From positions 2,336,001-2,400,000 of the forward strand of contig CAWGHO010000002.1 in the NCBI GenBank assembly GCA_963822445.1: a DNA stretch of 64,000 nucleotides, written 5' to 3'. Under the pieces are notes generated by a model that saw nothing but the letters and a program-made list of their open reading frames with translations, did not search any database and was not told the origin of the DNA. Both the position numbers and the translations under genes were made by a program. The stretch comes from an uncultured Acidobacteriota bacterium. GTDB taxonomy: Bacteria > Acidobacteriota > Thermoanaerobaculia > Gp7-AA8. Of the stretch, positions 1-64,000 are shown one piece after another. The number at the start of each line of letters is the position of its first letter. The first letter of the stretch is position 1.

Positions 1-2
1 CC

Positions 3-494
3 TATCGCGTCGACGTGCAGCTCGCCGCGGATGGATCGGCAACGGGCAAGTTCGACGTGACCGCGGGGGCGGCCACGCTCGCCAGCGCGGGCAAGCAGTT
101 CGCCGCGCCGACGCGCACCTCGCCGATGCTCGCTCCGCCCGCGCCTCCGCAGCCCGGCTCGGAAGCTCTGGCGAAGAAGATCGCAGGGAACGACGCGGAA
201 GCCCTGCTGAAGAAGATCGAAGTGAACATGACCCCGCCGAAGCCGGTGCACACCGTCGAGCCGATCTACCCCGGGGAAGCGAAAGACAACGGGATCTACG
301 GGGTCGTCATCATCGAAGCTTCGATCAGCGAGACCGGCCTGGTCACCGACACGAAGGTCTTGAAAGGGCTGCCGTACGGATTGGACAAGGCCGCCGAGGA
401 TGCGGTCCGTCAGTGGCGGTTCGAACCGGCCACCCGTGACGGGAAGCCGGTTCCGGTGACGTTCAATCTGACGGTGAACTTCAAACTCGATTGA
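3..494 (+). CDS. TonB family protein, C-terminal domain (5' end outside window)
   Basis: Pro-rich linker followed by TonB_C signature (PIYPGEAK..GVVIIEASISETG..LDKAAEDAVRQWRFEPA..GKPVPV); frame open to window edge. Confidence 0.85.
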   Translation, partial: YRVDVQLAADGSATGKFDVTAGAATLASAGKQFAAPTRTSPMLAPPAPPQPGSEALAKKIAGNDAEALLKKIEVNMTPPKPVHTVEPIYPGEAKDNGIYGVVIIEASISETGLVTDTKVLKGLPYGLDKAAEDAVRQWRFEPATRDGKPVPVTFNLTVNFKLD

Positions 495-500
495 CCCTGG

Positions 501-612
501 AGCGGGCGGTGGGCAGCGGGCGGCGGGCGGCGGGCAGTAGCTAGAACCCCGAATGGTCTGCAGAGGAGCAACTTGCTTCCTGCCCGCTGCCCACTGCCCG
601 CTGCCCACTACC
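501..612. repeat. Inverted array of 7-mer repeats (GGGCRGY)n ... (CTGCCCR)n between convergent genes
   Basis: gcgggcggtgggcagcgggcggcgggcggcgggcag ... ctgcccgctgcccactgcccgctgcccact read directly. Confidence 0.8.
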
Positions 613-620
613 ACGCCCGT

Positions 621-3116
621 CTACTTCCGCTTCTTCGTCTTCCAGCGCTGACCACCGGCTTCTTCGGCCAGGGCGTCCCAGCGCGGATCGTCGTGCAGCG
701 CTTCGAGGTCGTCGTCCTGATGCATGTGGTGGCTCAGCTCGAAGCCTTCGGCGCGGGCCTTCTCCAGCCACTGGAAGGCGGCGTCGCGGTTGCCCTGGAG
801 GGCGTAGCCGCAGGCGATGTTGTAGGACGACGTGCCGACGCGGTAGCCGAGTGAGATGGCGCGGTTGAAGGCATCGTTGCCGGTCTGGAAGTCGCGGGCC
901 TGCAGGGCGGTGAAGCCGAGGTTGAACCACGCGCGGCCGGACTGGGGGTACCTCATGGTCAGGGCGCGGTGATGCGCGGCAACCTTGCGCCACTGGCCGC
1001 GGTCGTCGTCGTCATCCCACTCGTCGTCGCAGCAGCCGCGCATCTCCAGGTCTTCCGCTTTCTGGCGGAGGGCGTCGAAGCCGTTCTGCTGGCGGAGCAG
1101 GGCGATGTCCGGATCGTTCAGGAGCTTCTCGTCGCTGGAGAAGCCGTTCTCGATCGACTTGTCGAGCCAGAGCATGCCGTTGCGGGCATCGCCCTTGAGC
1201 GAGTAGGCGCAGGCGATGTTGTACATCGACGTGCCGACCTTCTCGCCGCGCTTGATTGCGTTCTGGAAGGCGTTGATGCTCTCGTCGAACCGGCGAAGGC
1301 GGAGCAGGTCCAGGCCGACGTCGGCCCAGTCGTTGCTACCGTCGAAGATCTCGTCGAATCCCTTGCCGACGGCATCGCCGACGCGCTGGCTCACGCTGTC
1401 GCCGATGGCGTTGGCGATGACGTTGCCCACGCGGTTGCTCACGTCGTCGCCGCCCGTGACCTGGAGTTTCTTGTAGCGCTCCATGGTCTCGGTGACGCGC
1501 CGCGTGGCGACGTCGCTGCCGCCCTGCGCGACGAGGCGCTGGAAGCCGGCGTCGTTGCGGATCGGATCGAAGTCGGAATCGTCGGCGATGTGGTCGAAGT
1601 CATCCCAGCCGGCGTTGATGGCCTTGGCCAGCGATTCGGTGGCACGGCGGGCATCGCCGAGGAGCGCGTAGGAGCAGGCGGCGTTGTACAGCGCCGTTTC
1701 CACCTTGTAGCCCTCGTCGGCGGCGCGATGGAACGCGATCGCCGCATCGGCATACCGGTCGGAGCGATAGAGGTCATAAGCCCGCTCGTACCAGTCCTCG
1801 GCATCCTGCGGCGTGCGCAGGAACTTGTCCGCGCGCTTGTCGTACTTGCCGAGCTTCGCGAGGAGGTAGTCCTCGATGGCCTCGACGTCCGGGGTGACGG
1901 TCATCTGGGCGTCGGTGGTCTGCGACTCTTCGACTTTCGCCTTCGCGGCGACGTCCTGCGGCTTCGGCTGCTCCGCGGTCAGACGCAGCGCGGAGACGGG
2001 GATGATCACGGCGACGGCAAGGGCACACGCGACCGCGACACCGCGGCCGCTCAGAATGCGGCGGGCTACATCAGGCTGAAGAATCGACAAGAGACGTCCC
2101 TCCAATTGGGATTTACGCGACATCGCGAGCGTGACGGAGCGGAACGGATCGAAGGTGGGCATGGAGCGGGCGATCGCCAGCAGGTGATCCGCGTACTCGG
2201 ACGGCTTGGTGCCGCCGGCGAGGACGAGGTCATCGCACGCGCGCTCGCATTCGCTGCGGCCGGCGCGCTCGAGTGACCAGGCCAGCGGGTGATACCAGAA
2301 GATCGAGACGGCGATGCGGGTGACGATCAGGGAGATGCCGTCGAAACGCTTGAGATGCGCGAGCTCGTGCATGAGCACGACGCGCAGGCGCTCGGCCGGC
2401 CAGGTCACGACGTCCGCGGGCAGAAGCAGCACGGGCTTGAAGAAGCCCCACAGCACCGGGACGCTGATGCGGCCGGAGCGGAGCAGGCGGACGTCGCGGC
2501 TGAGGGCCAGCGCGTCGCGGGCGTGGTCCAGCTCGACCAGCGCCGCATCCTGAGTCAACTCCTCGGCATTCTTGGACACGTGCCACACGCCGGCCATGCC
2601 CAGGAGCATCTGGCCGAACATCAACAGGGTCATGCCGCCCAGGGCCAGGGCGATCATGCCCTTCCAGGTCGACTGGGTGATGTTCATCGCCCGGCTCATC
2701 GCCGTCAGCGGCTCGTCGGGAACGACGCCCGTGGCCTTGGCCAGGGAGATGGCGGTGCCGATCGAGGCGGACGCACCACCGGTCACGGTGACGGTCTGGC
2801 CGCCCTCTTCGGCGTCCGTGGCGCCCACGATCGACTTCGGACCGGTCTTGGTCTCGGTTGCCGCAGCAGCCGCAGCGGGCTTCTCGACGACGATGTGCCA
2901 CGCCGGCACGACCACGGTCGCGATCGGCATCGCTGCCACGGCGACGAGTGCGGCCGTCGCGACGATGTGCTTCGTCGCGGCGGATGCCCGCGGCATCGCC
3001 ATCAGCAGCACCCGCGCAATGGCCAGAATCAGCGTGGCCTTGAGGATGACCAGGAGCATGGTCTCCACGGCGCCGGCGGCCTGAAGTCTCGCAGCGAGCT
3101 CGAATAGGGTGGTCAT
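621..3116 (-). CDS. M56 family (BlaR1/MecR1-type) membrane metallopeptidase with C-terminal TPR domains
   Basis: N-terminal TM helices, HELAH zinc motif, ERACDD motif; three YNxACxYxLxG TPR-type repeats; adjacent BlaI-family gene. Confidence 0.9.
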   Translation of the reverse strand: MTTLFELAARLQAAGAVETMLLVILKATLILAIARVLLMAMPRASAATKHIVATAALVAVAAMPIATVVVPAWHIVVEKPAAAAAATETKTGPKSIVGATDAEEGGQTVTVTGGASASIGTAISLAKATGVVPDEPLTAMSRAMNITQSTWKGMIALALGGMTLLMFGQMLLGMAGVWHVSKNAEELTQDAALVELDHARDALALSRDVRLLRSGRISVPVLWGFFKPVLLLPADVVTWPAERLRVVLMHELAHLKRFDGISLIVTRIAVSIFWYHPLAWSLERAGRSECERACDDLVLAGGTKPSEYADHLLAIARSMPTFDPFRSVTLAMSRKSQLEGRLLSILQPDVARRILSGRGVAVACALAVAVIIPVSALRLTAEQPKPQDVAAKAKVEESQTTDAQMTVTPDVEAIEDYLLAKLGKYDKRADKFLRTPQDAEDWYERAYDLYRSDRYADAAIAFHRAADEGYKVETALYNAACSYALLGDARRATESLAKAINAGWDDFDHIADDSDFDPIRNDAGFQRLVAQGGSDVATRRVTETMERYKKLQVTGGDDVSNRVGNVIANAIGDSVSQRVGDAVGKGFDEIFDGSNDWADVGLDLLRLRRFDESINAFQNAIKRGEKVGTSMYNIACAYSLKGDARNGMLWLDKSIENGFSSDEKLLNDPDIALLRQQNGFDALRQKAEDLEMRGCCDDEWDDDDDRGQWRKVAAHHRALTMRYPQSGRAWFNLGFTALQARDFQTGNDAFNRAISLGYRVGTSSYNIACGYALQGNRDAAFQWLEKARAEGFELSHHMHQDDDLEALHDDPRWDALAEEAGGQRWKTKKRK

Positions 3117-3117
3117 G

Positions 3118-3513
3118 TCAGCGTCCTTCCTTCTTGGCCTGCTCGATGAGTGAGGACAACCTGTCGAGCTCGTCGTCGGTGATGTTTGCTCTCTGCTTTT
3201 CGATGAGCGTGGCCACGACGTTGGCGGCGGAGCCGTCGAAGAACGTGGTCAGGAGCTGATCGAGCGCGGAGAGGCGCACTTTTTCCCTGTTGGTGGTGGG
3301 GAGGTACACGTAACGCGCGCCGTCGTGCTGATGTTTCAGGTGCCCCTTCTGCTCGAGGATGCGCAGCGTGGCCCGGACAGCGGAGTAGCTGGGCGGCTCG
3401 GCCATGGCCTCGAGGACTTCCGTGGCCGTGGCCTGCCCGCGGGCAAAGATGATGTTCATCATCTCCCGCTCGCGACGACTGAGGCTTTCTGTGGTCTTGG
3501 GCACGCTGGTCAC
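3118..3513 (-). CDS. BlaI/MecI/CopY family transcriptional repressor
   Basis: LSRREREMMNII..SYSAVRATLRILEQKG..FFDGS winged-helix pattern; coupled to the M56 gene. Confidence 0.92.
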   Translation of the reverse strand: MTSVPKTTESLSRREREMMNIIFARGQATATEVLEAMAEPPSYSAVRATLRILEQKGHLKHQHDGARYVYLPTTNREKVRLSALDQLLTTFFDGSAANVVATLIEKQRANITDDELDRLSSLIEQAKKEGR

Positions 3514-3521
3514 TCTCCGGG

Positions 3522-3555
3522 TGCTGAATTTTTAACAGGTGCTGGAAATTTAGCA
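3522..3555. promoter_or_regulatory. Probable BlaI-family autoregulatory operator: two tandem TGYT-N8-ARCA-like palindromes
   Basis: TGCTGAATTTTTAACA (3522-3537) and TGCTGGAAATTTAGCA (3540-3555), AT-rich, immediately upstream of the repressor start. Confidence 0.6.
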
Positions 3556-3606
3556 GTGGATACGGGCGGGGGCAAGGGAGGGTTGCGGGCGTCACCGTTT
3601 GTTAAC

Positions 3607-3687
3607 AGGGTTACGGGGTTGCGGGGTTACGAGGTTTCGGGGTGGGCGGAACCCCGAAACCCCGTAACCTCGTAACCCCGCAACCTC
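3607..3687. repeat. Inverted array of 8-mer repeats (GGTTDCGR)n ... (ACCYCGHA)n
   Basis: ggttacgg ggttgcgg ggttacga ggtttcgg / accccgaa accccgta acctcgta accccgca. Confidence 0.85.
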
Positions 3688-3723
3688 TTGTACGATGCGC
3701 GCGCTTCACGCGACGGAGGACGA

Positions 3724-4698
3724 ATGCCCGGCCCAATCACCAACTTCATCGACCACCACTACCGCCACTTCAACGCGGCCGCGCTCAAGGCGGCGGCGAT
3801 TGATTACAACAAGCATCTCGACAAGGGTGGGCAGATGCTCATCACGCTGGCGGGGGCGATGTCGACGGCGGAGCTGGGGTTGTCGCTGGCGGAGATGATC
3901 CGGCAGGACAAGGTCCAGGCCATCAGCTGCACGGGCGCGAACCTCGAGGAGGACATCTTCAACCTCGTGGCGCACGACTGCTACGAGCGCGTGCCGCACT
4001 ACCGCTACCTGTCCGCGCTCGACGAGCAGGCCCTGCTCGAGCGGCACATGAACCGCGTGACCGACACCTGCATCCCCGAAGGGGAGGCCATGCGCCGCAT
4101 CGAGAAGGCCGTGCTCAAGCACTGGATGGACAAGGACAAGGAAGGCAAGCGGCTGTTCCCGCACGAGTTCATGTACGAGATCATCCGCGACGGCTCGATC
4201 GCGGAGTTCTACCAGATCGATCCGAAGAACTCCTGGATGGTCGCCGCGGCGGAGAAGAACCTGCCCATGTTCGTCCCCGGCTGGGAGGACTCGACCCTCG
4301 GCAACATGTATTCGGGCCACTGCATCTCCGGCGACGTGAAGAACGTCCACACCGTGCGCACCGGCATCGAGTACATGATCGAGCTGGCCGACTACTACAC
4401 GCGCATGTCCGCGAAGAGCCCGATCGGCTTCTTCCAGATCGGCGGCGGCATCGCTGGCGACTTCCCGATCTGCGTCGTTCCCATGCTCCACCAGGACCTC
4501 CAGCGCGTCGACGTCCCGCTCTGGGGCTACTTCTGCCAGATCAGCGACTCCACCACGAGCTTCGGCTCCTACTCCGGCGCCGTCCCCAACGAGAAAATCA
4601 CCTGGGGCAAGCTCGGAGTGGACACGCCGAGCCACGTGATCGAAAGCGACGCGTCGATCGTGGCGCCGCTGGTGTTTGCGTATGTATTGGGATGGTGA
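3724..4698 (+). CDS. Deoxyhypusine synthase-like protein (probably polyamine biosynthesis)
   Basis: LAGAMST, TGANLEED, IGGG, GSYSGAxPNEKITWGK (catalytic Lys motif); GGAGGA SD upstream of ATG 3724. Confidence 0.9.
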   Translation: MPGPITNFIDHHYRHFNAAALKAAAIDYNKHLDKGGQMLITLAGAMSTAELGLSLAEMIRQDKVQAISCTGANLEEDIFNLVAHDCYERVPHYRYLSALDEQALLERHMNRVTDTCIPEGEAMRRIEKAVLKHWMDKDKEGKRLFPHEFMYEIIRDGSIAEFYQIDPKNSWMVAAAEKNLPMFVPGWEDSTLGNMYSGHCISGDVKNVHTVRTGIEYMIELADYYTRMSAKSPIGFFQIGGGIAGDFPICVVPMLHQDLQRVDVPLWGYFCQISDSTTSFGSYSGAVPNEKITWGKLGVDTPSHVIESDASIVAPLVFAYVLGW

Positions 4699-4701
4699 TC
4701 G

Positions 4702-7546
4702 ATGAGATCAGTTACGAGGTTACGAGGTTACGGGGTTGCGGGGTTGTTCATCTGCTCGTTCGCTTTGAGTTCCACCTCGCAACCTCGTAACCCCGAAACC
4801 CCGCAACCCATCATCGAAAAACACATCCGCACCCTCTCCTCGGACGCGATGGAAGGGCGCGGCCTCAACACCAAGGGCCTTGCTTCCGCCGCTTCTACAT
4901 CGAAAACCAGCTCCGCGACGCGAAGCTCGAGCCGGCCTTCGGCAAGTCCTACCGCCAGAAGTTTCCGGTGAAGATCGGCGTGGCCCTCGGCGAGAAAAAC
5001 GCGATCGAAGGGTTGTCGAAGGACGACTGGACGCCGCTCGGATTCTCCAGCCCGGGCACGTTCTCCGGACCGATCGCATTCGTCGGCTACGGCATCGACG
5101 CGCCGCCGATGAACTACCGCGAGTACGAAGGCATCGATCTCAAAGGAAAGGTCGCGCTGATGCTGCGCTACGAGCCGCAGGAGCGCGATGAGAAGTCGGT
5201 GTTCGACGGTCGCCGTCCGAGCCGCTGGTCCGCGCTGCGCTACAAGGCGATGCAGGCGCGCGAGCGCGGCGCGGTTGCCGTGATCTTCGTGACCGGACCG
5301 CTGCAGGACGAAGCGAAGGACAAGATCCCCGCGCTCGCGAATGACGGCCCGGAGTCTCCGGCCGGTCTGCCTGTGATTCAGGTGAAGACGTCCGTCGCGC
5401 AGAAGTGGGTGGACATTGCCCAATTTCAAAAGGATGTCGACGCGGACATGAAGCCGCGCTCGCGCGTCCTCGATCGCACGCTCAGCGGAACGGTGGACGT
5501 GAAGGCCACCTACGCCGAAGCGGAGAACGTCGCCGGCATCATTCCCGGCCGCGGAAAGCTGAAGGACGAGATCGTCGTCATCGGCGCCCACTACGACCAC
5601 CTGGGCCATGGGCGGCCGCGGCTCGATGAAGCCGAACGACAACGCCATTCACAACGGTGCCGACGACAACGCGTCCGGAACCGCGGCGGTGCTCGTCGCG
5701 GCTCGCAGACTGGCTGACTTACTCAAAGGTGCCCAGGACCGCCGCACGATCCTCATCGCTCTCTTCTCCGCCGAAGAAACAGGTCTCGGCGGCTCGGCTT
5801 ACTTCGTCGGCAACTCGCCGGTACCTGTCCAGAAGGTCGTTGCCATGATCAATCTGGACATGGTCGGCGCGATGAAAGACGACAAGCTCATCGCCCTCGG
5901 CAGCGAATCAGCGCCGGAATGGAAGCCGTTGCTCGAGCGCGTGTCGACCGACCTGAAGATGACCATCGCCGCGAGCGGCGACGGATACGGCCCCTCCGAT
6001 CAGACCAGTTTTTACGCGAAGCAGATTCCGGTACTGCACTTCTTCACCGGCACACACGAGCGCTATCACACGCCCGACGACGACGCCGACGCGATCAACT
6101 TCGCCGGTGCCGAACGCGCCGCGGAAGTGACGACGCGCGTTGCTGCCGCACTGGCGAAAGGCGATGTGACGCCGGCGTACGCACGAGCGACGTCCGCCCC
6201 GGCCATGGAAGGCGACAGCCGCGGCTACGGCGCCTGGCTCGGCACGATTCCCGATTTCAGCGCGATGGAATCCGACGTCGGGCGGCGTGAAGCTGGCCGA
6301 CGTTCGCGCCGGCGGTCCGGCTGACAAAGCCGGCATCAAGGGCGGCGACGTGCTCGTGGAGATGGCGGGCACGCGCATCGAGAACCTGTACGACATGACG
6401 TTCGCGCTGCAGGATCACAAGCCGAACGAGACGATCGACGTGGTCGTGCTGCGCGACGGAAAGCGGATGACGCTGCGCGCGACGCTGGGATCGCGGGCAT
6501 CCGTTGCCGCGCCGACCGCGCCGCACGGCGCCGCGGCGGAGATGCAGATCAAAGCCGGCAAGCCGTTCGAGAAAACGGTCGACGGCGAGAAGCATCTGAA
6601 GGACATCCGCCAGCTGACGTTCGGCGGGGAGAATGCCGAGGCGTATTTCAGTCCGGATGGGAAGAAGCTGATCTACCAGTCGACCGCGGAGCGCGGCGGA
6701 TGCGATCAGCAGTACGTCATCGACCTGGTCAGCGGCGAGACGAAGATGGTCTCCAGCGGCAAGGGGCGGACGACCTGCGGTTACTTCTCCTGGCCGGTCG
6801 GCGATCGCATTCTTTACGCGTCGACCGAGGCTGCTGATTCGAGTTGTCCGCCGCCGCCGGATCGGGCCAAGGGCTACATCTGGGGCGTTTATCCGTCGTA
6901 CGACATCTACGTCGCGAAAGCGGACGGCTCGAGCCCGAAACGCATCACCACCACGGCGGGCTACGACGCCGAAGCGACCTGGTGTCACAAGGGCGGCAAG
7001 ATCATCTTCACCTCCGTGCGCGACGGCGATCTCGATCTGTACGAGATGGACGAGAACGGCGGGAACGTGAAAAAGCTGACGACGTCCGCGGGATACGACG
7101 GCGGCGCGTTCTACAACGGCGATTGCACGGAGATCGTGTGGCGCGCGTCGCGGTTCAGCGATCCGGCGCAGCTCGCCGATTACCGCTCGCTGCTCGCGGA
7201 AGGGTTCGTGCGGCCCTCGAAGATGGAGCTGTTCGTCGCCAAAGCGGATGGCTCGGGCGCGAAGCAGATCACTTCCAACGGTGCGGCGAACTTCTGTCCG
7301 TTCTTCACGCCGGACGGCAAGCGAATCATCTTCGCCTCGAACATGCTCGATCCGCGCGGCCGCGAGTTCGACATCTTCATCGTCAACAAAGACGGCAGCG
7401 GCACGCCCGAGCGGATCACCACCGCGGCGGCGTTCGACGGCTTCCCGATGTTCAGCCCCGATGGGAAGTATCTGGTGTGGGCGTCGAACCGTTCGAATCC
7501 CGAGGGGCGGGAGACGAATCTGTTCATCGCGAAGTGGGTGGAGTAG
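4702..7546 (+). CDS. M28 family peptidase with PA and PDZ domains fused to a TolB/PD40 beta-propeller (3 frameshifts at ~4895, ~5607, ~6281)
   Basis: LSSDAMEGRG, VIGAHYDHLG, NGADDNASG, FSAEE, SDQ..YHTPDD, PDZ (GPADKAGIKGGD), repeated FSPDG motifs, spread over four successive ORF frames. Confidence 0.85.
4711..4809. repeat. Second copy of the inverted 8-mer array, inside the 5' end of the M28 gene
   Basis: gttacgag gttacgag gttacggg gttgcggg ... acctcgca acctcgta accccgaa accccgca. Confidence 0.85.
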
Positions 7547-9227
7547 CTACCTCCATCTCCACGCGATTCCGGCCGCTCTCTTTCGCGCGATAAAGCAGTG
7601 AATCCGCCGCGGCGAGAGCGGCCGCGGCGTCGTATCGTTCGGTGACCCAGACGCCGAGGCTGATGGTGATCTGCAGGTCTTCGGCGATGGACGAGAAGTC
7701 CAGCGACTCCACCGCTGTTCGCAGGCGCTCCGCGATCTCGCGAGCCTGCGTGACGGATGCGTCGTGCAGGACGACCAGGAACTCTTCACCGCCGGTACGG
7801 CCGATGAGATCCGCTGGCCGCAGCGCCATGCGGCAGGTGTGGGCGATCGTGCGCAGAACCAGGTCGCCGTCGGCGTGGCCGTACGTGTCGTTGATCCGCT
7901 TGAAGCGATCGATGTCGAACACGATGACCGTTGCCGGACGGTGGTCGCGCTTCGCAGCGGCAAAGGCGAGATCGAGCGCGGTCAGGATGTGACGCCGGTT
8001 CGGAAGGCGGGTGAGCTCGTCGGTCATGGCCATCGACCGCATGCGCCGCGTGTTCACGACCTGCCGCCAGAAGAGGATGGCCAGCGTGACCGCGAGCAAC
8101 GCCGTCAGCGCGATCACCGCAATCTGCAGATTCTGATTGCGGTTCGCGGCGTCCAACGCGGTTGCGCGAAGTGCGTTCTCGCGCGCGAGGGCGCGGTTCT
8201 CCTGTTCTTTTTTCTCCGCGTCGAACTCGACGCGCAGCCGCGACGAGAGTTCATCGCGGCGCGAAGCGGCGAGCTCCTGCTGGATCGCGCCGTGCCGCCG
8301 GCGAAACTCGTAGGCGTTACGCCAGTCGCCGAGCTGCTCGTACGCGAGCGCGGTCTCATCGACGTTTCGCTCGAGAAATCGCGAGTTGCCCTGACTTTCG
8401 AAGTGAACCCGGGCCGCCGCGAGCTCGCGAATGGCCTCGGCGGACCGCCCGAGGCGGCGATAGGCGATGCCGCGGAATTGCCGCGCCGAAGCGAGTTGTC
8501 CCGGTGCGCGCTCCTTTTCGTAAAAGCCGACCGCCGCGTCCAGATGCGGCAAGGCCTCACCGGCCCGCCCCAGCTTCACCAGCGTGGAGCCGAGCGACCG
8601 CCGGGTGAACGCGATGTCGTCCTGACGGCCCAGCCTTTCGAATGCTGCAATTGCGCGGCGGTAGTTGAACTCCGCCGCGGCCAGGTCGCCCTTGGTCTCG
8701 TTCGTCGCGCCGATGTTGTAGAGCGTGTCGGCGACGTCACTGGGCTGGCCGTGCTGCTCGTAGCCTTCGAGCAACTGCCGGTAGTACTCGAGGGCCAGGT
8801 CGTACTGCGCGACCTGCGCGTCGGCGTAAACGTTGGCCATGTCGGAAAGGCAGTCCAGCTGCTCTTTCTGCCGCCCCAGACGAACGTTGGTGCGATAGGC
8901 GGTCTGCAGGTTGGTGAGCGCATCCGCCATCTGGCCGCGCGCGTATTGAAGCGTACCCAGGTGCATGATCGCGTCGGCTTCGAGCGCCGCATCACCAGCT
9001 TTCCGAGCCAGCACCGCAGCATCGCGGTAGTCGCGCTCTGCCTCGGCATCCCGCCCGTCGATGGCGCGTTTCTCTGCGCGACATCCGATCAATCTGGCCT
9101 GCAGGCGGATGTCGCCGGCGCGCTGCGCTGCCGTGAGGCCCGCGGAGACAGCGCGGTCCGCGGTCGCGGAGTCTTTCGCCGACTCACACGACGCGAGTTG
9201 AAGGAGAAAAGCCAGGACGAGTGCCAC
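7524..9227 (-). CDS. TPR-containing membrane-anchored diguanylate cyclase
   Basis: N-terminal hydrophobic segment, TPR repeats, TM helix, DELTRLPNRR, DIDRFKRINDTYGH, GGEEF. Confidence 0.9.
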   Translation of the reverse strand: MALVLAFLLQLASCESAKDSATADRAVSAGLTAAQRAGDIRLQARLIGCRAEKRAIDGRDAEAERDYRDAAVLARKAGDAALEADAIMHLGTLQYARGQMADALTNLQTAYRTNVRLGRQKEQLDCLSDMANVYADAQVAQYDLALEYYRQLLEGYEQHGQPSDVADTLYNIGATNETKGDLAAAEFNYRRAIAAFERLGRQDDIAFTRRSLGSTLVKLGRAGEALPHLDAAVGFYEKERAPGQLASARQFRGIAYRRLGRSAEAIRELAAARVHFESQGNSRFLERNVDETALAYEQLGDWRNAYEFRRRHGAIQQELAASRRDELSSRLRVEFDAEKKEQENRALARENALRATALDAANRNQNLQIAVIALTALLAVTLAILFWRQVVNTRRMRSMAMTDELTRLPNRRHILTALDLAFAAAKRDHRPATVIVFDIDRFKRINDTYGHADGDLVLRTIAHTCRMALRPADLIGRTGGEEFLVVLHDASVTQAREIAERLRTAVESLDFSSIAEDLQITISLGVWVTERYDAAAALAAADSLLYRAKESGRNRVEMEVATPPTSR

Positions 9228-9241
9228 TCGTCCTTAGTGTC

Positions 9242-9466
9242 TCATTCGTCGTCTTCCCACTTCAGCTGGAACTCCAGCTCGTGCTCGCCGCCGGCGCGTT
9301 CGTGCTCGATGTTGAATGTCGCATCGGCGGCGATGCGCAGGCGCTCGCCGCCGACCTGGATCGTGAACGCGCGCTTCGTCTCGATGGCATCGGCGAGGCG
9401 GCGCAGCTTCGCCACGAACTGCGCGCGGGGATAGGTCTTCTCGAGATCGCGACTGCGCTTCTTCAT
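9242..9466 (-). CDS. Amphi-Trp domain protein
   Basis: FVAKLRRLADAIE..NIEHER..ELEFQLKW. Confidence 0.8.
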   Translation of the reverse strand: MKKRSRDLEKTYPRAQFVAKLRRLADAIETKRAFTIQVGGERLRIAADATFNIEHERAGGEHELEFQLKWEDDE

Positions 9467-9930
9467 CCCTTCCTCACTGTGACCGTGGTCGTGGCGCTGG
9501 TCGGGCTGCCGGTGTCGTCGACCGCTTCGACCTTCAGCTCCGCGGAGATGCCGCCGAAGAGGCGCTCGTCCGGGACGTCTTTCCGCGGCGTGAAGCGATA
9601 GCGCAGCTCGCCGTGCGCGTTGATGGTCGTGCTGAATCCGAGGGCGCGGATCCGGTCCGCGTTCCAGCTTTCCTCGCCGACGCTGAATCCGCCGGGCGCG
9701 AAGACGGTGGCGGTGACGCGATTGACCGTGACAGGCCGGCCGCCCGTTTCGCGGACCACGACGTCGAATGCGAAGTCGTACGTGTCACCGGAGACGTGTC
9801 TGGCGACGATCGGATTGGGCACGACCTGAATGGAGATCGCTCCTTGGCCGGGAGCGCCGGTGATGCTGTCCCGCGGACCTGAGCTGCAGGCCGCGAGGGC
9901 GATCACGAGGATGGGAAGGAGTTTTCTCAT
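9463..9930 (-). CDS. Hypothetical lipoprotein
   Basis: Lipobox LAAC; beta-rich body; ATGA overlaps with both neighbours. Confidence 0.7.
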   Translation of the reverse strand: MRKLLPILVIALAACSSGPRDSITGAPGQGAISIQVVPNPIVARHVSGDTYDFAFDVVVRETGGRPVTVNRVTATVFAPGGFSVGEESWNADRIRALGFSTTINAHGELRYRFTPRKDVPDERLFGGISAELKVEAVDDTGSPTSATTTVTVRKG

Positions 9931-10433
9931 TTCATCTCCACCACGCCGCAGGCGATGCGGCCGCCGGCGTTGCCGGTTGGCTGCGTCGTCAGATCGTCGG
10001 GATTGGCGTGAAGGATGACGGCGTGTCCGACCGCGGAGCTCGCGCCCGCTTCGACAGTGACCGAACGGGTGGTGAAGGTCTCCCGGACCGTTCCGCTGGC
10101 GTCGGCAGTGACGTTGCCGAAGTCGCCGGCATGGTGCGGGTCGCCCTGCGGCGCGCCGTGTCCCGTTCCCATCGGATTGAAGTGACCGCCGGCGGCATTG
10201 CCGTTGTCGCCGCAGTCGCCTTTGTCATGCACGTGGAAGCCGTGAACTCCCGGCGGTACGCCGGTGAGGTCGACCGAGACTTCGACGGCGCCGCCGGCGA
10301 GCTGAACGAACCGAACGGTGCCCTGCGCGGTCGAGCCGGTGGTCGGCATCAGGGTCGCGGTGGCGGTGGGACGCATCGTGGTTGCGCAGGCGAGGAAAAT
10401 CATCGAGACTACGAGTACGGCAAACTTCTTCAT
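9927..10433 (-). CDS. sodC: Cu/Zn superoxide dismutase (lipoprotein)
   Basis: HGFHVH, GGHFNP, HHAGDFGN, LHANPDD, GNAGGRIACG; lipobox FLAC; SD GGAGG. Confidence 0.92.
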   Translation of the reverse strand: MKKFAVLVVSMIFLACATTMRPTATATLMPTTGSTAQGTVRFVQLAGGAVEVSVDLTGVPPGVHGFHVHDKGDCGDNGNAAGGHFNPMGTGHGAPQGDPHHAGDFGNVTADASGTVRETFTTRSVTVEAGASSAVGHAVILHANPDDLTTQPTGNAGGRIACGVVEMK

Positions 10434-11050
10434 GAACCCTCCACTTTCAAAACGATGGTGACCTTCGTGCCCGCGGGCGGAAGGCGTTCCGGGACGGATG
10501 CATAGACGACGCCGTCGCGGACGTAGTCCCGGATCGGATGGGCGTGATTGCCGATCGCGCCGCCGGGGCAGGAGTAGAGACAGACGATGCAGCCGGACTT
10601 GAATTCTTTCTGGTAGCGTTCGTTGCCGCCGTAGCGGAAGTCGAGCGAGGGGTTGGTGCGGCGTTTCTCCTGAATGAGGCGGCCGAGGGGCGTGCGGCGG
10701 CTGTTCCATTCGACGTAAACCTCGATGCGCGAGCCCTCGACGCGCTTGTCCGGCTCCGGGTTGCGCTTGTCGTTGCGCGCGTTCCAGGCATCGGGCGTGA
10801 GGTTCTCGCCGCGGCGCGCGCCGAGAGAATCGAGCGCGACGCGAACGTCGTGATCGCTCGCTTCGCTCACGAACAACGCCCAGCGCTGCGAGCCGCCGCC
10901 CTTCCAGACGATGGCGTGGTGGCCCTTCACGCCGAAGGGACGCTTCATGGCGTTGGGCTGGACGGTGGCGGTGAAGCGGACCTCGCGGGTCGGGCGGTCA
11001 ACGACGACCGACGGTGTGGCGAGAAGGAGTATCAAAGCTACTGCGACCAC
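10430..11050 (-). CDS. YdjY-like secreted protein
   Basis: GTG start overlapping the upstream stop, hydrophobic N-terminus, HAIVWKGG..ALF, C-terminal GCIVCLYSCP motif; family assigned from recollection. Confidence 0.6.
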   Translation of the reverse strand: MVAVALILLLATPSVVVDRPTREVRFTATVQPNAMKRPFGVKGHHAIVWKGGGSQRWALFVSEASDHDVRVALDSLGARRGENLTPDAWNARNDKRNPEPDKRVEGSRIEVYVEWNSRRTPLGRLIQEKRRTNPSLDFRYGGNERYQKEFKSGCIVCLYSCPGGAIGNHAHPIRDYVRDGVVYASVPERLPPAGTKVTIVLKVEGS

Positions 11051-12469
11051 GCGGCGACCTTTTTCCCCAGCCCGCCCAGCCAGCTCGCGGCGACATCCTG
11101 GTAGTAGAGCGACGCCGCTTTCTGCACGCCATCCGCGAGCGACGGATACGAGGAGATCCGCTGCGCGAGGTCGCCGATCTTCATGCCCTTGCGTCTCGCA
11201 AGCACGATCTCGTAGATCACCGTCGATGCGTTCGCGCACGAGCGCGTGGCCGCCGAGGATGTTTCCTTTCGCGTCGCAGACGATCTTGATCAGGCCCGCG
11301 GGTGTGCGATCGACGACGGCGCGGTCGACATCCGCCATCTCCACCTTGTACGTCCGCACCTCATCGCCATGTTTCGCCCGCGCTTCGGCTTCCGTCATGC
11401 CGACGTGGCCGACTTCCGGATCGGTGTAGAGCGCCCAGGGGATGTCGGTGTAATCGACAGCGGATTTGCCGGGGAAGAGCATGTTCCGCACGAGCTTCAC
11501 CGCCTCGTACGCGGCGACGTGCGTGAACTGCAGGCCGCCGTGTACGTCACCGCACGCCCAGACGCGCGGCACGGTGGTCTGCAGGAACTTGTCGACCACG
11601 ATCCAGGAGCGCTCGACTTTCACGCCCGCGTCCTCGAGGCCGAGGTTCTCGGTGTTGCCGCGGCGTCCGGAGGCGACGAAGACCTCGTCGACGGTGATCT
11701 CGCGGGACTGGCCGCTCTTCGTCTCGATCCGTCGCGACTTTCTTCGACCCCTCGCGCCCGCACGGACTTCACCGCCCAGCCGGTGAGGAGCTCGATGCCC
11801 TCGTCGGCGCAGGATCTGCCGCACGCGCGCGATCACGTCCGCGTCTTCCTTGTTGATGATCTCGTCGAGCATTTCCACGACGGTGACGCGCACGCCGAAC
11901 CGGGCGAAGAGCTGGGCGAACTCGATGCCGATGTAGCCGCCGCCGAGGATCAGCAGCGATTCGGGGAAGGCGTCCTGATTGAGGAAGGAGACGTGATCGA
12001 GAAAGCCCGCTTCCTTCAGGCCTTCGACCGGCGGAACGGAGGTGCGTGCGCCCGTGGCGATGACGATGTCCTTCGCGGTCAGCTTTCGTCCCGCGACCTC
12101 GACTTCGTTGCGCGAAACGAGACGGGCCGCGCCTTCGATGACGTCGATGCCCAGCTTGCGGAATTTCTCGGGATCGTCGTGCCGGCTGATGACGCGGCGC
12201 TGCTCGCGCATCGATTCCATGATCGAGCGCGGCGTGACCTTCGGCGTGACTGGCTCGAGCCCCCACGCAGCGGCGTTCCGCATCTGATGGGCGAGCTTCG
12301 CCGTCGCGACCAGGGCCTTCGTTGGAACGCAGCCGGTCCAGAGGCAGTCGCCGCCGAGGGCGTCGCGCTCGATCAGGGCGACTTTGCGTCCCAGCCGCGC
12401 GCAACCGGAGGCGGTGACCAGGCCGGCGGTGCCGCCGCCGATCACGACTACGTCGAAGGGTTCGGACAT
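11038..12469 (-). CDS. Pyridine nucleotide-disulfide oxidoreductase (dihydrolipoamide dehydrogenase/MerA-like), frameshifted at ~11730-11810 and ~11240
   Basis: GGGTAG FAD motif, GGDCLWTGCVP redox-active dithiol, GGGYIG, ACGDV; C-terminus (SYPSLADG) lies in ORF 11038..11220. Confidence 0.85.
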
Positions 12470-12484
12470 CGGACGAAGTCTAGC

Positions 12485-12586
12485 GGAACGCCGCCGTCGC
12501 GGCGGCTGTTGCGCCGACGTCCCGCGCCGGCACCATGGAGAGCCGGCGGGACGCCGGCGGACCAGCCGGCGAGACGCCAGCGCTCC
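12485..12586. repeat. REP-like GC-rich palindromic element
   Basis: ggaacgccgccgtcgcggcggctg ... gccggcgggacgccggc ... cagccggcgagacgccagcgctcc; related hairpin at 26139-26167. Confidence 0.6.
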
Positions 12587-12592
12587 ACTTGA

Positions 12593-12662
12593 AGAGTCGC
12601 AGAGTCTCAAAGTCGCAAAGTCTCAAAGAGAAAACCTCTGAGACTCTGAGACTTTGCGACTT
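12593..12662. repeat. Inverted array of 8-mer repeats (AGTCKCAR)n ... (TGMGACTY)n
   Basis: agagtcgc agagtctc aaagtcgc aaagtctc / tgagactc tgagactt tgcgactt. Confidence 0.8.
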
Positions 12663-13054
12663 CATGGCACGTACACCGTAACTTGTCGCTCGCGGGGCCC
12701 ATCGAGCTCGACAAAGTAAACCCCCTGCCACGTGCCGAGGATGAGGTTGCCGCGCTTGTAAGGCCAGGTCAGCGACGACCCGATCAGCATCGACAGAAAG
12801 TGTGCGTCCGAGTTGCCCTCGCCATGCCGGAAATTCACGGAAGGGACGGCCGCGCGGAGGGCATTGACCAGGTCGCGGGGGACGTCGGGATCGGCGTTCT
12901 CGTTCACCGAGATCGCGCAGGTGGTGTGCGGGACGACGATCGTGCAGACCCCGTCGCCGGAGGTGAGGGTGGCCAGGGCCTCATCGACCAGCCTGGTGAT
13001 GACGATGATCTGCTCCCGCTCGCTGGTGCGGACGCGGAACGTCGTCTCCTTCAT
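12662..13054 (-). CDS. yjbQ: YjbQ/UPF0047 family protein
   Basis: VPHTTCAISVNENADPDV, HGEGNSDAH, LGTWQGVYFVELDGPRER. Confidence 0.9.
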   Translation of the reverse strand: MKETTFRVRTSEREQIIVITRLVDEALATLTSGDGVCTIVVPHTTCAISVNENADPDVPRDLVNALRAAVPSVNFRHGEGNSDAHFLSMLIGSSLTWPYKRGNLILGTWQGVYFVELDGPRERQVTVYVP

Positions 13055-13110
13055 CTTCTGGATCATATAATTGCGCGCACAGCAGTCATTTATTTGGTCA
13101 AGTAACCCCA

Positions 13111-14673
13111 ATGGCATTCTTCTGCATCCACTGCAAGTCGGAGATCGACCCAAAGTTCAAGGCCTGTCCGTTTTGCGGCGAGGCGATCACCGATTTCCTG
13201 AGGCGCCACCTCGAAGCCCCCATCGACGGCAAGTACCAGATCCTCTCCCGCCTCGGCGTCGGCGGCATGGGCGAGGTCTACAAAGTCCTGCACGTGCACC
13301 TCAACTCGATCCGGGTGATCAAGTTGATGCGCTCGCAGATCGCGGGCGACACCGGCGCGAACGAACGCTTCCTCCGCGAGGCCCGCCTGGCCACGCGCAT
13401 CAATCACCCCAGCGTGGCGACGCTCTTCGACTTCTCCACGCTCGAAGACGGCTCGCACTACATGGTCTGGGAGTACATCGAGGGCATCAACCTCCACGAG
13501 CTGATCGATCAGCGCGGGCCGCTCTCGCCGAAGTACGCTGCGCAGCTCGCGGCCCAGGCCCTTCACGGACTCGACGCCATTCACCGCGCGGGCATCGTCC
13601 ACCGCGACATCAGCCCCGAGAACCTCATGATCACCCGCGACGCGGAAGGGGAAGAGCGCGTCAAAGTCATCGACCTCGGCATCGCCAAGCAGTGGGATAC
13701 CGAGGACAACAAGACCAAGACCGGGATGTTCGTGGGCAAGTGGAAGTACTGCTCGCCCGAACATCTGGGCATGCTCGCCGCGGGCGAGCGCATCGACGGC
13801 CGCGCCGATCTCTACTCCTTCGGCATCGTGCTGTACGAGATGCTCACCGGCGTGCCGCCGTTCCAGGCCGATACGCCGCACGCCTATCTGCTGATGCATT
13901 CGAACGAGCGGCCGAAGGCGCTGCGCGCAGTGAATCCGAGCGTGACCGCGCCGCCGGAGCTCGAGGCGGTGATCCTCCGTGCGCTGGAGAAAGACCGCAG
14001 CAAGCGATTCGCGACCGCGCGGGAGTTCGCGCAGGCCATCGAGCGGCTGATGCCGACGCTTTCCGAAGATGCCGGCGCGCCGCCGCCGCTGCCGCTCGAG
14101 GCAGAGGTCACGAACGAAGCGACGCGCGTCATTCCGCGGCCGGGCGATGCGGCGACGATCGTCTCCACCGCGCACGACGCCGTGACGATCGCGACGACCG
14201 TCCCACGGGAAGAGTCGCCGGTCGCCGCGGAACCGGAACCGAAGAAGCGCCGGCCCACGCTCGCCATCGCGGCGCTGCTGTTGATCGTTTTCGCGATCGC
14301 GGTTTGGGTGGTGACGCGACCGAAGCCCGAACCGGCGCCGGTTGCGGCGGCGGTACCGGCTGCACCGAAGATCGACACGACTGCCGTTCCCGTCGCCGCG
14401 GCACACCTCGGCATCAACGCATTTCCCTGGGCCAAGGTGACGAGCATCCGCAATCTCGACAACGGCCAGGACGTCGAGCTGCAGAAGGACCTTCTGACGC
14501 CGACCCCGATCGACCTCGCGCCGGGTCGTTATGAGATCACGCTGTCGAATCCGAATTACGACGAGCCGTTGAAGCGCACCGTCGCTGTCGAAGCGGGCCG
14601 CGACGAGATGCTGCACGTTTACTTCACCGAGCCGAATCGCGCCACGGTTCCCGATTTCGGAGGAGCGGAGTGA
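13111..14673 (+). CDS. Membrane Ser/Thr protein kinase with N-terminal zinc ribbon and C-terminal PEGA-like domain
   Basis: CxxC..CPFCG; GVGGMGEVY, HRDISPEN, DLG, SPE; one TM helix; LAPGRYEITL. Confidence 0.9.
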   Translation: MAFFCIHCKSEIDPKFKACPFCGEAITDFLRRHLEAPIDGKYQILSRLGVGGMGEVYKVLHVHLNSIRVIKLMRSQIAGDTGANERFLREARLATRINHPSVATLFDFSTLEDGSHYMVWEYIEGINLHELIDQRGPLSPKYAAQLAAQALHGLDAIHRAGIVHRDISPENLMITRDAEGEERVKVIDLGIAKQWDTEDNKTKTGMFVGKWKYCSPEHLGMLAAGERIDGRADLYSFGIVLYEMLTGVPPFQADTPHAYLLMHSNERPKALRAVNPSVTAPPELEAVILRALEKDRSKRFATAREFAQAIERLMPTLSEDAGAPPPLPLEAEVTNEATRVIPRPGDAATIVSTAHDAVTIATTVPREESPVAAEPEPKKRRPTLAIAALLLIVFAIAVWVVTRPKPEPAPVAAAVPAAPKIDTTAVPVAAAHLGINAFPWAKVTSIRNLDNGQDVELQKDLLTPTPIDLAPGRYEITLSNPNYDEPLKRTVAVEAGRDEMLHVYFTEPNRATVPDFGGAE

Positions 14674-15983
14674 AACGCGCGCTCTTCCTCCTCGCCTTCG
14701 CCGTCACGACCTTCGCGGCGCCACCTGAAAAATGGTGGGCGAACTATCAAAAAGGCGTGGCCGCGGTGAACGGGCGAAACTACAAAGCGGGCGCGGACGC
14801 GCTGGCGGCGGCAATTGCCGAGCGTCCCACCGAGGGCACATCGATCCGCGTCGGCAATCAGATCGTCACCTACACCCCCCACTTCTTCCTCGGCATCGCC
14901 AAATTCAACCTCGGCGAAGTCGACGCCGCGCTGCGCGAGTGGCGGATCTCCGAGGAGCAGGGGGCGATCACGCGGACCGAGTACTACTCGAACCTGAAGG
15001 ATTGGGTCGCGCGCGCGCAGACCGAGAAGCAGCGGAACGCGCAGAGCGCGGCGTCCGGTCCGAAGAAGTCGGCCGATGCGGCGATCAGCCGGGCCGTAGC
15101 ATTGCAGCTCGACGCGTTGTCGGCAGGCGGCGACCGCACCGAGAGTTACCGTAATGCCGTCCGCAAACTGCAGGAAGCGGTGGGCGAGTTTCACAAAGCG
15201 GGAACGGACATCGCCGCATACAAGTCCGCCGAGAACAGCGCGACACAGGCGATCAATCTCTTCAGCGCCGCCGCTGATGAAGCGAAGAAGCTGAAGGCCA
15301 CGCAGGCCGCGCGTCCCGCGCCGGTGAAACCGCAGCCGCAGCCCGTGCAGCAGAAACCGGCCGCGCCGATCGTGCAGACGCCGCCGCCGCTGCCGGTGAA
15401 AAGCGAGGCGCAAGCCGCCGCGGAAATCGCCGTGCAGGCCCTCAGCCGCGATGCGAAAGGGGAGGACGCGAAGGAAGCGGAGTCGCTCCGCAACCAACTC
15501 GCCGCCGCGAAAACTGACGCCGAGTTTCAGCGCATCATCAAGACGGCGAACGATCGCTCCGCAGAAATTGCGAGGAAGATCGCCGAAGCCAACGCTCCAA
15601 AGCCCAAGGCCAGCAACCCAGCAACCCAGGAACCCAGCAACCCCATCCCCGCAACCCCGGAACCCCGCAACCCCGTAACCCAACGGAATTTCGATTCCGA
15701 TCTCCGCAAGGCTTATCGCGCCTTCGCCTCCGGCGATCTCGCCACCGCGGAGCAGGTCCTGACGCGCGTGCTCGGTGAAGGTGCCGGCCCCGAGGCGTAT
15801 GTCCTTCGCGGCTGTGCGCGCTACACGCGGGCCATGCTCTCGCGCACGCCCGACGTGCTGCTCACCGGCGCGCTGGCGGATTTCAAATCGGCGCTCGCCC
15901 AAAACCGCGGCTTGAAGCTCGATCCGCAGGCGTTCTCCCCGAAGCTCGTCGCCTATTTCGAGCAGGTGCGGAACGGCCGGTGA
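14670..15983 (+). CDS. Secreted helical/TPR-like protein
   Basis: Signal peptide, TPR-like N- and C-terminal segments, Pro/Gln linkers; GTGA overlap with the kinase. Confidence 0.7.
   Translation: MKRALFLLAFAVTTFAAPPEKWWANYQKGVAAVNGRNYKAGADALAAAIAERPTEGTSIRVGNQIVTYTPHFFLGIAKFNLGEVDAALREWRISEEQGAITRTEYYSNLKDWVARAQTEKQRNAQSAASGPKKSADAAISRAVALQLDALSAGGDRTESYRNAVRKLQEAVGEFHKAGTDIAAYKSAENSATQAINLFSAAADEAKKLKATQAARPAPVKPQPQPVQQKPAAPIVQTPPPLPVKSEAQAAAEIAVQALSRDAKGEDAKEAESLRNQLAAAKTDAEFQRIIKTANDRSAEIARKIAEANAPKPKASNPATQEPSNPIPATPEPRNPVTQRNFDSDLRKAYRAFASGDLATAEQVLTRVLGEGAGPEAYVLRGCARYTRAMLSRTPDVLLTGALADFKSALAQNRGLKLDPQAFSPKLVAYFEQVRNGR
15610..15682 (+). repeat. One arm of the 8-mer array (AACCCMGH)n inside a coding linker
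   Basis: gcaaccca gcaaccca ggaaccca gcaacccc ... gcaacccc ggaacccc gcaacccc gtaaccc. Confidence 0.75.
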
Positions 15984-16909
15984 CGCCGGACCGGATCCGT
16001 GACGCGGCGGCGCGTCTGGCAAAGTACGCGCGGCCGACGCCGCTGGTGCGCTCGCTGCTGTTGTCCCGCGAGCTCGCCTGCAATCTGTGGGTGAAGAACG
16101 AGACCGTCTCGCCGATCGCATCGTTCAAGTGGCGCGGCGCGCTCACCGCCATCGACGGCTCGAGCGACGTCGTCACCTCCTCGACCGGCAATCATGGACA
16201 GGGCGTGGCCTGGGCCGCGAGCGTCATGGGCGTGCGCGCGCATGTCTTCCTGCCTCGCGGCGCCAATCCGATCAAGCGCGCGAAGATCGAGCTCCTCGGC
16301 GCAACCCTTCACGACATCGGCAACGACCTCGACGAGGCGAAGGACGCCGCGATCGCGTTCGCCGCCGCGGAGAAGCTGCCGATGATCGATGACGGCGAGA
16401 GCGAGGAGGTGATCACCGGCGCGGGAACGGTCGGGCTGGAGATCGCGAATGAGCTCAGTCCCGACGTGATCTTCGTGCCGATGGGCAGCGGGTCCCTCGC
16501 CAGCGGCGTGGCCATCGCCGCGCCGAACGCGCGGGTCGTCGCCGTGCAGTCGAAGGGAGCGCCGGCGATGGTGGAGAGCTTTCACGCGCGGCGTGCGATC
16601 GAGCGGCCCATCGACACGATCGCCGATGGCCTGGTCAGCCGCGTGCCGGCGAAGCTCGCCCTCGATGCGCTGCTCGAGCACGTCGACGACGCAATGTCCC
16701 TTTCCGACGAAGAACTGCTCGCCGCGGCGCGCAAGATGATTCTCGGCGCGCACATCCTCGTCGAACCGTCAGGAGCGGCCGGTCTGGCCGCGGCGATGTT
16801 GCGACGTGACGAGATTCGCGAGAAGACGGTCGTGGTGATTGCAACGGGAGCAAACGTGACCGCGGAGGTGTTCGCGCGACTTCACTTGCTGGACGGGCGG
16901 GGGCCGTAA
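15980..16909 (+). CDS. PLP-dependent threonine/serine dehydratase family protein
   Basis: KNE..SFKWRGA, SSTGNHGQG, PMGSGSL, VEPSGAAG, TGANV; no regulatory domain. Confidence 0.88.
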   Translation: MTPDRIRDAAARLAKYARPTPLVRSLLLSRELACNLWVKNETVSPIASFKWRGALTAIDGSSDVVTSSTGNHGQGVAWAASVMGVRAHVFLPRGANPIKRAKIELLGATLHDIGNDLDEAKDAAIAFAAAEKLPMIDDGESEEVITGAGTVGLEIANELSPDVIFVPMGSGSLASGVAIAAPNARVVAVQSKGAPAMVESFHARRAIERPIDTIADGLVSRVPAKLALDALLEHVDDAMSLSDEELLAAARKMILGAHILVEPSGAAGLAAAMLRRDEIREKTVVVIATGANVTAEVFARLHLLDGRGP

Positions 16910-17274
16910 AGGCTGCCGCGGTCCAGCAGGTCGTAGTTCGCCTTCCACATGAAGATCCTGCCGGCCGCCCTGAAGCCGGCCTCTTCATCGACCAGCTCGT
17001 AAATCGTGCCTCTTCCGGTTTCATCGTCGCGGTAGGTCACTGTCAATCGCTGGTTCGGCCAGACGACGGGGCCGGAAATGCGGTCGCAGTCGGCAAGCGA
17101 GAGCACGACGTTGTTCTTGCCCATCGCGTCGCCGACGAGGACCTCGAAGAGGCTGTGGCTGACCGTGAAAAGCCACCATCGGCAGCCGTTCGATGCGTGC
17201 TCTGCAAGCGCCTCGTTGGCAGTGCGCACCGAGGCGGCGAGTCTGGCTTCGATTTCGGGATCGCGCATCACCAT
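16882..17274 (-). CDS. Hypothetical protein
   Basis: Protein-like composition in the C-terminal 130 aa of ORF 16882..17709; TATCAT 7 nt upstream of the ATG. Confidence 0.6.
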   Translation of the reverse strand: MVMRDPEIEARLAASVRTANEALAEHASNGCRWWLFTVSHSLFEVLVGDAMGKNNVVLSLADCDRISGPVVWPNQRLTVTYRDDETGRGTIYELVDEEAGFRAAGRIFMWKANYDLLDRGSLYGPRPSSK

Positions 17275-17295
17275 GGGCTCGATGATAATCGCCGG

Positions 17296-17844
17296 GTGCC
17301 GCAATCCACGGTTCTTCTCCTTGGCGATCCTCGCCTTCGCGTTCGCTCGACGGAGGTCGATGCGCACGACGCTGATGCGTTCGACTCGCTCGCGGCGACA
17401 CTCGATGCCTTTCGCCGCGAACATGGCTTCGGCCGGGCGATCTCCGCGCCGCAGATCGGGATCGCCCGCCGCTTCATCGCCGTGAATCTCGGGGAAAACA
17501 CGTTCTTCGTGGTCAACCCGGTCATCTCCTGGCGCAGCGACGAGACCTTCACGATGTGGGACGACTGCATGAGCTTCCCCGACCTGCTCGTGCGCGTCGA
17601 GCGGACGAAGTCGCTCTCCCTCGAATACGTCGACGAGCATGGCAAGCCGAAGACGTGGAACGAGCTCGATCAGGCCGCGGCGGAATTGCTGCAGCACGAG
17701 ATCGATCACCTCGATGGGATTCTCGCCGTCGATCGCGCGCTCGATCGCGAGGCGCTGGTGATCAAGAGCGTGTACGAGCGCGATCGCGAGCGATTTGACG
17801 CGATGGTCGACTACACCATTGCGCCGCTAAACCAGCCTCGCTGA
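17296..17844 (+). CDS. def: Peptide deformylase-like protein with variant motifs
   Basis: LLGDPRLR, GRAISAPQIG, WDDCMS, QHEIDHLDG. Confidence 0.8.
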   Translation: MPQSTVLLLGDPRLRVRSTEVDAHDADAFDSLAATLDAFRREHGFGRAISAPQIGIARRFIAVNLGENTFFVVNPVISWRSDETFTMWDDCMSFPDLLVRVERTKSLSLEYVDEHGKPKTWNELDQAAAELLQHEIDHLDGILAVDRALDREALVIKSVYERDRERFDAMVDYTIAPLNQPR

Positions 17845-18413
17845 CGCTCGTCCGCGAGCCGCCCTTCCAGGTAAGTCCAGAGCGCGGGGCATCCGCCTTC
17901 GATCTCCGGCCGGCACCGGCGCACGACTTGGTCGTGAGTGATTCCGTGCTCGCGCCAGCTCTGGCCGTTGTTCGCCAGGTTCAGCAGCACCGGCATCGCT
18001 CGATCGACCGAATGCGCGAAACGCGACTCGAGCGTCTGCTCCTCTTCGAATTCCAGCCACAGCGACATCAGGTGGTCGCGTTGCGCGTCGGGGAGCATCC
18101 CGAAGATTCGCGTCACCGCCGCGCGCTCGCCCGCTTTGCGCTCCGCCAGACCTTCGGCGACGAAAGCGCTGGTGTCGCCGGTGTCGATCTCGCCGACGTC
18201 GTGAACGAGGAGCATGCTGATGACGCGGTTGATGTCGATCGTTGCGTCCGCGAACGGCGCGAGGGACGTCGCCAGCAGCGCGAGCTGCCAACTGTGCTCG
18301 GCTGGGTTTTCGAAGCGGTCCACGCCGCGCACGCGGATCTTGCGCGTGATGGTCTTGAGTTTGTCGAGCTCGAGGATGAAGTCGGCGATTTGCTGCATCA
18401 GCGGTTTTTCCAT
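17811..18413 (-). CDS. HD-domain hydrolase (YfbR/HDDC2-like)
   Basis: ELDKLK..ENPAEHSW..LVHDVGEIDTGD..WLEFE..DR. Confidence 0.88.
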   Translation of the reverse strand: MEKPLMQQIADFILELDKLKTITRKIRVRGVDRFENPAEHSWQLALLATSLAPFADATIDINRVISMLLVHDVGEIDTGDTSAFVAEGLAERKAGERAAVTRIFGMLPDAQRDHLMSLWLEFEEEQTLESRFAHSVDRAMPVLLNLANNGQSWREHGITHDQVVRRCRPEIEGGCPALWTYLEGRLADERQRGWFSGAMV

Positions 18414-20689
18414 TCGCTCTTCAACAATCGTTGATACTGGCCGGGCGGCATCTCGTGCGCGGCTTTTTCGAGACGGGCCTTCGCTTCGTCGTGTCGTCCG
18501 AGGGCGACGAGGAGCGTGGCCATGCCATACGAGGAGACGAATCGTTTCTGCGACAGCTCTTCGAGCGTTGTCAGCGTCTTCTGCGCGTCATCCACGCGGC
18601 CCGCGGCAACCTGGGCGAGACCAACGCGAACGAGACTGCGAGGATCGCCGCCGAGCTGCCAGGCAGTCGCCGCTTCGGTGACCGCTTCCGCGTTCCGCTT
18701 CTGCTTCAGGTACGCGCCGGCCAGGACGTAATGGCCGAACGCGAAGTCCGGCTCGAGCGCGAGCGCGCGATTGCATTCGGCCACGGCTTCATCGAGCCTC
18801 CCGGCATCGGCGTACACGCCTCCCAGCTCGGCAATGATGATCAGACTCAGCGGATCGAGCTCCTCGGCACGCCGGATCTCGCGAATCGCTTCGTCGAACC
18901 GCTTCATCTCCACGAGACAGCGGCTGTACCACTGATGCGCGGTCGCGTAGCTTGGATTGAGCTCGATGGCGCGCTCGAAGTTCTTCGCGGCCTTCGCCAG
19001 ATCGCTTCCGAAGTTCATCTCGAAGTAGGCGAGCGACGTATGCGCCTCGGCCAGCGTGTCGTCGATGGCCAGCGCCTTCGCCGCTGCCTCGCGCGCGAGA
19101 GGCAGCGCTTTCGCGGGTGGTGCTTCGTTGTAGATCGACTGGAGGATGTGCGCGTCGGCGAGACCCGCGTAGGCGCGTGCGTACTCGCGATCGCGGGCGA
19201 TGGCGTCGTTGAAGTACCCGATGGCCCGCTCGAACGCGCCGCCGGTGCGCTTGTTCAATTCATAGCGGCCCTGCAGATACAGCCGGTAGGCCTCGCCGCT
19301 TTCGGTGTGGCGCGTCGCGCCGCTCAACTCGAGGCGGAGCTGCTCGGCGATCTTGCGGGAGATGGCGGCCTGCGCCGTCGACAGATCATCGAGTCGCGTG
19401 TTGAATCGCTCGCCCCACAAATGTCGGTTGGTGCGGCCGTCGATCAGCTCCGTCGAGATCAGCAGGCCGCCTTCGCCTGGATGGACGACGCGGCCGGTGA
19501 GCACGGCCTGCACTTTCAAGTCCTTCGCGACCTGCTGCGGCGACTGCTCCTTGCCTTTGTAGCGGAACACCGACGCGCGCGAGACGACGGAAAGGTCGGG
19601 GATGCCCGCGAGATCGGAGATGAGCATCTCGGTGATGCCGTCGGTGAGGTAGTCGTTGCTCGGATCGCGCGTGTCGTTGATGAAAGGGAGTACGGCGATG
19701 GAGCGGATCGGCGTATCGGTCGCTGGTTTTTTGATGAACACGATCCCGAGGGCGATCGCCGATACGACGACGGCGATGAGTGGCGCCAGCCATTTCCGCG
19801 GCCTGGCCAGGTCGACATCACCGGATGCAGTCAGTGAGCGCAGGGCGAAGGCGAGGTCGCGCGCGGATTGAAATCGTGCCGCCGGCTTCTTTTCCACGCA
19901 GCGGTGGATGATGCGATCGAGCTCGTACGGAACGCGCGCACCGGACTCGCTGAGCGGCGGAAGATCATCGCGCAGAACCGCGGTCATCGTGTCGATCGCC
20001 GTCTCGGAGCGGAACGCGCCGCGGCCGGTAATGCACTCGAAGAGGATGCAGCCGAGGGCGAAGAGGTCGGTGACCGCGGTCGTGGGCTCGGCGCGGAGTT
20101 GTTCGGGTGCCATGTAGCCGACGGTGCCGATGACGTTGGTGTCGCTGTCCAGCTCGTCGCTGTGCAGCCGTTCGGTGGGTTGTGAATCGTCCACCTCGAC
20201 AGCGGGTTTCGGCCGCGCGCGAGCGAGACCGAAGTCGAGGATCTTCACCAGGCCTTCGTCGGTGATGAAGATGTTCTCCGGCTTTAGATCGCGATGAACG
20301 ATGCCCTTTGCATGCGCTGCGGCGAGGCCGTCGGCAATCGACGCGCCGATCTCCGCGGCGCGACGCCAGGACATCGGTCCGTGACTGAGAACGGTGCGGA
20401 GCGTGTCGCCTTCCAGGAGCTCGGTGACGACGTAGGAAAGCTCACCTTCCTGTTCGAACTCGTACAGCGCGAGGACGTTCGGATGGGAGATGGCCGCGAC
20501 AGCTTTCGCTTCGCGGTTCAGCCCCGCGCGGGCGTCGTCATCACGGGAAAGCCGCTGGGGGAGGACTTTGATGGCGACGTCGCGGGCCACGCGCACGTCA
20601 TGCGCGCGGTAGACCTCGCCCATGCCGCCCGAGGCGATGGGCGCGACGATCTCGTACGCGCCGAGGCGGGTTCCCGGAGTTAGATGCAA
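18398..20689 (-). CDS. Ser/Thr protein kinase with TolB-N-like and TPR domains
   Basis: GGMGEVY, HRDLKPEN, DFG, GTVGYMAPE; TM helix; SIAVLPF..DGITE; TPR repeats. Confidence 0.92.
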   Translation of the reverse strand: MHLTPGTRLGAYEIVAPIASGGMGEVYRAHDVRVARDVAIKVLPQRLSRDDDARAGLNREAKAVAAISHPNVLALYEFEQEGELSYVVTELLEGDTLRTVLSHGPMSWRRAAEIGASIADGLAAAHAKGIVHRDLKPENIFITDEGLVKILDFGLARARPKPAVEVDDSQPTERLHSDELDSDTNVIGTVGYMAPEQLRAEPTTAVTDLFALGCILFECITGRGAFRSETAIDTMTAVLRDDLPPLSESGARVPYELDRIIHRCVEKKPAARFQSARDLAFALRSLTASGDVDLARPRKWLAPLIAVVVSAIALGIVFIKKPATDTPIRSIAVLPFINDTRDPSNDYLTDGITEMLISDLAGIPDLSVVSRASVFRYKGKEQSPQQVAKDLKVQAVLTGRVVHPGEGGLLISTELIDGRTNRHLWGERFNTRLDDLSTAQAAISRKIAEQLRLELSGATRHTESGEAYRLYLQGRYELNKRTGGAFERAIGYFNDAIARDREYARAYAGLADAHILQSIYNEAPPAKALPLAREAAAKALAIDDTLAEAHTSLAYFEMNFGSDLAKAAKNFERAIELNPSYATAHQWYSRCLVEMKRFDEAIREIRRAEELDPLSLIIIAELGGVYADAGRLDEAVAECNRALALEPDFAFGHYVLAGAYLKQKRNAEAVTEAATAWQLGGDPRSLVRVGLAQVAAGRVDDAQKTLTTLEELSQKRFVSSYGMATLLVALGRHDEAKARLEKAAHEMPPGQYQRLLKSEWKNR

Positions 20690-20719
20690 TGCGCGGAATG
20701 GTACCGCGCGTGCGGGGGC

Positions 20720-21178
20720 CTACTTCCGCAGTTCCACGCCGGTGGCCACGAACGAGATCTCCAGCGCCGTGCCGTCCGCGTCGCGATTCAGCTTCGCGCC
20801 TTCATCGGCCAGATGCTGGGCCTCGTCCTTCGACAGCTTCTTCACCGCGACCACGCCTTCCATGCGCGCGCGCTGGCCTTTGCTGTCTTTCGGAATGAAG
20901 AAGCCGTAATCCTTGAACGTCACGCGCATCCCGCTCTGTCCCGCCTCGGGAACGACCTGCATCCAGCAGCCTTTGTTCTGGCAGGCCGTCTCGACGAGAC
21001 CTTCCACGACGATCGCGGACTTTGTGAATTCCTCGGGCTTCTGGAGGACGTCCGCGAGCGGAACGGCCTTGGTGTCGGCGGAGATCGCGGCACCGCGGGT
21101 GACGACGTCTTCGCCGGCGAAAGCGGCCGTGGCGGTCAAGGTGAGAGCGATGGCGAGAGCGATGGTGAGTTTCTGCAT
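20720..21178 (-). CDS. DUF4920 family secreted OB-fold protein
   Basis: Signal peptide; CQNKGCWM, RVTFKDYGFFIP, ATGVEL. Confidence 0.8.
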   Translation of the reverse strand: MQKLTIALAIALTLTATAAFAGEDVVTRGAAISADTKAVPLADVLQKPEEFTKSAIVVEGLVETACQNKGCWMQVVPEAGQSGMRVTFKDYGFFIPKDSKGQRARMEGVVAVKKLSKDEAQHLADEGAKLNRDADGTALEISFVATGVELRK

Positions 21179-21305
21179 GGGCGTGCGTAACGATACCTGA
21201 CTGTCAGATATTCGAGACGCGAGTCTGTATGGAAATCTCGACAGCGGCCCATCTTCCGAAACGGCTAACCCATTTCGATTCAGCACTTTGATTTCCTGAG
21301 ACCGG

Positions 21306-21320
21306 TGGCACCTCCCTCGC
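21306..21320 (+). promoter_or_regulatory. Possible sigma-54 promoter
   Basis: TGGCAC-CTCCC-TCGC (GG-N10-GC), followed by SD GGAGGA and GTG at 21352. Confidence 0.4.
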
Positions 21321-21537
21321 CATCAGTAGCCGGCCAATGGAGGAAACCAAAGTGAGTCTTCGAATCGTGTATCGGGTTGTGTTCGTGATGTTCCTCGCAG
21401 TCATGTCGCTGCGCGCCTTCGCGCAGACGGTCACCATCGCCTTCGATGGGGGCGTGGTCGGCGGCGCGTTCGAGCCCAATCCCATTTTCGACGAGCCGTC
21501 AGAGCCGGACGAGGATGGCTTCGAGACGACGGAGCAT

Positions 21538-21626
21538 TGGAGTGCGGCGGCTCTGCCGCCGCTTTTTCAGCGCGCGGAGCGCGCCTCCGGCGCGTACCAA
21601 AGCGGTGGCAGAGCCACCGCACTCCA
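21538..21626. repeat. REP-like inverted repeat
   Basis: TGGAGTGCGGCGGCTCTGCCGCCGCTTT ... AAAGCGGTGGCAGAGCCACCGCACTCCA. Confidence 0.8.
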
Positions 21627-21628
21627 AG

Positions 21629-21660
21629 AAAAAAAGGCCGGCGTTTCCGCCGGCCTTTTT
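21629..21660. terminator. Bidirectional intrinsic terminator downstream of hppA
   Basis: A7-GGCCGGCG-TTTC-CGCCGGCC-T5. Confidence 0.85.
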
Positions 21661-21680
21661 GCGTTGCGATGCGAGCTCGA

Positions 21681-24201
<2,521 letters not shown>

Positions 24202-24324
24202 TGATTCCTCCGTGTTGTGGATGCGATCGACCCGGGTCCGGGAGCCCGCAGGCAAGCGTTTCCCGTCAGGTGTGGGTCGTTAGGGCGCGCGGATTGTACA
24301 CGAGGAGCCTCCGCGAGGGTCACC

Positions 24325-24359
24325 GAATGTCCCCATCGCCTGCCCAGAATGTCCCCATC
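24325..24359 (+). promoter_or_regulatory. Perfect 13-bp direct repeat with 22-bp period (candidate regulator site)
   Basis: GAATGTCCCCATC at 24325-24337 and 24347-24359. Confidence 0.55.
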
Positions 24360-24515
24360 CCCGGACCACTTCCGGAACGGTTTCCGCAGGTGCGGCTGGC
24401 CGTACGTACGTCGATCCGCCTGCTGCAGCGGGCTTGGGGGAAAGGAGGCAGGCTCGCCTTTACCCATCACGAAACGTCCGCATTTCGCGTTTTTTCGAAA
24501 GATCAGGAGAGCGTC

Positions 24516-25037
24516 ATGAAAACGACATGGAGAGTGCTCCTCGGAGCGCTCGCATTCGCAGCGTTCTTCGTTCCTACGGCCTCGGCGCAGATCGAGTGTT
24601 ATCAGTGCGATCCCTGGGGCCCGTGCTACGAGAGCTGTTGGTACTGTCAGACTCCCCATCCCGATTACTGTCCGCAGAACGACGTGGTCTATACGACGTG
24701 CGGCGACGCCACGGGGGCGTGCATGGAGGAGAACTGCACGCCGAACTGGCAGGAGACCGGCCGGGTCGCTGTCGGCACGTACGGGGAGGCGATCGATTAC
24801 TGGAGGTGTGCCTTCTTCGAGGACTGTGAATGCGAGCACCACACGGTTTATCGGGTCACCGAGGAAGACCAGAATCAATGCAACACCAGCTCGTACTACT
24901 GGGAGCGTGAGTTCTGCGACGACGTCCAGACCGGCGAGAAACACGGCAACGACCAGCCGGATTGCTGCGACGGCTACGGCCCCGGCGGAGGTCCTGACCC
25001 AACCTACACCTGTAACCACTGGCACAGCTGCTTCTGA
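24516..25037 (+). CDS. Secreted cysteine-rich protein (18 Cys)
   Basis: SD AGGAG, signal peptide ending ASA; 173 aa. Confidence 0.8.
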   Translation: MKTTWRVLLGALAFAAFFVPTASAQIECYQCDPWGPCYESCWYCQTPHPDYCPQNDVVYTTCGDATGACMEENCTPNWQETGRVAVGTYGEAIDYWRCAFFEDCECEHHTVYRVTEEDQNQCNTSSYYWEREFCDDVQTGEKHGNDQPDCCDGYGPGGGPDPTYTCNHWHSCF

Positions 25038-25106
25038 CCGGCGCTGCCGGGGCGCGGGCGACCGCGCTCCGGCAGCACCTTCAACGCTTGACGTGAGGAG
25101 ACACGA

Positions 25107-26129
25107 ATGAAAATCCGAGTGCTGATTTTGACGGCGATGGTTCTCGTCCTGGCCGTGACGGCCGTGGCGGGTGACAAGGGAGTGGCGCGGATCAACGGCG
25201 TGGTGGTCACGGAAGCAGAGCTCGATCGGGCCATCGGTTCGCGACTGATGCGCGTCCGTTCCGAGGAGTACCAGATGAAGGTGGCCATCCTCGACGAGCT
25301 GGTGGCCGACAAGCTCATCGCCGCCGAGGCCGCGCGGCGCGGCGTGACCGTCGACGAACTGCTGAAGGTCGAGGTCGACGCGAAGACGAAGGTCCCGGCG
25401 GACGTCGACCTCGAGACGATGTACGACGGGATGCGCGAGCGCTTCGGGAACATGCCGAAGGAGGCCGCGATCGCCGAGATGCGGACCAAGCTGCAGGCCC
25501 GCAAGGCCCACGAGCGGAAAGAAGCGTTCGTGAAGGAGTTGCGCGCGAAGTCTGGAGTGGAGGTGCTGATCCAGCCGCCGCGCGTGGACCTGCGCGCCGA
25601 TGGACCGTCGCGAGGCAATCCGGATGCGCCGGTCACGATCATCGGCTTCTCGGACTTCGAGTGCCAGTTCTGCGGCCGGGCCGCGGAAACGCTCCGCACG
25701 ATCGAGCAGCGTTATGGCGACAGCGTACGCATCGTCCATCGCGACTATCCGCTGATGTCGCACAAAGGTGCTGCGAAGGCAGCCGAGGCCGCGCACTGCG
25801 CCTCCGAGCAGGGCAAGTTCTGGGAGATGCACGACAAGCTGTTCGCCAAGGGCGGCTCGATCGCCCGGCCGGATCTGACCCGGTTCGCGCGCGAGCTGCA
25901 GCTCGAGACCGAGCCGTTCGAGACCTGCGTCGACTCCGGGAAGTACCAGGCCACCTGGCGCCGGTCGTTCGAAGAAGGCGGCGCGATCGGCGTCCGCAGC
26001 ACGCCGACGTTTTTCATCAACGGCCGGCTGGTTTCCGGCGCCGCGTCGATCGAGTCCTTCGCGAAGCTGATCGACGAAGAGCTGGCGCTCACGCCGAAAC
26101 GGGAGAGCGTCAAGGCCGCGGCAAAATGA
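25107..26129 (+). CDS. DsbA/thioredoxin-fold protein with SurA-N-like N-terminal region
   Basis: Signal peptide; VARINGVVVT; GNPDAPVTI..FSDFECQFC..GKFWEMHD..GVRSTPTFFING. Confidence 0.88.
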   Translation: MKIRVLILTAMVLVLAVTAVAGDKGVARINGVVVTEAELDRAIGSRLMRVRSEEYQMKVAILDELVADKLIAAEAARRGVTVDELLKVEVDAKTKVPADVDLETMYDGMRERFGNMPKEAAIAEMRTKLQARKAHERKEAFVKELRAKSGVEVLIQPPRVDLRADGPSRGNPDAPVTIIGFSDFECQFCGRAAETLRTIEQRYGDSVRIVHRDYPLMSHKGAAKAAEAAHCASEQGKFWEMHDKLFAKGGSIARPDLTRFARELQLETEPFETCVDSGKYQATWRRSFEEGGAIGVRSTPTFFINGRLVSGAASIESFAKLIDEELALTPKRESVKAAAK

Positions 26130-26138
26130 AGCGAGGCA

Positions 26139-26167
26139 GGAGCGCCGGCGTTCTCGCTGGCGCTCCT
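26139..26167. terminator. GC hairpin between convergent genes (REP-like or terminator)
   Basis: GGAGCGCCGGCG-TTCT-CGCTGGCGCTCC; no U-tract. Confidence 0.45.
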
Positions 26168-27359
26168 ACAGCGCGATTTTGAGCATCACCGGATCGCTCA
26201 GTTTCGAAAGCGGCCAGATCTTTCCGCTCTCGTCGAAGGAGCGCAGTCCGGGATTGGCGATGAAGAAGTAACTGCCGCCGACGATGGCGCCGGTGGTGGG
26301 AAGCTCGAAGAGGCGATTTTTCGACTCGAGGACTTCCATGCGATTGGTGTCGAGATGCACGCGGATCAGGCGCGGGTTGCCGATGCTGTTCTGGATGCCG
26401 ATCAGCGTCCCGCGATAAAAATCGAGACCGTCGATGCCGCCGAGGAGCGTGTTCGGCACTTCGATCTTCGCGCGGGTTTTGTCGGCAAGGGTGAAGCGAT
26501 GCAGGCCGCGGAAATCGGCGACGTACAGATAGGTGCCGTCATTGTCGACGGCATGGGTGATGCCGTTCGGGAAGCCGAAACCGTCCGCGTAGGTCTCGAA
26601 CTTGTCGGCGCCGGGCGCGAGGCGGACGACCGTGTGGCCGCCCATGTCCGTGGCGAAGATCGTTCCGTCCTCGAGCAGGGTGAGGTCGTTCAATCGGGCC
26701 GGGGCGGGATCGATTTTGCGGAGCAGTTTCCCGGTGCCGAGGGCGTACGCGGCGAGCATCGATGAGTCCTGCCCCTTCACAGAACCGCGCATCTCGGGAG
26801 TGGTCGAGCTGATGACCCAGAGGATGCGATTCTCGTGATCGATCTTCATCCCCAGACCGCCGAGCATTCCGTCCTGACCTTCCTTCACGAAGTCAGTGGC
26901 GCGGCCGGAGGGATCGACGCGGATCACTTTCCGCCGATAGATGCTGCTCACGTAGAACGTGTCTTCGATCTTGTCGTAGGCGATGCCCTCGGGGACGAGG
27001 TCGCGCTGGCCGGCGATGGTGAAGGCGACTTCGGCGTTGTTGACGCGGGGCTCCCGGGCATCGAGCTTCGCGACGATGTTGCGAAACGTTGAACCTCGCG
27101 AGCTCCTGAAAGCGATCGGACTGGCGCCGTGTTGCCAACCGAGCTCGTCAAGGCGGGTGAGCCAGCGGACGACCTGGTCCGTCTCGCCGGTTTTGTCATG
27201 GTAGGTTGCGAGAACGTAGATCCACGGCATGTTCGTGGGTTGCTGCGCGATCGCATCCGTCAGTTGTTTGATCGCGCCGCGGGTTTGCTCGTCGACCACG
27301 ATCGGTTTCGTCGAACAGGCGAGAACGACGGCGACGAAGAGCAGCGCGATCCGTTTCAT
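26166..27359 (-). CDS. SMP-30/gluconolactonase-like beta-propeller lipoprotein
   Basis: Lipobox VLAC; PEGIAYD, LNDLT, PNGI, GIDGL. Confidence 0.75.
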   Translation of the reverse strand: MKRIALLFVAVVLACSTKPIVVDEQTRGAIKQLTDAIAQQPTNMPWIYVLATYHDKTGETDQVVRWLTRLDELGWQHGASPIAFRSSRGSTFRNIVAKLDAREPRVNNAEVAFTIAGQRDLVPEGIAYDKIEDTFYVSSIYRRKVIRVDPSGRATDFVKEGQDGMLGGLGMKIDHENRILWVISSTTPEMRGSVKGQDSSMLAAYALGTGKLLRKIDPAPARLNDLTLLEDGTIFATDMGGHTVVRLAPGADKFETYADGFGFPNGITHAVDNDGTYLYVADFRGLHRFTLADKTRAKIEVPNTLLGGIDGLDFYRGTLIGIQNSIGNPRLIRVHLDTNRMEVLESKNRLFELPTTGAIVGGSYFFIANPGLRSFDESGKIWPLSKLSDPVMLKIAL

Positions 27360-27374
27360 AGCAGCGGAGGATAG

Positions 27375-28448
27375 ATGCTGTCCCTTCTCCTGGCGGTGTT
27401 GGTCATCAAATCGTTGCAGCCGTTGCACACGTTGACCATCGAAGTTCCCGACGTTTCGGTTTACGGCTACGCGCGGGACGAGCAGTTCGAATACCTGGCG
27501 ACGCCGAAAGGGCTGTACCGCGCCCCGCGACTGGCTACGTCGCAACCGCAACTGATCGCGTTCGGCGGCGAGGCTGTGCATGCGGTCGCCGTGCACGAGG
27601 GCGCGTTGTACGTCGCGAAAGGGGAGGGGAACGAGGCCGGCGCGTCGACGGGACACACATTCGTGCGCTCGACCGATCACGGCGCGACGTTCACCAACAT
27701 CGACGCGGGGCTGCTCGACTGCGCGTTGCAGCCGTGCACGTATCTCGTGCCGACGCGGATGTCGTTCGGGCCCGATCACATCTACGTGAATGCCGGCGGA
27801 AATCTGCTGGCCAGCGATGACGACGGCGCGTCGTGGCACCTCCTGTGGGGTCTCGCGCACCAAGGCAAGCCGACGTCGCAGATCTGCCCACTCAAGTTCG
27901 AGCGCATCGGCAACCTGATGCTGATGGGCGGCGAGTGTCCGCTGGACGTGGGCTGGATCCGCCGTGGAACGCTGCAAGCGAATCTCGTGGAGTGGGCGGA
28001 AGAGCCGGCGAGCGTTTCGGCGCCGGAGCTCGAGAACAGGAACGTGCAGTTCATCCGCGACCACGGCAACGGCGTCGTCTTCGCCGGAATCGAAGGCGCG
28101 TTGCTGAAGAGCACGGACAACGGCGCGACCTTCCGCTTCGTTCTGCATTACGACCTCGAGGCGGAGGACCGCTATCCGTACATCACGCAGATGGTCGTGT
28201 CCTCGCGCGATCCGCGGGTGATGATCCTCGGCGGCTTCGACAAGAAGAACGCCGTCGGCTATCTCGCTTACTCACACGACGGCGGCGATCACTGGCAGGA
28301 CATCTCGAACGCGGTCGGACCTGCGGTGGTGTCGCTGCTGGTCGAGGATGCGGATGGCCGGATGCTGGCCGGGTTGCAGAACGGCTCGCAATTCACGCTC
28401 GCCGAGTTGGTCCTCGGCGAGCGTGTGAAGCGTCGTTCGTTGCGATGA
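27375..28448 (+). CDS. Secreted BNR/Asp-box repeat beta-propeller protein
   Basis: Four SxDxGxxF/W Asp boxes (STDHGATF, SDDDGASW, STDNGATF, SHDGGDHW); basic C-terminus KRRSLR. Confidence 0.8.
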   Translation: MLSLLLAVLVIKSLQPLHTLTIEVPDVSVYGYARDEQFEYLATPKGLYRAPRLATSQPQLIAFGGEAVHAVAVHEGALYVAKGEGNEAGASTGHTFVRSTDHGATFTNIDAGLLDCALQPCTYLVPTRMSFGPDHIYVNAGGNLLASDDDGASWHLLWGLAHQGKPTSQICPLKFERIGNLMLMGGECPLDVGWIRRGTLQANLVEWAEEPASVSAPELENRNVQFIRDHGNGVVFAGIEGALLKSTDNGATFRFVLHYDLEAEDRYPYITQMVVSSRDPRVMILGGFDKKNAVGYLAYSHDGGDHWQDISNAVGPAVVSLLVEDADGRMLAGLQNGSQFTLAELVLGERVKRRSLR

Positions 28449-28451
28449 AGG

Positions 28452-29135
28452 CTAGCGTCCGCCGGCGGCGGTTTCGGCCGCGCGGATGTTGATCTCCACG
28501 CGACGATTGAGCTGACGGCCTTCGGCGGTGTCGTTGGTCGACTTCGGACGCGATTCGCCGAAGCCGTACACGGTGATGTTGCCGGCGCGAACGCCACGGT
28601 CGATCAGGTAGTCGGCGACGTTCGCCGCGCGCTGCTCGGAGAGCTTCTGGTTGTACTGCTCGGTGCCGGTCGAGTCGGTGTGGCCCTCGACGATGATCAC
28701 GTTGTCCGGATACTGCGCGAAGTTCGCGGCGAGCTCGTTGAGCGTCTCACGCGAGGTGCTGCGCAACCCGGCCGAGTTGTGATCGAAGAGGATGTCGCTG
28801 GTGAGGCGGACGTTGATCTCCCCTTCCGAAGGGCGGTTGACTTCGACGCCTTCGATCTGGCGAAGCTCGGCTTCCTGCTTGTCCATGCGACGGCCGACGG
28901 CCGCGCCCACCGCGGCACCCGCAGCTGCACCGACGACTGCGCCGGTGCGGTTGTTCCCGGACTGATTTCCGACCACGCCACCCACCACGGCTCCCGCGAT
29001 TGCGCCGATGACGGCGCCACGCTTGGTCTTGCGGTTGGGATCGGTGCTGTCGCTGGTGGTGCCGGTGTCATTCGTCGTCGCGCAGGCGAAGCTGAACGCG
29101 GCGAGGATCACGAGGATGAGTACTTTTCGAGCCAT
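28452..29135 (-). CDS. OmpA-family lipoprotein with glycine zipper
   Basis: Lipobox SFAC; Gly zipper; EGHTDSTG..NQKLSEQRA..NRRVEI. Confidence 0.92.
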   Translation of the reverse strand: MARKVLILVILAAFSFACATTNDTGTTSDSTDPNRKTKRGAVIGAIAGAVVGGVVGNQSGNNRTGAVVGAAAGAAVGAAVGRRMDKQEAELRQIEGVEVNRPSEGEINVRLTSDILFDHNSAGLRSTSRETLNELAANFAQYPDNVIIVEGHTDSTGTEQYNQKLSEQRAANVADYLIDRGVRAGNITVYGFGESRPKSTNDTAEGRQLNRRVEINIRAAETAAGGR

Positions 29136-29155
29136 TTACTGCCTCCTAAAGATGA

Positions 29156-29182
29156 AAAAGACGGCTGTTGCCAGCCGTCTTC
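29156..29182 (-). terminator. Intrinsic terminator-like hairpin between the two OmpA genes
   Basis: Minus strand AAGACGGCTG-GCAA-CAGCCGTCTT followed by a T-run. Confidence 0.6.
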
Positions 29183-29203
29183 AGGTTCACGAGTGATGCC
29201 GGG

Positions 29204-29857
29204 TTACGCATTGTTGGCCCGGACGTAGATCTCGACGCGGCGGTTCTGCTGGCGGCCGCTTGCGGTCGAGTTCGACGCTTTCGCGCTGCCTTCGCCGTAG
29301 CCGATCGAGTCGATGCGCGATCCGCGGACGCCCTGGTTTTGCAGGTAGCTGGCGACCGCGTCCGCACGACGCTCGGACAGGCGCTGGTTGTACGAGGTGG
29401 AGCCGGTCGAGTCCGTGTGTCCGCCGACCACGATGGTGGTGTCGCCGTACTTGTTGAACACGTCAGCCATCTCGCGCAGCTCGTCCTTCGAGGTTGCACG
29501 CAGCCCGGCCGAGTCGAAATCGAACAGGATCTCGTTGCGGACCGTCACGCGGAGCTCGTCGTCGTCGGTACGGGCCACGTCGATGCCTTCGATCTGCCGG
29601 AGCTCGCGCTCCTGCTTGTCCATCATGGCGCCGACGATCGCGCCGGTGGCCGCGCCGACCGCGCCGCCGATGACCGCACCGCGCTTGGCGTTCCCCGAGC
29701 CACGGTTGTTGTGGATGATCGCGCCGGCGATGGCACCGGCCACGCCGCCGATGACGGCGCCCTTGGCGGTCTTGTCGCGGCGGGTCGTGTTGTCGACCGC
29801 GAAGGCCATGGGGCTGGCGAGCAGGGCGATGAGCAGAGTGGCGATGAGCTTGTTCAT
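29204..29857 (-). CDS. OmpA-family protein with glycine zipper (tandem paralogue)
   Basis: Signal peptide ending AFA; MDKQERELRQIEG; GHTDSTG..NQRLSERRA..NRRVEI. Confidence 0.92.
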   Translation of the reverse strand: MNKLIATLLIALLASPMAFAVDNTTRRDKTAKGAVIGGVAGAIAGAIIHNNRGSGNAKRGAVIGGAVGAATGAIVGAMMDKQERELRQIEGIDVARTDDDELRVTVRNEILFDFDSAGLRATSKDELREMADVFNKYGDTTIVVGGHTDSTGSTSYNQRLSERRADAVASYLQNQGVRGSRIDSIGYGEGSAKASNSTASGRQQNRRVEIYVRANNA

Positions 29858-29889
29858 TGTCTTTCTCCTTGGTTCTGGCGGTCCTTAAT

Positions 29890-29905
29890 CGCAACGGAGC
29901 TGCCA
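29890..29905 (-). promoter_or_regulatory. Probable sigma-54 promoter for the OmpA gene
   Basis: Minus strand TGGCAG-CTCCG-TTGCG. Confidence 0.55.
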
Positions 29906-29958
29906 TGTACCAAATAACTATGGAAGAAATGGCGCTCAGCCGTTGTACCATCGGCGCC

Positions 29959-30990
29959 GTGGCGACCGAGACCTCGATGGCCGACGTGCTCCGTAACATG
30001 CTCAGTTACGGGGACTTGTCGTTCCGGGACTTCATGGAGGTGGCCCTCTACCACCCGCAGTTCGGGTACTACACGCGGGGTGTTCACCCTGCCGGAAAAG
30101 GGGGTGATTTCGTCACCGCCCCCTCGCTGAGCCCGGCATTTTCCTTTGCCATTGCCGGGCTCGTCCGCGAGTTTTCGAGCCGCTGCGAGGGCGAGTTGTG
30201 CTCTTTTGTGGACATCGGGGCAGGGGACGGCTCTCTCATTAATAGTGTGCAGCGCGTGGTGCAGGCCTCCGGCCTGCCTTTCCGCTTCTTCGCCTTGGAC
30301 CGCGCCCGGGGCACATCCCTGGAAGACGTTCCGACCGACGGCGTCCACTTCATTTTCTCCAACGAGCTCTACGACGCCTTTCCCTTTGCCCGGCTCGTGA
30401 ACCGCGGGGAGCACCTTCACGAACTGTGGGTGACAGAGCGCGAGGGCGGGTTGGACTGGGCGGAACGGGAAGCTCCGGCGCCCTACGAGGACTACTTCGC
30501 GAGCCACGGCGTCGAGCTGGCCGAGGGGCAGTTCGTCGATGTGTCTCTGGAGTGGGAGGCGTTTCATCGCGAGGTCGTGAACCGCTTCGAGCGCGCGCTC
30601 TTCGTCACCTTCGACTACGGACACGAAGCGGCGAAGCTCTTCAGCTCGCGGCTGCGGCGGTTCGGAACGGCGGCCGCGTACTCCGGGCACCGCGTGTCGC
30701 GCGACCTGCTCGCCAACCCGGGAGAACAGGACCTGACCGCGCACATCAACTTCTCCGATCTGAAGCGCGCGGAGGCGGAGACGCTCTACTTCGATCGGAT
30801 GAACAAGTTCCTGCTCTCGATCGGAATCGCCGAACACCCGCTTCTTCAGCCCGGAACGGGCGATTTTCAGGAGCGCGAAGATGCCCGCCGCCTCGTTCTA
30901 CCTGACGGCATTGGCGAGGACTTACGGGTCCTGGTGCAGGCCAGAGGGGTGCCGCTGGATGGGTGGTCGTTCCAGCGTCCGCTGTATTAG
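29959..30990 (+). CDS. MidA/NDUFAF7 family SAM-dependent methyltransferase
   Basis: FRDFMEVALYHPQFGYY, GDFVTAP, DIGAGDG, SNELYDAFP, DYG, PGEQDLTAHINF. Confidence 0.88.
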   Translation: MATETSMADVLRNMLSYGDLSFRDFMEVALYHPQFGYYTRGVHPAGKGGDFVTAPSLSPAFSFAIAGLVREFSSRCEGELCSFVDIGAGDGSLINSVQRVVQASGLPFRFFALDRARGTSLEDVPTDGVHFIFSNELYDAFPFARLVNRGEHLHELWVTEREGGLDWAEREAPAPYEDYFASHGVELAEGQFVDVSLEWEAFHREVVNRFERALFVTFDYGHEAAKLFSSRLRRFGTAAAYSGHRVSRDLLANPGEQDLTAHINFSDLKRAEAETLYFDRMNKFLLSIGIAEHPLLQPGTGDFQEREDARRLVLPDGIGEDLRVLVQARGVPLDGWSFQRPLY

Positions 30991-30991
30991 G

Positions 30992-31019
30992 TTGACTCTC
31001 CGCTTTTGCCGTTTAGAAT
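30992..31019 (+). promoter_or_regulatory. Sigma-70-type promoter of the nuo operon
   Basis: TTGACT-N16-TAGAAT upstream of nuoA. Confidence 0.6.
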
Positions 31020-31050
31020 GACCGCGGTCGGCGACTCCGTCGAGAAAAAG

Positions 31051-31413
31051 ATGGCAAATTACTCGGTGCTGCTGGTAGCTGCGCTCATCGTGCTCTCGGT
31101 TCCGGTATTGACGCTTTTCGTCCTCCAGCCGCTGGTGCGCTCGGGCCGCCGGGGAGGCAAGGTGAAGCTCGAGCCGTACGAGTGCGGCATCGCCCCCACC
31201 TCCCTCGCTTTCGACCACAGGTTCTCGGTCCGCTACTTCCTGATCGCGGTCCTGTTCATCGTCTTCGACGTGGAGACGGTGTTCCTCTTCCCCTGGGCGA
31301 TCCGGTTCAAACAGCTCGGCCTGTTCGGCGCTGTGGAAATGGCAATCTTTCTTGCGATTCTCCTGATCGGTTACTTCTACGCCTGGAAGAGGAAGGTCCT
31401 TTCATGGGTCTGA
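31051..31413 (+). CDS. nuoA: Complex I subunit A
   Basis: [27 protein letters not shown]. Confidence 0.95.
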
Positions 31414-32424
31414 TCGAGGGCCGATTCGATTCGAACGTCCTGACGACGTCGGTCGACAAGATTTTCAACTGGGCCCGCAAGTCTTCCCTCTGGCCGATGC
31501 AGTTCGGTCTGGCCTGCTGCGCCATCGAGATGATGGCCGTCCTCGATCCCCGCCACGACATGGCCCGCTTCGGCGCCGAAGTCTTTCGCGCGACGCCGCG
31601 GCAGGCCGACCTGATGATCGTCTCCGGCACGGTCACCGAGAAAATGGCCCCCATCGTCCGCCGTCTCTGGGACCAGATGCCCGATCCGAAATGGGTCATC
31701 TCCATGGGCTCGTGCGCGACGTGCGGCGGTCCGTATGACACCTACGCCGTCACGCAGGGTGTCGATCGACTCGTTCCGGTCGACGTCTACATTCCCGGTT
31801 GTCCTCCTCGCCCCGAGGCGCTGATCTGGGGATTGATGGAGCTGCAGAAGAAGATCGAGAAGATGCACATCCTGCGGAAGGGCGGCGAGGCCTACGACTT
31901 CGCGCGCGCCGCGGTGCGCGACTCCCTGCGGCCCGAGCACGAAGGTCCCGCGCTCCGCGCCGAGCAGGCCGCGCAGCTCAAACAGGCTCCGATCTCCGGC
32001 GTGAAGCGCGCCCCGGTCGCTCCTGCGCCTCCGAAACCGAAGCCCGTTGCGGCCGTCACCGAGGCGCCGGTCGAAGGCGAAGTATCGCGGGCCGAGATCG
32101 AACAGGCTGCCGCTCCCGAGGTCGTTCCGGGCGAGGCGACGGACGGTGCATCGCCGGCCGTTCCCTTCCATCGCGATGACCTCACCCTCCCCGAGCGCAT
32201 GCAGATGGCCGCGGAGATCGGCGGCAAGTGGGAGACGAAGCTCTTCGCGGCGATGGCCCAGACCGACTGCGGCGCATGCGGCTGGGATTGCGAAGGCTAC
32301 GCGAACGCGCATTGCCACCGGTGAGACCGACGACATCTCCCTCTGCGTGCCGGGCGAATCCGAAACGCTCGACATGCTCAAACTTCTGATGGAGGAAGCG
32401 GGCAAGCCGTACTCCGGCGTGTAG
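31404..32424 (+). CDS. nuoB: Complex I subunit B with C-terminal linker and extra Fe-S domain (frameshift at ~32310)
   Basis: [32 protein letters not shown]; then Pro/Ala linker and DCGACGWDC...LCVPG. Confidence 0.92.
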
Positions 32425-32430
32425 CCTCGA

Positions 32431-33262
32431 ATGTCAGAGCAAGCCCCTCCGCCGCCGCCACCCGCGACCACGCCCCCTGTCGGGTCTGCGGTTCCTGCTG
32501 TTCCCGCGGCGCCGCCGGCGCGCTCGTTCGACGACATCAAGCGCGATCCGCTCGTGGCCGCATCAGTCTCGCGCGCCGGCGATGCGATCACCGGCGCGAA
32601 AGAGCAGGTCGGCGAGATCACCCTGTTCGTCGAGCGCGATCGCATCGTCGACGTCTGCCGCATCTTCAAGGACGACGGCTTCAACTACCTCGTCGATCTC
32701 GCCGGCGTCGACTACTCGAAGTATCCGAATCACACCGGGCCGCGCTTCAGCGTCGCCTACACGCTCTACTCGTTCCAGAAGAACAACCGCGTCCGCCTTC
32801 GGGCCTGGACGCCGGAGAACGAATCGATCCCCTCGGTGACGTCGGTCTGGAAAACGGCGAACTGGCACGAGCGCGAGACGTTCGACATGCTCGGCATCGA
32901 CTTTTCCGGCCACCCGAACCTCGAGCGCATCCTGATGTGGGAAGGCTTCAACGGCCATCCGCTGCGCAAGGACTTTCCGATCCGCGGCATCGACACCGGC
33001 GCACGGATTTACCCCGAGGTTTTCCCCGAGGGTGGGGGACCGAAGCCGGGATCGACGGGCAAGCCTGCCGCGGACGTGAACATCTTCAAAGGTGAGTGGA
33101 ACAAGTACGGAACCGCGCCCGCTCCGCAGATCGGCGGCGGCGCGAAGCCGGCTGCTGCCGCGAAACCCGCGCCGAAGCCTGTCGCCGCCGCCCCAGCAGC
33201 GCCCGCGCCGGCCCCGGCGGCTGCCGCAGCGGCCGCGTCTTCAGAGGATGAGGAGCCTGCCG

Positions 33263-33270
<8 letters not shown>
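32431..33270 (+). CDS. nuoC: Complex I subunit C
   Basis: [38 protein letters not shown]; Pro/Ala-rich termini. Confidence 0.93.
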
Positions 33271-34382
<1,112 letters not shown>

Positions 34383-34385
34383 CCG

Positions 34386-34464
34386 AATGCAGAATGCAAA
34401 ATGCAGAATGCAGAAAGAGGTCGCGCATCAGGCTTCTGCATTCTGCATTCTGCATTCTGCATTC
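34386..34464. repeat. Inverted array of 7-mer repeats (GAATGCA)n ... (TTCTGCA)n between nuoD and nuoH
   Basis: gaatgca gaatgca aaatgca gaatgca ... ttctgca ttctgca ttctgca ttctgca ttc. Confidence 0.88.
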
Positions 34465-34482
34465 GCTCCGCGGGGCACGCGC

Positions 34483-35623
34483 ATGAACAAGACTCTCCTG
34501 ACTTACCTCATCTGGCCGGTGGTCAAGTTCATCATCGCCTTCCTCATCGTGCAGATCATCGTCGCGGCGATGAACTGGGTGGAGCGGCGTCTTCTCGGCC
34601 TGATGCAGGCGCGCCTCGGCCCGAATCGCGTTGGTCCGATGGGGTCTGCTGCAGATCGTCGCCGATCCGATCAAGTTCCTGCTCAAGGAAGACATCATTC
34701 CGTCGAAGGCCGAGAAGGTCGGGCACTTCCTCGGACCGGTGCTGCCGCTGCTGCCGGCGTTCATGGTCTTCTGCCTGATTCCGTACGGTCCGCCGCCGAC
34801 TTTCACCGTCACGCGCGTGAACGTTGGCCTCCTGCTGATCCTGGCCATGACCTCGACCGCGGTCTACGGGATCATCCTCGGCGGCTGGGCTTCGAACAAC
34901 AAATACTCGCTGATGGGCGGTCTCCGCTCCGCGGCGCAGATGGTCTCGTACGAAGTGCCGTTCGGGCTGTCGATCGTCGGCGTGTTGATGATCTGCGGCT
35001 CGCTCGATCTCGTGCAGATCGTGCGCTACCAGGAACTGAACGCCTGGAACTTCCTCACCCAGATCGTGGCCTGCTTCATCTTCTTCGTGTCGATGAACGC
35101 GGAGAACAATCGAACGCCGTTCGATTTGCCTGAAGCGGAATCGGAGCTCGTGGCCGGCTATCACACCGAGTATTCGGCGATGAAGTTCGCGTTCTTCATG
35201 CTCGGCGAGTACTCGATGATGATCGTGAACTCCTGCCTGATCGTGACGCTGTTCTTCGGCGGCTGGACGCTGGGCATGTTCGACATGGGGCTGACCACGG
35301 CGGTGCTCGCGAAGATGGGCTTCATCGGCGGACTGCTCGGCGCGGCGATCTTCTTCACGAAGGTCATGATGTTCATGCTCGTGTACGTCTGGTTCCGCGC
35401 GACCTTCCCCCGTTTCCGCTTCGACCAGCTCATGGACCTCGGATGGAAGTACATGATTCCCCTGGCCCTGGCGAACATCTTCGTCACCGGCATCTTCATC
35501 CTCATCGGTCAGGAGCGGACCATGGGCCTGTTCGGGCTGGTGGTGATCGGAGCGACGGCCTTCTTCCTGTTCAAGCCGAAACCGAAGCGCGCGACGACCG
35601 CGAAGGTGATCCATGCAAGTTGA
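34483..35623 (+). CDS. nuoH: Complex I subunit H (frameshift at ~34644)
   Basis: ERRLLGLMQARLGPNRVG, QMVSYE, NRTPFDLPEAESELVAG, PRFRFDQLM. Confidence 0.94.
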
Positions 35624-36143
35624 GTATCCGAAGAATCGCTGGTCGGAGAAGTTCCTCCTCCTGGACATCTTCGAGGGGCTGAAGACCACTCTGCGCGAGC
35701 TCTTCGTTCCGAAGGTCACCATCCGTTATCCGGAAGAGCGGATGGAGCCGGCCGATCGCTTCCGCGGCATGTTCCGTTTCTCCTTCGACCGCTGCATCGC
35801 CTGCAAGCTCTGCGCGGTGGCCTGCCCGATCGACATCATTTACATCGACGTGCACGACGAGACGATCGAAGAGGGCGGCAAGAAGAAAAAGATCAAAGTC
35901 CTCGACCGCTACGACATCGATGTGAAGCGCTGCATGTTCTGCGCGCTCTGCGAAGAAGCCTGCCCGACGAAGCCGAAGTCGATCTGGCTGACCACCAAGA
36001 CCTACGAGCTGGCCAGCTACGACCGCAACGACCTGTACTTCAACATGCAGGAGCTCGAGTACTGGGACGACAGGCCGAAGTACACCGGCCTGCCTGAGGA
36101 AGAGGGCCAGCCGAAAGTCGATGAGACCCGGCTGCTGACGTAA
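35613..36143 (+). CDS. nuoI: Complex I subunit I
   Basis: CIACKLCAVACP and CMFCALCEEACP. Confidence 0.94.
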   Translation: MQVEYPKNRWSEKFLLLDIFEGLKTTLRELFVPKVTIRYPEERMEPADRFRGMFRFSFDRCIACKLCAVACPIDIIYIDVHDETIEEGGKKKKIKVLDRYDIDVKRCMFCALCEEACPTKPKSIWLTTKTYELASYDRNDLYFNMQELEYWDDRPKYTGLPEEEGQPKVDETRLLT

Positions 36144-36146
36144 ATC

Positions 36147-36827
36147 ATGGACGAGCTGATTGCCAACATCCCGATGCTCGTGTTCCTGGTGATCGGGACA
36201 CTCGCCGTGGCTTCGTCGATTCTGGTCGTGGCCATGCGCAATCCCGTGCACTCGGCGCTGTTTCTCCTGCTCACCTTCCTCTGCGTGGCGGTGCTGTTCG
36301 TCATCAAGTCCGCGGAGTTCGTCGCGGCCGTGCAGGTGCTCGTCTACGCCGGCGGCGTCATGGTGCTGTTCCTGTTCGTGGTCATGCTGATCAACCACCG
36401 CGAGCTTCCGGAAGAGAAGGTGCTCTCCCGTTTCTGGACGGGCGGCCTGCTGGTCGGAATCGGCGTGTTCGCGCTCTTCTTCACCATCGTCCGCACCGGC
36501 GCGTACCACGACTCGATCGCCAATCCGGAGAAGAAGCTGAACACGGTGAAGGAGTCGTACATCACCGACCATCCGACGGATCCGAACAAGTCCGTGCGCC
36601 GCACGCGCGATCGCGAGAATCACAATGCCGAGGCGGTGGCCATGTCGCTGTATCGCGACTATCTCGTGCCGTTCGAGGTCGTGTCGCTATTCCTTCTTGT
36701 GGCCATGGTCGGCGCGATCGTGATCGGCAAGCGCGAGCTGCTGGCCGAGGAAGAAGAGACCACGCCGCAGTTCATCCTGGAGCGGGCCGAGGTCGAGAAG
36801 GAAGTGAAGGACGTCGTGAATGCCTGA
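36147..36827 (+). CDS. nuoJ: Complex I subunit J
   Basis: NPVHSAL, QVLVYAGGVMVLFLFVVML, PFEVVS. Confidence 0.94.
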   Translation: MDELIANIPMLVFLVIGTLAVASSILVVAMRNPVHSALFLLLTFLCVAVLFVIKSAEFVAAVQVLVYAGGVMVLFLFVVMLINHRELPEEKVLSRFWTGGLLVGIGVFALFFTIVRTGAYHDSIANPEKKLNTVKESYITDHPTDPNKSVRRTRDRENHNAEAVAMSLYRDYLVPFEVVSLFLLVAMVGAIVIGKRELLAEEEETTPQFILERAEVEKEVKDVVNA

Positions 36828-37122
36828 TACCGCCGCTTACCTGATGCTTTCCGGGACGATGTTCGCGGTCGGCCTCGTCGGCGTGATCGTCCGGCGGAAC
36901 ATGATCACCGTGCTGATGTGCATCGAGCTGATGCTCAACGCCGTCAACATCAACCTCATCGCATTCTCCCATCGCCTGGCCAATCTCGAAGGGCAGGTCT
37001 TCACGGTGTTCATCATCACCATCGCGGCCGGCGAGGCGGCGGTGGGGCTGGCGATCATCATTCAGTTGTACCGGCTGCGGGCCACGGTGAACATCGACGA
37101 AGTGAGGACGCTGCATGGGTAG
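36820..37122 (+). CDS. nuoK: Complex I subunit K
   Basis: RRNMITVLMCIELMLNA, AAGEAAVGLA. Confidence 0.95.
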   Translation: MPDTAAYLMLSGTMFAVGLVGVIVRRNMITVLMCIELMLNAVNINLIAFSHRLANLEGQVFTVFIITIAAGEAAVGLAIIIQLYRLRATVNIDEVRTLHG

Positions 37123-37132
37123 CCTTTATTCA

Positions 37133-37239
37133 ATCCTTGGCCGCGGAGCGGCCGAGGATCTACGGTGCACCTGCGCAGCTCGTGGCCGAGGGCGTCGCGA
37201 GTGTAACCAGAGATCCTCCGGCGCGTCGCGCCGAAGGAT
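37133..37239. repeat. REP-like inverted pair between nuoK and nuoL
   Basis: ATCCTTGGCCGCGGAGCGGCCGAGGATCT ... AGATCCTCCGGCGCGTCGCGCCGAAGGAT. Confidence 0.6.
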
Positions 37240-37249
37240 AAAGTGAACT

Positions 37250-39334
37250 ATGGCTAGCGCACTTCTACTAGTCGTCCTGCTGCCCGCGCTCGGTGCGCTG
37301 ATCAACGGCACGCGCGCGTTCGTGAATCCGCATACGCCGAAGAACAAGAGCATCACCAACCTCGTCGCGCTGGGAACCACCGGACTGTCCGCGCTGATCG
37401 CGGCCTACATCGTCTACGCCCACATCGGCCACCCGGAACAGTACTCGTACTACGAGTGGATCCCGTCGGGCATGGGCGCGGTCGGCAATCAGATCGCCAA
37501 CTTCTCCATCGACTTCGCGTTCCGCATCGACTCGCTCTCGTCGACGATGCTGTTGATCGTCACCTGGATCGGCTTCCTGATCCATGTCTACGCGACCGGC
37601 TACATGTCGCACGAGAAGGGCTACACGCGCTTCTTCACCTACCTCAACCTGTTCATGTTCATGATGCTGCTCCTCGTTCTCGGAGCGAACTACATCGTCA
37701 TGTTCGTGGGCTGGGAAGGGGTGGGCCTCTGCTCGTACCTGCTCATCGGTTTCTATTACGACAAGAACTTCGCCGCCGACGCGGGCAAGAAAGCGTTCAT
37801 CACCAATCGCATCGGCGACTTCGGCTTCATCCTCGGCATTTTCCTCATCTTCAACACCTTCGGCACTTCCGATTACGTGAAGGTGTTCACGCTGGCGAGC
37901 GAAGGCGGACATGCCTACGCGGGCGTCGCGACGGCGATCTGCCTGCTGCTGTTCATCGGCGCGTGCGGTAAGTCCGCGCAGGTGCCGCTGTATGTCTGGC
38001 TGCCCGACGCGATGGCCGGACCGACGCCGGTCTCCGCGCTGATCCATGCCGCGACGATGGTCACCGCCGGTGTGTACATGGTCGTGCGCTCGAACGTGCT
38101 GTTCCGGCTTTCTGAAACGGCTTCGCTGACCGTGGCCGTCGTCGGTGCGGTCACGGCGATCTTCGCGGCGTCGATTGGTCTCGCCCAGAACGACATCAAG
38201 AAAGTCCTCGCGTATTCGACCGTCTCGCAGCTCGGGTTCATGTTTATCGCCGCTGGCGTCGGTGCGTACAGCGCGGCGATCTTCCATGTCATGACCCACG
38301 CCTTCTTCAAGGCCTGCCTCTTCCTCGGCGCCGGCTCGGTCATTCACGGCTGCGGCGGCGAGCAGGACATGCGCAAGATGGGCGGCTTGCGGAAGTACAT
38401 GCCCCACACGCATCGCACGATGGCCATCGCCACGTATGCGATCGCCGGTCTGCCGTTCGCGGCGGGCTTCGTTTCGAAGGATGAGATTCTCGCGACGGCC
38501 TGGGGCAAACAGCCGGCCATCTGGGTCGTCGGTGCGATCGCGGCGGCGTTCACCGCCTTCTACATGTTCCGCCTCTACTTCATGACTTTCTGGGGTGAGT
38601 ACCGCGGCGGCCACGCGCCCGAGCATGGCCACGGCCACGACGCGCACGACGACCACGGTGGGCATCACGCGCACGATCCGCATGAATCGCCGGCGTCGAT
38701 GACCGGAGTGTTGTGGGTGCTGGCGATCCTCTCGATCATCGGCGGCTTCATTGGCTGGCCTGCGGCTCTCGGCGGATCGCATCCGACACCGTTCCAGAAC
38801 TGGCTTTCGCCGGTCCTGCCGCCGGTCGGCGATCACGCCTATCACTTCCATCACGAGCCCCGCCTCTGGCTGGAGTGGCTGCTGATGGGCATCTCCGTCG
38901 GCCTGGCACTCATCAGCGTTTTCCTCGCGTATCGGTTGTACGTGAAGCGGCCGCCGGTGCCGGACGTCCTCGAGCGCCGTCTCGGATTCGTCCACCGCGT
39001 GCTCGAGAACAAGTACTGGGTCGACGAGCTGTACAACGCGACGGCGATCCGCGCGACGATGCTGCTATCGACGGCGCTCTGGTGGTTCGACCGCTGGATC
39101 GTCGACGGCATCGTCAATTCCATCCGTCATCTGACCGTGTTCGGGTTCGGCCACGGCTCGAACATCTTCGACAAGTACGTCGTCGACGGCGCGGTGAACG
39201 GCGTGGGCTGGAGCGCGAAGAGCGGCTCCATGATGTTCCGGCGCGCACAGAGCGGTTTCGTGCAGAACTACGCGCTGATCATGGGCGGCGGCATCGTGTT
39301 GATTGCATTGGTTTATCTGTTCATGAAGCCGTGA
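37250..39334 (+). CDS. nuoL: Complex I subunit L
   Basis: GWEGVG, KSAQVPL..WLPDAMAGPTPVSALIHAATMV, THAFFKA. Confidence 0.96.
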   Translation: MASALLLVVLLPALGALINGTRAFVNPHTPKNKSITNLVALGTTGLSALIAAYIVYAHIGHPEQYSYYEWIPSGMGAVGNQIANFSIDFAFRIDSLSSTMLLIVTWIGFLIHVYATGYMSHEKGYTRFFTYLNLFMFMMLLLVLGANYIVMFVGWEGVGLCSYLLIGFYYDKNFAADAGKKAFITNRIGDFGFILGIFLIFNTFGTSDYVKVFTLASEGGHAYAGVATAICLLLFIGACGKSAQVPLYVWLPDAMAGPTPVSALIHAATMVTAGVYMVVRSNVLFRLSETASLTVAVVGAVTAIFAASIGLAQNDIKKVLAYSTVSQLGFMFIAAGVGAYSAAIFHVMTHAFFKACLFLGAGSVIHGCGGEQDMRKMGGLRKYMPHTHRTMAIATYAIAGLPFAAGFVSKDEILATAWGKQPAIWVVGAIAAAFTAFYMFRLYFMTFWGEYRGGHAPEHGHGHDAHDDHGGHHAHDPHESPASMTGVLWVLAILSIIGGFIGWPAALGGSHPTPFQNWLSPVLPPVGDHAYHFHHEPRLWLEWLLMGISVGLALISVFLAYRLYVKRPPVPDVLERRLGFVHRVLENKYWVDELYNATAIRATMLLSTALWWFDRWIVDGIVNSIRHLTVFGFGHGSNIFDKYVVDGAVNGVGWSAKSGSMMFRRAQSGFVQNYALIMGGGIVLIALVYLFMKP

Positions 39335-39349
39335 GCTGACGGGAGAGCA

Positions 39350-40960
39350 ATGGGCATTCTCAACATCATCACGTACATCCCCCTCGCGGGCGCGCTGTTC
39401 ATCCTGTTCGCGTTGAACCGCGGCAATGCGCGCGCGATCCGGATCGTGGCCACGGCCACGGTCGTGATCGACTTCCTGGTCTCGCTCTACCTCTGGCCGA
39501 ACTTCGACCGCGCCGCGTCGGGCAACGGGATCTGGCAGTTCCAGGAAAAGTACGAGTGGATTCCTTCCCTCGGCGTCAGCTACCACTTCGGCATCGACGG
39601 CATCGCTCTGCTGCTCGTCCTGATGACGACCTTCTTCGGCATCATCGCCGTGGTCTCGTCGTACAGCGCCATCCAGCATCGCGAGAAGGAGTACTACACG
39701 CTGCTGCTCATGCTGCAGACGGGCATGATCGGCACCTTCTGCGCGCTCGACTTCTTCCTCTTCTACGTCTTCTGGGAAATCATGCTCGTGCCGATGTACT
39801 TCATCATCGGCATCTGGGGCGGCGCGCGGAAGCTCTACGCGGCGATCAAGTTCTTCCTGTACACGCTGGCCGGCTCCGTGCTGATGCTGCTGGCCATCCT
39901 GGCGCTGTTCTTCTTCAACGACGGCGGCATCGAGTTCCTGAACATTCGAGGGTTGGGCAACGCGCCGACGTTCAGCGTGCTCCAGTTCCACAACATCGGC
40001 CATCTCATCCCGCCGACGCTGCAGTTCTGGATCTTCCTCGGCTTCTTCTTCGGCTTCGCCATCAAAGTGCCGATGTTCCCGTTCCACACCTGGCTGCCCG
40101 ACGCTCACGTCGAGGCGCCTACGGCCGGCTCGATCATCCTGGCGGCCGTGCTCCTGAAAATGGGCACGTATGGTTTCGTGCGGTTCGCACTGCCGATCCT
40201 GCCTGATGCGACGAAAGAGCTGCTCGTGCCGATCGTCGTGCTCTCACTGATCGGCATCATCTACGGCGCGCTCGTGTCCCTCGTGCAGAAGGACATGAAG
40301 AAGCTCGTCGCGTACTCGTCCGTTTCGCACCTCGGCTTCGTCATGCTGGGGATGTTCGCGCTCAACCCGATGGGCCTCAAGGGCTCAGTGCTGCAGATGA
40401 TCAACCACGGCATCTCCACCGGCGCGCTCTTCCTTCTGGTCGGCATCATCTACGAGCGCCGCCATACCCGGATGATCGCGGACTACGGCGGACTGGCCAA
40501 GCAGATGCCGATGTACGCGGCGCTGTTCCTGATCGCCGCGCTCTCGTCGATGGGATTGCCCGCGCTCAACGGCTTCATCGGTGAGTTCACGATCCTCCTC
40601 GGTGCCGCGAACTCCACGGCTTTCGGAACGATCGCGTACGCCGTCATCGCTGCCGTCGGCATCGTCCTCGGCGCGGCATACCTGCTCTGGCTCTACCAGC
40701 GCGTCTTCTGGGGACCGCTCGACAATCCCGCCAATGCCGCCGTGCCCGACGTCAATCGCCGGGAGTTGCTGCTGATGCTTTCGCTGGTCGGCCTGATGGT
40801 GTGGATCGGCGTGTATCCGAAGCCGCTCTTCGACGTGATCGAAGAGCCGGTGAACTACATCGTGCGCAAGGTCGATCCGACGTACTTCGACAGACAGCCG
40901 CTGACGTATCCGGATGCGCCGGCCGCTCCGGCTGCGCATCACGAGGTCGCGGTGAAATGA
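39350..40960 (+). CDS. nuoM: Complex I subunit M
   Basis: FWEIMLVPM, KVPMFPFHTWLPDAHVEAPT, AYSSVSH. Confidence 0.96.
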   Translation: MGILNIITYIPLAGALFILFALNRGNARAIRIVATATVVIDFLVSLYLWPNFDRAASGNGIWQFQEKYEWIPSLGVSYHFGIDGIALLLVLMTTFFGIIAVVSSYSAIQHREKEYYTLLLMLQTGMIGTFCALDFFLFYVFWEIMLVPMYFIIGIWGGARKLYAAIKFFLYTLAGSVLMLLAILALFFFNDGGIEFLNIRGLGNAPTFSVLQFHNIGHLIPPTLQFWIFLGFFFGFAIKVPMFPFHTWLPDAHVEAPTAGSIILAAVLLKMGTYGFVRFALPILPDATKELLVPIVVLSLIGIIYGALVSLVQKDMKKLVAYSSVSHLGFVMLGMFALNPMGLKGSVLQMINHGISTGALFLLVGIIYERRHTRMIADYGGLAKQMPMYAALFLIAALSSMGLPALNGFIGEFTILLGAANSTAFGTIAYAVIAAVGIVLGAAYLLWLYQRVFWGPLDNPANAAVPDVNRRELLLMLSLVGLMVWIGVYPKPLFDVIEEPVNYIVRKVDPTYFDRQPLTYPDAPAAPAAHHEVAVK

Positions 40961-42432
40961 CCTGGGCCGATACCATCTACCTCCTGCCGGAGATCATCAT
41001 CGCCATCGGCGCGTGCGCGCTGCTGATTGCGCCGGTGACCGGTTTCCGCAGCGAGGGCGGGGGCGCGAAGTGGTCGATGCTGGTGCTGCTGGCGATTACG
41101 GCAGGATCGGTGATCGCCTGTTCGGCCGCCGTGACGGACATCGACCAGACCCGCGGGTTCGCGGCGATGTTCGCGCTCGATTCCTTCTCGATCTTCTTCA
41201 AGCTGCTGTTCATCGTCACCATCGCCTGCATCGTGCTGCTCTCCGATGACTTCTTCAAAGGCACGCGGTACTCGCCCTGGGAGTACTACTCGCTGCTCGC
41301 CTTCGCGCTGTGCGGCATGCTCTTCATGGCTTCGGGCATCCACCTGGCGACGATCTACGTAGGCCTGGAGCTGATGTCGCTGTCGAGCTACATCCTGGCC
41401 GGGTACTTCAAGAACGAGCAGAAGAGCACCGAGGCGGCGATGAAGTATTTCGTGCTCGGGGCGGTGAGCTCGGCGATCTTGTTGTACGGAATCTCGCTGA
41501 TTTACGGAGTCACGGGCACGCTCAACCTCGTCGAGGTCACGCGGAGCATGTCCACGCTCGTGTCGAACGACGCGCTGATGTTCGGGATCATGATGCTGGC
41601 CGCGGGACTGTGCTTCAAGATCGGCGCGGCACCGTTCCACGTCTGGGTTCCCGATGTTTACGAAGGCTCACCGACGCCGATCACGGCGTTTCTTTCGACC
41701 GCTTCAAAGGCCGCGGCCTTCGCGATCTTCGCGCGGATCTTCTACACCGGCCTGCATCACTTTCGGCTCGACTGGCAGTACGTGCTGGCGACCATCGCCG
41801 CGCTGTCGATGATCATCGGCAACCTCGCCGCCATTACCCAGGACAACATCAAGCGGATGTTGGCTTACTCGTCGATCGGACATGCCGGCTACGTGCTCCT
41901 GGGCATCCTGGCCGTCACGGAGATGGGGTTGTACGGCGTGCTGGTGTACTCGGTGGTCTACGTCTTCGCCACGCTGGGCATCTGGGCGACGGTGATGATG
42001 ATGTCCAAGCCGGAGTACGCCGGCGAGTCGGTGAACGACTTCGAAGGACTGCACCGTCGTGCGCCGTGGGCCGCGTTCGGGATGATCGTGTTTCTGCTTT
42101 CGCTCGGCGGCATTCCGCCGACGGCCGGGTTCATCGGCAAGTACTTCCTGTTCTACGCGGCCGTGCAGTCGGGCTTCGGATGGCTGGCCATCATCGCCGT
42201 GCTGATGTCGGCGGTTTCGATGTTCTTCTACTTCCGCATCGTCATGGCCATGTACCTGCGCGACGGCAGCGGCCAGGCGGAGATCGTGAACAATCGCCCG
42301 CTGCAGCTCGTCGCGGCGATCTCGCTGGTGATCACGCTGGCGTTCGGGATTGCGCCGCGGTATCTGATCGATCAGGTCACCGTGTCGGGGCGGGGAGTGG
42401 CGAAACGCGCGGCCCTGCTGCATGGACGATAA
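40957..42432 (+). CDS. nuoN: Complex I subunit N
   Basis: EAAMKYF, FKIGAAPFHVWVPDVYEG, KRMLAYSSIGH, GFIGK; ATGA overlap with nuoM. Confidence 0.95.
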   Translation: MTWADTIYLLPEIIIAIGACALLIAPVTGFRSEGGGAKWSMLVLLAITAGSVIACSAAVTDIDQTRGFAAMFALDSFSIFFKLLFIVTIACIVLLSDDFFKGTRYSPWEYYSLLAFALCGMLFMASGIHLATIYVGLELMSLSSYILAGYFKNEQKSTEAAMKYFVLGAVSSAILLYGISLIYGVTGTLNLVEVTRSMSTLVSNDALMFGIMMLAAGLCFKIGAAPFHVWVPDVYEGSPTPITAFLSTASKAAAFAIFARIFYTGLHHFRLDWQYVLATIAALSMIIGNLAAITQDNIKRMLAYSSIGHAGYVLLGILAVTEMGLYGVLVYSVVYVFATLGIWATVMMMSKPEYAGESVNDFEGLHRRAPWAAFGMIVFLLSLGGIPPTAGFIGKYFLFYAAVQSGFGWLAIIAVLMSAVSMFFYFRIVMAMYLRDGSGQAEIVNNRPLQLVAAISLVITLAFGIAPRYLIDQVTVSGRGVAKRAALLHGR

Positions 42433-42634
42433 GCAACGACGGAACGCCAAGCAGTTACTCGAGGCCTCGTCCCTCGGCTTCATGTTCCCGATCGCGATCG
42501 GCCTCGGATTCGGGTGGGGCTACTGGATGGACAAGGTCTTCGGGACCCGTCCGTGGCTCACCGTCATCTTCACGATCTTCGGGCTCATAGCCGCGTTCGT
42601 GAACCTCTTCCGCATCGGCATGCGCGATGGCTGA
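42422..42634 (+). CDS. AtpZ/AtpI family small membrane protein
   Basis: GFGWGYWMDKVFGTRPWL; upstream of atpI/atpB. Confidence 0.85.
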   Translation: MDDKQRRNAKQLLEASSLGFMFPIAIGLGFGWGYWMDKVFGTRPWLTVIFTIFGLIAAFVNLFRIGMRDG

Positions 42635-43010
42635 TGAGACGGCTCAGGTCCTGCGGCGCATCCGCTGGCTGGCCGTTGCGGCGTATCTCGTTTTCGCTGT
42701 TTTTTGCTCGATTTACGGGGGTTTTCGGGCTTTTCTCGGGTTGACTTGCAGTGCTGCCGTCACTATGATCAGCTTCCTTTGGCTGGAGGAGGTGGCGACA
42801 ATTCTCCTGCAGCCGGAGGCGGCACACCAGCACGCTCGGAGGCTGACGTTGCGCTCCCTGGCGCGCTTCGCTCTCCTGGGTGTGGCGCTCACGGTCACGA
42901 TCATCATTGCTCGTTTCAATGCAGTCAGTGTGTTGCTGGGATTCTCAGTGATCGTCGCGGGAATCTGCGGCGAAGCTCTGTATTCGCTGTACCGCAGTTT
43001 TGCGAAGTGA
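42627..43010 (+). CDS. atpI: ATP synthase protein I
   Basis: Four hydrophobic helices, position before atpB. Confidence 0.75.
   Translation: MADETAQVLRRIRWLAVAAYLVFAVFCSIYGGFRAFLGLTCSAAVTMISFLWLEEVATILLQPEAAHQHARRLTLRSLARFALLGVALTVTIIIARFNAVSVLLGFSVIVAGICGEALYSLYRSFAK
42741..42769 (+). promoter_or_regulatory. Internal sigma-70-type promoter within atpI, upstream of atpB-atpE
   Basis: TTGACT-N17-TATGAT. Confidence 0.6.
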
Positions 43011-43038
43011 GAAGTAGCGAGAGGTAGTCCGGAACCCG

Positions 43039-43752
43039 ATGGCACAGGAACACGAACACTCAATTCTCTACGAGCCGTTCAATCACACGGTGAGCAAGGT
43101 CGTCGGCCGTGAAGTGCACGTGCCCGATCACGTGATCATGGCCCTGCTGGTGCTGCTCATCAGCTGCATCGTCTTTCCGTTGATGCGGCGGAAGATCAGC
43201 CGCGACAATCCCAGCGGCTTCCAGCACGTGCTCGAGATGGTGGTCGACGGACTGAAAGGCCTGCTCGAAGACGTCGTCGGCCACGGCGCGTCGAAGAAAT
43301 ACATCTACATCATCGGCGCCTTCGCGTCGTTCATCTTCATTTCGAACATCTTCGGGCTGTTCTTTTTCCTGCAGCCGCCGACCGGCAATCCCAACACGAC
43401 CTTTGCTCTCGGACTGACGGCGTTCCTGTACTACAACTTCGTCGGCATCAGGGAAGTGGGACTGCTGCATTACCTCAAGCATTTCGCCGGCCCGATGCCG
43501 CTGCTGGCGCCGCTGTTCATCCCCATCGAGATCATCGGCCACACGGCCCGCATCCTCTCGCTGGGCATGCGCTTGTTCGGAAACATCTTCGGTGAGCACA
43601 CCGCCACCGGGATCTTCATGGGCATGCTTCCGTTCGTCCTGCCCTGGCCGATGATGGGGCTGGGCATCTTCGGCGCGTTCCTGCAGACCTTCGTCTTCTG
43701 CATGATGACCATGGTCTACATCGGTGGCGCGGTCACGGCGGAAGAGCACTGA
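43039..43752 (+). CDS. atpB: ATP synthase F0 subunit a
   Basis: SLGMRLFGNI, FLQTFVF. Confidence 0.95.
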   Translation: MAQEHEHSILYEPFNHTVSKVVGREVHVPDHVIMALLVLLISCIVFPLMRRKISRDNPSGFQHVLEMVVDGLKGLLEDVVGHGASKKYIYIIGAFASFIFISNIFGLFFFLQPPTGNPNTTFALGLTAFLYYNFVGIREVGLLHYLKHFAGPMPLLAPLFIPIEIIGHTARILSLGMRLFGNIFGEHTATGIFMGMLPFVLPWPMMGLGIFGAFLQTFVFCMMTMVYIGGAVTAEEH

Positions 43753-43799
43753 TCAAGAGTTCAAAACATTCGCGACTATCGCGAAAGGAGGAGAATCGA

Positions 43800-44117
43800 G
43801 TGAACAAGAAACACATTCTGCTAGTCGTCATCCTGCTGCTGACGGCCTTCTCGGCGTTCGCACAGACTGACGCGGCTGCTGCGCCGGTCCGGACCGGAGT
43901 GCGTTGGGGTGCGATCGCTGCCGCGTTCGTTCTCGGCATCGCTGCTGCTGCCGGCGCGATGGGCCAGTCTCGCGCCATCGTCGCTGCCTGCGAAGGCATC
44001 GCCCGCAATCCGGGCGCGGCCGGTCCGATCCGTCTGGCGATGATCATCGGCCTCGCGCTGATCGAGTCGCTGGTCATCTACGCGCTGCTGATCGCGTACT
44101 TCGTCCACGAGTTCTAG
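43800..44117 (+). CDS. atpE: ATP synthase F0 subunit c with N-terminal signal-like leader
   Basis: GIARNPG, GLALIESLVIY; SD AGGAGG; GTG start. Confidence 0.95.
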   Translation: MNKKHILLVVILLLTAFSAFAQTDAAAAPVRTGVRWGAIAAAFVLGIAAAAGAMGQSRAIVAACEGIARNPGAAGPIRLAMIIGLALIESLVIYALLIAYFVHEF

Positions 44118-44139
44118 GACAGCAGTTCCGGCGTCGACG

Positions 44140-44170
44140 AGCCCGGTGCCTCACGGCGCCGGGCTTTTTT
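44140..44170 (+). terminator. Intrinsic terminator ending the nuo-atp run
   Basis: AGCCCGGTGCC-TCAC-GGCGCCGGGCT-TTTTT. Confidence 0.85.
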
Positions 44171-44190
44171 GTGCTCGCTTTTCCGGCCAG

Positions 44191-44206
44191 TGGCACCGGC
44201 GTTGCT
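44191..44206 (+). promoter_or_regulatory. Sigma-54 promoter (consensus match)
   Basis: TGGCAC-CGGCG-TTGCT. Confidence 0.7.
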
Positions 44207-44231
44207 GACTCCGCTCTACCGGAGGTACGCC

Positions 44232-44399
44232 GTGAACTGGTTCAATCTGTCTTTCATCGGGTGGCTGATCGTGATCATCGCCCTGGCCCTGGTCGCGTAC
44301 AAATTCGACGTCCAGCCTTTCTGGATCGGCATCGGCGCGCTGCTGCTGCTCGGAGTGGGGATCATCACTTCGGTGAAGCACTCGAAGCCCCGCATCTAG
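44232..44399 (+). CDS. Small two-TM membrane protein (55 aa)
   Basis: SD GGAGG, GTG start, two hydrophobic helices, own promoter and terminator. Confidence 0.75.
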   Translation: MNWFNLSFIGWLIVIIALALVAYKFDVQPFWIGIGALLLLGVGIITSVKHSKPRI

Positions 44400-44421
44400 G
44401 GTCGGACGAAACTCGAGCAAC

Positions 44422-44452
44422 AAAAAAAAGCCGGCGAGGCGCCGGCTTTTTT
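44422..44452. terminator. Bidirectional intrinsic terminator
   Basis: A8-GCCGGCG-AGG-CGCCGGC-T6. Confidence 0.88.
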
Positions 44453-44484
44453 GCGTTTTCCGCGCGGACGCGGATGAGCGGTTC

Positions 44485-45498
44485 TTACTGTTCGTTGACC
44501 AGGCGGCGGATCGCGTCGATGGCCGCGGCCGCGGTGAGCTGTCCGTCGAGCGCGATCTCGCGCGACTCGGACCATTCTCCTTCGCGAAGAAGAACGTAGT
44601 GGACCTTCTGCTCGTCGCGAACGTAGAAGGCCAGGCGATCGTGATCGCCCTGAACCGCGCCCATCGTGCTGTTCGCGGCCGCTCCGAAGCGCGGTGCACC
44701 GGCGCCGCCTTCGCGCTTGCCAACCGGGATGCGAATGCGGCCGTCCGCTTTCGGCGGCTTGAACGCGGATACGCGAACGCGGTGAAGGCGCTCGCGCGCG
44801 ATGTCGCCGAACGTCAGCAGCACGCTGTCCTGTTTGGACGAGAGAGACATGACCGGCTTGCGGAGGACTGCCAGCTCTTCGGTAGTGAGGCTCGGGGTGT
44901 GCGCGCCATTGGGCGCGGGGATGAACTCGCTGAGGTCGAGATAGTTGATCTCGGCGACCTTCCCGTTCTCGAGAGCGAGGATCGCGTACTTCGCGCCTTT
45001 GTCGCCGCTGTGCGTGTCCATCTCCCACCAGGCAGCGTGGACGGTGATTCCGGTCTGGACATCGCCTTCGGAGGTGATCACGTCGCGGGTAACGGCGATG
45101 CTGAGATTCTCGCGGTAGTCGAACGGATCGCCGAAGGTCGTAGCCTCGCTCCAGACGCCTTCCGCGTCGACCGAGGAAAACAGCAGCCTGTTCTCCAGCG
45201 TGCCCTTGTAATGCAGCCAGAAGATGTACAGGACGCCGGACTGCGCGTCATACGCGAGCGTCGCGTTGGCGTGCGCGCCGGCGGCGTAGGTGGCCGGGAC
45301 GACTTCGCGAGTGACTTCGGTTCCGCGGCGCGTCGTGAGCACGAGGCGAAGTGCTGCCTCGGTCTTTTCCGTCGCCGCTTCTTCCTTCATCTCGACGGTG
45401 TACAGCGTTCCGTTCGGAGCGAGCAGCGTCTGCACGTCCTCAGCCGCGGCGAAAAGCGGCGTGAGGATCAGCGCGACCAATACCAGCAGCTTCTTCAT
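44485..45498 (-). CDS. Secreted hypothetical protein
   Basis: Signal peptide MKKLLVLVALILTPLFAAA; beta-rich. Confidence 0.75.
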   Translation of the reverse strand: MKKLLVLVALILTPLFAAAEDVQTLLAPNGTLYTVEMKEEAATEKTEAALRLVLTTRRGTEVTREVVPATYAAGAHANATLAYDAQSGVLYIFWLHYKGTLENRLLFSSVDAEGVWSEATTFGDPFDYRENLSIAVTRDVITSEGDVQTGITVHAAWWEMDTHSGDKGAKYAILALENGKVAEINYLDLSEFIPAPNGAHTPSLTTEELAVLRKPVMSLSSKQDSVLLTFGDIARERLHRVRVSAFKPPKADGRIRIPVGKREGGAGAPRFGAAANSTMGAVQGDHDRLAFYVRDEQKVHYVLLREGEWSESREIALDGQLTAAAAIDAIRRLVNEQ

Positions 45499-46379
45499 AG
45501 TTTCAAATTCACCATCGACCGCAGATCGATCGCGTACAGAACGTTCTTGAGATTCCGGAACTCGGGGTAGAAGCGCGCGAGCTCCGTGAAGTGGTAGTCG
45601 GCGCGATCTTCGTCGCCGGCCTTGTAGCAGGCTTCGCCGAGGAGGTAGTGAGCGTTGCGGACCTGGCGCGATTCACTCGCCAGTTCCAGACCGGACTCGC
45701 CGTAGAAACGGGACTTCTCGAAATCGCCGAGCTCCAGATAGCCGAAGCACAGATCGATGTGCGCTTCCGCCATCGCGGCGGAAGAGAGGATCGACGAAAG
45801 CGCGCTCTCGATGATGGCGACGCCTTCCGCGTGATTTCCTTTGAGAAGCTGCGACGCGCCGAGGTTCTGCAGGGCCGTGCCGTAGCTCAGCTTGTGCTCG
45901 TCGGCGTTCGAGACGCGGCCGATCAGCGTGAGCGCCTCTTCGAAGCACTCGATGGCCTGATCGAACTGCGAGTCGATCTCGTAGATGATGCCGAGGTCGT
46001 TCAGCGCGGCGATGCGCCAGAACGGTTGATCGGCGTCGTTCGCTGCATCGAGAGCGACGTGACCGTAGAAGATCGCGCGCTTGCTCTCGTTCTGAATGCG
46101 GTGTTTGAACATCAGCGCATACGCCGCGAGGAACACGTGATGCTCGTTGCGGCGGCGCATGAGGATCGACGCCAGCGCCTGGACCTCGGGGCCCGAGCGC
46201 TCGAGCGCGATCATCGCGTCGGCTTTGTTGATGGTCAGAAGCTCGCGGACTTCGTCATCCGTCGCGATCGCGAGCGCTTCGTCGTACAGCGCGAGCGCTT
46301 CCTCGTACTCTGCGGAACGGACATGCGCGAGACCGGCCTGGCGTAGTTCCTCGACCCGATTTTCTTGCTGTTTAAGCAT
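45495..46379 (-). CDS. Cytoplasmic TPR protein
   Basis: ALNDLGIIYE..AIECFEEAL, ALQNLG, AHYLLGEACY; overlaps both neighbours. Confidence 0.8.
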   Translation of the reverse strand: MLKQQENRVEELRQAGLAHVRSAEYEEALALYDEALAIATDDEVRELLTINKADAMIALERSGPEVQALASILMRRRNEHHVFLAAYALMFKHRIQNESKRAIFYGHVALDAANDADQPFWRIAALNDLGIIYEIDSQFDQAIECFEEALTLIGRVSNADEHKLSYGTALQNLGASQLLKGNHAEGVAIIESALSSILSSAAMAEAHIDLCFGYLELGDFEKSRFYGESGLELASESRQVRNAHYLLGEACYKAGDEDRADYHFTELARFYPEFRNLKNVLYAIDLRSMVNLKL

Positions 46380-46728
46380 CGGACTCTCCACCCTCCACCC
46401 CGTCGAGGTCACCCTCTTCCTGTGCGCGCTTGAACTCGATGAAGCTGTCGACTTCCTTCTGCGCGGACGGGCTGAGGGAGCGATACTTCTCGAAGACGTT
46501 GTTCGCACGATTGGTCTCGTCGAAGAAGTCTCCGATGGTCAAGTCGAAGCACTGCAGAATCTTGAGCAATGTATCCAGGCCGACTTTGTACTCGCCCTGC
46601 TCCATGCGCGAGAGATCGGACTGATGGATGCCGATCTTCTCGGCGAGCTCCACCTGCGTCAGCTTGCGCTGGCGGCGGAGTTGGCGGATTTTTCGTCCGA
46701 CGAGTTCGAGTTGTGCGGGCCTATTCAT
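46372..46728 (-). CDS. XRE/Cro-family HTH regulator
   Basis: IRQLRRQRKLTQVELAEKIGIHQSDLSRMEQG. Confidence 0.92.
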   Translation of the reverse strand: MNRPAQLELVGRKIRQLRRQRKLTQVELAEKIGIHQSDLSRMEQGEYKVGLDTLLKILQCFDLTIGDFFDETNRANNVFEKYRSLSPSAQKEVDSFIEFKRAQEEGDLDGVEGGESDA

Positions 46729-46783
46729 CGTGGGTTTCTTTGACTTTTATGCTATTGAACAATAAACTGCGGCAACTTTCAAT

Positions 46784-47587
46784 ATGCGGGTTTCGGATGT
46801 TCCTGTCAAGCCCGCCCGGTTCGCCGCCACGTACGCCACTCTCCACCTCCTCCGCGAGCTGATCAAGCGCGACTTCAACGCCCGATTCACCGGCTCGGCC
46901 CTCGGCCTGGCCTGGGCCGTCCTGCAACCGCTGAGTCTGGTTGCCCTCTACTGGTTCGTTTTCACGTTCATGATCCCGGGCGGCCGCGCAGGCGGGCTCG
47001 GCAGTTTCTACATCTTCTTTCTCATCGCCGGCCTCATTCCCTGGCTCGGGGTGAACGAAGGCCTGACCCGGTCGACCACGGCGGTGGTCGACAACGCCGC
47101 CATCGTCCGGCGGCTTCCGCTCCGCAGCGAGCTATTAGTAGTGGTGCCGAACGCCTCGGCCATGATTTTCCAGTGTGTCGGGCTCGTCATTTTCCTACCG
47201 ATGGTTGTGATCCAAGGGATCTCGCTCCGGTTTCTCTGGCTGCTTCCGCTCGCCCTGCTGCTGCAGCTGACGCTTCAACTGGGTGTCGGATTCTTCCTGG
47301 CGGCGCTCTACGTCTTCTTCCGGGACCTGACCCAGGTGATCGGGTTCGTCCTGTCCATCCTCTTTTATCTGAGTCCCATCCTCTATCCCGTCGGAGGCCG
47401 CTTCGAAAAGTTCTTTTCCTGGAATCCGATGACTCCGCTGCTCGGTTTGTTTCGCAGCGCCCTGCTGGCGTCTCCGTTACCTGACGCCGCCTCGATCGTA
47501 TTTCTACTGATCGTCGCGTCGGCGGTGTTCACGGGAGGTCTGCTGTTTTTCCGGCGGGCCCAGCCCACGCTGGTCGATCTCATCTAG
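46784..47587 (+). CDS. wzm: ABC-2 polysaccharide export permease (Wzm-like); start uncertain
   Basis: RDFNARFTGSALGLAWAVLQPL, FFRDLTQ, SPILYP, NPMTPLL. Confidence 0.88.
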   Translation: MRVSDVPVKPARFAATYATLHLLRELIKRDFNARFTGSALGLAWAVLQPLSLVALYWFVFTFMIPGGRAGGLGSFYIFFLIAGLIPWLGVNEGLTRSTTAVVDNAAIVRRLPLRSELLVVVPNASAMIFQCVGLVIFLPMVVIQGISLRFLWLLPLALLLQLTLQLGVGFFLAALYVFFRDLTQVIGFVLSILFYLSPILYPVGGRFEKFFSWNPMTPLLGLFRSALLASPLPDAASIVFLLIVASAVFTGGLLFFRRAQPTLVDLI

Positions 47588-47605
47588 TTCCACTCAGGAG
47601 AAAGA

Positions 47606-49345
47606 ATGTCTCGAAAGATTCTGTCGGTGGTCATTTCTCTCGGTCTCATGGCCGGACTCACGCCGTTGCATGGTCAGGACAAGAAGAAGACCACGCCGAA
47701 ACCGGCCGCTGCCTCGCAGACGATCGAGGGAGGCGAGCCCCGCTTTGTCCGTCCCGAGACACCGGAGCAGCGCAAGGAGCGTCTCGGCACGATCGAGGAT
47801 CCGGGACCGAATCCCGATCCAGACAAGATCTGGTGGCGCTTCGGAAAGCCGTTCAAGATCCAGCGCTTCGACCGCAAGTGGGCCGTGTACAGCGAAGACC
47901 CGCGCTTCCTGAGGCCGTTCGGCTTCGCGAACTTCACCGAAGAGCTCTACCAGGAAAACGACAAGTACGTCTGGGTCTGGATGGAGGAGATCGACGAGGA
48001 AGCGCAGAAAGAAGAAGCGAAGGAAGCGCTGCGCACCGCGCAGTATCGCCCGGTCGATGATGCCGGCCTCGCGTACTTCGAAAAGCTGCGCGAAGACTTC
48101 AAGCCGATCGATGTGCAGAAGAGCGACGTGCGGGTGAAGTTCGAGGAGTCATCGGAAGGTCTGCCGGCCGCGGGCTCGTGGCGTAACTCGCTCGACGTCG
48201 GCGACATGAACGGAGACGGATTCGCCGATCTGATTCTCCCGCCGCAGCGCGGTCCGGTCGGAACGCCCTCGATCTTCCTCGGCGACGGCAAGGGCGGCTG
48301 GAAGCAGTGGAAGGTGAACTTTCCGCGCGCCTTCAACTACGGCAGCGTCGCCGTCGCGGACTTCAACAAAGACAAGCATCTCGACATCGCCGCCGGCATC
48401 CATCTCACCGGCCTGGCCGTGTTTCTCGGCGACGGCAAGGGCAACTTCCGAGAGTCGTCCGAAGGACTGCCGAAGAACTTCCCGACGCGGCGAATCCGCG
48501 TGACCGACATCGATCGCGATGGATGGATGGACATCGTCACCATCAGCGAAGGTCCGGTTGGACGAGGCGTCGATCTGCAGGGCGCCGACTACTCGAACCT
48601 TCGCGGGTACCTCAACAAGAACAAAGGGCAGTCATGGGACGGCCTCAACATCTCGGAGCTGAAGCATCCGATCGGCGGAGACTGGCTCTCGGTCGGTAAC
48701 CTGAACGGTGACAAGTACCCGGACTTCATCGGTGCGAGCGTCTACTTCAACGGCGTCTCCACGATGTGGGTGAGCAAAGACACCAAGTCGTACGAGCTCC
48801 TCGACACCACCGGTTTCATCATTCCGTTCCGCTCGTACTACCACGCCAACACGGTCGGCCCATTTTCCTCGAAGGATCGGGATGACGCGGTCGTCGCGTA
48901 CGTCCGCTTGTGGCCGCAGCAGCTCGACCCCGAAGTCATTCCGGTGCCGCCATGGCCGAAAGTCGTCGGTCTCGATCGCATCAGCTACAGCGGTTCGCAG
49001 CCGAAGCGGACTCCGATCCTGCGATGGGAAGGGACGCGCCAGGTGCCTGGTCTCGGCCGGGGCGACTTCGACGCCGACGGCAAGCAGGACATCCTCTACA
49101 CCCGTTTCGATCCGCGCGAGGCGGTGATCCTCGTCGGCGATGGTGCGGGCAACTTCAAGCGTGCCGCCGTGGAGGGGCTGAATCTTTCCGGTCTGCGGAA
49201 CTACGACGTGACCGTGGCCGACGTGAACAACGACAAGCGGCCGGACGTGATCGTGATGTACGAGTCGGAGTCGAGCACGGCGTTCGCGAAGAAGAACGGG
49301 AAGGTCCAGGTCTTCCTGAATCGCGGCACGATTGCGGCACCGTGA
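47606..49345 (+). CDS. Secreted FG-GAP/VCBS repeat protein
   Basis: Signal peptide; DMNGDGFADL, DFNKDKHLDI, DIDRDGWMDI, NLNGDKYPDF, DFDADGKQDI, DVNNDKRPDV. Confidence 0.88.
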   Translation: MSRKILSVVISLGLMAGLTPLHGQDKKKTTPKPAAASQTIEGGEPRFVRPETPEQRKERLGTIEDPGPNPDPDKIWWRFGKPFKIQRFDRKWAVYSEDPRFLRPFGFANFTEELYQENDKYVWVWMEEIDEEAQKEEAKEALRTAQYRPVDDAGLAYFEKLREDFKPIDVQKSDVRVKFEESSEGLPAAGSWRNSLDVGDMNGDGFADLILPPQRGPVGTPSIFLGDGKGGWKQWKVNFPRAFNYGSVAVADFNKDKHLDIAAGIHLTGLAVFLGDGKGNFRESSEGLPKNFPTRRIRVTDIDRDGWMDIVTISEGPVGRGVDLQGADYSNLRGYLNKNKGQSWDGLNISELKHPIGGDWLSVGNLNGDKYPDFIGASVYFNGVSTMWVSKDTKSYELLDTTGFIIPFRSYYHANTVGPFSSKDRDDAVVAYVRLWPQQLDPEVIPVPPWPKVVGLDRISYSGSQPKRTPILRWEGTRQVPGLGRGDFDADGKQDILYTRFDPREAVILVGDGAGNFKRAAVEGLNLSGLRNYDVTVADVNNDKRPDVIVMYESESSTAFAKKNGKVQVFLNRGTIAAP

Positions 49346-49443
49346 CGCGCGATTGATGGTTGCGGTAGGGGAGTGGAAGCAGTATAGTCCTCGAAATTCG
49401 GCCAAGGGATATGCCGCAATCGCATAAAAAACCGTCTTGGGTA

Positions 49444-49472
49444 TTGACTTCGAGAATATTTCGCCATACTTT
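49444..49472 (+). promoter_or_regulatory. Sigma-70-type promoter with long leader
   Basis: TTGACT-N17-TACTTT in an AT-rich intergenic region. Confidence 0.55.
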
Positions 49473-49611
49473 TAGGCCAGTTCACTCGGGAATACCCGTG
49501 AGTTTTGTTGTCGCAGAATTGAAAAATTGAACACGGAGGTGATCGTATCGTTTGGATCGGGTGAGCAACCTTCGTTCGTTTTCAAGTCAACTTGATGTGT
49601 AGGAGATAGAA

Positions 49612-51042
49612 ATGAGAAAAACTTTTGTTTGGGCTTTGATGGCCACCTTGCTCGTTGCAGGGTCGGCGTTCGCAGCCGACAGGAACATCCGGGAGAACGC
49701 TACGTTCGCCACGGGTGGCCCGTCGACCACGAACAACGACGACTCGTGCGACATCGGAGTTACGCCGGCGGCGACGCTGCTGCTGCCGTACTTCGAAGTC
49801 GACATTACCTCTCCTGCCGGCACTGGCGAGACCACGATCTTCACGATCACGAACGTCTCGAACCTGCCGCAGGTCGCCCACGTTACTCTGTGGACGGACT
49901 TCTCGTACCCGGTCATCGACTTCAACATCTACCTGACCGGTTATGACGTGCAGAGCATCAACCTGTACGACGTCATCTTCCGTGGCGAGATCGCTCCGGA
50001 TGACGGTACGGGCTCCGACGTTTCGCCGGTTGGTCCGCTGTCCGGTACGTCCGCGACGGCTGATTTCGACAACCCGGTCGTCACCGAGGCGAGCTGCGTT
50101 CAGCTCCCCGTTGAGCTGCCGGCGGCTTACGTCACCCGCATGCGGAACGCGTTCACGACCGGCAAGGCGCCGGGCGTTGGCGTGACCACCGCGGGCGCGA
50201 CCTGCAACACCGCTGGCGGCACTCACACGAATGCCGTCGGCTATGCGACGATCGACGTGGCGGGCATCTGCTCCACCACCCTCCCGACCGCCGCGTCGTA
50301 CTTCGACACCGAAATCCGCTTCGACAACGTCCTGATCGGCGACTATCAGCAGATCAACGGCGATGAGGATTTCGCGCAGGGCAACCCGATGGTTCACATC
50401 CGTGCGATCCCCGAGGGCGGCACTCAGGCCACCCGCGTGGGCGCAGCGTTCGCCGTGAACTTCGATCGCACCTTCTACAGCCGCTACGATGCGGACAACA
50501 GCAACGCCCGTCAGCCGCTCCCGGCGCTCTTCGCCGCGCGCTGGATTGAGGGTGGCGCTGGTGGTTTCGAGACGTTCTACAAGATCTGGCGCGAAGGCAA
50601 CACGACCTCCGCGACGGTCTGCTCGCAGTACCCGGCCCAGGGTGGCGCTCTGAACATCGTCGAGCTCGTCCGCTTCGACGAAGAAGAGAACCCTGAGACG
50701 CTGGCTCCGGACGTCCTGGTTTCGCCGCCGCCGAGCTTCGCTCCGCAGCTGCCCGAGACCTCGCTGTCCGACGTCGCTGAGAGCGATGACTTCCCGACCA
50801 ACACTCAGGGAGCCGTCGCTGGTTGGATGTACATGAACCTTGATTCCGGTCTCGATGACGCGTCGCTGTCGGCGAGCCAGAACTGGGTCATCGTTTCGAT
50901 GCGCGCCGAGGATCGCTTCTCGGTCGACTTCGACGCGGCATGGCTCGGCAACGGCTGCACGCCGGAAATCGCCATCACCGAAGCTTCGGGTGGCGCTGGC
51001 GCTCCGATCGGTCCGGCCCCGAACTTCAACCCGAATCTGTAG
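49612..51042 (+). CDS. Secreted acidic protein, candidate major surface/S-layer protein
   Basis: SD AGGAG, signal peptide ending AFA, Thr/Ala/Gly/Asp-rich, 6 Cys and only 2 Lys in the mature part; function inferred. Confidence 0.7.
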   Translation: MRKTFVWALMATLLVAGSAFAADRNIRENATFATGGPSTTNNDDSCDIGVTPAATLLLPYFEVDITSPAGTGETTIFTITNVSNLPQVAHVTLWTDFSYPVIDFNIYLTGYDVQSINLYDVIFRGEIAPDDGTGSDVSPVGPLSGTSATADFDNPVVTEASCVQLPVELPAAYVTRMRNAFTTGKAPGVGVTTAGATCNTAGGTHTNAVGYATIDVAGICSTTLPTAASYFDTEIRFDNVLIGDYQQINGDEDFAQGNPMVHIRAIPEGGTQATRVGAAFAVNFDRTFYSRYDADNSNARQPLPALFAARWIEGGAGGFETFYKIWREGNTTSATVCSQYPAQGGALNIVELVRFDEEENPETLAPDVLVSPPPSFAPQLPETSLSDVAESDDFPTNTQGAVAGWMYMNLDSGLDDASLSASQNWVIVSMRAEDRFSVDFDAAWLGNGCTPEIAITEASGGAGAPIGPAPNFNPNL

Positions 51043-51068
51043 TACTTACTGCATCCGCAGTAGCCGTG

Positions 51069-51100
51069 AGGCGGGCCGGGAAACCGGCCCGCCTTTTTTT
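51069..51100 (+). terminator. Intrinsic terminator
   Basis: GGCGGGCCGG-GAAA-CCGGCCCGCC-T7. Confidence 0.9.
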
Positions 51101-51242
51101 GTTTCCGCTCGAATGAATCACGCCGTCCTCGTGGTTCCTTCGATCGGGTCCAAAAAAGTCTTTGCCAAACGGCTCGGCTTTCCTTAAAATAACAGTTCAA
51201 TCTCGTCCGTTCTCGACAACACTTTTCACCGGGGGTGTGGAT

Positions 51243-54200
51243 TTGAAGCTATTTACGAATACCGCTGCGCTTTTGCTGGCCGTGTGGCTCTCGCCGGCAG
51301 CTTTCGCCGGCTACTACACGCTGCCTTCGAAGACGTCCGAGGCTGTCACCAAGTGCATCGGGTGCAAAGGCAGCAATCTCTATGGCGAGTCGAACGACGG
51401 ACTGCCGACGTATCAGTACGCGTCGCCGATCGCCAAGCACGTCGGCCGGATCGTCGACTCCAGCTGGACCAAGGACATTCAGAACGGCTATGGCCTCCGG
51501 ACGCTTCGCGCGGGGGTGATCCGCGTCGCACCGACCCAGCGCGGCAGCTCTCCTCCCACGATCTACATGGAGCTGGGCGGCGCCGTCGCGGCCTATCAGA
51601 TGAGCACCTTTTTCTCCTCCAAGCTCCCCGCGGGCATGGTTGACATCAAAACACTCGTCAGCGGCGTCGGTGGTTCGAGAACGGGACGCGGCGACCTGAA
51701 CGAGATGGTCACGCCCTGGGACTCCTACAGTTACATCGAGAAGTACCGCGATTTCGGTTGGGACATCGTCGAGTACGACATCCAGGACTCCCTCGGCGAT
51801 TTCGACTTCGACGATCGCGGCTATCTCTACGGCTCATTCAGCTCGTTCGGCTGGGCCATCGCCCAGGATGCCGGCATCACCGGTGGCTCGATCATGCCTC
51901 CCATCGGTCAGGGCCAGGACGGCGGCATGACCATGACCGCCATCAAGACAGGTGGTGTGTATTACGCCGCCATTTCCTCCGGTGGTGGTAACCACGTCCT
52001 CTACAACACCACCAATCCGGCGCTGCCGGTGCAGATTGCGACGCGTAACTACGCCATCACCAAGTGGGCCCGCCACGACGCCACGAAGCGCCTGGCCATC
52101 GTCGACAACGTCGGCAAGCTGCGCATCTACGACTACGACACGTTCGTCGGCGGCGGCAATCCTCTGATCGGCCCCGTGACTGCTGAGAGCAACAACAAGT
52201 TCATCGACGTCACGTCCGACGAGAACGGAAACTTCTGGGCGATCGAGAGCTCGCAGTCCTTCAACTCATCGGTCGTTCGCTACGCCGTCGGATCTTCGAC
52301 GGGTCTTCGTCTGGGCCTTGGCGAGACTTACTCGGGCTCTCACATCACCGCGCAGGCCGGACATCTGGCCGTCGCGGGCATGTCGGCTGACGGCATGGAT
52401 GTGCTGATGTTCAAGATCGAGGGCAATACGCTTCGCAAGCTCGATCTCCGGAACTTCTTCAAGCGCTACTACCACGCGCCGCTGAGAGGAAATGCGCAGC
52501 CGCCGGCAGACCGCAGCTACGTTTCCACGCCGACCGCCGTCCAGTTCATCAAGTACAACAACAAGCTCTACTTCATCTACAACGCCCACGGCATGGGCGA
52601 CGTCTTCGAGATCGAGTCCGGCGACAGCATCACCGGCGCGATGAAGACCACCAGCTTCGGTACGGCCAACCCGAACTCGAAGGCGCCGGCCGGCAGCGGT
52701 CCGTTCCCCGGTGACGTCGTGAAGTTCACGGCGGCAAGCTCGAATGCGAACGTTCCCTACACGCTGAGCTGGGATTTCGATAATCCGGAATCGGGAGCGA
52801 ACCTCGCCCAGGCAGCGACCGGCGTGGAGGTTTCCCATCAGTTCGGCGGCTACACCACGGCTGGACAGATCACCACGGTGAAGAGGGTCACGGCGACCGC
52901 CACCAGCGATTCCACGATCACCGACACCATCAACGTGACCCTCAAAGTCCCGGTCGTGCGCATGGGCGTGAGCGGCAGCAGCACGCCGATCACTTCCGCC
53001 GCGACGCCCCTCAACGTTCTTCTGGGCGATACCTTCAACGACGCCTCGGACGGATCGATGGAGAGTCATTACACGACGTGGGCGTTCGATGGCGGACCGG
53101 CCACGGCCATGCTTCCCAACGCGTCGGCTCCAACCGGCGCAATCGGAGCACACACCGTCAGCCTGAATGCCTACTACGGACGCTACGACATGACCACGGG
53201 CGCGACCACGACGCCCATGTTCAACGCGTCGCTCCTGAACGTTCCCTACACGGTGCGCCCGTTCCTGTTCACGCTGAGCGCGGCCAAGTCGGGCGCGAAC
53301 GCGGTCTTCAGCGGAACGTCGCCCCGCGTCACGTCGACCCCGGGCGTCATCACGGCCACCGAGTGGACCGTGACCTGGTCGATCACCGGCACTCACACGG
53401 CGACGATTCCGGCGCCTCAGACGGTTGCAATCGGGACCATCCCGCCGCTGACCGTTCCCGCATCCGCGGTGAATGCCGACAACGTCGTGACCCTGACCGT
53501 CTCCATCCCCGCCGCGAACCTTACCGGCGCTGGTCCCGAGTACGCGTCGTATTCGCAGTCGATGACTCTCGCCAAGCCGGTGCCCGCCATCAGCAAGGGG
53601 AACACCTGCCAGCACGCCAACGCTCCATGCACGCTGACCGTCAGCGGTCCCAGCGTCTCCGATTCGACCGTCACCTGGACGATCACGAAGGACGGCGCGC
53701 CGTTCAGCTCCGGTAGCGGCCTGTCCGTCTCGCCGGTCATCACGGAGCCCGGCAGCTACGTCGCCACTGCGACCGCTGTCAAAGGCATCTTCGAAGGTGT
53801 CGCGAGTCTTCCGTTCACCGTCGCCGCCTCCCTGTGCGGCGCGCCGCCGCACATCGACACCGTCTCGATCCACATGTCCTGCCCGAATGCCGGCTGCGTT
53901 CCCAACGTCGACATCACGTTCAGGGCTACGTTCATCGGCTACACCCCTCAGGACTGCGACGTCTACACCTGGCGGATGGGCGACAACACCGCGACGAAGA
54001 GCGGTTCTCAGGTTACGCACAAGTACACGGCCGGCGGCACCTTTACCGTTCGCCTCACCATCTCGAATTCGAGCGGCCAGACGGCCACTGAAATCTCGAA
54101 GATCATCGCCATCACCGGTAGCGGTGGCGGCGGTGGTGGTGGCGGAGGTGGAGGTGGGGACACCTGCACCCGTCCCAGCAACGTGACGTTCACCTACGGT

Positions 54201-56507
54201 GGGGTCACCAGCGATTGCGAACCCGGCGGCGTTCCCTGCAAGGCCGGTGAGCGCGTCAACTTCACCGGTCTCAAGAACGGCGACTTCCTGAGCACCTCTT
54301 GCGACACCGCCACCTGGGAATTCGGCGATGGCGGCACGGGCACAGGTCGTAGCCCGAACCACACCTACGCCTCTCCAGGAACCTACCCCGTCACGCTTCG
54401 GGTCTCGAGCTCGGCCGGTGCGGCGACGCCTTACACGTACTCGATTCAGGTCGTCAGCAGCGACGGCAGTGGTGGTGGTGGTGGTGGCAGTGGCAGCTGC
54501 TCGCTCACACCGACGGAATCGGAAGTCCTTCTCGATTTCCGCGGCACGCAGAGCGCCTGCACCGACTCCAACGGCGCTCTCTGCAGCCGCAATGAGGTCA
54601 TTCAGTTCGACGCCAAGCCGTTCCGCTACACCTTCCAGACCTGCGACAAGTTCGAATGGAACTTCGGCGACGGCAGCACCTCGGATCAGAAGAACCCGAC
54701 ACATGTGTACACCGGTACCTCGCCGGCGTACACCGTCACTCTCCGCGTCTACAACACGAACAATCCCACCGGCTTCACGCTGAACGCCATCGTGCCGTTC
54801 GACAACGCTCCGGTCCTGCAGACGCCTGTCGTCACCCTCTCGTCGCCCTCCGGCGCCGCGAAGGGTCAGGTCGTGACGTTCACCGCAACGACCGACATCC
54901 CGGCCACAGGCTGGTCGTGGAACTTCGGTGATGGCTCCGCGAAGGACAACTCGCAGGCGTCCGTGAAGGGCACTTCCAGCACCGTGACCCACGTCTTCAC
55001 CAAGACCGGCTCGTTCAACGTGACGGTCACGGCGAAGAACGCGGAAGACGCCGGCAGCGCGTCCACCGGCACCGGTCTCGGATCGATCGCCGTCTCCGAG
55101 ACGCCGCTCTACAAGTTCCTGATTCCGGCGGTCATCCACGCCGGTGGTCTCAACGGCAGCTCGTGGCGTACCGACGTGCAGGTTTACTACAGCGCGCCGA
55201 ATCCGTCCGCGGAGCCGCTGGTCATGACGGCTGAGTTCAACGGCTCGACCGACCAGCTGCAGATCAACCAGTCCACCTTCATCTACGAGGACTTCGTCAA
55301 GAACCTCGTCACCGGTGACGGTCAGGGCGCGGTCATCCTCACGACCCAGACGAAGTACAAGCCGCAGATCTGGACGCGTACCTACAACGTCGACGCGAGC
55401 GGCAAGACCTTCGGCCAGTTCATTCCGGCCATCGAGCTCACCGGCACGGCCAGCGCCGCTGTCGAAGGGCTGGCTGATCCGGTGAAGTACTTCCTGCCCG
55501 GTCTCCGCGAGAACAGCCGTTACCGCACCAACCTCGGCTTCATCAATCCGAACCCGACTCCAGTCAGTGCCAACGTCGTGGTCTACGACGATCTGCGCAT
55601 TCCCTTGACGCAGTTCCACGTGGACATGGGCCCGTTCGAGCTCGTGCCGGTCAACGGCCTGAAGTCGAAGGTTCCGGATCTTCCGAACCGTCCGGTAACG
55701 CTCGAGATCACCGTGCCTGCCGGTAAGTGGCTGGTTGCCTATGCCTCCTTCATCGACGGCTTCAGCAACGACCCGGCGTACATCGCGGCCGTTGCCGAGA
55801 CCGAGCTTTCGTCGACCGCTTACGCCACGGGAATCACTCCCGGTGTCGGTCACGTCGGCGATTGGCGCAGCGACGTCACGATCTTCAATCCCGATTCATC
55901 GGGTGTGAGAGTCAATCTGATGTACTACGACGCCGCCGGTCTGCAGCGTGCCGAGGCGAAGGACCTATTCATCGGCGCCGGTCAGGTCAAGACGTACGAC
56001 GATCTGCTGAAGACGTCCGGCCTCTGGTCGACCACGCCGCCCGACGGCCTGGGTATGCTCCTCCTGAAGACGACGACTCCGGTGACGAAGTACCCGCTGA
56101 CCTTCTCGCGGACGTATAACGACAAGGGCTCGGCTGGTACCTTCGGCCAGGGCATCGCCGGCATTGCGGCTGCGAACGCCAACGTCAAGGTGGGCAAGCC
56201 GGGAATCATCCCTGGTGTCCGCAACGACGCGAACTACAAGACCAACATCGGCCTGACCAACACGACCGCGAACGTCGTGAGTGTCGTCGTTCGTCTCCTC
56301 GACCCGAATTCGGGCGCGGTTGCGCAGGAACTGCCGGTAACGCTCAACGCGTATCAGAGCGTGGTCGGTAACTACAACTTCGGCAGCTTGAACACGGGCA
56401 CCTTCAAGGTGGAGATCACCAGCGGTGAAGGCGCGGTCTGGGCCTTTGCCTCGATCATCAACCAGGGCAACGATCCGGAGTACGTTCCGGCCATCCCCCT
56501 GCAGTAA
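51243..56507 (+). CDS. Large secreted PKD/Ig-repeat protein (~1750 aa)
   Basis: TTG start with signal peptide ending AFA; PKD motifs WDFDN, WRMGDN, WEFGDG, WNFGDG x2; poly-Gly linkers; duplicated C-terminal module. Confidence 0.88.
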   Translation: MKLFTNTAALLLAVWLSPAAFAGYYTLPSKTSEAVTKCIGCKGSNLYGESNDGLPTYQYASPIAKHVGRIVDSSWTKDIQNGYGLRTLRAGVIRVAPTQRGSSPPTIYMELGGAVAAYQMSTFFSSKLPAGMVDIKTLVSGVGGSRTGRGDLNEMVTPWDSYSYIEKYRDFGWDIVEYDIQDSLGDFDFDDRGYLYGSFSSFGWAIAQDAGITGGSIMPPIGQGQDGGMTMTAIKTGGVYYAAISSGGGNHVLYNTTNPALPVQIATRNYAITKWARHDATKRLAIVDNVGKLRIYDYDTFVGGGNPLIGPVTAESNNKFIDVTSDENGNFWAIESSQSFNSSVVRYAVGSSTGLRLGLGETYSGSHITAQAGHLAVAGMSADGMDVLMFKIEGNTLRKLDLRNFFKRYYHAPLRGNAQPPADRSYVSTPTAVQFIKYNNKLYFIYNAHGMGDVFEIESGDSITGAMKTTSFGTANPNSKAPAGSGPFPGDVVKFTAASSNANVPYTLSWDFDNPESGANLAQAATGVEVSHQFGGYTTAGQITTVKRVTATATSDSTITDTINVTLKVPVVRMGVSGSSTPITSAATPLNVLLGDTFNDASDGSMESHYTTWAFDGGPATAMLPNASAPTGAIGAHTVSLNAYYGRYDMTTGATTTPMFNASLLNVPYTVRPFLFTLSAAKSGANAVFSGTSPRVTSTPGVITATEWTVTWSITGTHTATIPAPQTVAIGTIPPLTVPASAVNADNVVTLTVSIPAANLTGAGPEYASYSQSMTLAKPVPAISKGNTCQHANAPCTLTVSGPSVSDSTVTWTITKDGAPFSSGSGLSVSPVITEPGSYVATATAVKGIFEGVASLPFTVAASLCGAPPHIDTVSIHMSCPNAGCVPNVDITFRATFIGYTPQDCDVYTWRMGDNTATKSGSQVTHKYTAGGTFTVRLTISNSSGQTATEISKIIAITGSGGGGGGGGGGGGDTCTRPSNVTFTYGGVTSDCEPGGVPCKAGERVNFTGLKNGDFLSTSCDTATWEFGDGGTGTGRSPNHTYASPGTYPVTLRVSSSAGAATPYTYSIQVVSSDGSGGGGGGSGSCSLTPTESEVLLDFRGTQSACTDSNGALCSRNEVIQFDAKPFRYTFQTCDKFEWNFGDGSTSDQKNPTHVYTGTSPAYTVTLRVYNTNNPTGFTLNAIVPFDNAPVLQTPVVTLSSPSGAAKGQVVTFTATTDIPATGWSWNFGDGSAKDNSQASVKGTSSTVTHVFTKTGSFNVTVTAKNAEDAGSASTGTGLGSIAVSETPLYKFLIPAVIHAGGLNGSSWRTDVQVYYSAPNPSAEPLVMTAEFNGSTDQLQINQSTFIYEDFVKNLVTGDGQGAVILTTQTKYKPQIWTRTYNVDASGKTFGQFIPAIELTGTASAAVEGLADPVKYFLPGLRENSRYRTNLGFINPNPTPVSANVVVYDDLRIPLTQFHVDMGPFELVPVNGLKSKVPDLPNRPVTLEITVPAGKWLVAYASFIDGFSNDPAYIAAVAETELSSTAYATGITPGVGHVGDWRSDVTIFNPDSSGVRVNLMYYDAAGLQRAEAKDLFIGAGQVKTYDDLLKTSGLWSTTPPDGLGMLLLKTTTPVTKYPLTFSRTYNDKGSAGTFGQGIAGIAAANANVKVGKPGIIPGVRNDANYKTNIGLTNTTANVVSVVVRLLDPNSGAVAQELPVTLNAYQSVVGNYNFGSLNTGTFKVEITSGEGAVWAFASIINQGNDPEYVPAIPLQ

Positions 56508-56528
56508 CCCCGCATCCACAGCATCTCT

Positions 56529-56563
56529 CGAAGTGGCGGGCTCCGGCCCGCCACTTCGCTTTT
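56529..56563 (+). terminator. Intrinsic terminator
   Basis: CGAAGTGGCGGGC-TCCG-GCCCGCCACTTCG-CTTTT. Confidence 0.85.
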
Positions 56564-56598
56564 GGACGCGTCCTGACGCAAGTCCGTAGAATGCCCGG

Positions 56599-57819
56599 AT
56601 GGAGACCGCCGTCCGCGCCACCAGCGTGTCGAAGCAGTACGACATGTACCGCCGGCCCATGGATCGCGTGGTCGAGATCCTGACGCGCCGCCCGCGGCAC
56701 GTCGTGTTTCCGGCGCTGCAGGACGTTTCCTTCGAAGTCGAGCGCGGCGAGACCGTCGGGATCATCGGCCAGAACGGAGCCGGCAAGAGCACGCTCCTCA
56801 AGCTGCTCTGCGGCGTGGCCCGACCCAGCTCCGGATCGCTCGAGACGCACGGCACGATCGCGTCGATCCTCGAGCTGGGCACCGGGTTTCACCCCGAATT
56901 CAGCGGCCGCGACAACGCCGCCCTCAACGCGGCCATCCTCGGCCTCAATCAAAGTGAAGTGCGCGAGCGCTTGCCGCAGATTCTCGAATTCTCGGAGCTC
57001 GGCTCCTTCGTCGATCGCCCCGTGAAGACCTACTCGTCGGGCATGTACATGCGCCTTGCGTTTTCCGTCGCGGTCAACGTCAATCCCGACATCCTGGTCA
57101 TCGACGAGGCCCTGGCCGTCGGCGACGGTCACTTTCAGAAGAAGTGCATCGACAAGATTCGCGAGTTTCAGGAGGACGGTAAGACCATCCTCTTCTGCTC
57201 CCACGCGCTCTACTACATCACCTCCATCTGCCGCCGCACGCTCTGGCTCGATCAGGGGAGGGTGATGCGTTACGGCCCTTCGGTCGACGTCGTGCATGAG
57301 TACGAGACTTTCTTGCGCGAGCGCGATCGCGAGCATCCCGCGACCGAGGTCGTCGTGCCGGAGCGCACGCCGGTGCGCATCCGCGAGGTCACGGTGATGG
57401 ACCGCGCCGGCCGCGCGCGGGACCGGTTCAGCCGTGGCGAGGAGATCCAGGTCCGCCTGCGCATCGAATCCGATTCGCCGTCACAGCCCGTACACGTGAT
57501 CGTCGGCGTTCATCGCTCTGCCGACGACATGCAGTGTTTCGCCGTTGGAACTCACGCCGACGGAATGCGTCCGCTGTCCGGCCAGAACGAGTACGAAGTC
57601 ACCGCGCGGCTGATGGATGTGCCCCTGCTGCGCGGCGACTACGACATCCTGACCTTCGCCGGAGACGAGCACGCCATGACCGTGTTCGATCGCCGCGATC
57701 TCCGCCCCGGTTTCTCGATGAGCGGGGATCGCTACGAGATCGGCATGCTCGCGGTCGATCATCGCTGGGACGTGCCCGTTCACGAAGAGGCCGCGGCCCC
57801 CGCGGCCAAGTCGCGATGA
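56599..57819 (+). CDS. wzt: ABC polysaccharide export ATPase with C-terminal carbohydrate-binding domain (Wzt-like)
   Basis: GQNGAGKST, YSSGMYMRLAF, DEALAVGD, SH; ~150-aa beta-sandwich tail. Confidence 0.92.
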   Translation: METAVRATSVSKQYDMYRRPMDRVVEILTRRPRHVVFPALQDVSFEVERGETVGIIGQNGAGKSTLLKLLCGVARPSSGSLETHGTIASILELGTGFHPEFSGRDNAALNAAILGLNQSEVRERLPQILEFSELGSFVDRPVKTYSSGMYMRLAFSVAVNVNPDILVIDEALAVGDGHFQKKCIDKIREFQEDGKTILFCSHALYYITSICRRTLWLDQGRVMRYGPSVDVVHEYETFLRERDREHPATEVVVPERTPVRIREVTVMDRAGRARDRFSRGEEIQVRLRIESDSPSQPVHVIVGVHRSADDMQCFAVGTHADGMRPLSGQNEYEVTARLMDVPLLRGDYDILTFAGDEHAMTVFDRRDLRPGFSMSGDRYEIGMLAVDHRWDVPVHEEAAAPAAKSR

Positions 57820-58844
57820 TCTCGCTGCTCGTCGTGAATTACCGCTCGGCGTCGCTCGCTGCCGAGGCCGTGCGGACCGCGCGTGTGGCCACGACGGAGC
57901 CTCTGCAGGTCGTGGCCGTCGACAACAGCGTCGATCCGTCCGAGGCCGCGGCGTTGCGCGCGTTTTCCGACGTGGTCGTCGTCGCCGAAACGAATCGCGG
58001 TTACGCCGGCGGCATCAACCTCGGCCGCCGGGCCTGTGAAGGCGAAACGATCGTGGTCACGAATCCCGACGTGACCTTCGGCGAGCTGGCGATCGACCGG
58101 CTGAACACCGAAGTTCGCCGCGGCGCCGCCGTCGCGGGACCGGCTCTCTTCTGGGATGACGCGCATACGTGGTTGTTGCCGCCCGGCGATCGCTCGACGA
58201 CGATCGAGAAGTTCGACGAGGTCCTGGCCAGCCGCTCGCACGCATGGCGCGATCAGCGCGATCGTCGCCGTTTCCGCCAACGCCTCGCGTTCTGGTCTCT
58301 GCGCGAGACGACGGCCGTGCCGATGCTTTCCGGCGCCGTATTGGCCATTCGCGCGGGCGTCTTCGACGACCTTGGCGGATTCGACGAGCGGTTTCCGCTC
58401 TATTTCGAAGAAACGGACTTTCTTCGCCGGGTTACCGAACGACGCAAACGCATCGCGTACGTGCCCTCGGCCAGATGCCGTCACCTCTACAACCAGAGCG
58501 CCGGCGACGCGTCCGATCACGCCGCGATGAGCTACGCCACGTCCGAAATGCGCTATCTCGAAAAGTGGAGCGGCCCGTTCATGGCCCGGCTGCTGAAGAA
58601 TCTCGAGCGCCCGCTCCCTGTCATCCCGAGCGAAGTCGAGGGACCCGGCGGGCCGGGCGGCGCGACAACCGAGGACGTCATCACCGAAGCCTCCCCCTCC
58701 CCGGTCTTCTCCACCGCCGCCGGCCACTTCGGCCCCGCCACCCTCCCCGAGGAAATCCGGAAGACCCTCAAAACACCCTTCTACCTTCGCACCGTCGCCC
58801 GCGCCACGAGCGAAGTCCTTTCCACGGTTAAAATTTGCCCATGA
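57816..58844 (+). CDS. GT2 family glycosyltransferase
   Basis: VVNYRS, VDNS, NRGYAGGIN, NPD, GGFDERFPLYFEETD. Confidence 0.9.
   Translation: MISLLVVNYRSASLAAEAVRTARVATTEPLQVVAVDNSVDPSEAAALRAFSDVVVVAETNRGYAGGINLGRRACEGETIVVTNPDVTFGELAIDRLNTEVRRGAAVAGPALFWDDAHTWLLPPGDRSTTIEKFDEVLASRSHAWRDQRDRRRFRQRLAFWSLRETTAVPMLSGAVLAIRAGVFDDLGGFDERFPLYFEETDFLRRVTERRKRIAYVPSARCRHLYNQSAGDASDHAAMSYATSEMRYLEKWSGPFMARLLKNLERPLPVIPSEVEGPGGPGGATTEDVITEASPSPVFSTAAGHFGPATLPEEIRKTLKTPFYLRTVARATSEVLSTVKICP
58619..58645 (+). repeat. REP-like half element inside the GT2 gene
   Basis: TGTCATCCCGAGCGAAGTCGAGGGACC, translated as PVIPSEVEG. Confidence 0.6.
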
Positions 58845-60262
58845 GCTCGACCAGTGTCTCGGTCGTCGTGCCGCAGCGCGGAACGGGCTTCGATCCCGCT
58901 CCGATCGAGCGGTATCTCGAGACCACCGGCCTCACGTTCGAGATCGTCGGCCGCGTCAGCGACGCCAGAGGCGCGGTCATCGTGGTCGTGGACGAGGGCA
59001 TGCCCTACCCGGTCAGCGCGATCGGCGACGCCGTGGCCATGATCGAATCGGGGCTGACCGACATCGTCCTCGGCACCACGACCGAGTTCACCGAGTCCCG
59101 CTTCCTGCGCTGGCTGCTCGTGCCGATCCTTCCCGATCCGCGCTTGAAGCTGAAAGCCTTCTCGAACGTCGCCGGAAAGCTGATCCACAGCGAATCACGC
59201 GTCCACGACGAAGCAGGCCTGGAGATCGCCTTTCTCGCGAACAAGTACGGCTTTCGCGTCGAGCGACTGGTCGTGCACACGAGCCGAAATCCGCGACGTT
59301 TATCCGGAGGCATCGGCGCGGCGGTGTCGATCCGCCTCGCCAATCGCCGCAACGCGTATCGGCCGGCGCGCCGCTGTCCGGTTTGTTTCTCATCCGAGGT
59401 GTGGAGTTGCGCGCAGATTCCGGGCAACGTCGTTCGCGCCTGCCGGCGCTGCAAGTGCCGCTATCTGAATCAATTTGCCGACGATGAAGGCACGGTGCCG
59501 GTTCGGCGCGTGCTGCGGTCGCATGACGCACCGGCGACGCCGACCTACGAGTCGCATTCACCTCCCGCGCGCGAGCGAACGAGTCTCCGACGCTTTCGAT
59601 GGGTGAGCCGCCAGCTTCCGTCGCGCGCGCGGCTGCTCGAGGTCGGCGTCCGCGACGGGAGTTTCGGATTCCTTGCCGCGGCGGACTACGAATACGTCGG
59701 CATCGATCCCGCGCCGGCGGCAGCTCGTCACGCGCGTGCGCGCGGCCTCGAGGTGTACTGCGCGTCGCTGTCGGCGTTCGTGAACACCGGGCCTTCCTTC
59801 GACGGAATCACGCTCTTTCACGTATTCGAGAACATGCCCGACCCGCACGACACCCTCGGCCGCATCAAAGACCTGCTGAAGCCCGGCGGGATGTTGTTTC
59901 TCTCGACGTTCGATACCGAGGGGTTGATTTATCTCGCGTCCGAGCGGAAGCGGATGGCGCAGAACTTCCGCACGCATCTCATCCTGTACTCGCGCTCCGC
60001 GCTCATCGAGCTGCTCGAGCACTCCGGATTCGAGATCGCCGACATCGGTCCCGACTTCGAATATCGCGACCACAAGTTCCTGCGTCACTGGCTGGCGTCG
60101 CACCATCCGCTCGTCGCGCCGGCCGCCCGCGCGGCGTTGCAGGTGCTTCCCGATCCGCTGATCGTGAGCTCGGGCTCGATCCGCATCGTCGCCAAGCGCC
60201 GCGGCGGGAGATCGCCGTCGGTGCGCGCGATCCGGTCGGTGGAAGCGACGCATGCCCGCTGA
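58841..60262 (+). CDS. Class I SAM methyltransferase with zinc ribbon and degenerate GT2-like N-terminus
   Basis: CPVC..CRRC; LLEVGVRDG, FDGITLFHVFENMPDP, LLKPGG. Confidence 0.75.
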   Translation: MSSTSVSVVVPQRGTGFDPAPIERYLETTGLTFEIVGRVSDARGAVIVVVDEGMPYPVSAIGDAVAMIESGLTDIVLGTTTEFTESRFLRWLLVPILPDPRLKLKAFSNVAGKLIHSESRVHDEAGLEIAFLANKYGFRVERLVVHTSRNPRRLSGGIGAAVSIRLANRRNAYRPARRCPVCFSSEVWSCAQIPGNVVRACRRCKCRYLNQFADDEGTVPVRRVLRSHDAPATPTYESHSPPARERTSLRRFRWVSRQLPSRARLLEVGVRDGSFGFLAAADYEYVGIDPAPAAARHARARGLEVYCASLSAFVNTGPSFDGITLFHVFENMPDPHDTLGRIKDLLKPGGMLFLSTFDTEGLIYLASERKRMAQNFRTHLILYSRSALIELLEHSGFEIADIGPDFEYRDHKFLRHWLASHHPLVAPAARAALQVLPDPLIVSSGSIRIVAKRRGGRSPSVRAIRSVEATHAR

Positions 60263-61253
60263 CCCGCGCTTCATCACGCGCGCGTACCGCCCTGATAGCG
60301 ACACGTCGGACGAGCAGGCGATTCTCGATCTCTTCAATCGATCCTTCCCGCATTCGCCGCGCAGCGCGGAGCACTTTCGATGGAAGTACCGCGACAACCC
60401 GTTCGGCAGCGGCCGGATCAGCCTGACCTTCGACGGCGACGGCCGACTGGTCGGCCATTACGCCGGCTACTCCGTTCCCTTCCGTTACGACAACCGGGAT
60501 GTGATCGCCCACCAGATCGGCGATACGATGACCGATCCCGCCATCCGCCACATCGGCCGCGGCCCGACGAGCATCCTCGGCCGCACCGCACTGCATTTCT
60601 ACGAGAACTTCTGCGAAGGACAGGTGGCGTTCAACTACGGCTTCAACGTCGCGAACATTCAGAAGTTCTCGCTCCGCTTCCTGCGCAGCGATCGCGTCGA
60701 GCCGGTCGGATATCGCGTTCGCGCACCGCTTCCGCCGATCTCGCGACTGGAGCGATGGAGCCGGGGGTATCAGTTCGAGGTCGTGAAAGAGACCACGGCG
60801 GAATGGGACGATCTCTTCGCGCGAGCGAGCGGCTCGTATCGATTTCTCGTTCGCCGCGACGCGGCATACGTGCGCTGGCGTTATCTCCAGTGCCCTGACG
60901 TTCCGTACTTCGTCGTAGCCGTGCGCAAATGGCGACGCCTGATCGGCTGGATCGCGTTCCGGATCGAGGCGAATCGGTTCGTCTGGGGCGACGCACTCTT
61001 TCATCCCGCGTTTCCGGACGCCATCGACGTCACGTTGCGGCACGTCGTTCCTTCGCATCCCGTCGATTCGATCGAAGCGTGGTTCCCTCCGCGCCCGCAT
61101 TGGCTCGATGCAACCCTGCACGAGCTTGGCTTCGAGACGCGCCAGCAGCCGCAGGACCTCTCGGTGATGTGCGTGCCGTTCCTGTGGCCGGACGCGCTCG
61201 CGCGGATGCGTGATTCGCTGTATTACGCGTGGGGAGACAGCGACCTGTTCTGA
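60252..61253 (+). CDS. GNAT family acyltransferase
   Basis: RAYRP, FRWKYRDNP, LVGHYA, DTMTDP, YGF, YVRWRY. Confidence 0.75.
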   Translation: MPADPRFITRAYRPDSDTSDEQAILDLFNRSFPHSPRSAEHFRWKYRDNPFGSGRISLTFDGDGRLVGHYAGYSVPFRYDNRDVIAHQIGDTMTDPAIRHIGRGPTSILGRTALHFYENFCEGQVAFNYGFNVANIQKFSLRFLRSDRVEPVGYRVRAPLPPISRLERWSRGYQFEVVKETTAEWDDLFARASGSYRFLVRRDAAYVRWRYLQCPDVPYFVVAVRKWRRLIGWIAFRIEANRFVWGDALFHPAFPDAIDVTLRHVVPSHPVDSIEAWFPPRPHWLDATLHELGFETRQQPQDLSVMCVPFLWPDALARMRDSLYYAWGDSDLF

Positions 61254-61268
61254 TGGCTCACCTCCTGC

Positions 61269-61706
61269 ATGCCGTTCTCAGCCGTCGATATGAGCGCAGC
61301 CGAACAACACACCGGAACCCGTGAGAAGCGCCTCGATGAGGTCGCGAAGAAACGGGTGCTGGTCATCGATGACGATCTGCCTCTCAGGGGCATGCTCGCG
61401 GCGGCGCTGCGGCAACATGGGTTTCAGGTTCTGCTGGCGGGCGACGGTGCCGAGGGTCAGCGTGCCCTGACCATTCACCGGCCGGACATCGTGCTGCTCG
61501 ACCTGGCCATGCCCGACGTCAACGGCTGGGACTTCCTCCAGCGTCTCCAGGAAACCGGCCACCTCGGCAAACTCCCCATCGTCGTGCTGTCCGCCCACGT
61601 GCACGTCGAGCCGGCCGCGCTTCTGCAGATGGGCGTCGCCGCGATCCTGCCGAAGCCGTTCAATCTCAACGAACTGATCGAGCTGATCGAGCATCTGGCG
61701 TCGTGA
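61269..61706 (+). CDS. Single-domain response regulator (alternative start 61290)
   Basis: VLVIDDD, LLDLAMPDVNG, VLSA, KPF. Confidence 0.9.
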   Translation: MPFSAVDMSAAEQHTGTREKRLDEVAKKRVLVIDDDLPLRGMLAAALRQHGFQVLLAGDGAEGQRALTIHRPDIVLLDLAMPDVNGWDFLQRLQETGHLGKLPIVVLSAHVHVEPAALLQMGVAAILPKPFNLNELIELIEHLAS

Positions 61707-62371
61707 CGCGGACGGAAGTCGCGAAGCGGATCTCGAACCTTTACGGCATTCGCTCGCTGCGCAGGTACGTATACTGGAAGGTGCGGACCGATCCCGCGTA
61801 TGACGCCGTGCGCGAGAAACTGCGCGGCCACGAGCATCAGCCACTGCTCGACCTGGGATGCGGCGTCGGCGCGCTCGCGTTCTTCCTGCGTGAGCATGGT
61901 GTCGACGTGCCGATCGCCGGCGTCGATTTCGATGAGCGAAAGATCGAAGCGGCTCGTGTTGCGGCGAAGCAGTATCAAGACATCGAGTTCATCGCTGCTG
62001 ACGCGCGGGATCCGCTTCCTCAGGATCACAACGTCGTGTTGCTGGACATGCTGCAGTACGTCGATTCCGGCGCGCGGCAGCAGATTCTCGAGAACGTCGC
62101 CAGAACCATCCCGCCGGGTGGAATCGCGATCCTGCGGCAGGGAATCCGCGATGACTCGTGGCGGCACAAAGTCACGACCGTGGTCGACGCGTTCGCGCGT
62201 CTCGCTCGGTGGATGCAGGCGGAGCGGCTGAACTTTCCGACGATGGAGGAAGTATCGCGGCCATTCGCGAGCGCATTCGACGCGGAGATCACGCCGTTGT
62301 GGGGACGGACGCCCTTCAACAACTACCTGTTCGTCTTCATGCGGCGCGAAGCTGCGCGTCCGCGGGGATGA
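61703..62371 (+). CDS. Class I SAM methyltransferase
   Basis: LLDLGCGVG, GVDFD, LLDMLQY, LWGRTPFNN. Confidence 0.85.
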   Translation: MTRTEVAKRISNLYGIRSLRRYVYWKVRTDPAYDAVREKLRGHEHQPLLDLGCGVGALAFFLREHGVDVPIAGVDFDERKIEAARVAAKQYQDIEFIAADARDPLPQDHNVVLLDMLQYVDSGARQQILENVARTIPPGGIAILRQGIRDDSWRHKVTTVVDAFARLARWMQAERLNFPTMEEVSRPFASAFDAEITPLWGRTPFNNYLFVFMRREAARPRG

Positions 62372-63096
62372 CCAGCTCGTAGCCGCGCTCGCGCAGCGCG
62401 ACGATGACCCGCTCGAGCACGCGCAGTGAATGCTCGCGGCCCTGATGCAGGACGATGATCGCGCCCGGGCGAAGCTCGGTGAGGATGCGCGAGGCCACGT
62501 GTTCCGGATCGCTGACCACCGCGTCGAAGCCGCGCGCCGTCCAGCCGATCAACCGCATGCCGCGTCGCGCGAGTGCGGGATGGACTGCCGGGTTCTTCAT
62601 CCCCACCGGAGCGCGAAACCAGGTCGGTGCGTTTCCGGTCGCGGCCCGCAGCGCGCGATTGCAGTCGTCGACCTCCGCCGCCACCCGTCCGGGCAGCGCG
62701 CACCAGAAGCTTCCCGCGGGGTGGGTGTGGGTGTGATTGGCGACGGAGTGACCTCTCGCGACGATCTCACGAATCGTTTCGGGATCCCGCTCGGCGAGAA
62801 CGCCTTTCACGAAGAACGTCGCCTTCACCGCGTGCGCTTCGAAGAGATCGAGCACGGCCCGCGTGTCTTCCGTCGGCCCATCGTCGACGGTCAGCCACGC
62901 CTGTTTTTCATCGGTCTCGAAATGGGTCACGACCGGCCCGAGCCACTGCACGTTCGGCCGCAGCGTCGGATAGATGATCAAAGCGTGCGAAAGCGCGAGG
63001 ACGGCGATTGCCGCGACCGGCGAGACCGGCCAGAGCAGGATCAACGCGATCGGCGCGATCACCGCGAAAGCCAGGATCAGCTTCCGGATAGAACAC
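62337..63096 (-). CDS. Polysaccharide deacetylase (CE4/NodB) with N-terminal TM helices; start uncertain, possible indel near 63092
   Basis: LTVDDGP, ATFFV, NHTHTH, FRAPVG, IIVLH. Confidence 0.85.
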
Positions 63097-63598
63097 CTCG
63101 TTCCAGTCGCGCGATCGGGTCGCGCAGCGCGAAGAGGATCACCGCCGCGATTCCGTTCAGCGCGACGAGCGCCAGAAACTGCCACGCCGCGAAGCGCGCC
63201 CACGACGAATGCCGTGCGAAGTAGATCGCCAGCGCCACGAACGCGGACATCAGCATGAAGGAATTCAGGCGCCGGTTGCCGAGCGTGAGCGCTCCGATGC
63301 TCAGCAGCGGAGCGTGAATGGCAATCGGCGACAGTAGAAACGCAACAGGAAGCGCAACCGGCAGCGGCCAGCGCGAGAACACCGTCGCCGCGAGATAGCA
63401 CGTCACGGTCAGCGCGATCCAGAGCGACACACCGTGATGTTCCACGGCGGTCTGATCCCGATCGACGATCATCACCAGCCCGTCGCGCGGCTCGGGGGGC
63501 GCGTTCTGCAAACGCAGAAACGCGTACAGCCGGAAAAGCGCGAAGCGATGCCGCGACGGCAGCCACCGCGCATCGGCGCGTCCTCTGACGACGTTCAT
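63077..63598 (-). CDS. Hypothetical membrane protein
   Basis: Four hydrophobic segments; ATGA overlap with the upstream gene. Confidence 0.65.
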   Translation of the reverse strand: MNVVRGRADARWLPSRHRFALFRLYAFLRLQNAPPEPRDGLVMIVDRDQTAVEHHGVSLWIALTVTCYLAATVFSRWPLPVALPVAFLLSPIAIHAPLLSIGALTLGNRRLNSFMLMSAFVALAIYFARHSSWARFAAWQFLALVALNGIAAVILFALRDPIARLERGVLSGS

Positions 63599-63999
63599 GC
63601 GGCGACATCCTCGAAGTAGGGCTCGAACGCGAACCACTGGAACCAGGCCGTCCCCAGCACGCCCTCGAGCTCTCGCGTCCACTGCGCGGCCGCGCTCGAG
63701 AAAGCTTCACCGCGGTCGGCCGTGCGAACGACCTCGATCGGCGCGCCGGTCAGCAGTCGATAGCGGCGCCGGCCGAGGCGGAAGATGAAGAGCGGGTAGA
63801 TCGGAACGCGTGCCGACATCGCCAGTGCAAAAGGTCCCGCCGGAACGTACGTGCGCTTGCCGAAAAGCGTCGCCGGAATCGGCGTGATGCCCGGCGTCAC
63901 ACGATCGCCTTGAATGGCCACGATCTGCCCGTCGCGCAAGGCGTCGAGGAGATCGAGCGCGAGATCGCTCGCCCGGCTGTTGAAATCGATCTTCAAGCC
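63595..63999 (-). CDS. LpxL-like lysophospholipid acyltransferase family protein (5' end outside window)
   Basis: IVAIQGDR, LFGKRTYVPAGPFALA..VPIYP, QWF. Confidence 0.8.
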   Translation of the reverse strand, partial: GLKIDFNSRASDLALDLLDALRDGQIVAIQGDRVTPGITPIPATLFGKRTYVPAGPFALAMSARVPIYPLFIFRLGRRRYRLLTGAPIEVVRTADRGEAFSSAAAQWTRELEGVLGTAWFQWFAFEPYFEDVAA

Positions 64000-64000
64000 G

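Follow-up and report, generated by a model that had tools for sequence, protein, structure and literature searches.

A NuoB subunit fused to a four-cysteine Fe-S domain in an eleven-gene complex I operon without nuoEFG, a candidate tethered electron carrier

Results

The window analysed here, a stretch of 64,000 nucleotides from the genome of an uncultured Acidobacteriota bacterium, contains the operon nuoA-B-C-D-H-I-J-K-L-M-N, whose eleven genes form one cluster with nuoH directly after nuoD (all features below are on the + strand). As an earlier note on this DNA had claimed, none of nuoE, nuoF and nuoG was found in the operon. A Methyltransf_28 gene (PF02636, 89.6 bits; 29857..30990) lies directly upstream of nuoA; we take this family to be that of the complex I assembly factor NDUFAF7/MidA. 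The ORF of nuoA (31051..31413; Pfam Oxidored_q4, 113 bits) opens at 31006, and the start that agrees with relatives (MANYSVLL; compared with genome G025) is 31051. It is followed by nuoB (31404-32424), placed between nuoA and nuoC as expected of NuoB in a nuo operon, and then by nuoC (32431..33270; PF00329, 151 bits), which has Pro/Ala-rich tails at both its N- and C-terminus. From the ORFs and their indels relative to genome G005, nuoD (33263..34327) passes through three frames one after another, owing to insertions of a single base near 33558, 33795-33841 and 34308, and by the same comparison nuoH (34483..35623) has one base too many near 34639 and is read in two frames. The remaining genes are nuoI (35613..36143; assigned from its ORF and profile evidence), which bears two 4-Cys motifs, and the ORFs of nuoJ, nuoK, nuoL, nuoM and nuoN (36147..42432). 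F0 ATP synthase genes are located downstream of the operon, and its flanking genes point to no electron donor.

The product of nuoB consists, in this order, of a NuoB core, a conserved extension, a variable linker and a four-cysteine domain. The core (residues 1-155; 31404..31868) matched Pfam Oxidored_q6 (PF01058) at residues 38-147 with 100.8 bits (cut-off 27) and NCBIfam TIGR01957 (nuoB_fam) with 241 bits (above the cut-off of 142.7), and it is further marked by columns invariant in 58 homologues, among them the cysteines C38, C39, C104, C107 and C133, which we take to be the ligands of cluster N2. The next 48 residues (156-203; 31869..32012) form a C-terminal extension of NuoB with a mean top-residue frequency of 0.94, and this extension is kept also in relatives without the Fe-S domain, where matches reach residues 184-202. 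It leads into a Pro/Ala/Glu-rich linker of about 47 residues (32013..32150), assigned from composition, conservation and pLDDT, which corresponds to window residues 204-249 and to residues 204-252 of homologue P0005 (65% P+A+E; conservation 0.71). Linker length was 46-56 residues in 50 of 58 homologues, these being the ones where both anchors were located, and the linker is predicted to be disordered (AlphaFold2 pLDDT of about 30 across residues 160-254 in the full-length NuoB model of P0005). The earlier note had described a Pro/Ala/Glu linker of ~90 residues; a variable linker does exist, but it is only about 47 residues long, residues 156-203 belonging to the conserved extension. Its claim that the frame continues from the NuoB core through the linker into an extra domain holds, as no stop was found in the linker.

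The Fe-S domain (about 89 residues, cysteine pattern C-x2-C-x3-C-x17-C) is divided between two frames. Frame 1, open from 31404 through the linker into the domain, ends with HCHR and a TGA at 32322-32324, and encodes the first part of the domain (32151..32309) with a PFHRDD..ERM motif and three of the four cysteines (Cys1 at 32268-32270, Cys2 at 32277-32279 and Cys3 at 32289-32291). The second part (32311..32424), which is the same in intact homologues, lies in the +1 frame; it holds the fourth cysteine (Cys4, part of LCVPG, at 32344-32346) and a C-terminal helix, and its stop codon is at 32422-32424. Between the two parts, an extra base at 32310 (any of 32309-32311, GCG[C]ATT), apparent as a one-base gap against relatives, shifts the frame. 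When aligned to the NF004859 profile, frame-1 residues 217-303 cover positions 33-115, and positions 115-146 are taken up by the frame-2 piece (E 8e-5); the positions meet at 115, and therefore the two pieces abut exactly inside one domain.

Intact natural homologues of 337-345 aa read across the break site in one frame, in agreement with the earlier proposal that removal of one extra base at ~32310 restores a protein of ~339 aa. BLASTN placed a one-base gap at 32309-32311 in all four alignments listed and matched same-genus loci in 11 of 11 cases, and the extra base is also missing in genomes G005 and G003. Among metagenome contigs from relatives (four runs), each run gave one contig without the base at 32309 or 32310 (depth with deletion/total = 6.55/6.55, 6.45/23.7, 2.83/7.97 and 5.33/5.33). 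Within the genus, residues 1-302 were matched without a stop in 22 of 24 genomes, the NuoB core and the Fe-S domain were within one ORF at 13 of 13 loci, and the domain was matched in 29 of 31 other genomes; the same-genus sequences listed have a single open frame to profile position 95 or 96 of 96, while the source genome stops at 60.

Since the relatives examined lack the base, and since nuoD and nuoH of the window carry similar one-base insertions (further uncompensated +1 insertions relative to G005), the extra base at 32310 most likely arose as an insertion error when noisy long reads were assembled, so that the apparent pseudogene would be an artefact. The source assembly consists of 3 contigs, yet its completeness is merely 94.7%. 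A frameshift that is genuine in the strain, ending NuoB after the third cysteine (HCHR-stop) and leaving a dead Fe-S domain on a working core as a recent lesion in an accessory domain, appears unlikely to us. The sequence as given does contain the additional base, with a TGA following eleven bases later, and the domain is dispensable in some relatives; against this, the frame-2 piece is unbroken and agrees with homologues at all of its 37 codons, the break occurs in none of the same-genus relatives listed, and the roughly five frame breaks in nuoB, nuoD and nuoH are all +1 insertions in otherwise well conserved genes, a pattern that fits technical error better than decay. Programmed +1 ribosomal frameshifting at 32310, giving both truncated and full-length NuoB, would be compatible with both frames being open near this position; we nevertheless regard it as hardly credible and rejected it because the relatives examined are without the extra base, so that the arrangement is unconserved, and comparable insertions occur in nuoD and nuoH.

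Regarding the identity of the domain, three of three intact homologues scored 25.7-28.2 bits against PF04060 (Pfam FeS; gathering cut-off 23), in line with a likeness that had been proposed from the sequence alone. The truncated window ORF reached 13.2 bits and the frame-2 piece gave no score; the low value of the ORF arises because the domain is split over two frames. PF04060 and PF01058 were both precomputed on 112 of the 120 homologues listed. The nearer likeness suggested by the earlier note, to the N-terminus of sulfite-reductase-flavoprotein-like proteins, was recovered with NF004859, whose N-terminal region matched the truncated window ORF with an E of 1e-13 (50.8 bits); with the frame-2 piece added, the match covers profile positions 33-146 only. 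Among solved sequences, the best match was RnfB (8ahx_B, E 0.012) with the four cysteines aligned. The C-x2-C-x3-C-x17-C cysteines, already recognised in the window, were conserved without exception, both across 34 of 34 aligned sequences and across 52 of 52 domain rows. A structure model of the domain only (pLDDT 85.7) gave RnfB 9eri_B as the top VIA-align match (rmsd 2.6 A, 57 residues, 25% identity) at a Z of 5.0, with the next row at Z 3.8. The match is weak, a Z of 5.0 being too low to rule out a mere shared arrangement of helices; Foldseek searches of the PDB with this model returned nothing at E <= 0.001. When P0005 was modelled at full length by AlphaFold2 with 58 close homologues, confidence was low outside the domain (mean pLDDT 50) and the NuoB core came out poorly; a fold search with this model returned unrelated rows only (Z <= 4.9). 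The most likely ligand of the four invariant cysteines is a single [4Fe-4S] cluster, by homology with the N-terminal domain of RnfB. Two other assignments of the whole protein were considered and rejected: as a PRK06214 sulfite reductase subunit alpha it scores 50.8 bits against a cut-off of 432 and has no FAD_binding_1, and with RnfB it has the FeS domain alone in common, its C-terminal part being without Fer4 domains and its operon being nuo.

The fusion is widespread and not confined to the source genome. In the family sample, 105 of 120 other genomes have the domain, as do 36 of 40 genera; in genus g251 it is in 0 of 4 genomes. In-frame fusions were on NuoB in G078 and G335, on both NuoB and NuoC in G121, G247 and G370, and solely on NuoC in G108, and tandem arrays of the domain occurred in G094 and G025. 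Copies per operon range from 0 to at least 5. In nuoC of the window the domain is absent, and same-genus NuoC ORFs gave no Fe-S HMM match. Library representatives carry the domain on NuoB, NuoC and NuoI-like proteins. In Verrucomicrobiota, NuoI and the domain were in one ORF at 14 of 14 loci, in operons of the order nuoA-B-C-D-I-H-J-K-L-M-M-N that gave no NuoE/F/G match, and in the Chloroflexota used as a control the domain was at 0 of 66 NuoI loci. The conserved upstream neighbours of the Verrucomicrobiota operons were common to close relatives alone, and therefore yielded no donor candidate. The earlier note had proposed to score the co-occurrence of the fusion with nuoEFG absence; nuoEFG was missing from every domain-carrying operon inspected.

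The domain is also found apart from NuoB, and NuoB apart from the domain. Four of five checked family genomes without the domain keep a NuoB that is 80-85% identical. In 11 class-level relatives NuoB carries no such fusion, and the distance from the best nuoB match to the best nuoI match is 2.7-3.1 kb, too short to accommodate nuoEFG. Sister families have a standalone domain protein of about 225 aa. Of 106 scanned representatives, 45 carry the domain on the N-terminal side of FAD_binding_1, which may or may not be accompanied by NAD_binding_1, and in P0186 it lies between a siroheme sulfite/nitrite reductase module and a FAD/NAD module.

Outside the window, the source genome has a second, scattered nuo set with nuoE-nuoF (contig C3, about 1.02 Mb) and nuoG (C3, about 0.99 Mb); the sole Complex1_51K and NuoG-type matches of the genome lie on a contig other than that of the window. 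NuoE, F and G are thus encoded by the genome, alongside a paralogous nuo set, and could in principle also serve the window enzyme. FAD_binding_1 (PF00667) had no match in the source genome, which is 94.7% complete and frame-shifted.

Discussion

The analysis shows how the gene is built, what its parts are homologous to, that the domain keeps its four cysteines, that it has been fused repeatedly to peripheral-arm subunits, and that nuoEFG is missing from the operons concerned; beyond this, we infer that the domain binds a cluster and docks on NuoI, which way the electrons flow and where they come from, as follows. The native product of the gene would be a single protein of about 339 residues. 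In it the NuoB core (cluster N2) is followed by the 48-residue extension, then by a flexible Pro/Ala/Glu linker of ~47 residues, and finally by a domain of about 89 residues that is compact and helical. The protein would be part of a nuoABCDHIJKLMN enzyme that is complete in itself and does without NuoEFG, the NADH-oxidising module. The tethered domain would take one electron from a cytoplasmic donor, swing back and hand it to the distal cluster of NuoI, the presumed acceptor subunit, from which the electron would go on to N2 and then to quinone. The carrier reading derives from the position of the domain elsewhere, where it stands beside NAD(P)H/FAD reductase modules at the place of an electron shuttle. 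On balance we consider it rather probable that the domain is a swinging [4Fe-4S] electron carrier feeding the 11-subunit complex I, on a gene that is natively one protein with an artefactual break. For the broader proposal we see about an even chance: in one Thermoanaerobaculia family, and convergently in Verrucomicrobiota, the NADH module may be functionally replaced by one to several such domains on NuoB, NuoC or NuoI, which would take up electrons one at a time from cytoplasmic donors and deliver them to the clusters of NuoI. The new electron-input architecture with a tethered carrier that the earlier note had envisaged gains strong comparative backing from the recurrence of the same domain on NuoB, NuoC or NuoI in operons without nuoEFG in two phyla, and from its place elsewhere between NAD(P)H/FAD modules and their acceptors; on the other hand, the genome does encode NuoE, F and G, and four family members keep NuoB without the domain. 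A complex prediction that combined NuoI (from an alignment of 29 rows) with three 4Fe-4S clusters and the Fe-S domain, run without controls, reached 0.23 and 0.21 where the mark is 0.32, which argues neither for nor against docking.

Complex I is reversible, and the direction of flow is not readable from sequence, so the tethered domain might instead be an electron outlet or a side branch, leading to a low-potential acceptor (for example by reverse flow from quinol) or linking the complex to another enzyme. The F0 ATP synthase genes after the operon and the separate NuoEFG-containing set, which is there for NADH oxidation, would suit such an outlet; nonetheless, in the reductase fusions the domain directly adjoins the NAD(P)H/FAD module, which is usually a donor, and the operons that carry the domain are those without an input module, and we hold this alternative to be unlikely. 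A slightly smaller chance is given to the domain being no redox carrier at all and helping instead with docking or assembly (for example by recruiting a reductase or another partner, or Fe-S delivery factors), acting as a redox or iron sensor, or binding zinc. A copy number varying between 0 and at least 5 per operon would be needless for a strictly stoichiometric wire, and the standalone form in sister families is compatible with such a role, but two things argue against it: the domain is homologous to the part of RnfB that binds a cluster and has kept the four ligand cysteines invariant, and its place between redox modules in P0186 and PRK06214-type proteins is that of an electron-transfer domain.

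That a recognisable electron-transfer domain is joined to three separate subunits of the peripheral arm, in two phyla and always in operons without nuoEFG, points to a functional partnership and renders the question of the donor testable. If the carrier reading is true, these fusions would represent an undescribed class of complex I electron-input architecture and offer a handle on what feeds the 11-subunit enzyme, whose direct donor in bacteria is stated as long-unresolved in the parts of PMC11238625 available to us. The portions of PMC12361115 that we consulted treat complex I fusions of the CD and BCD types only, and in the literature searched, supplementary files and an ISME J paper on two-NuoM complexes aside, no published description of NuoB, NuoC or NuoI fused to this domain was found. 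The public annotation 'NADH-quinone oxidoreductase subunit B/C/I' conceals this architectural variant in hundreds of soil and sediment genomes.

Among known systems, the N-terminal [4Fe-4S] domain of RnfB (PF04060; 8ahx, 9eri) belongs to the same small domain family and its four cysteines align with those of the NuoB domain, although the match is weak at the sequence level. RnfB itself has a membrane anchor and polyferredoxin domains and is part of the Rnf complex, whereas the NuoB domain stands alone at the end of a long linker and has an additional conserved N-terminal helix pair with a P(F/W)H..ER(M/L) motif. The spacing of the NuoB domain is C-x2-C-x3-C-x17-C, while copies in tandem arrays have x4. 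The closest sequence relative of the whole domain, taken at ~110 residues, is the PRK06214-type 'sulfite reductase subunit alpha' (NF004859; Fe-S domain, FAD_binding_1 and NAD_binding_1), a profile that also scored 84-150 bits on the NuoC and NuoI fusions; both domains are linked to a redox partner, which is a flavin reductase there and complex I here.

The N-terminal [4Fe-4S] domain of AcsC/CfsA, the large subunit of the corrinoid iron-sulfur protein, presumably belongs to the same Pfam family. It is a mobile domain, tethered by a flexible linker, that ferries electrons; the enzyme is a different one, and its cluster domain is N-terminal, unlike the C-terminal domain of NuoB. In the Foldseek comparison, AcsC/CfsA (9fzy_F) ranked 5 with a TM of 0.41 and an rmsd of 2.3 A over 52 columns, at an E of 4.6, which is not significant. 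The lipoyl domains of the E2 subunits of 2-oxoacid dehydrogenases are swinging arms on Ala/Pro-rich linkers with a variable number of tandem copies. They offer an analogy only, in that a small carrier is held on an Ala/Pro-rich linker in species-variable copies (here 1 to at least 5); their fold and cofactor are unrelated to those of the Fe-S domain, whose own swinging is putative.

Complex I-like enzymes made of 11 subunits, namely cyanobacterial NDH-1 and the bacterial nuoABCDHIJKLMN type, have the same core gene set without nuoEFG and face the same question of the donor, which is raised likewise in the parts of PMC11238625 and PMC3144371 available to us. These enzymes use free ferredoxin together with extra docking subunits, or another partner, whereas in the operons described here the cluster domain is attached covalently to NuoB, NuoC or NuoI.

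Reading frame of nuoB

A standard NuoB is encoded on the + strand from position 31404 (Pfam Oxidored_q6, 100.8 bits for residues 38-147; NCBIfam nuoB_fam, 241 bits), and its frame runs for 306 codons without a stop, ending in [24 protein letters not shown], HCHR and a TGA stop codon (32322-32324). Translation in the +1 frame starting at 32311 gives [37 protein letters not shown], with a stop at 32422-32424. On NF004859 (PRK06214, 'sulfite reductase subunit alpha'), the first piece covered profile positions 33-115 (E 1e-13) and the second-frame piece positions 115-146 (E 8e-5); since the pieces join at profile position 115, the two frames meet exactly within one domain. The earlier note had described a NuoB with a tethered Fe-S domain at 31404-32424, split by one extra base, and its description, coordinates and one-base correction were all right.

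Homologues were searched with residues 160-306 of the window NuoB, and 921 of the 1720 candidate proteins had E ≤ 0.001. Among the matches listed, 112 of 120 homologues carried both PF04060 and PF01058, and they were mostly 336-346 aa long and named NuoB from Thermoanaerobaculia or Acidobacteriota MAGs; the Fe-S domain lay in a single frame in all eight sequences inspected. Within the genus (the counts take in G002, and the conclusions were unchanged without it), residues 1-302 were matched without a stop in 22 of 24 genomes, the remaining two being one that matched residues 1-198 and one, 71% complete, that had the paralogue only. NuoB core and Fe-S domain were found within one ORF at all 13 same-genus loci, and BLASTN matched all 11 loci, with a single gap at 32309-32310 in all four alignments displayed and likewise in the relatives G005 and G003. 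A wider family scan gave an Fe-S domain match in 29 of 31 other same-genus genomes; each same-genus row among the matches listed was one open frame reaching position 95 or 96 of the 96-position profile, the window genome alone ending at position 60.

Compared with G005, nuoD (33263-34327) contained uncompensated one-base insertions near 33558, 33795-33841 and 34308, and nuoH (34483-35623) contained one near 34639, so that nuoD lies in three frames and nuoH in two. The frame breaks of nuoB, nuoD and nuoH were all insertions in otherwise well-conserved genes, in an assembly of 3 contigs that is 94.7% complete. In each of four metagenome runs, one contig lacked the extra base, these contigs being those of relatives and not of the window strain (the best public run contains 0.21 of the sampled words). 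The break in nuoB is very probably noise of the long-read assembly.

Insertion errors appeared to be spread throughout the assembly, judging from the nuoD and nuoH breaks. Elsewhere in the window, an ORF at 21684-22769 (- strand) matched the H+-pyrophosphatase family at C-terminal positions 377-644 of 645 only; the missing part is probably upstream in another frame, likely by another assembly frameshift.

Anatomy and identity of the Fe-S domain

In 58 intact homologues (residue numbering of one of them, P0005), the NuoB core (residues 1-155, top-residue frequency 0.98) was followed by a conserved extension (156-203, 0.94), present too in relatives without the Fe-S domain, by a linker with 65% Pro+Ala+Glu (204-252, 0.71) and by the Fe-S domain (253-341, 0.90). 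The linker was 46-56 residues long in 50 of the 58 sequences (those with both anchors found). AlphaFold2 pLDDT was 72-91 in the Fe-S domain but about 30 across residues 160-254, and a domain-only model from a 34-row alignment had four helices (pLDDT 85.7, pTM 0.78). Invariant residues of this alignment, in first-row numbering, included A-M-x-Q-x-D-C-x-x-C-G, C57, Y60, C75, G78 and T82. The four Cys were present in all 52 extracted domain copies, spaced C-x2-C-x3-C-x17-C in 46 and with x4 in 6, all from tandem arrays.

The likeness to Pfam FeS (PF04060) proposed earlier was borne out by three of three intact homologues (25.7-28.2 bits, cut-off 23), the window's own split pieces staying under the cut-off at 13.2 bits; the proposed kinship with the N-terminus of sulfite-reductase flavoproteins agrees with the NF004859 match. 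The closest solved sequence relative was the RnfB subunit in the Azotobacter Rnf complex (8ahx_B, E 0.012), with which the four Cys align, and the top structural match of the domain model was the RnfB subunit in that of Acetobacterium (9eri_B, Z 5.0, rmsd 2.6 Å over 57 residues, 25% identity; second row Z 3.8). Foldseek with the domain model gave no significant match, the corrinoid Fe-S protein 9fzy_F ranking fifth (E 4.6, not significant). The predicted membership in the RnfB/CFeSP cluster-domain family has good support from sequence and weak support from fold.

Occurrence in other proteins

A profile built from eight domain copies matched 1103 representatives of a 50%-identity library at E ≤ 0.001 and 373 at ≤ 1e-10, and a Pfam scan covered 106 of the best 150. 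In 45 of the 106 the domain was N-terminal to FAD_binding_1, with or without NAD_binding_1, which is the PRK06214 type (for instance, P0145 with 723 bits on NF004859). NuoB carried the domain in one scanned representative (P0124) and NuoC in two (P0131 and P0193; NuoC_fam 144 and 131 bits, cut-off 122), and the cores of two NuoI-like fusions (P0137 and P0151) best matched NuoI models at 71-88 bits, not reaching the cut-off of 113. One protein was a triple tandem of the domain (P0123), one (P0186, 984 aa) had the order siroheme NIR_SIR module, domain and FAD/NAD module, and many were about 250 aa long with an N-terminal part lacking a Pfam assignment. In P0186, a metagenome protein, the domain occupies residues 509-592, between the siroheme sulfite/nitrite reductase module and the FAD/NAD(P)H domains.

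A search with the NuoI fusion P0276 yielded 14 Verrucomicrobiota MAG loci, and NuoI and the domain lay in one ORF at 14 of 14, a count uninformative on frequency because the query contained the domain; the same scan found the domain in none of 66 Chloroflexota NuoI loci as control. The gene order was nuoA-B-C-D-I-H-J-K-L-M-M-N where the contig extends far enough, and NuoE, F and G gave no match at E ≤ 1e-8 within the 14 loci. In these operons nuoI precedes nuoH and there are two nuoM-like genes; their NuoI fusions share with PRK06214-type proteins a P-x-x-EQRAWL motif missing from the Thermoanaerobaculia fusions.

The fusion proteins are already in public databases under plain subunit names, and full-text literature searches turned up no account of the fusion.

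Distribution in Thermoanaerobaculia

Across 401 genomes sampled evenly over the phylum, strong matches were confined to the window's family (all 7 other genera sampled there) and two sister families of the class (4/4 and 3/3); the sister families have the domain at the C-terminal end of a ~225-aa standalone protein. The rest gave only weak, core-only, RnfB-like matches. The standalone protein (L020 3923-4609, L021 3649-4320, L019 4407-5657 on the - strand) may represent an untethered form of the carrier. Cysteines occur in its first ~125 residues, which matched no Pfam family, and in two genomes the protein is encoded next to a gene resembling by eye an MBL-fold hydrolase.

The same fusion was sought in related genomes, as the earlier note had suggested, and the domain was found at E ≤ 1e-15 in 105 of 120 other family genomes (36 of 40 genera; 76 of 84 high-quality genomes, window genome counted), and genomes with it had one, two or as many as six matches. 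ORF-level checks showed in-frame fusion on NuoB only in the window genus, G078 and G335, on both NuoB and NuoC in G121, G247 and G370, and on NuoC only in G108. In G094 at least three copies stood in tandem within an ORF that lies upstream of a NuoC fusion, and G025, from a neighbouring family, had four tandem copies after NuoC with a frame change at the junction. The G025 array (contig C1, L018 3732-6076) consists of near-identical linker and Fe-S repeats of about 121 aa each, two being identical, and may reflect collapse or mis-assembly of a repeat, or else form a gene of its own. The C-terminus of the window NuoC (33080-33270) is a long Ala/Pro-rich tail ([41 protein letters not shown]) that lacks an Fe-S domain. 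Sister genera combine NuoC with a linker and the Fe-S domain, and the tail is possibly what is left of a lost domain.

In a tree of the 52 domain copies, indicative at best because the alignment has only 97 columns, a supported branch (96/98) separated the NuoB-attached copies from the NuoC-attached copies of those genomes, and Verrucomicrobiota NuoI-attached copies clustered with reductase-type domains (98/95).

Four of five checked family genomes without the domain keep an 80-85% identical NuoB, and NuoB had no fused domain in 11 class-level relatives, whose best nuoB and nuoI matches are separated by 2.7-3.1 kb, leaving no space for nuoEFG. Since it is missing from some relatives that keep NuoB, the domain is accessory to the 11-subunit enzyme, which does not require it. 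The conclusions were unchanged without G030 (included in the standalone-form set, 401-genome sample, genome match counts and class-level spacing), G486 and G536 (family sample) or G469 (check of domain-lacking genomes).

NADH module and gene neighbourhood

In the window operon nuoD is followed directly by nuoH, and the proposal of a complex I lacking its NADH module holds for this operon but not for the genome, because a second complete nuo set is present over three scattered loci: nuoB-nuoCD-nuoI (C1:316043-319148; L016 10043-13148), nuoA-nuoE-nuoF (C3:1019523-1021825; L017) and nuoG-H-J-K-L-M-N (C3:983121-991730). The domain was not found on any paralogue of this set.

After the nuoB-CD-I cluster on C1 come genes for rubrerythrin and for a class-V aminotransferase (cysteine desulfurase-like). 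The gene immediately preceding nuoA, in the same orientation, is of the Methyltransf_28 type (PF02636; 29857-30990, +), the family of NDUFAF7/MidA, the arginine methyltransferase for the NuoD homologue in complex I assembly. After nuoN, at 42368-44114 (+), an ATPase_gene1 (AtpZ/AtpI-like) ORF is followed by ATP synthase subunits a and c; the remaining ATP synthase genes were not seen within the window.

Proposed role of the Fe-S domain

A cluster-type domain sits on a long, flexible and compositionally biased tether; its fusion recurs independently on three subunits which between them make up the top of the Q-module; the fused domain is confined to operons without the input module; and the same domain type adjoins NAD(P)H/FAD modules elsewhere. 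From these four observations we infer a [4Fe-4S] carrier role. The domain would bind a [4Fe-4S] cluster, take an electron from a cytoplasmic donor and hand it to the distal NuoI cluster, from which it would follow the known chain to N2 and quinone. Counted against this reading are that no donor was found, with no FAD_binding_1 module in the window genome and no hint from neighbouring genes, and that the domain is absent from some relatives keeping NuoB. An electron outlet or branch at the same domain seems improbable to us, and a non-redox role slightly more so; a tethered carrier for electron input has an even or somewhat better than even chance of being correct.

In the reductase fusions the domain takes the place that the flavodoxin-like shuttle has in CysJ-type enzymes, which is that of an electron-transfer carrier. 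That the domain varies in copy number and sits on Ala/Pro-rich linkers is reminiscent of swinging-arm carrier domains, as an analogy only.
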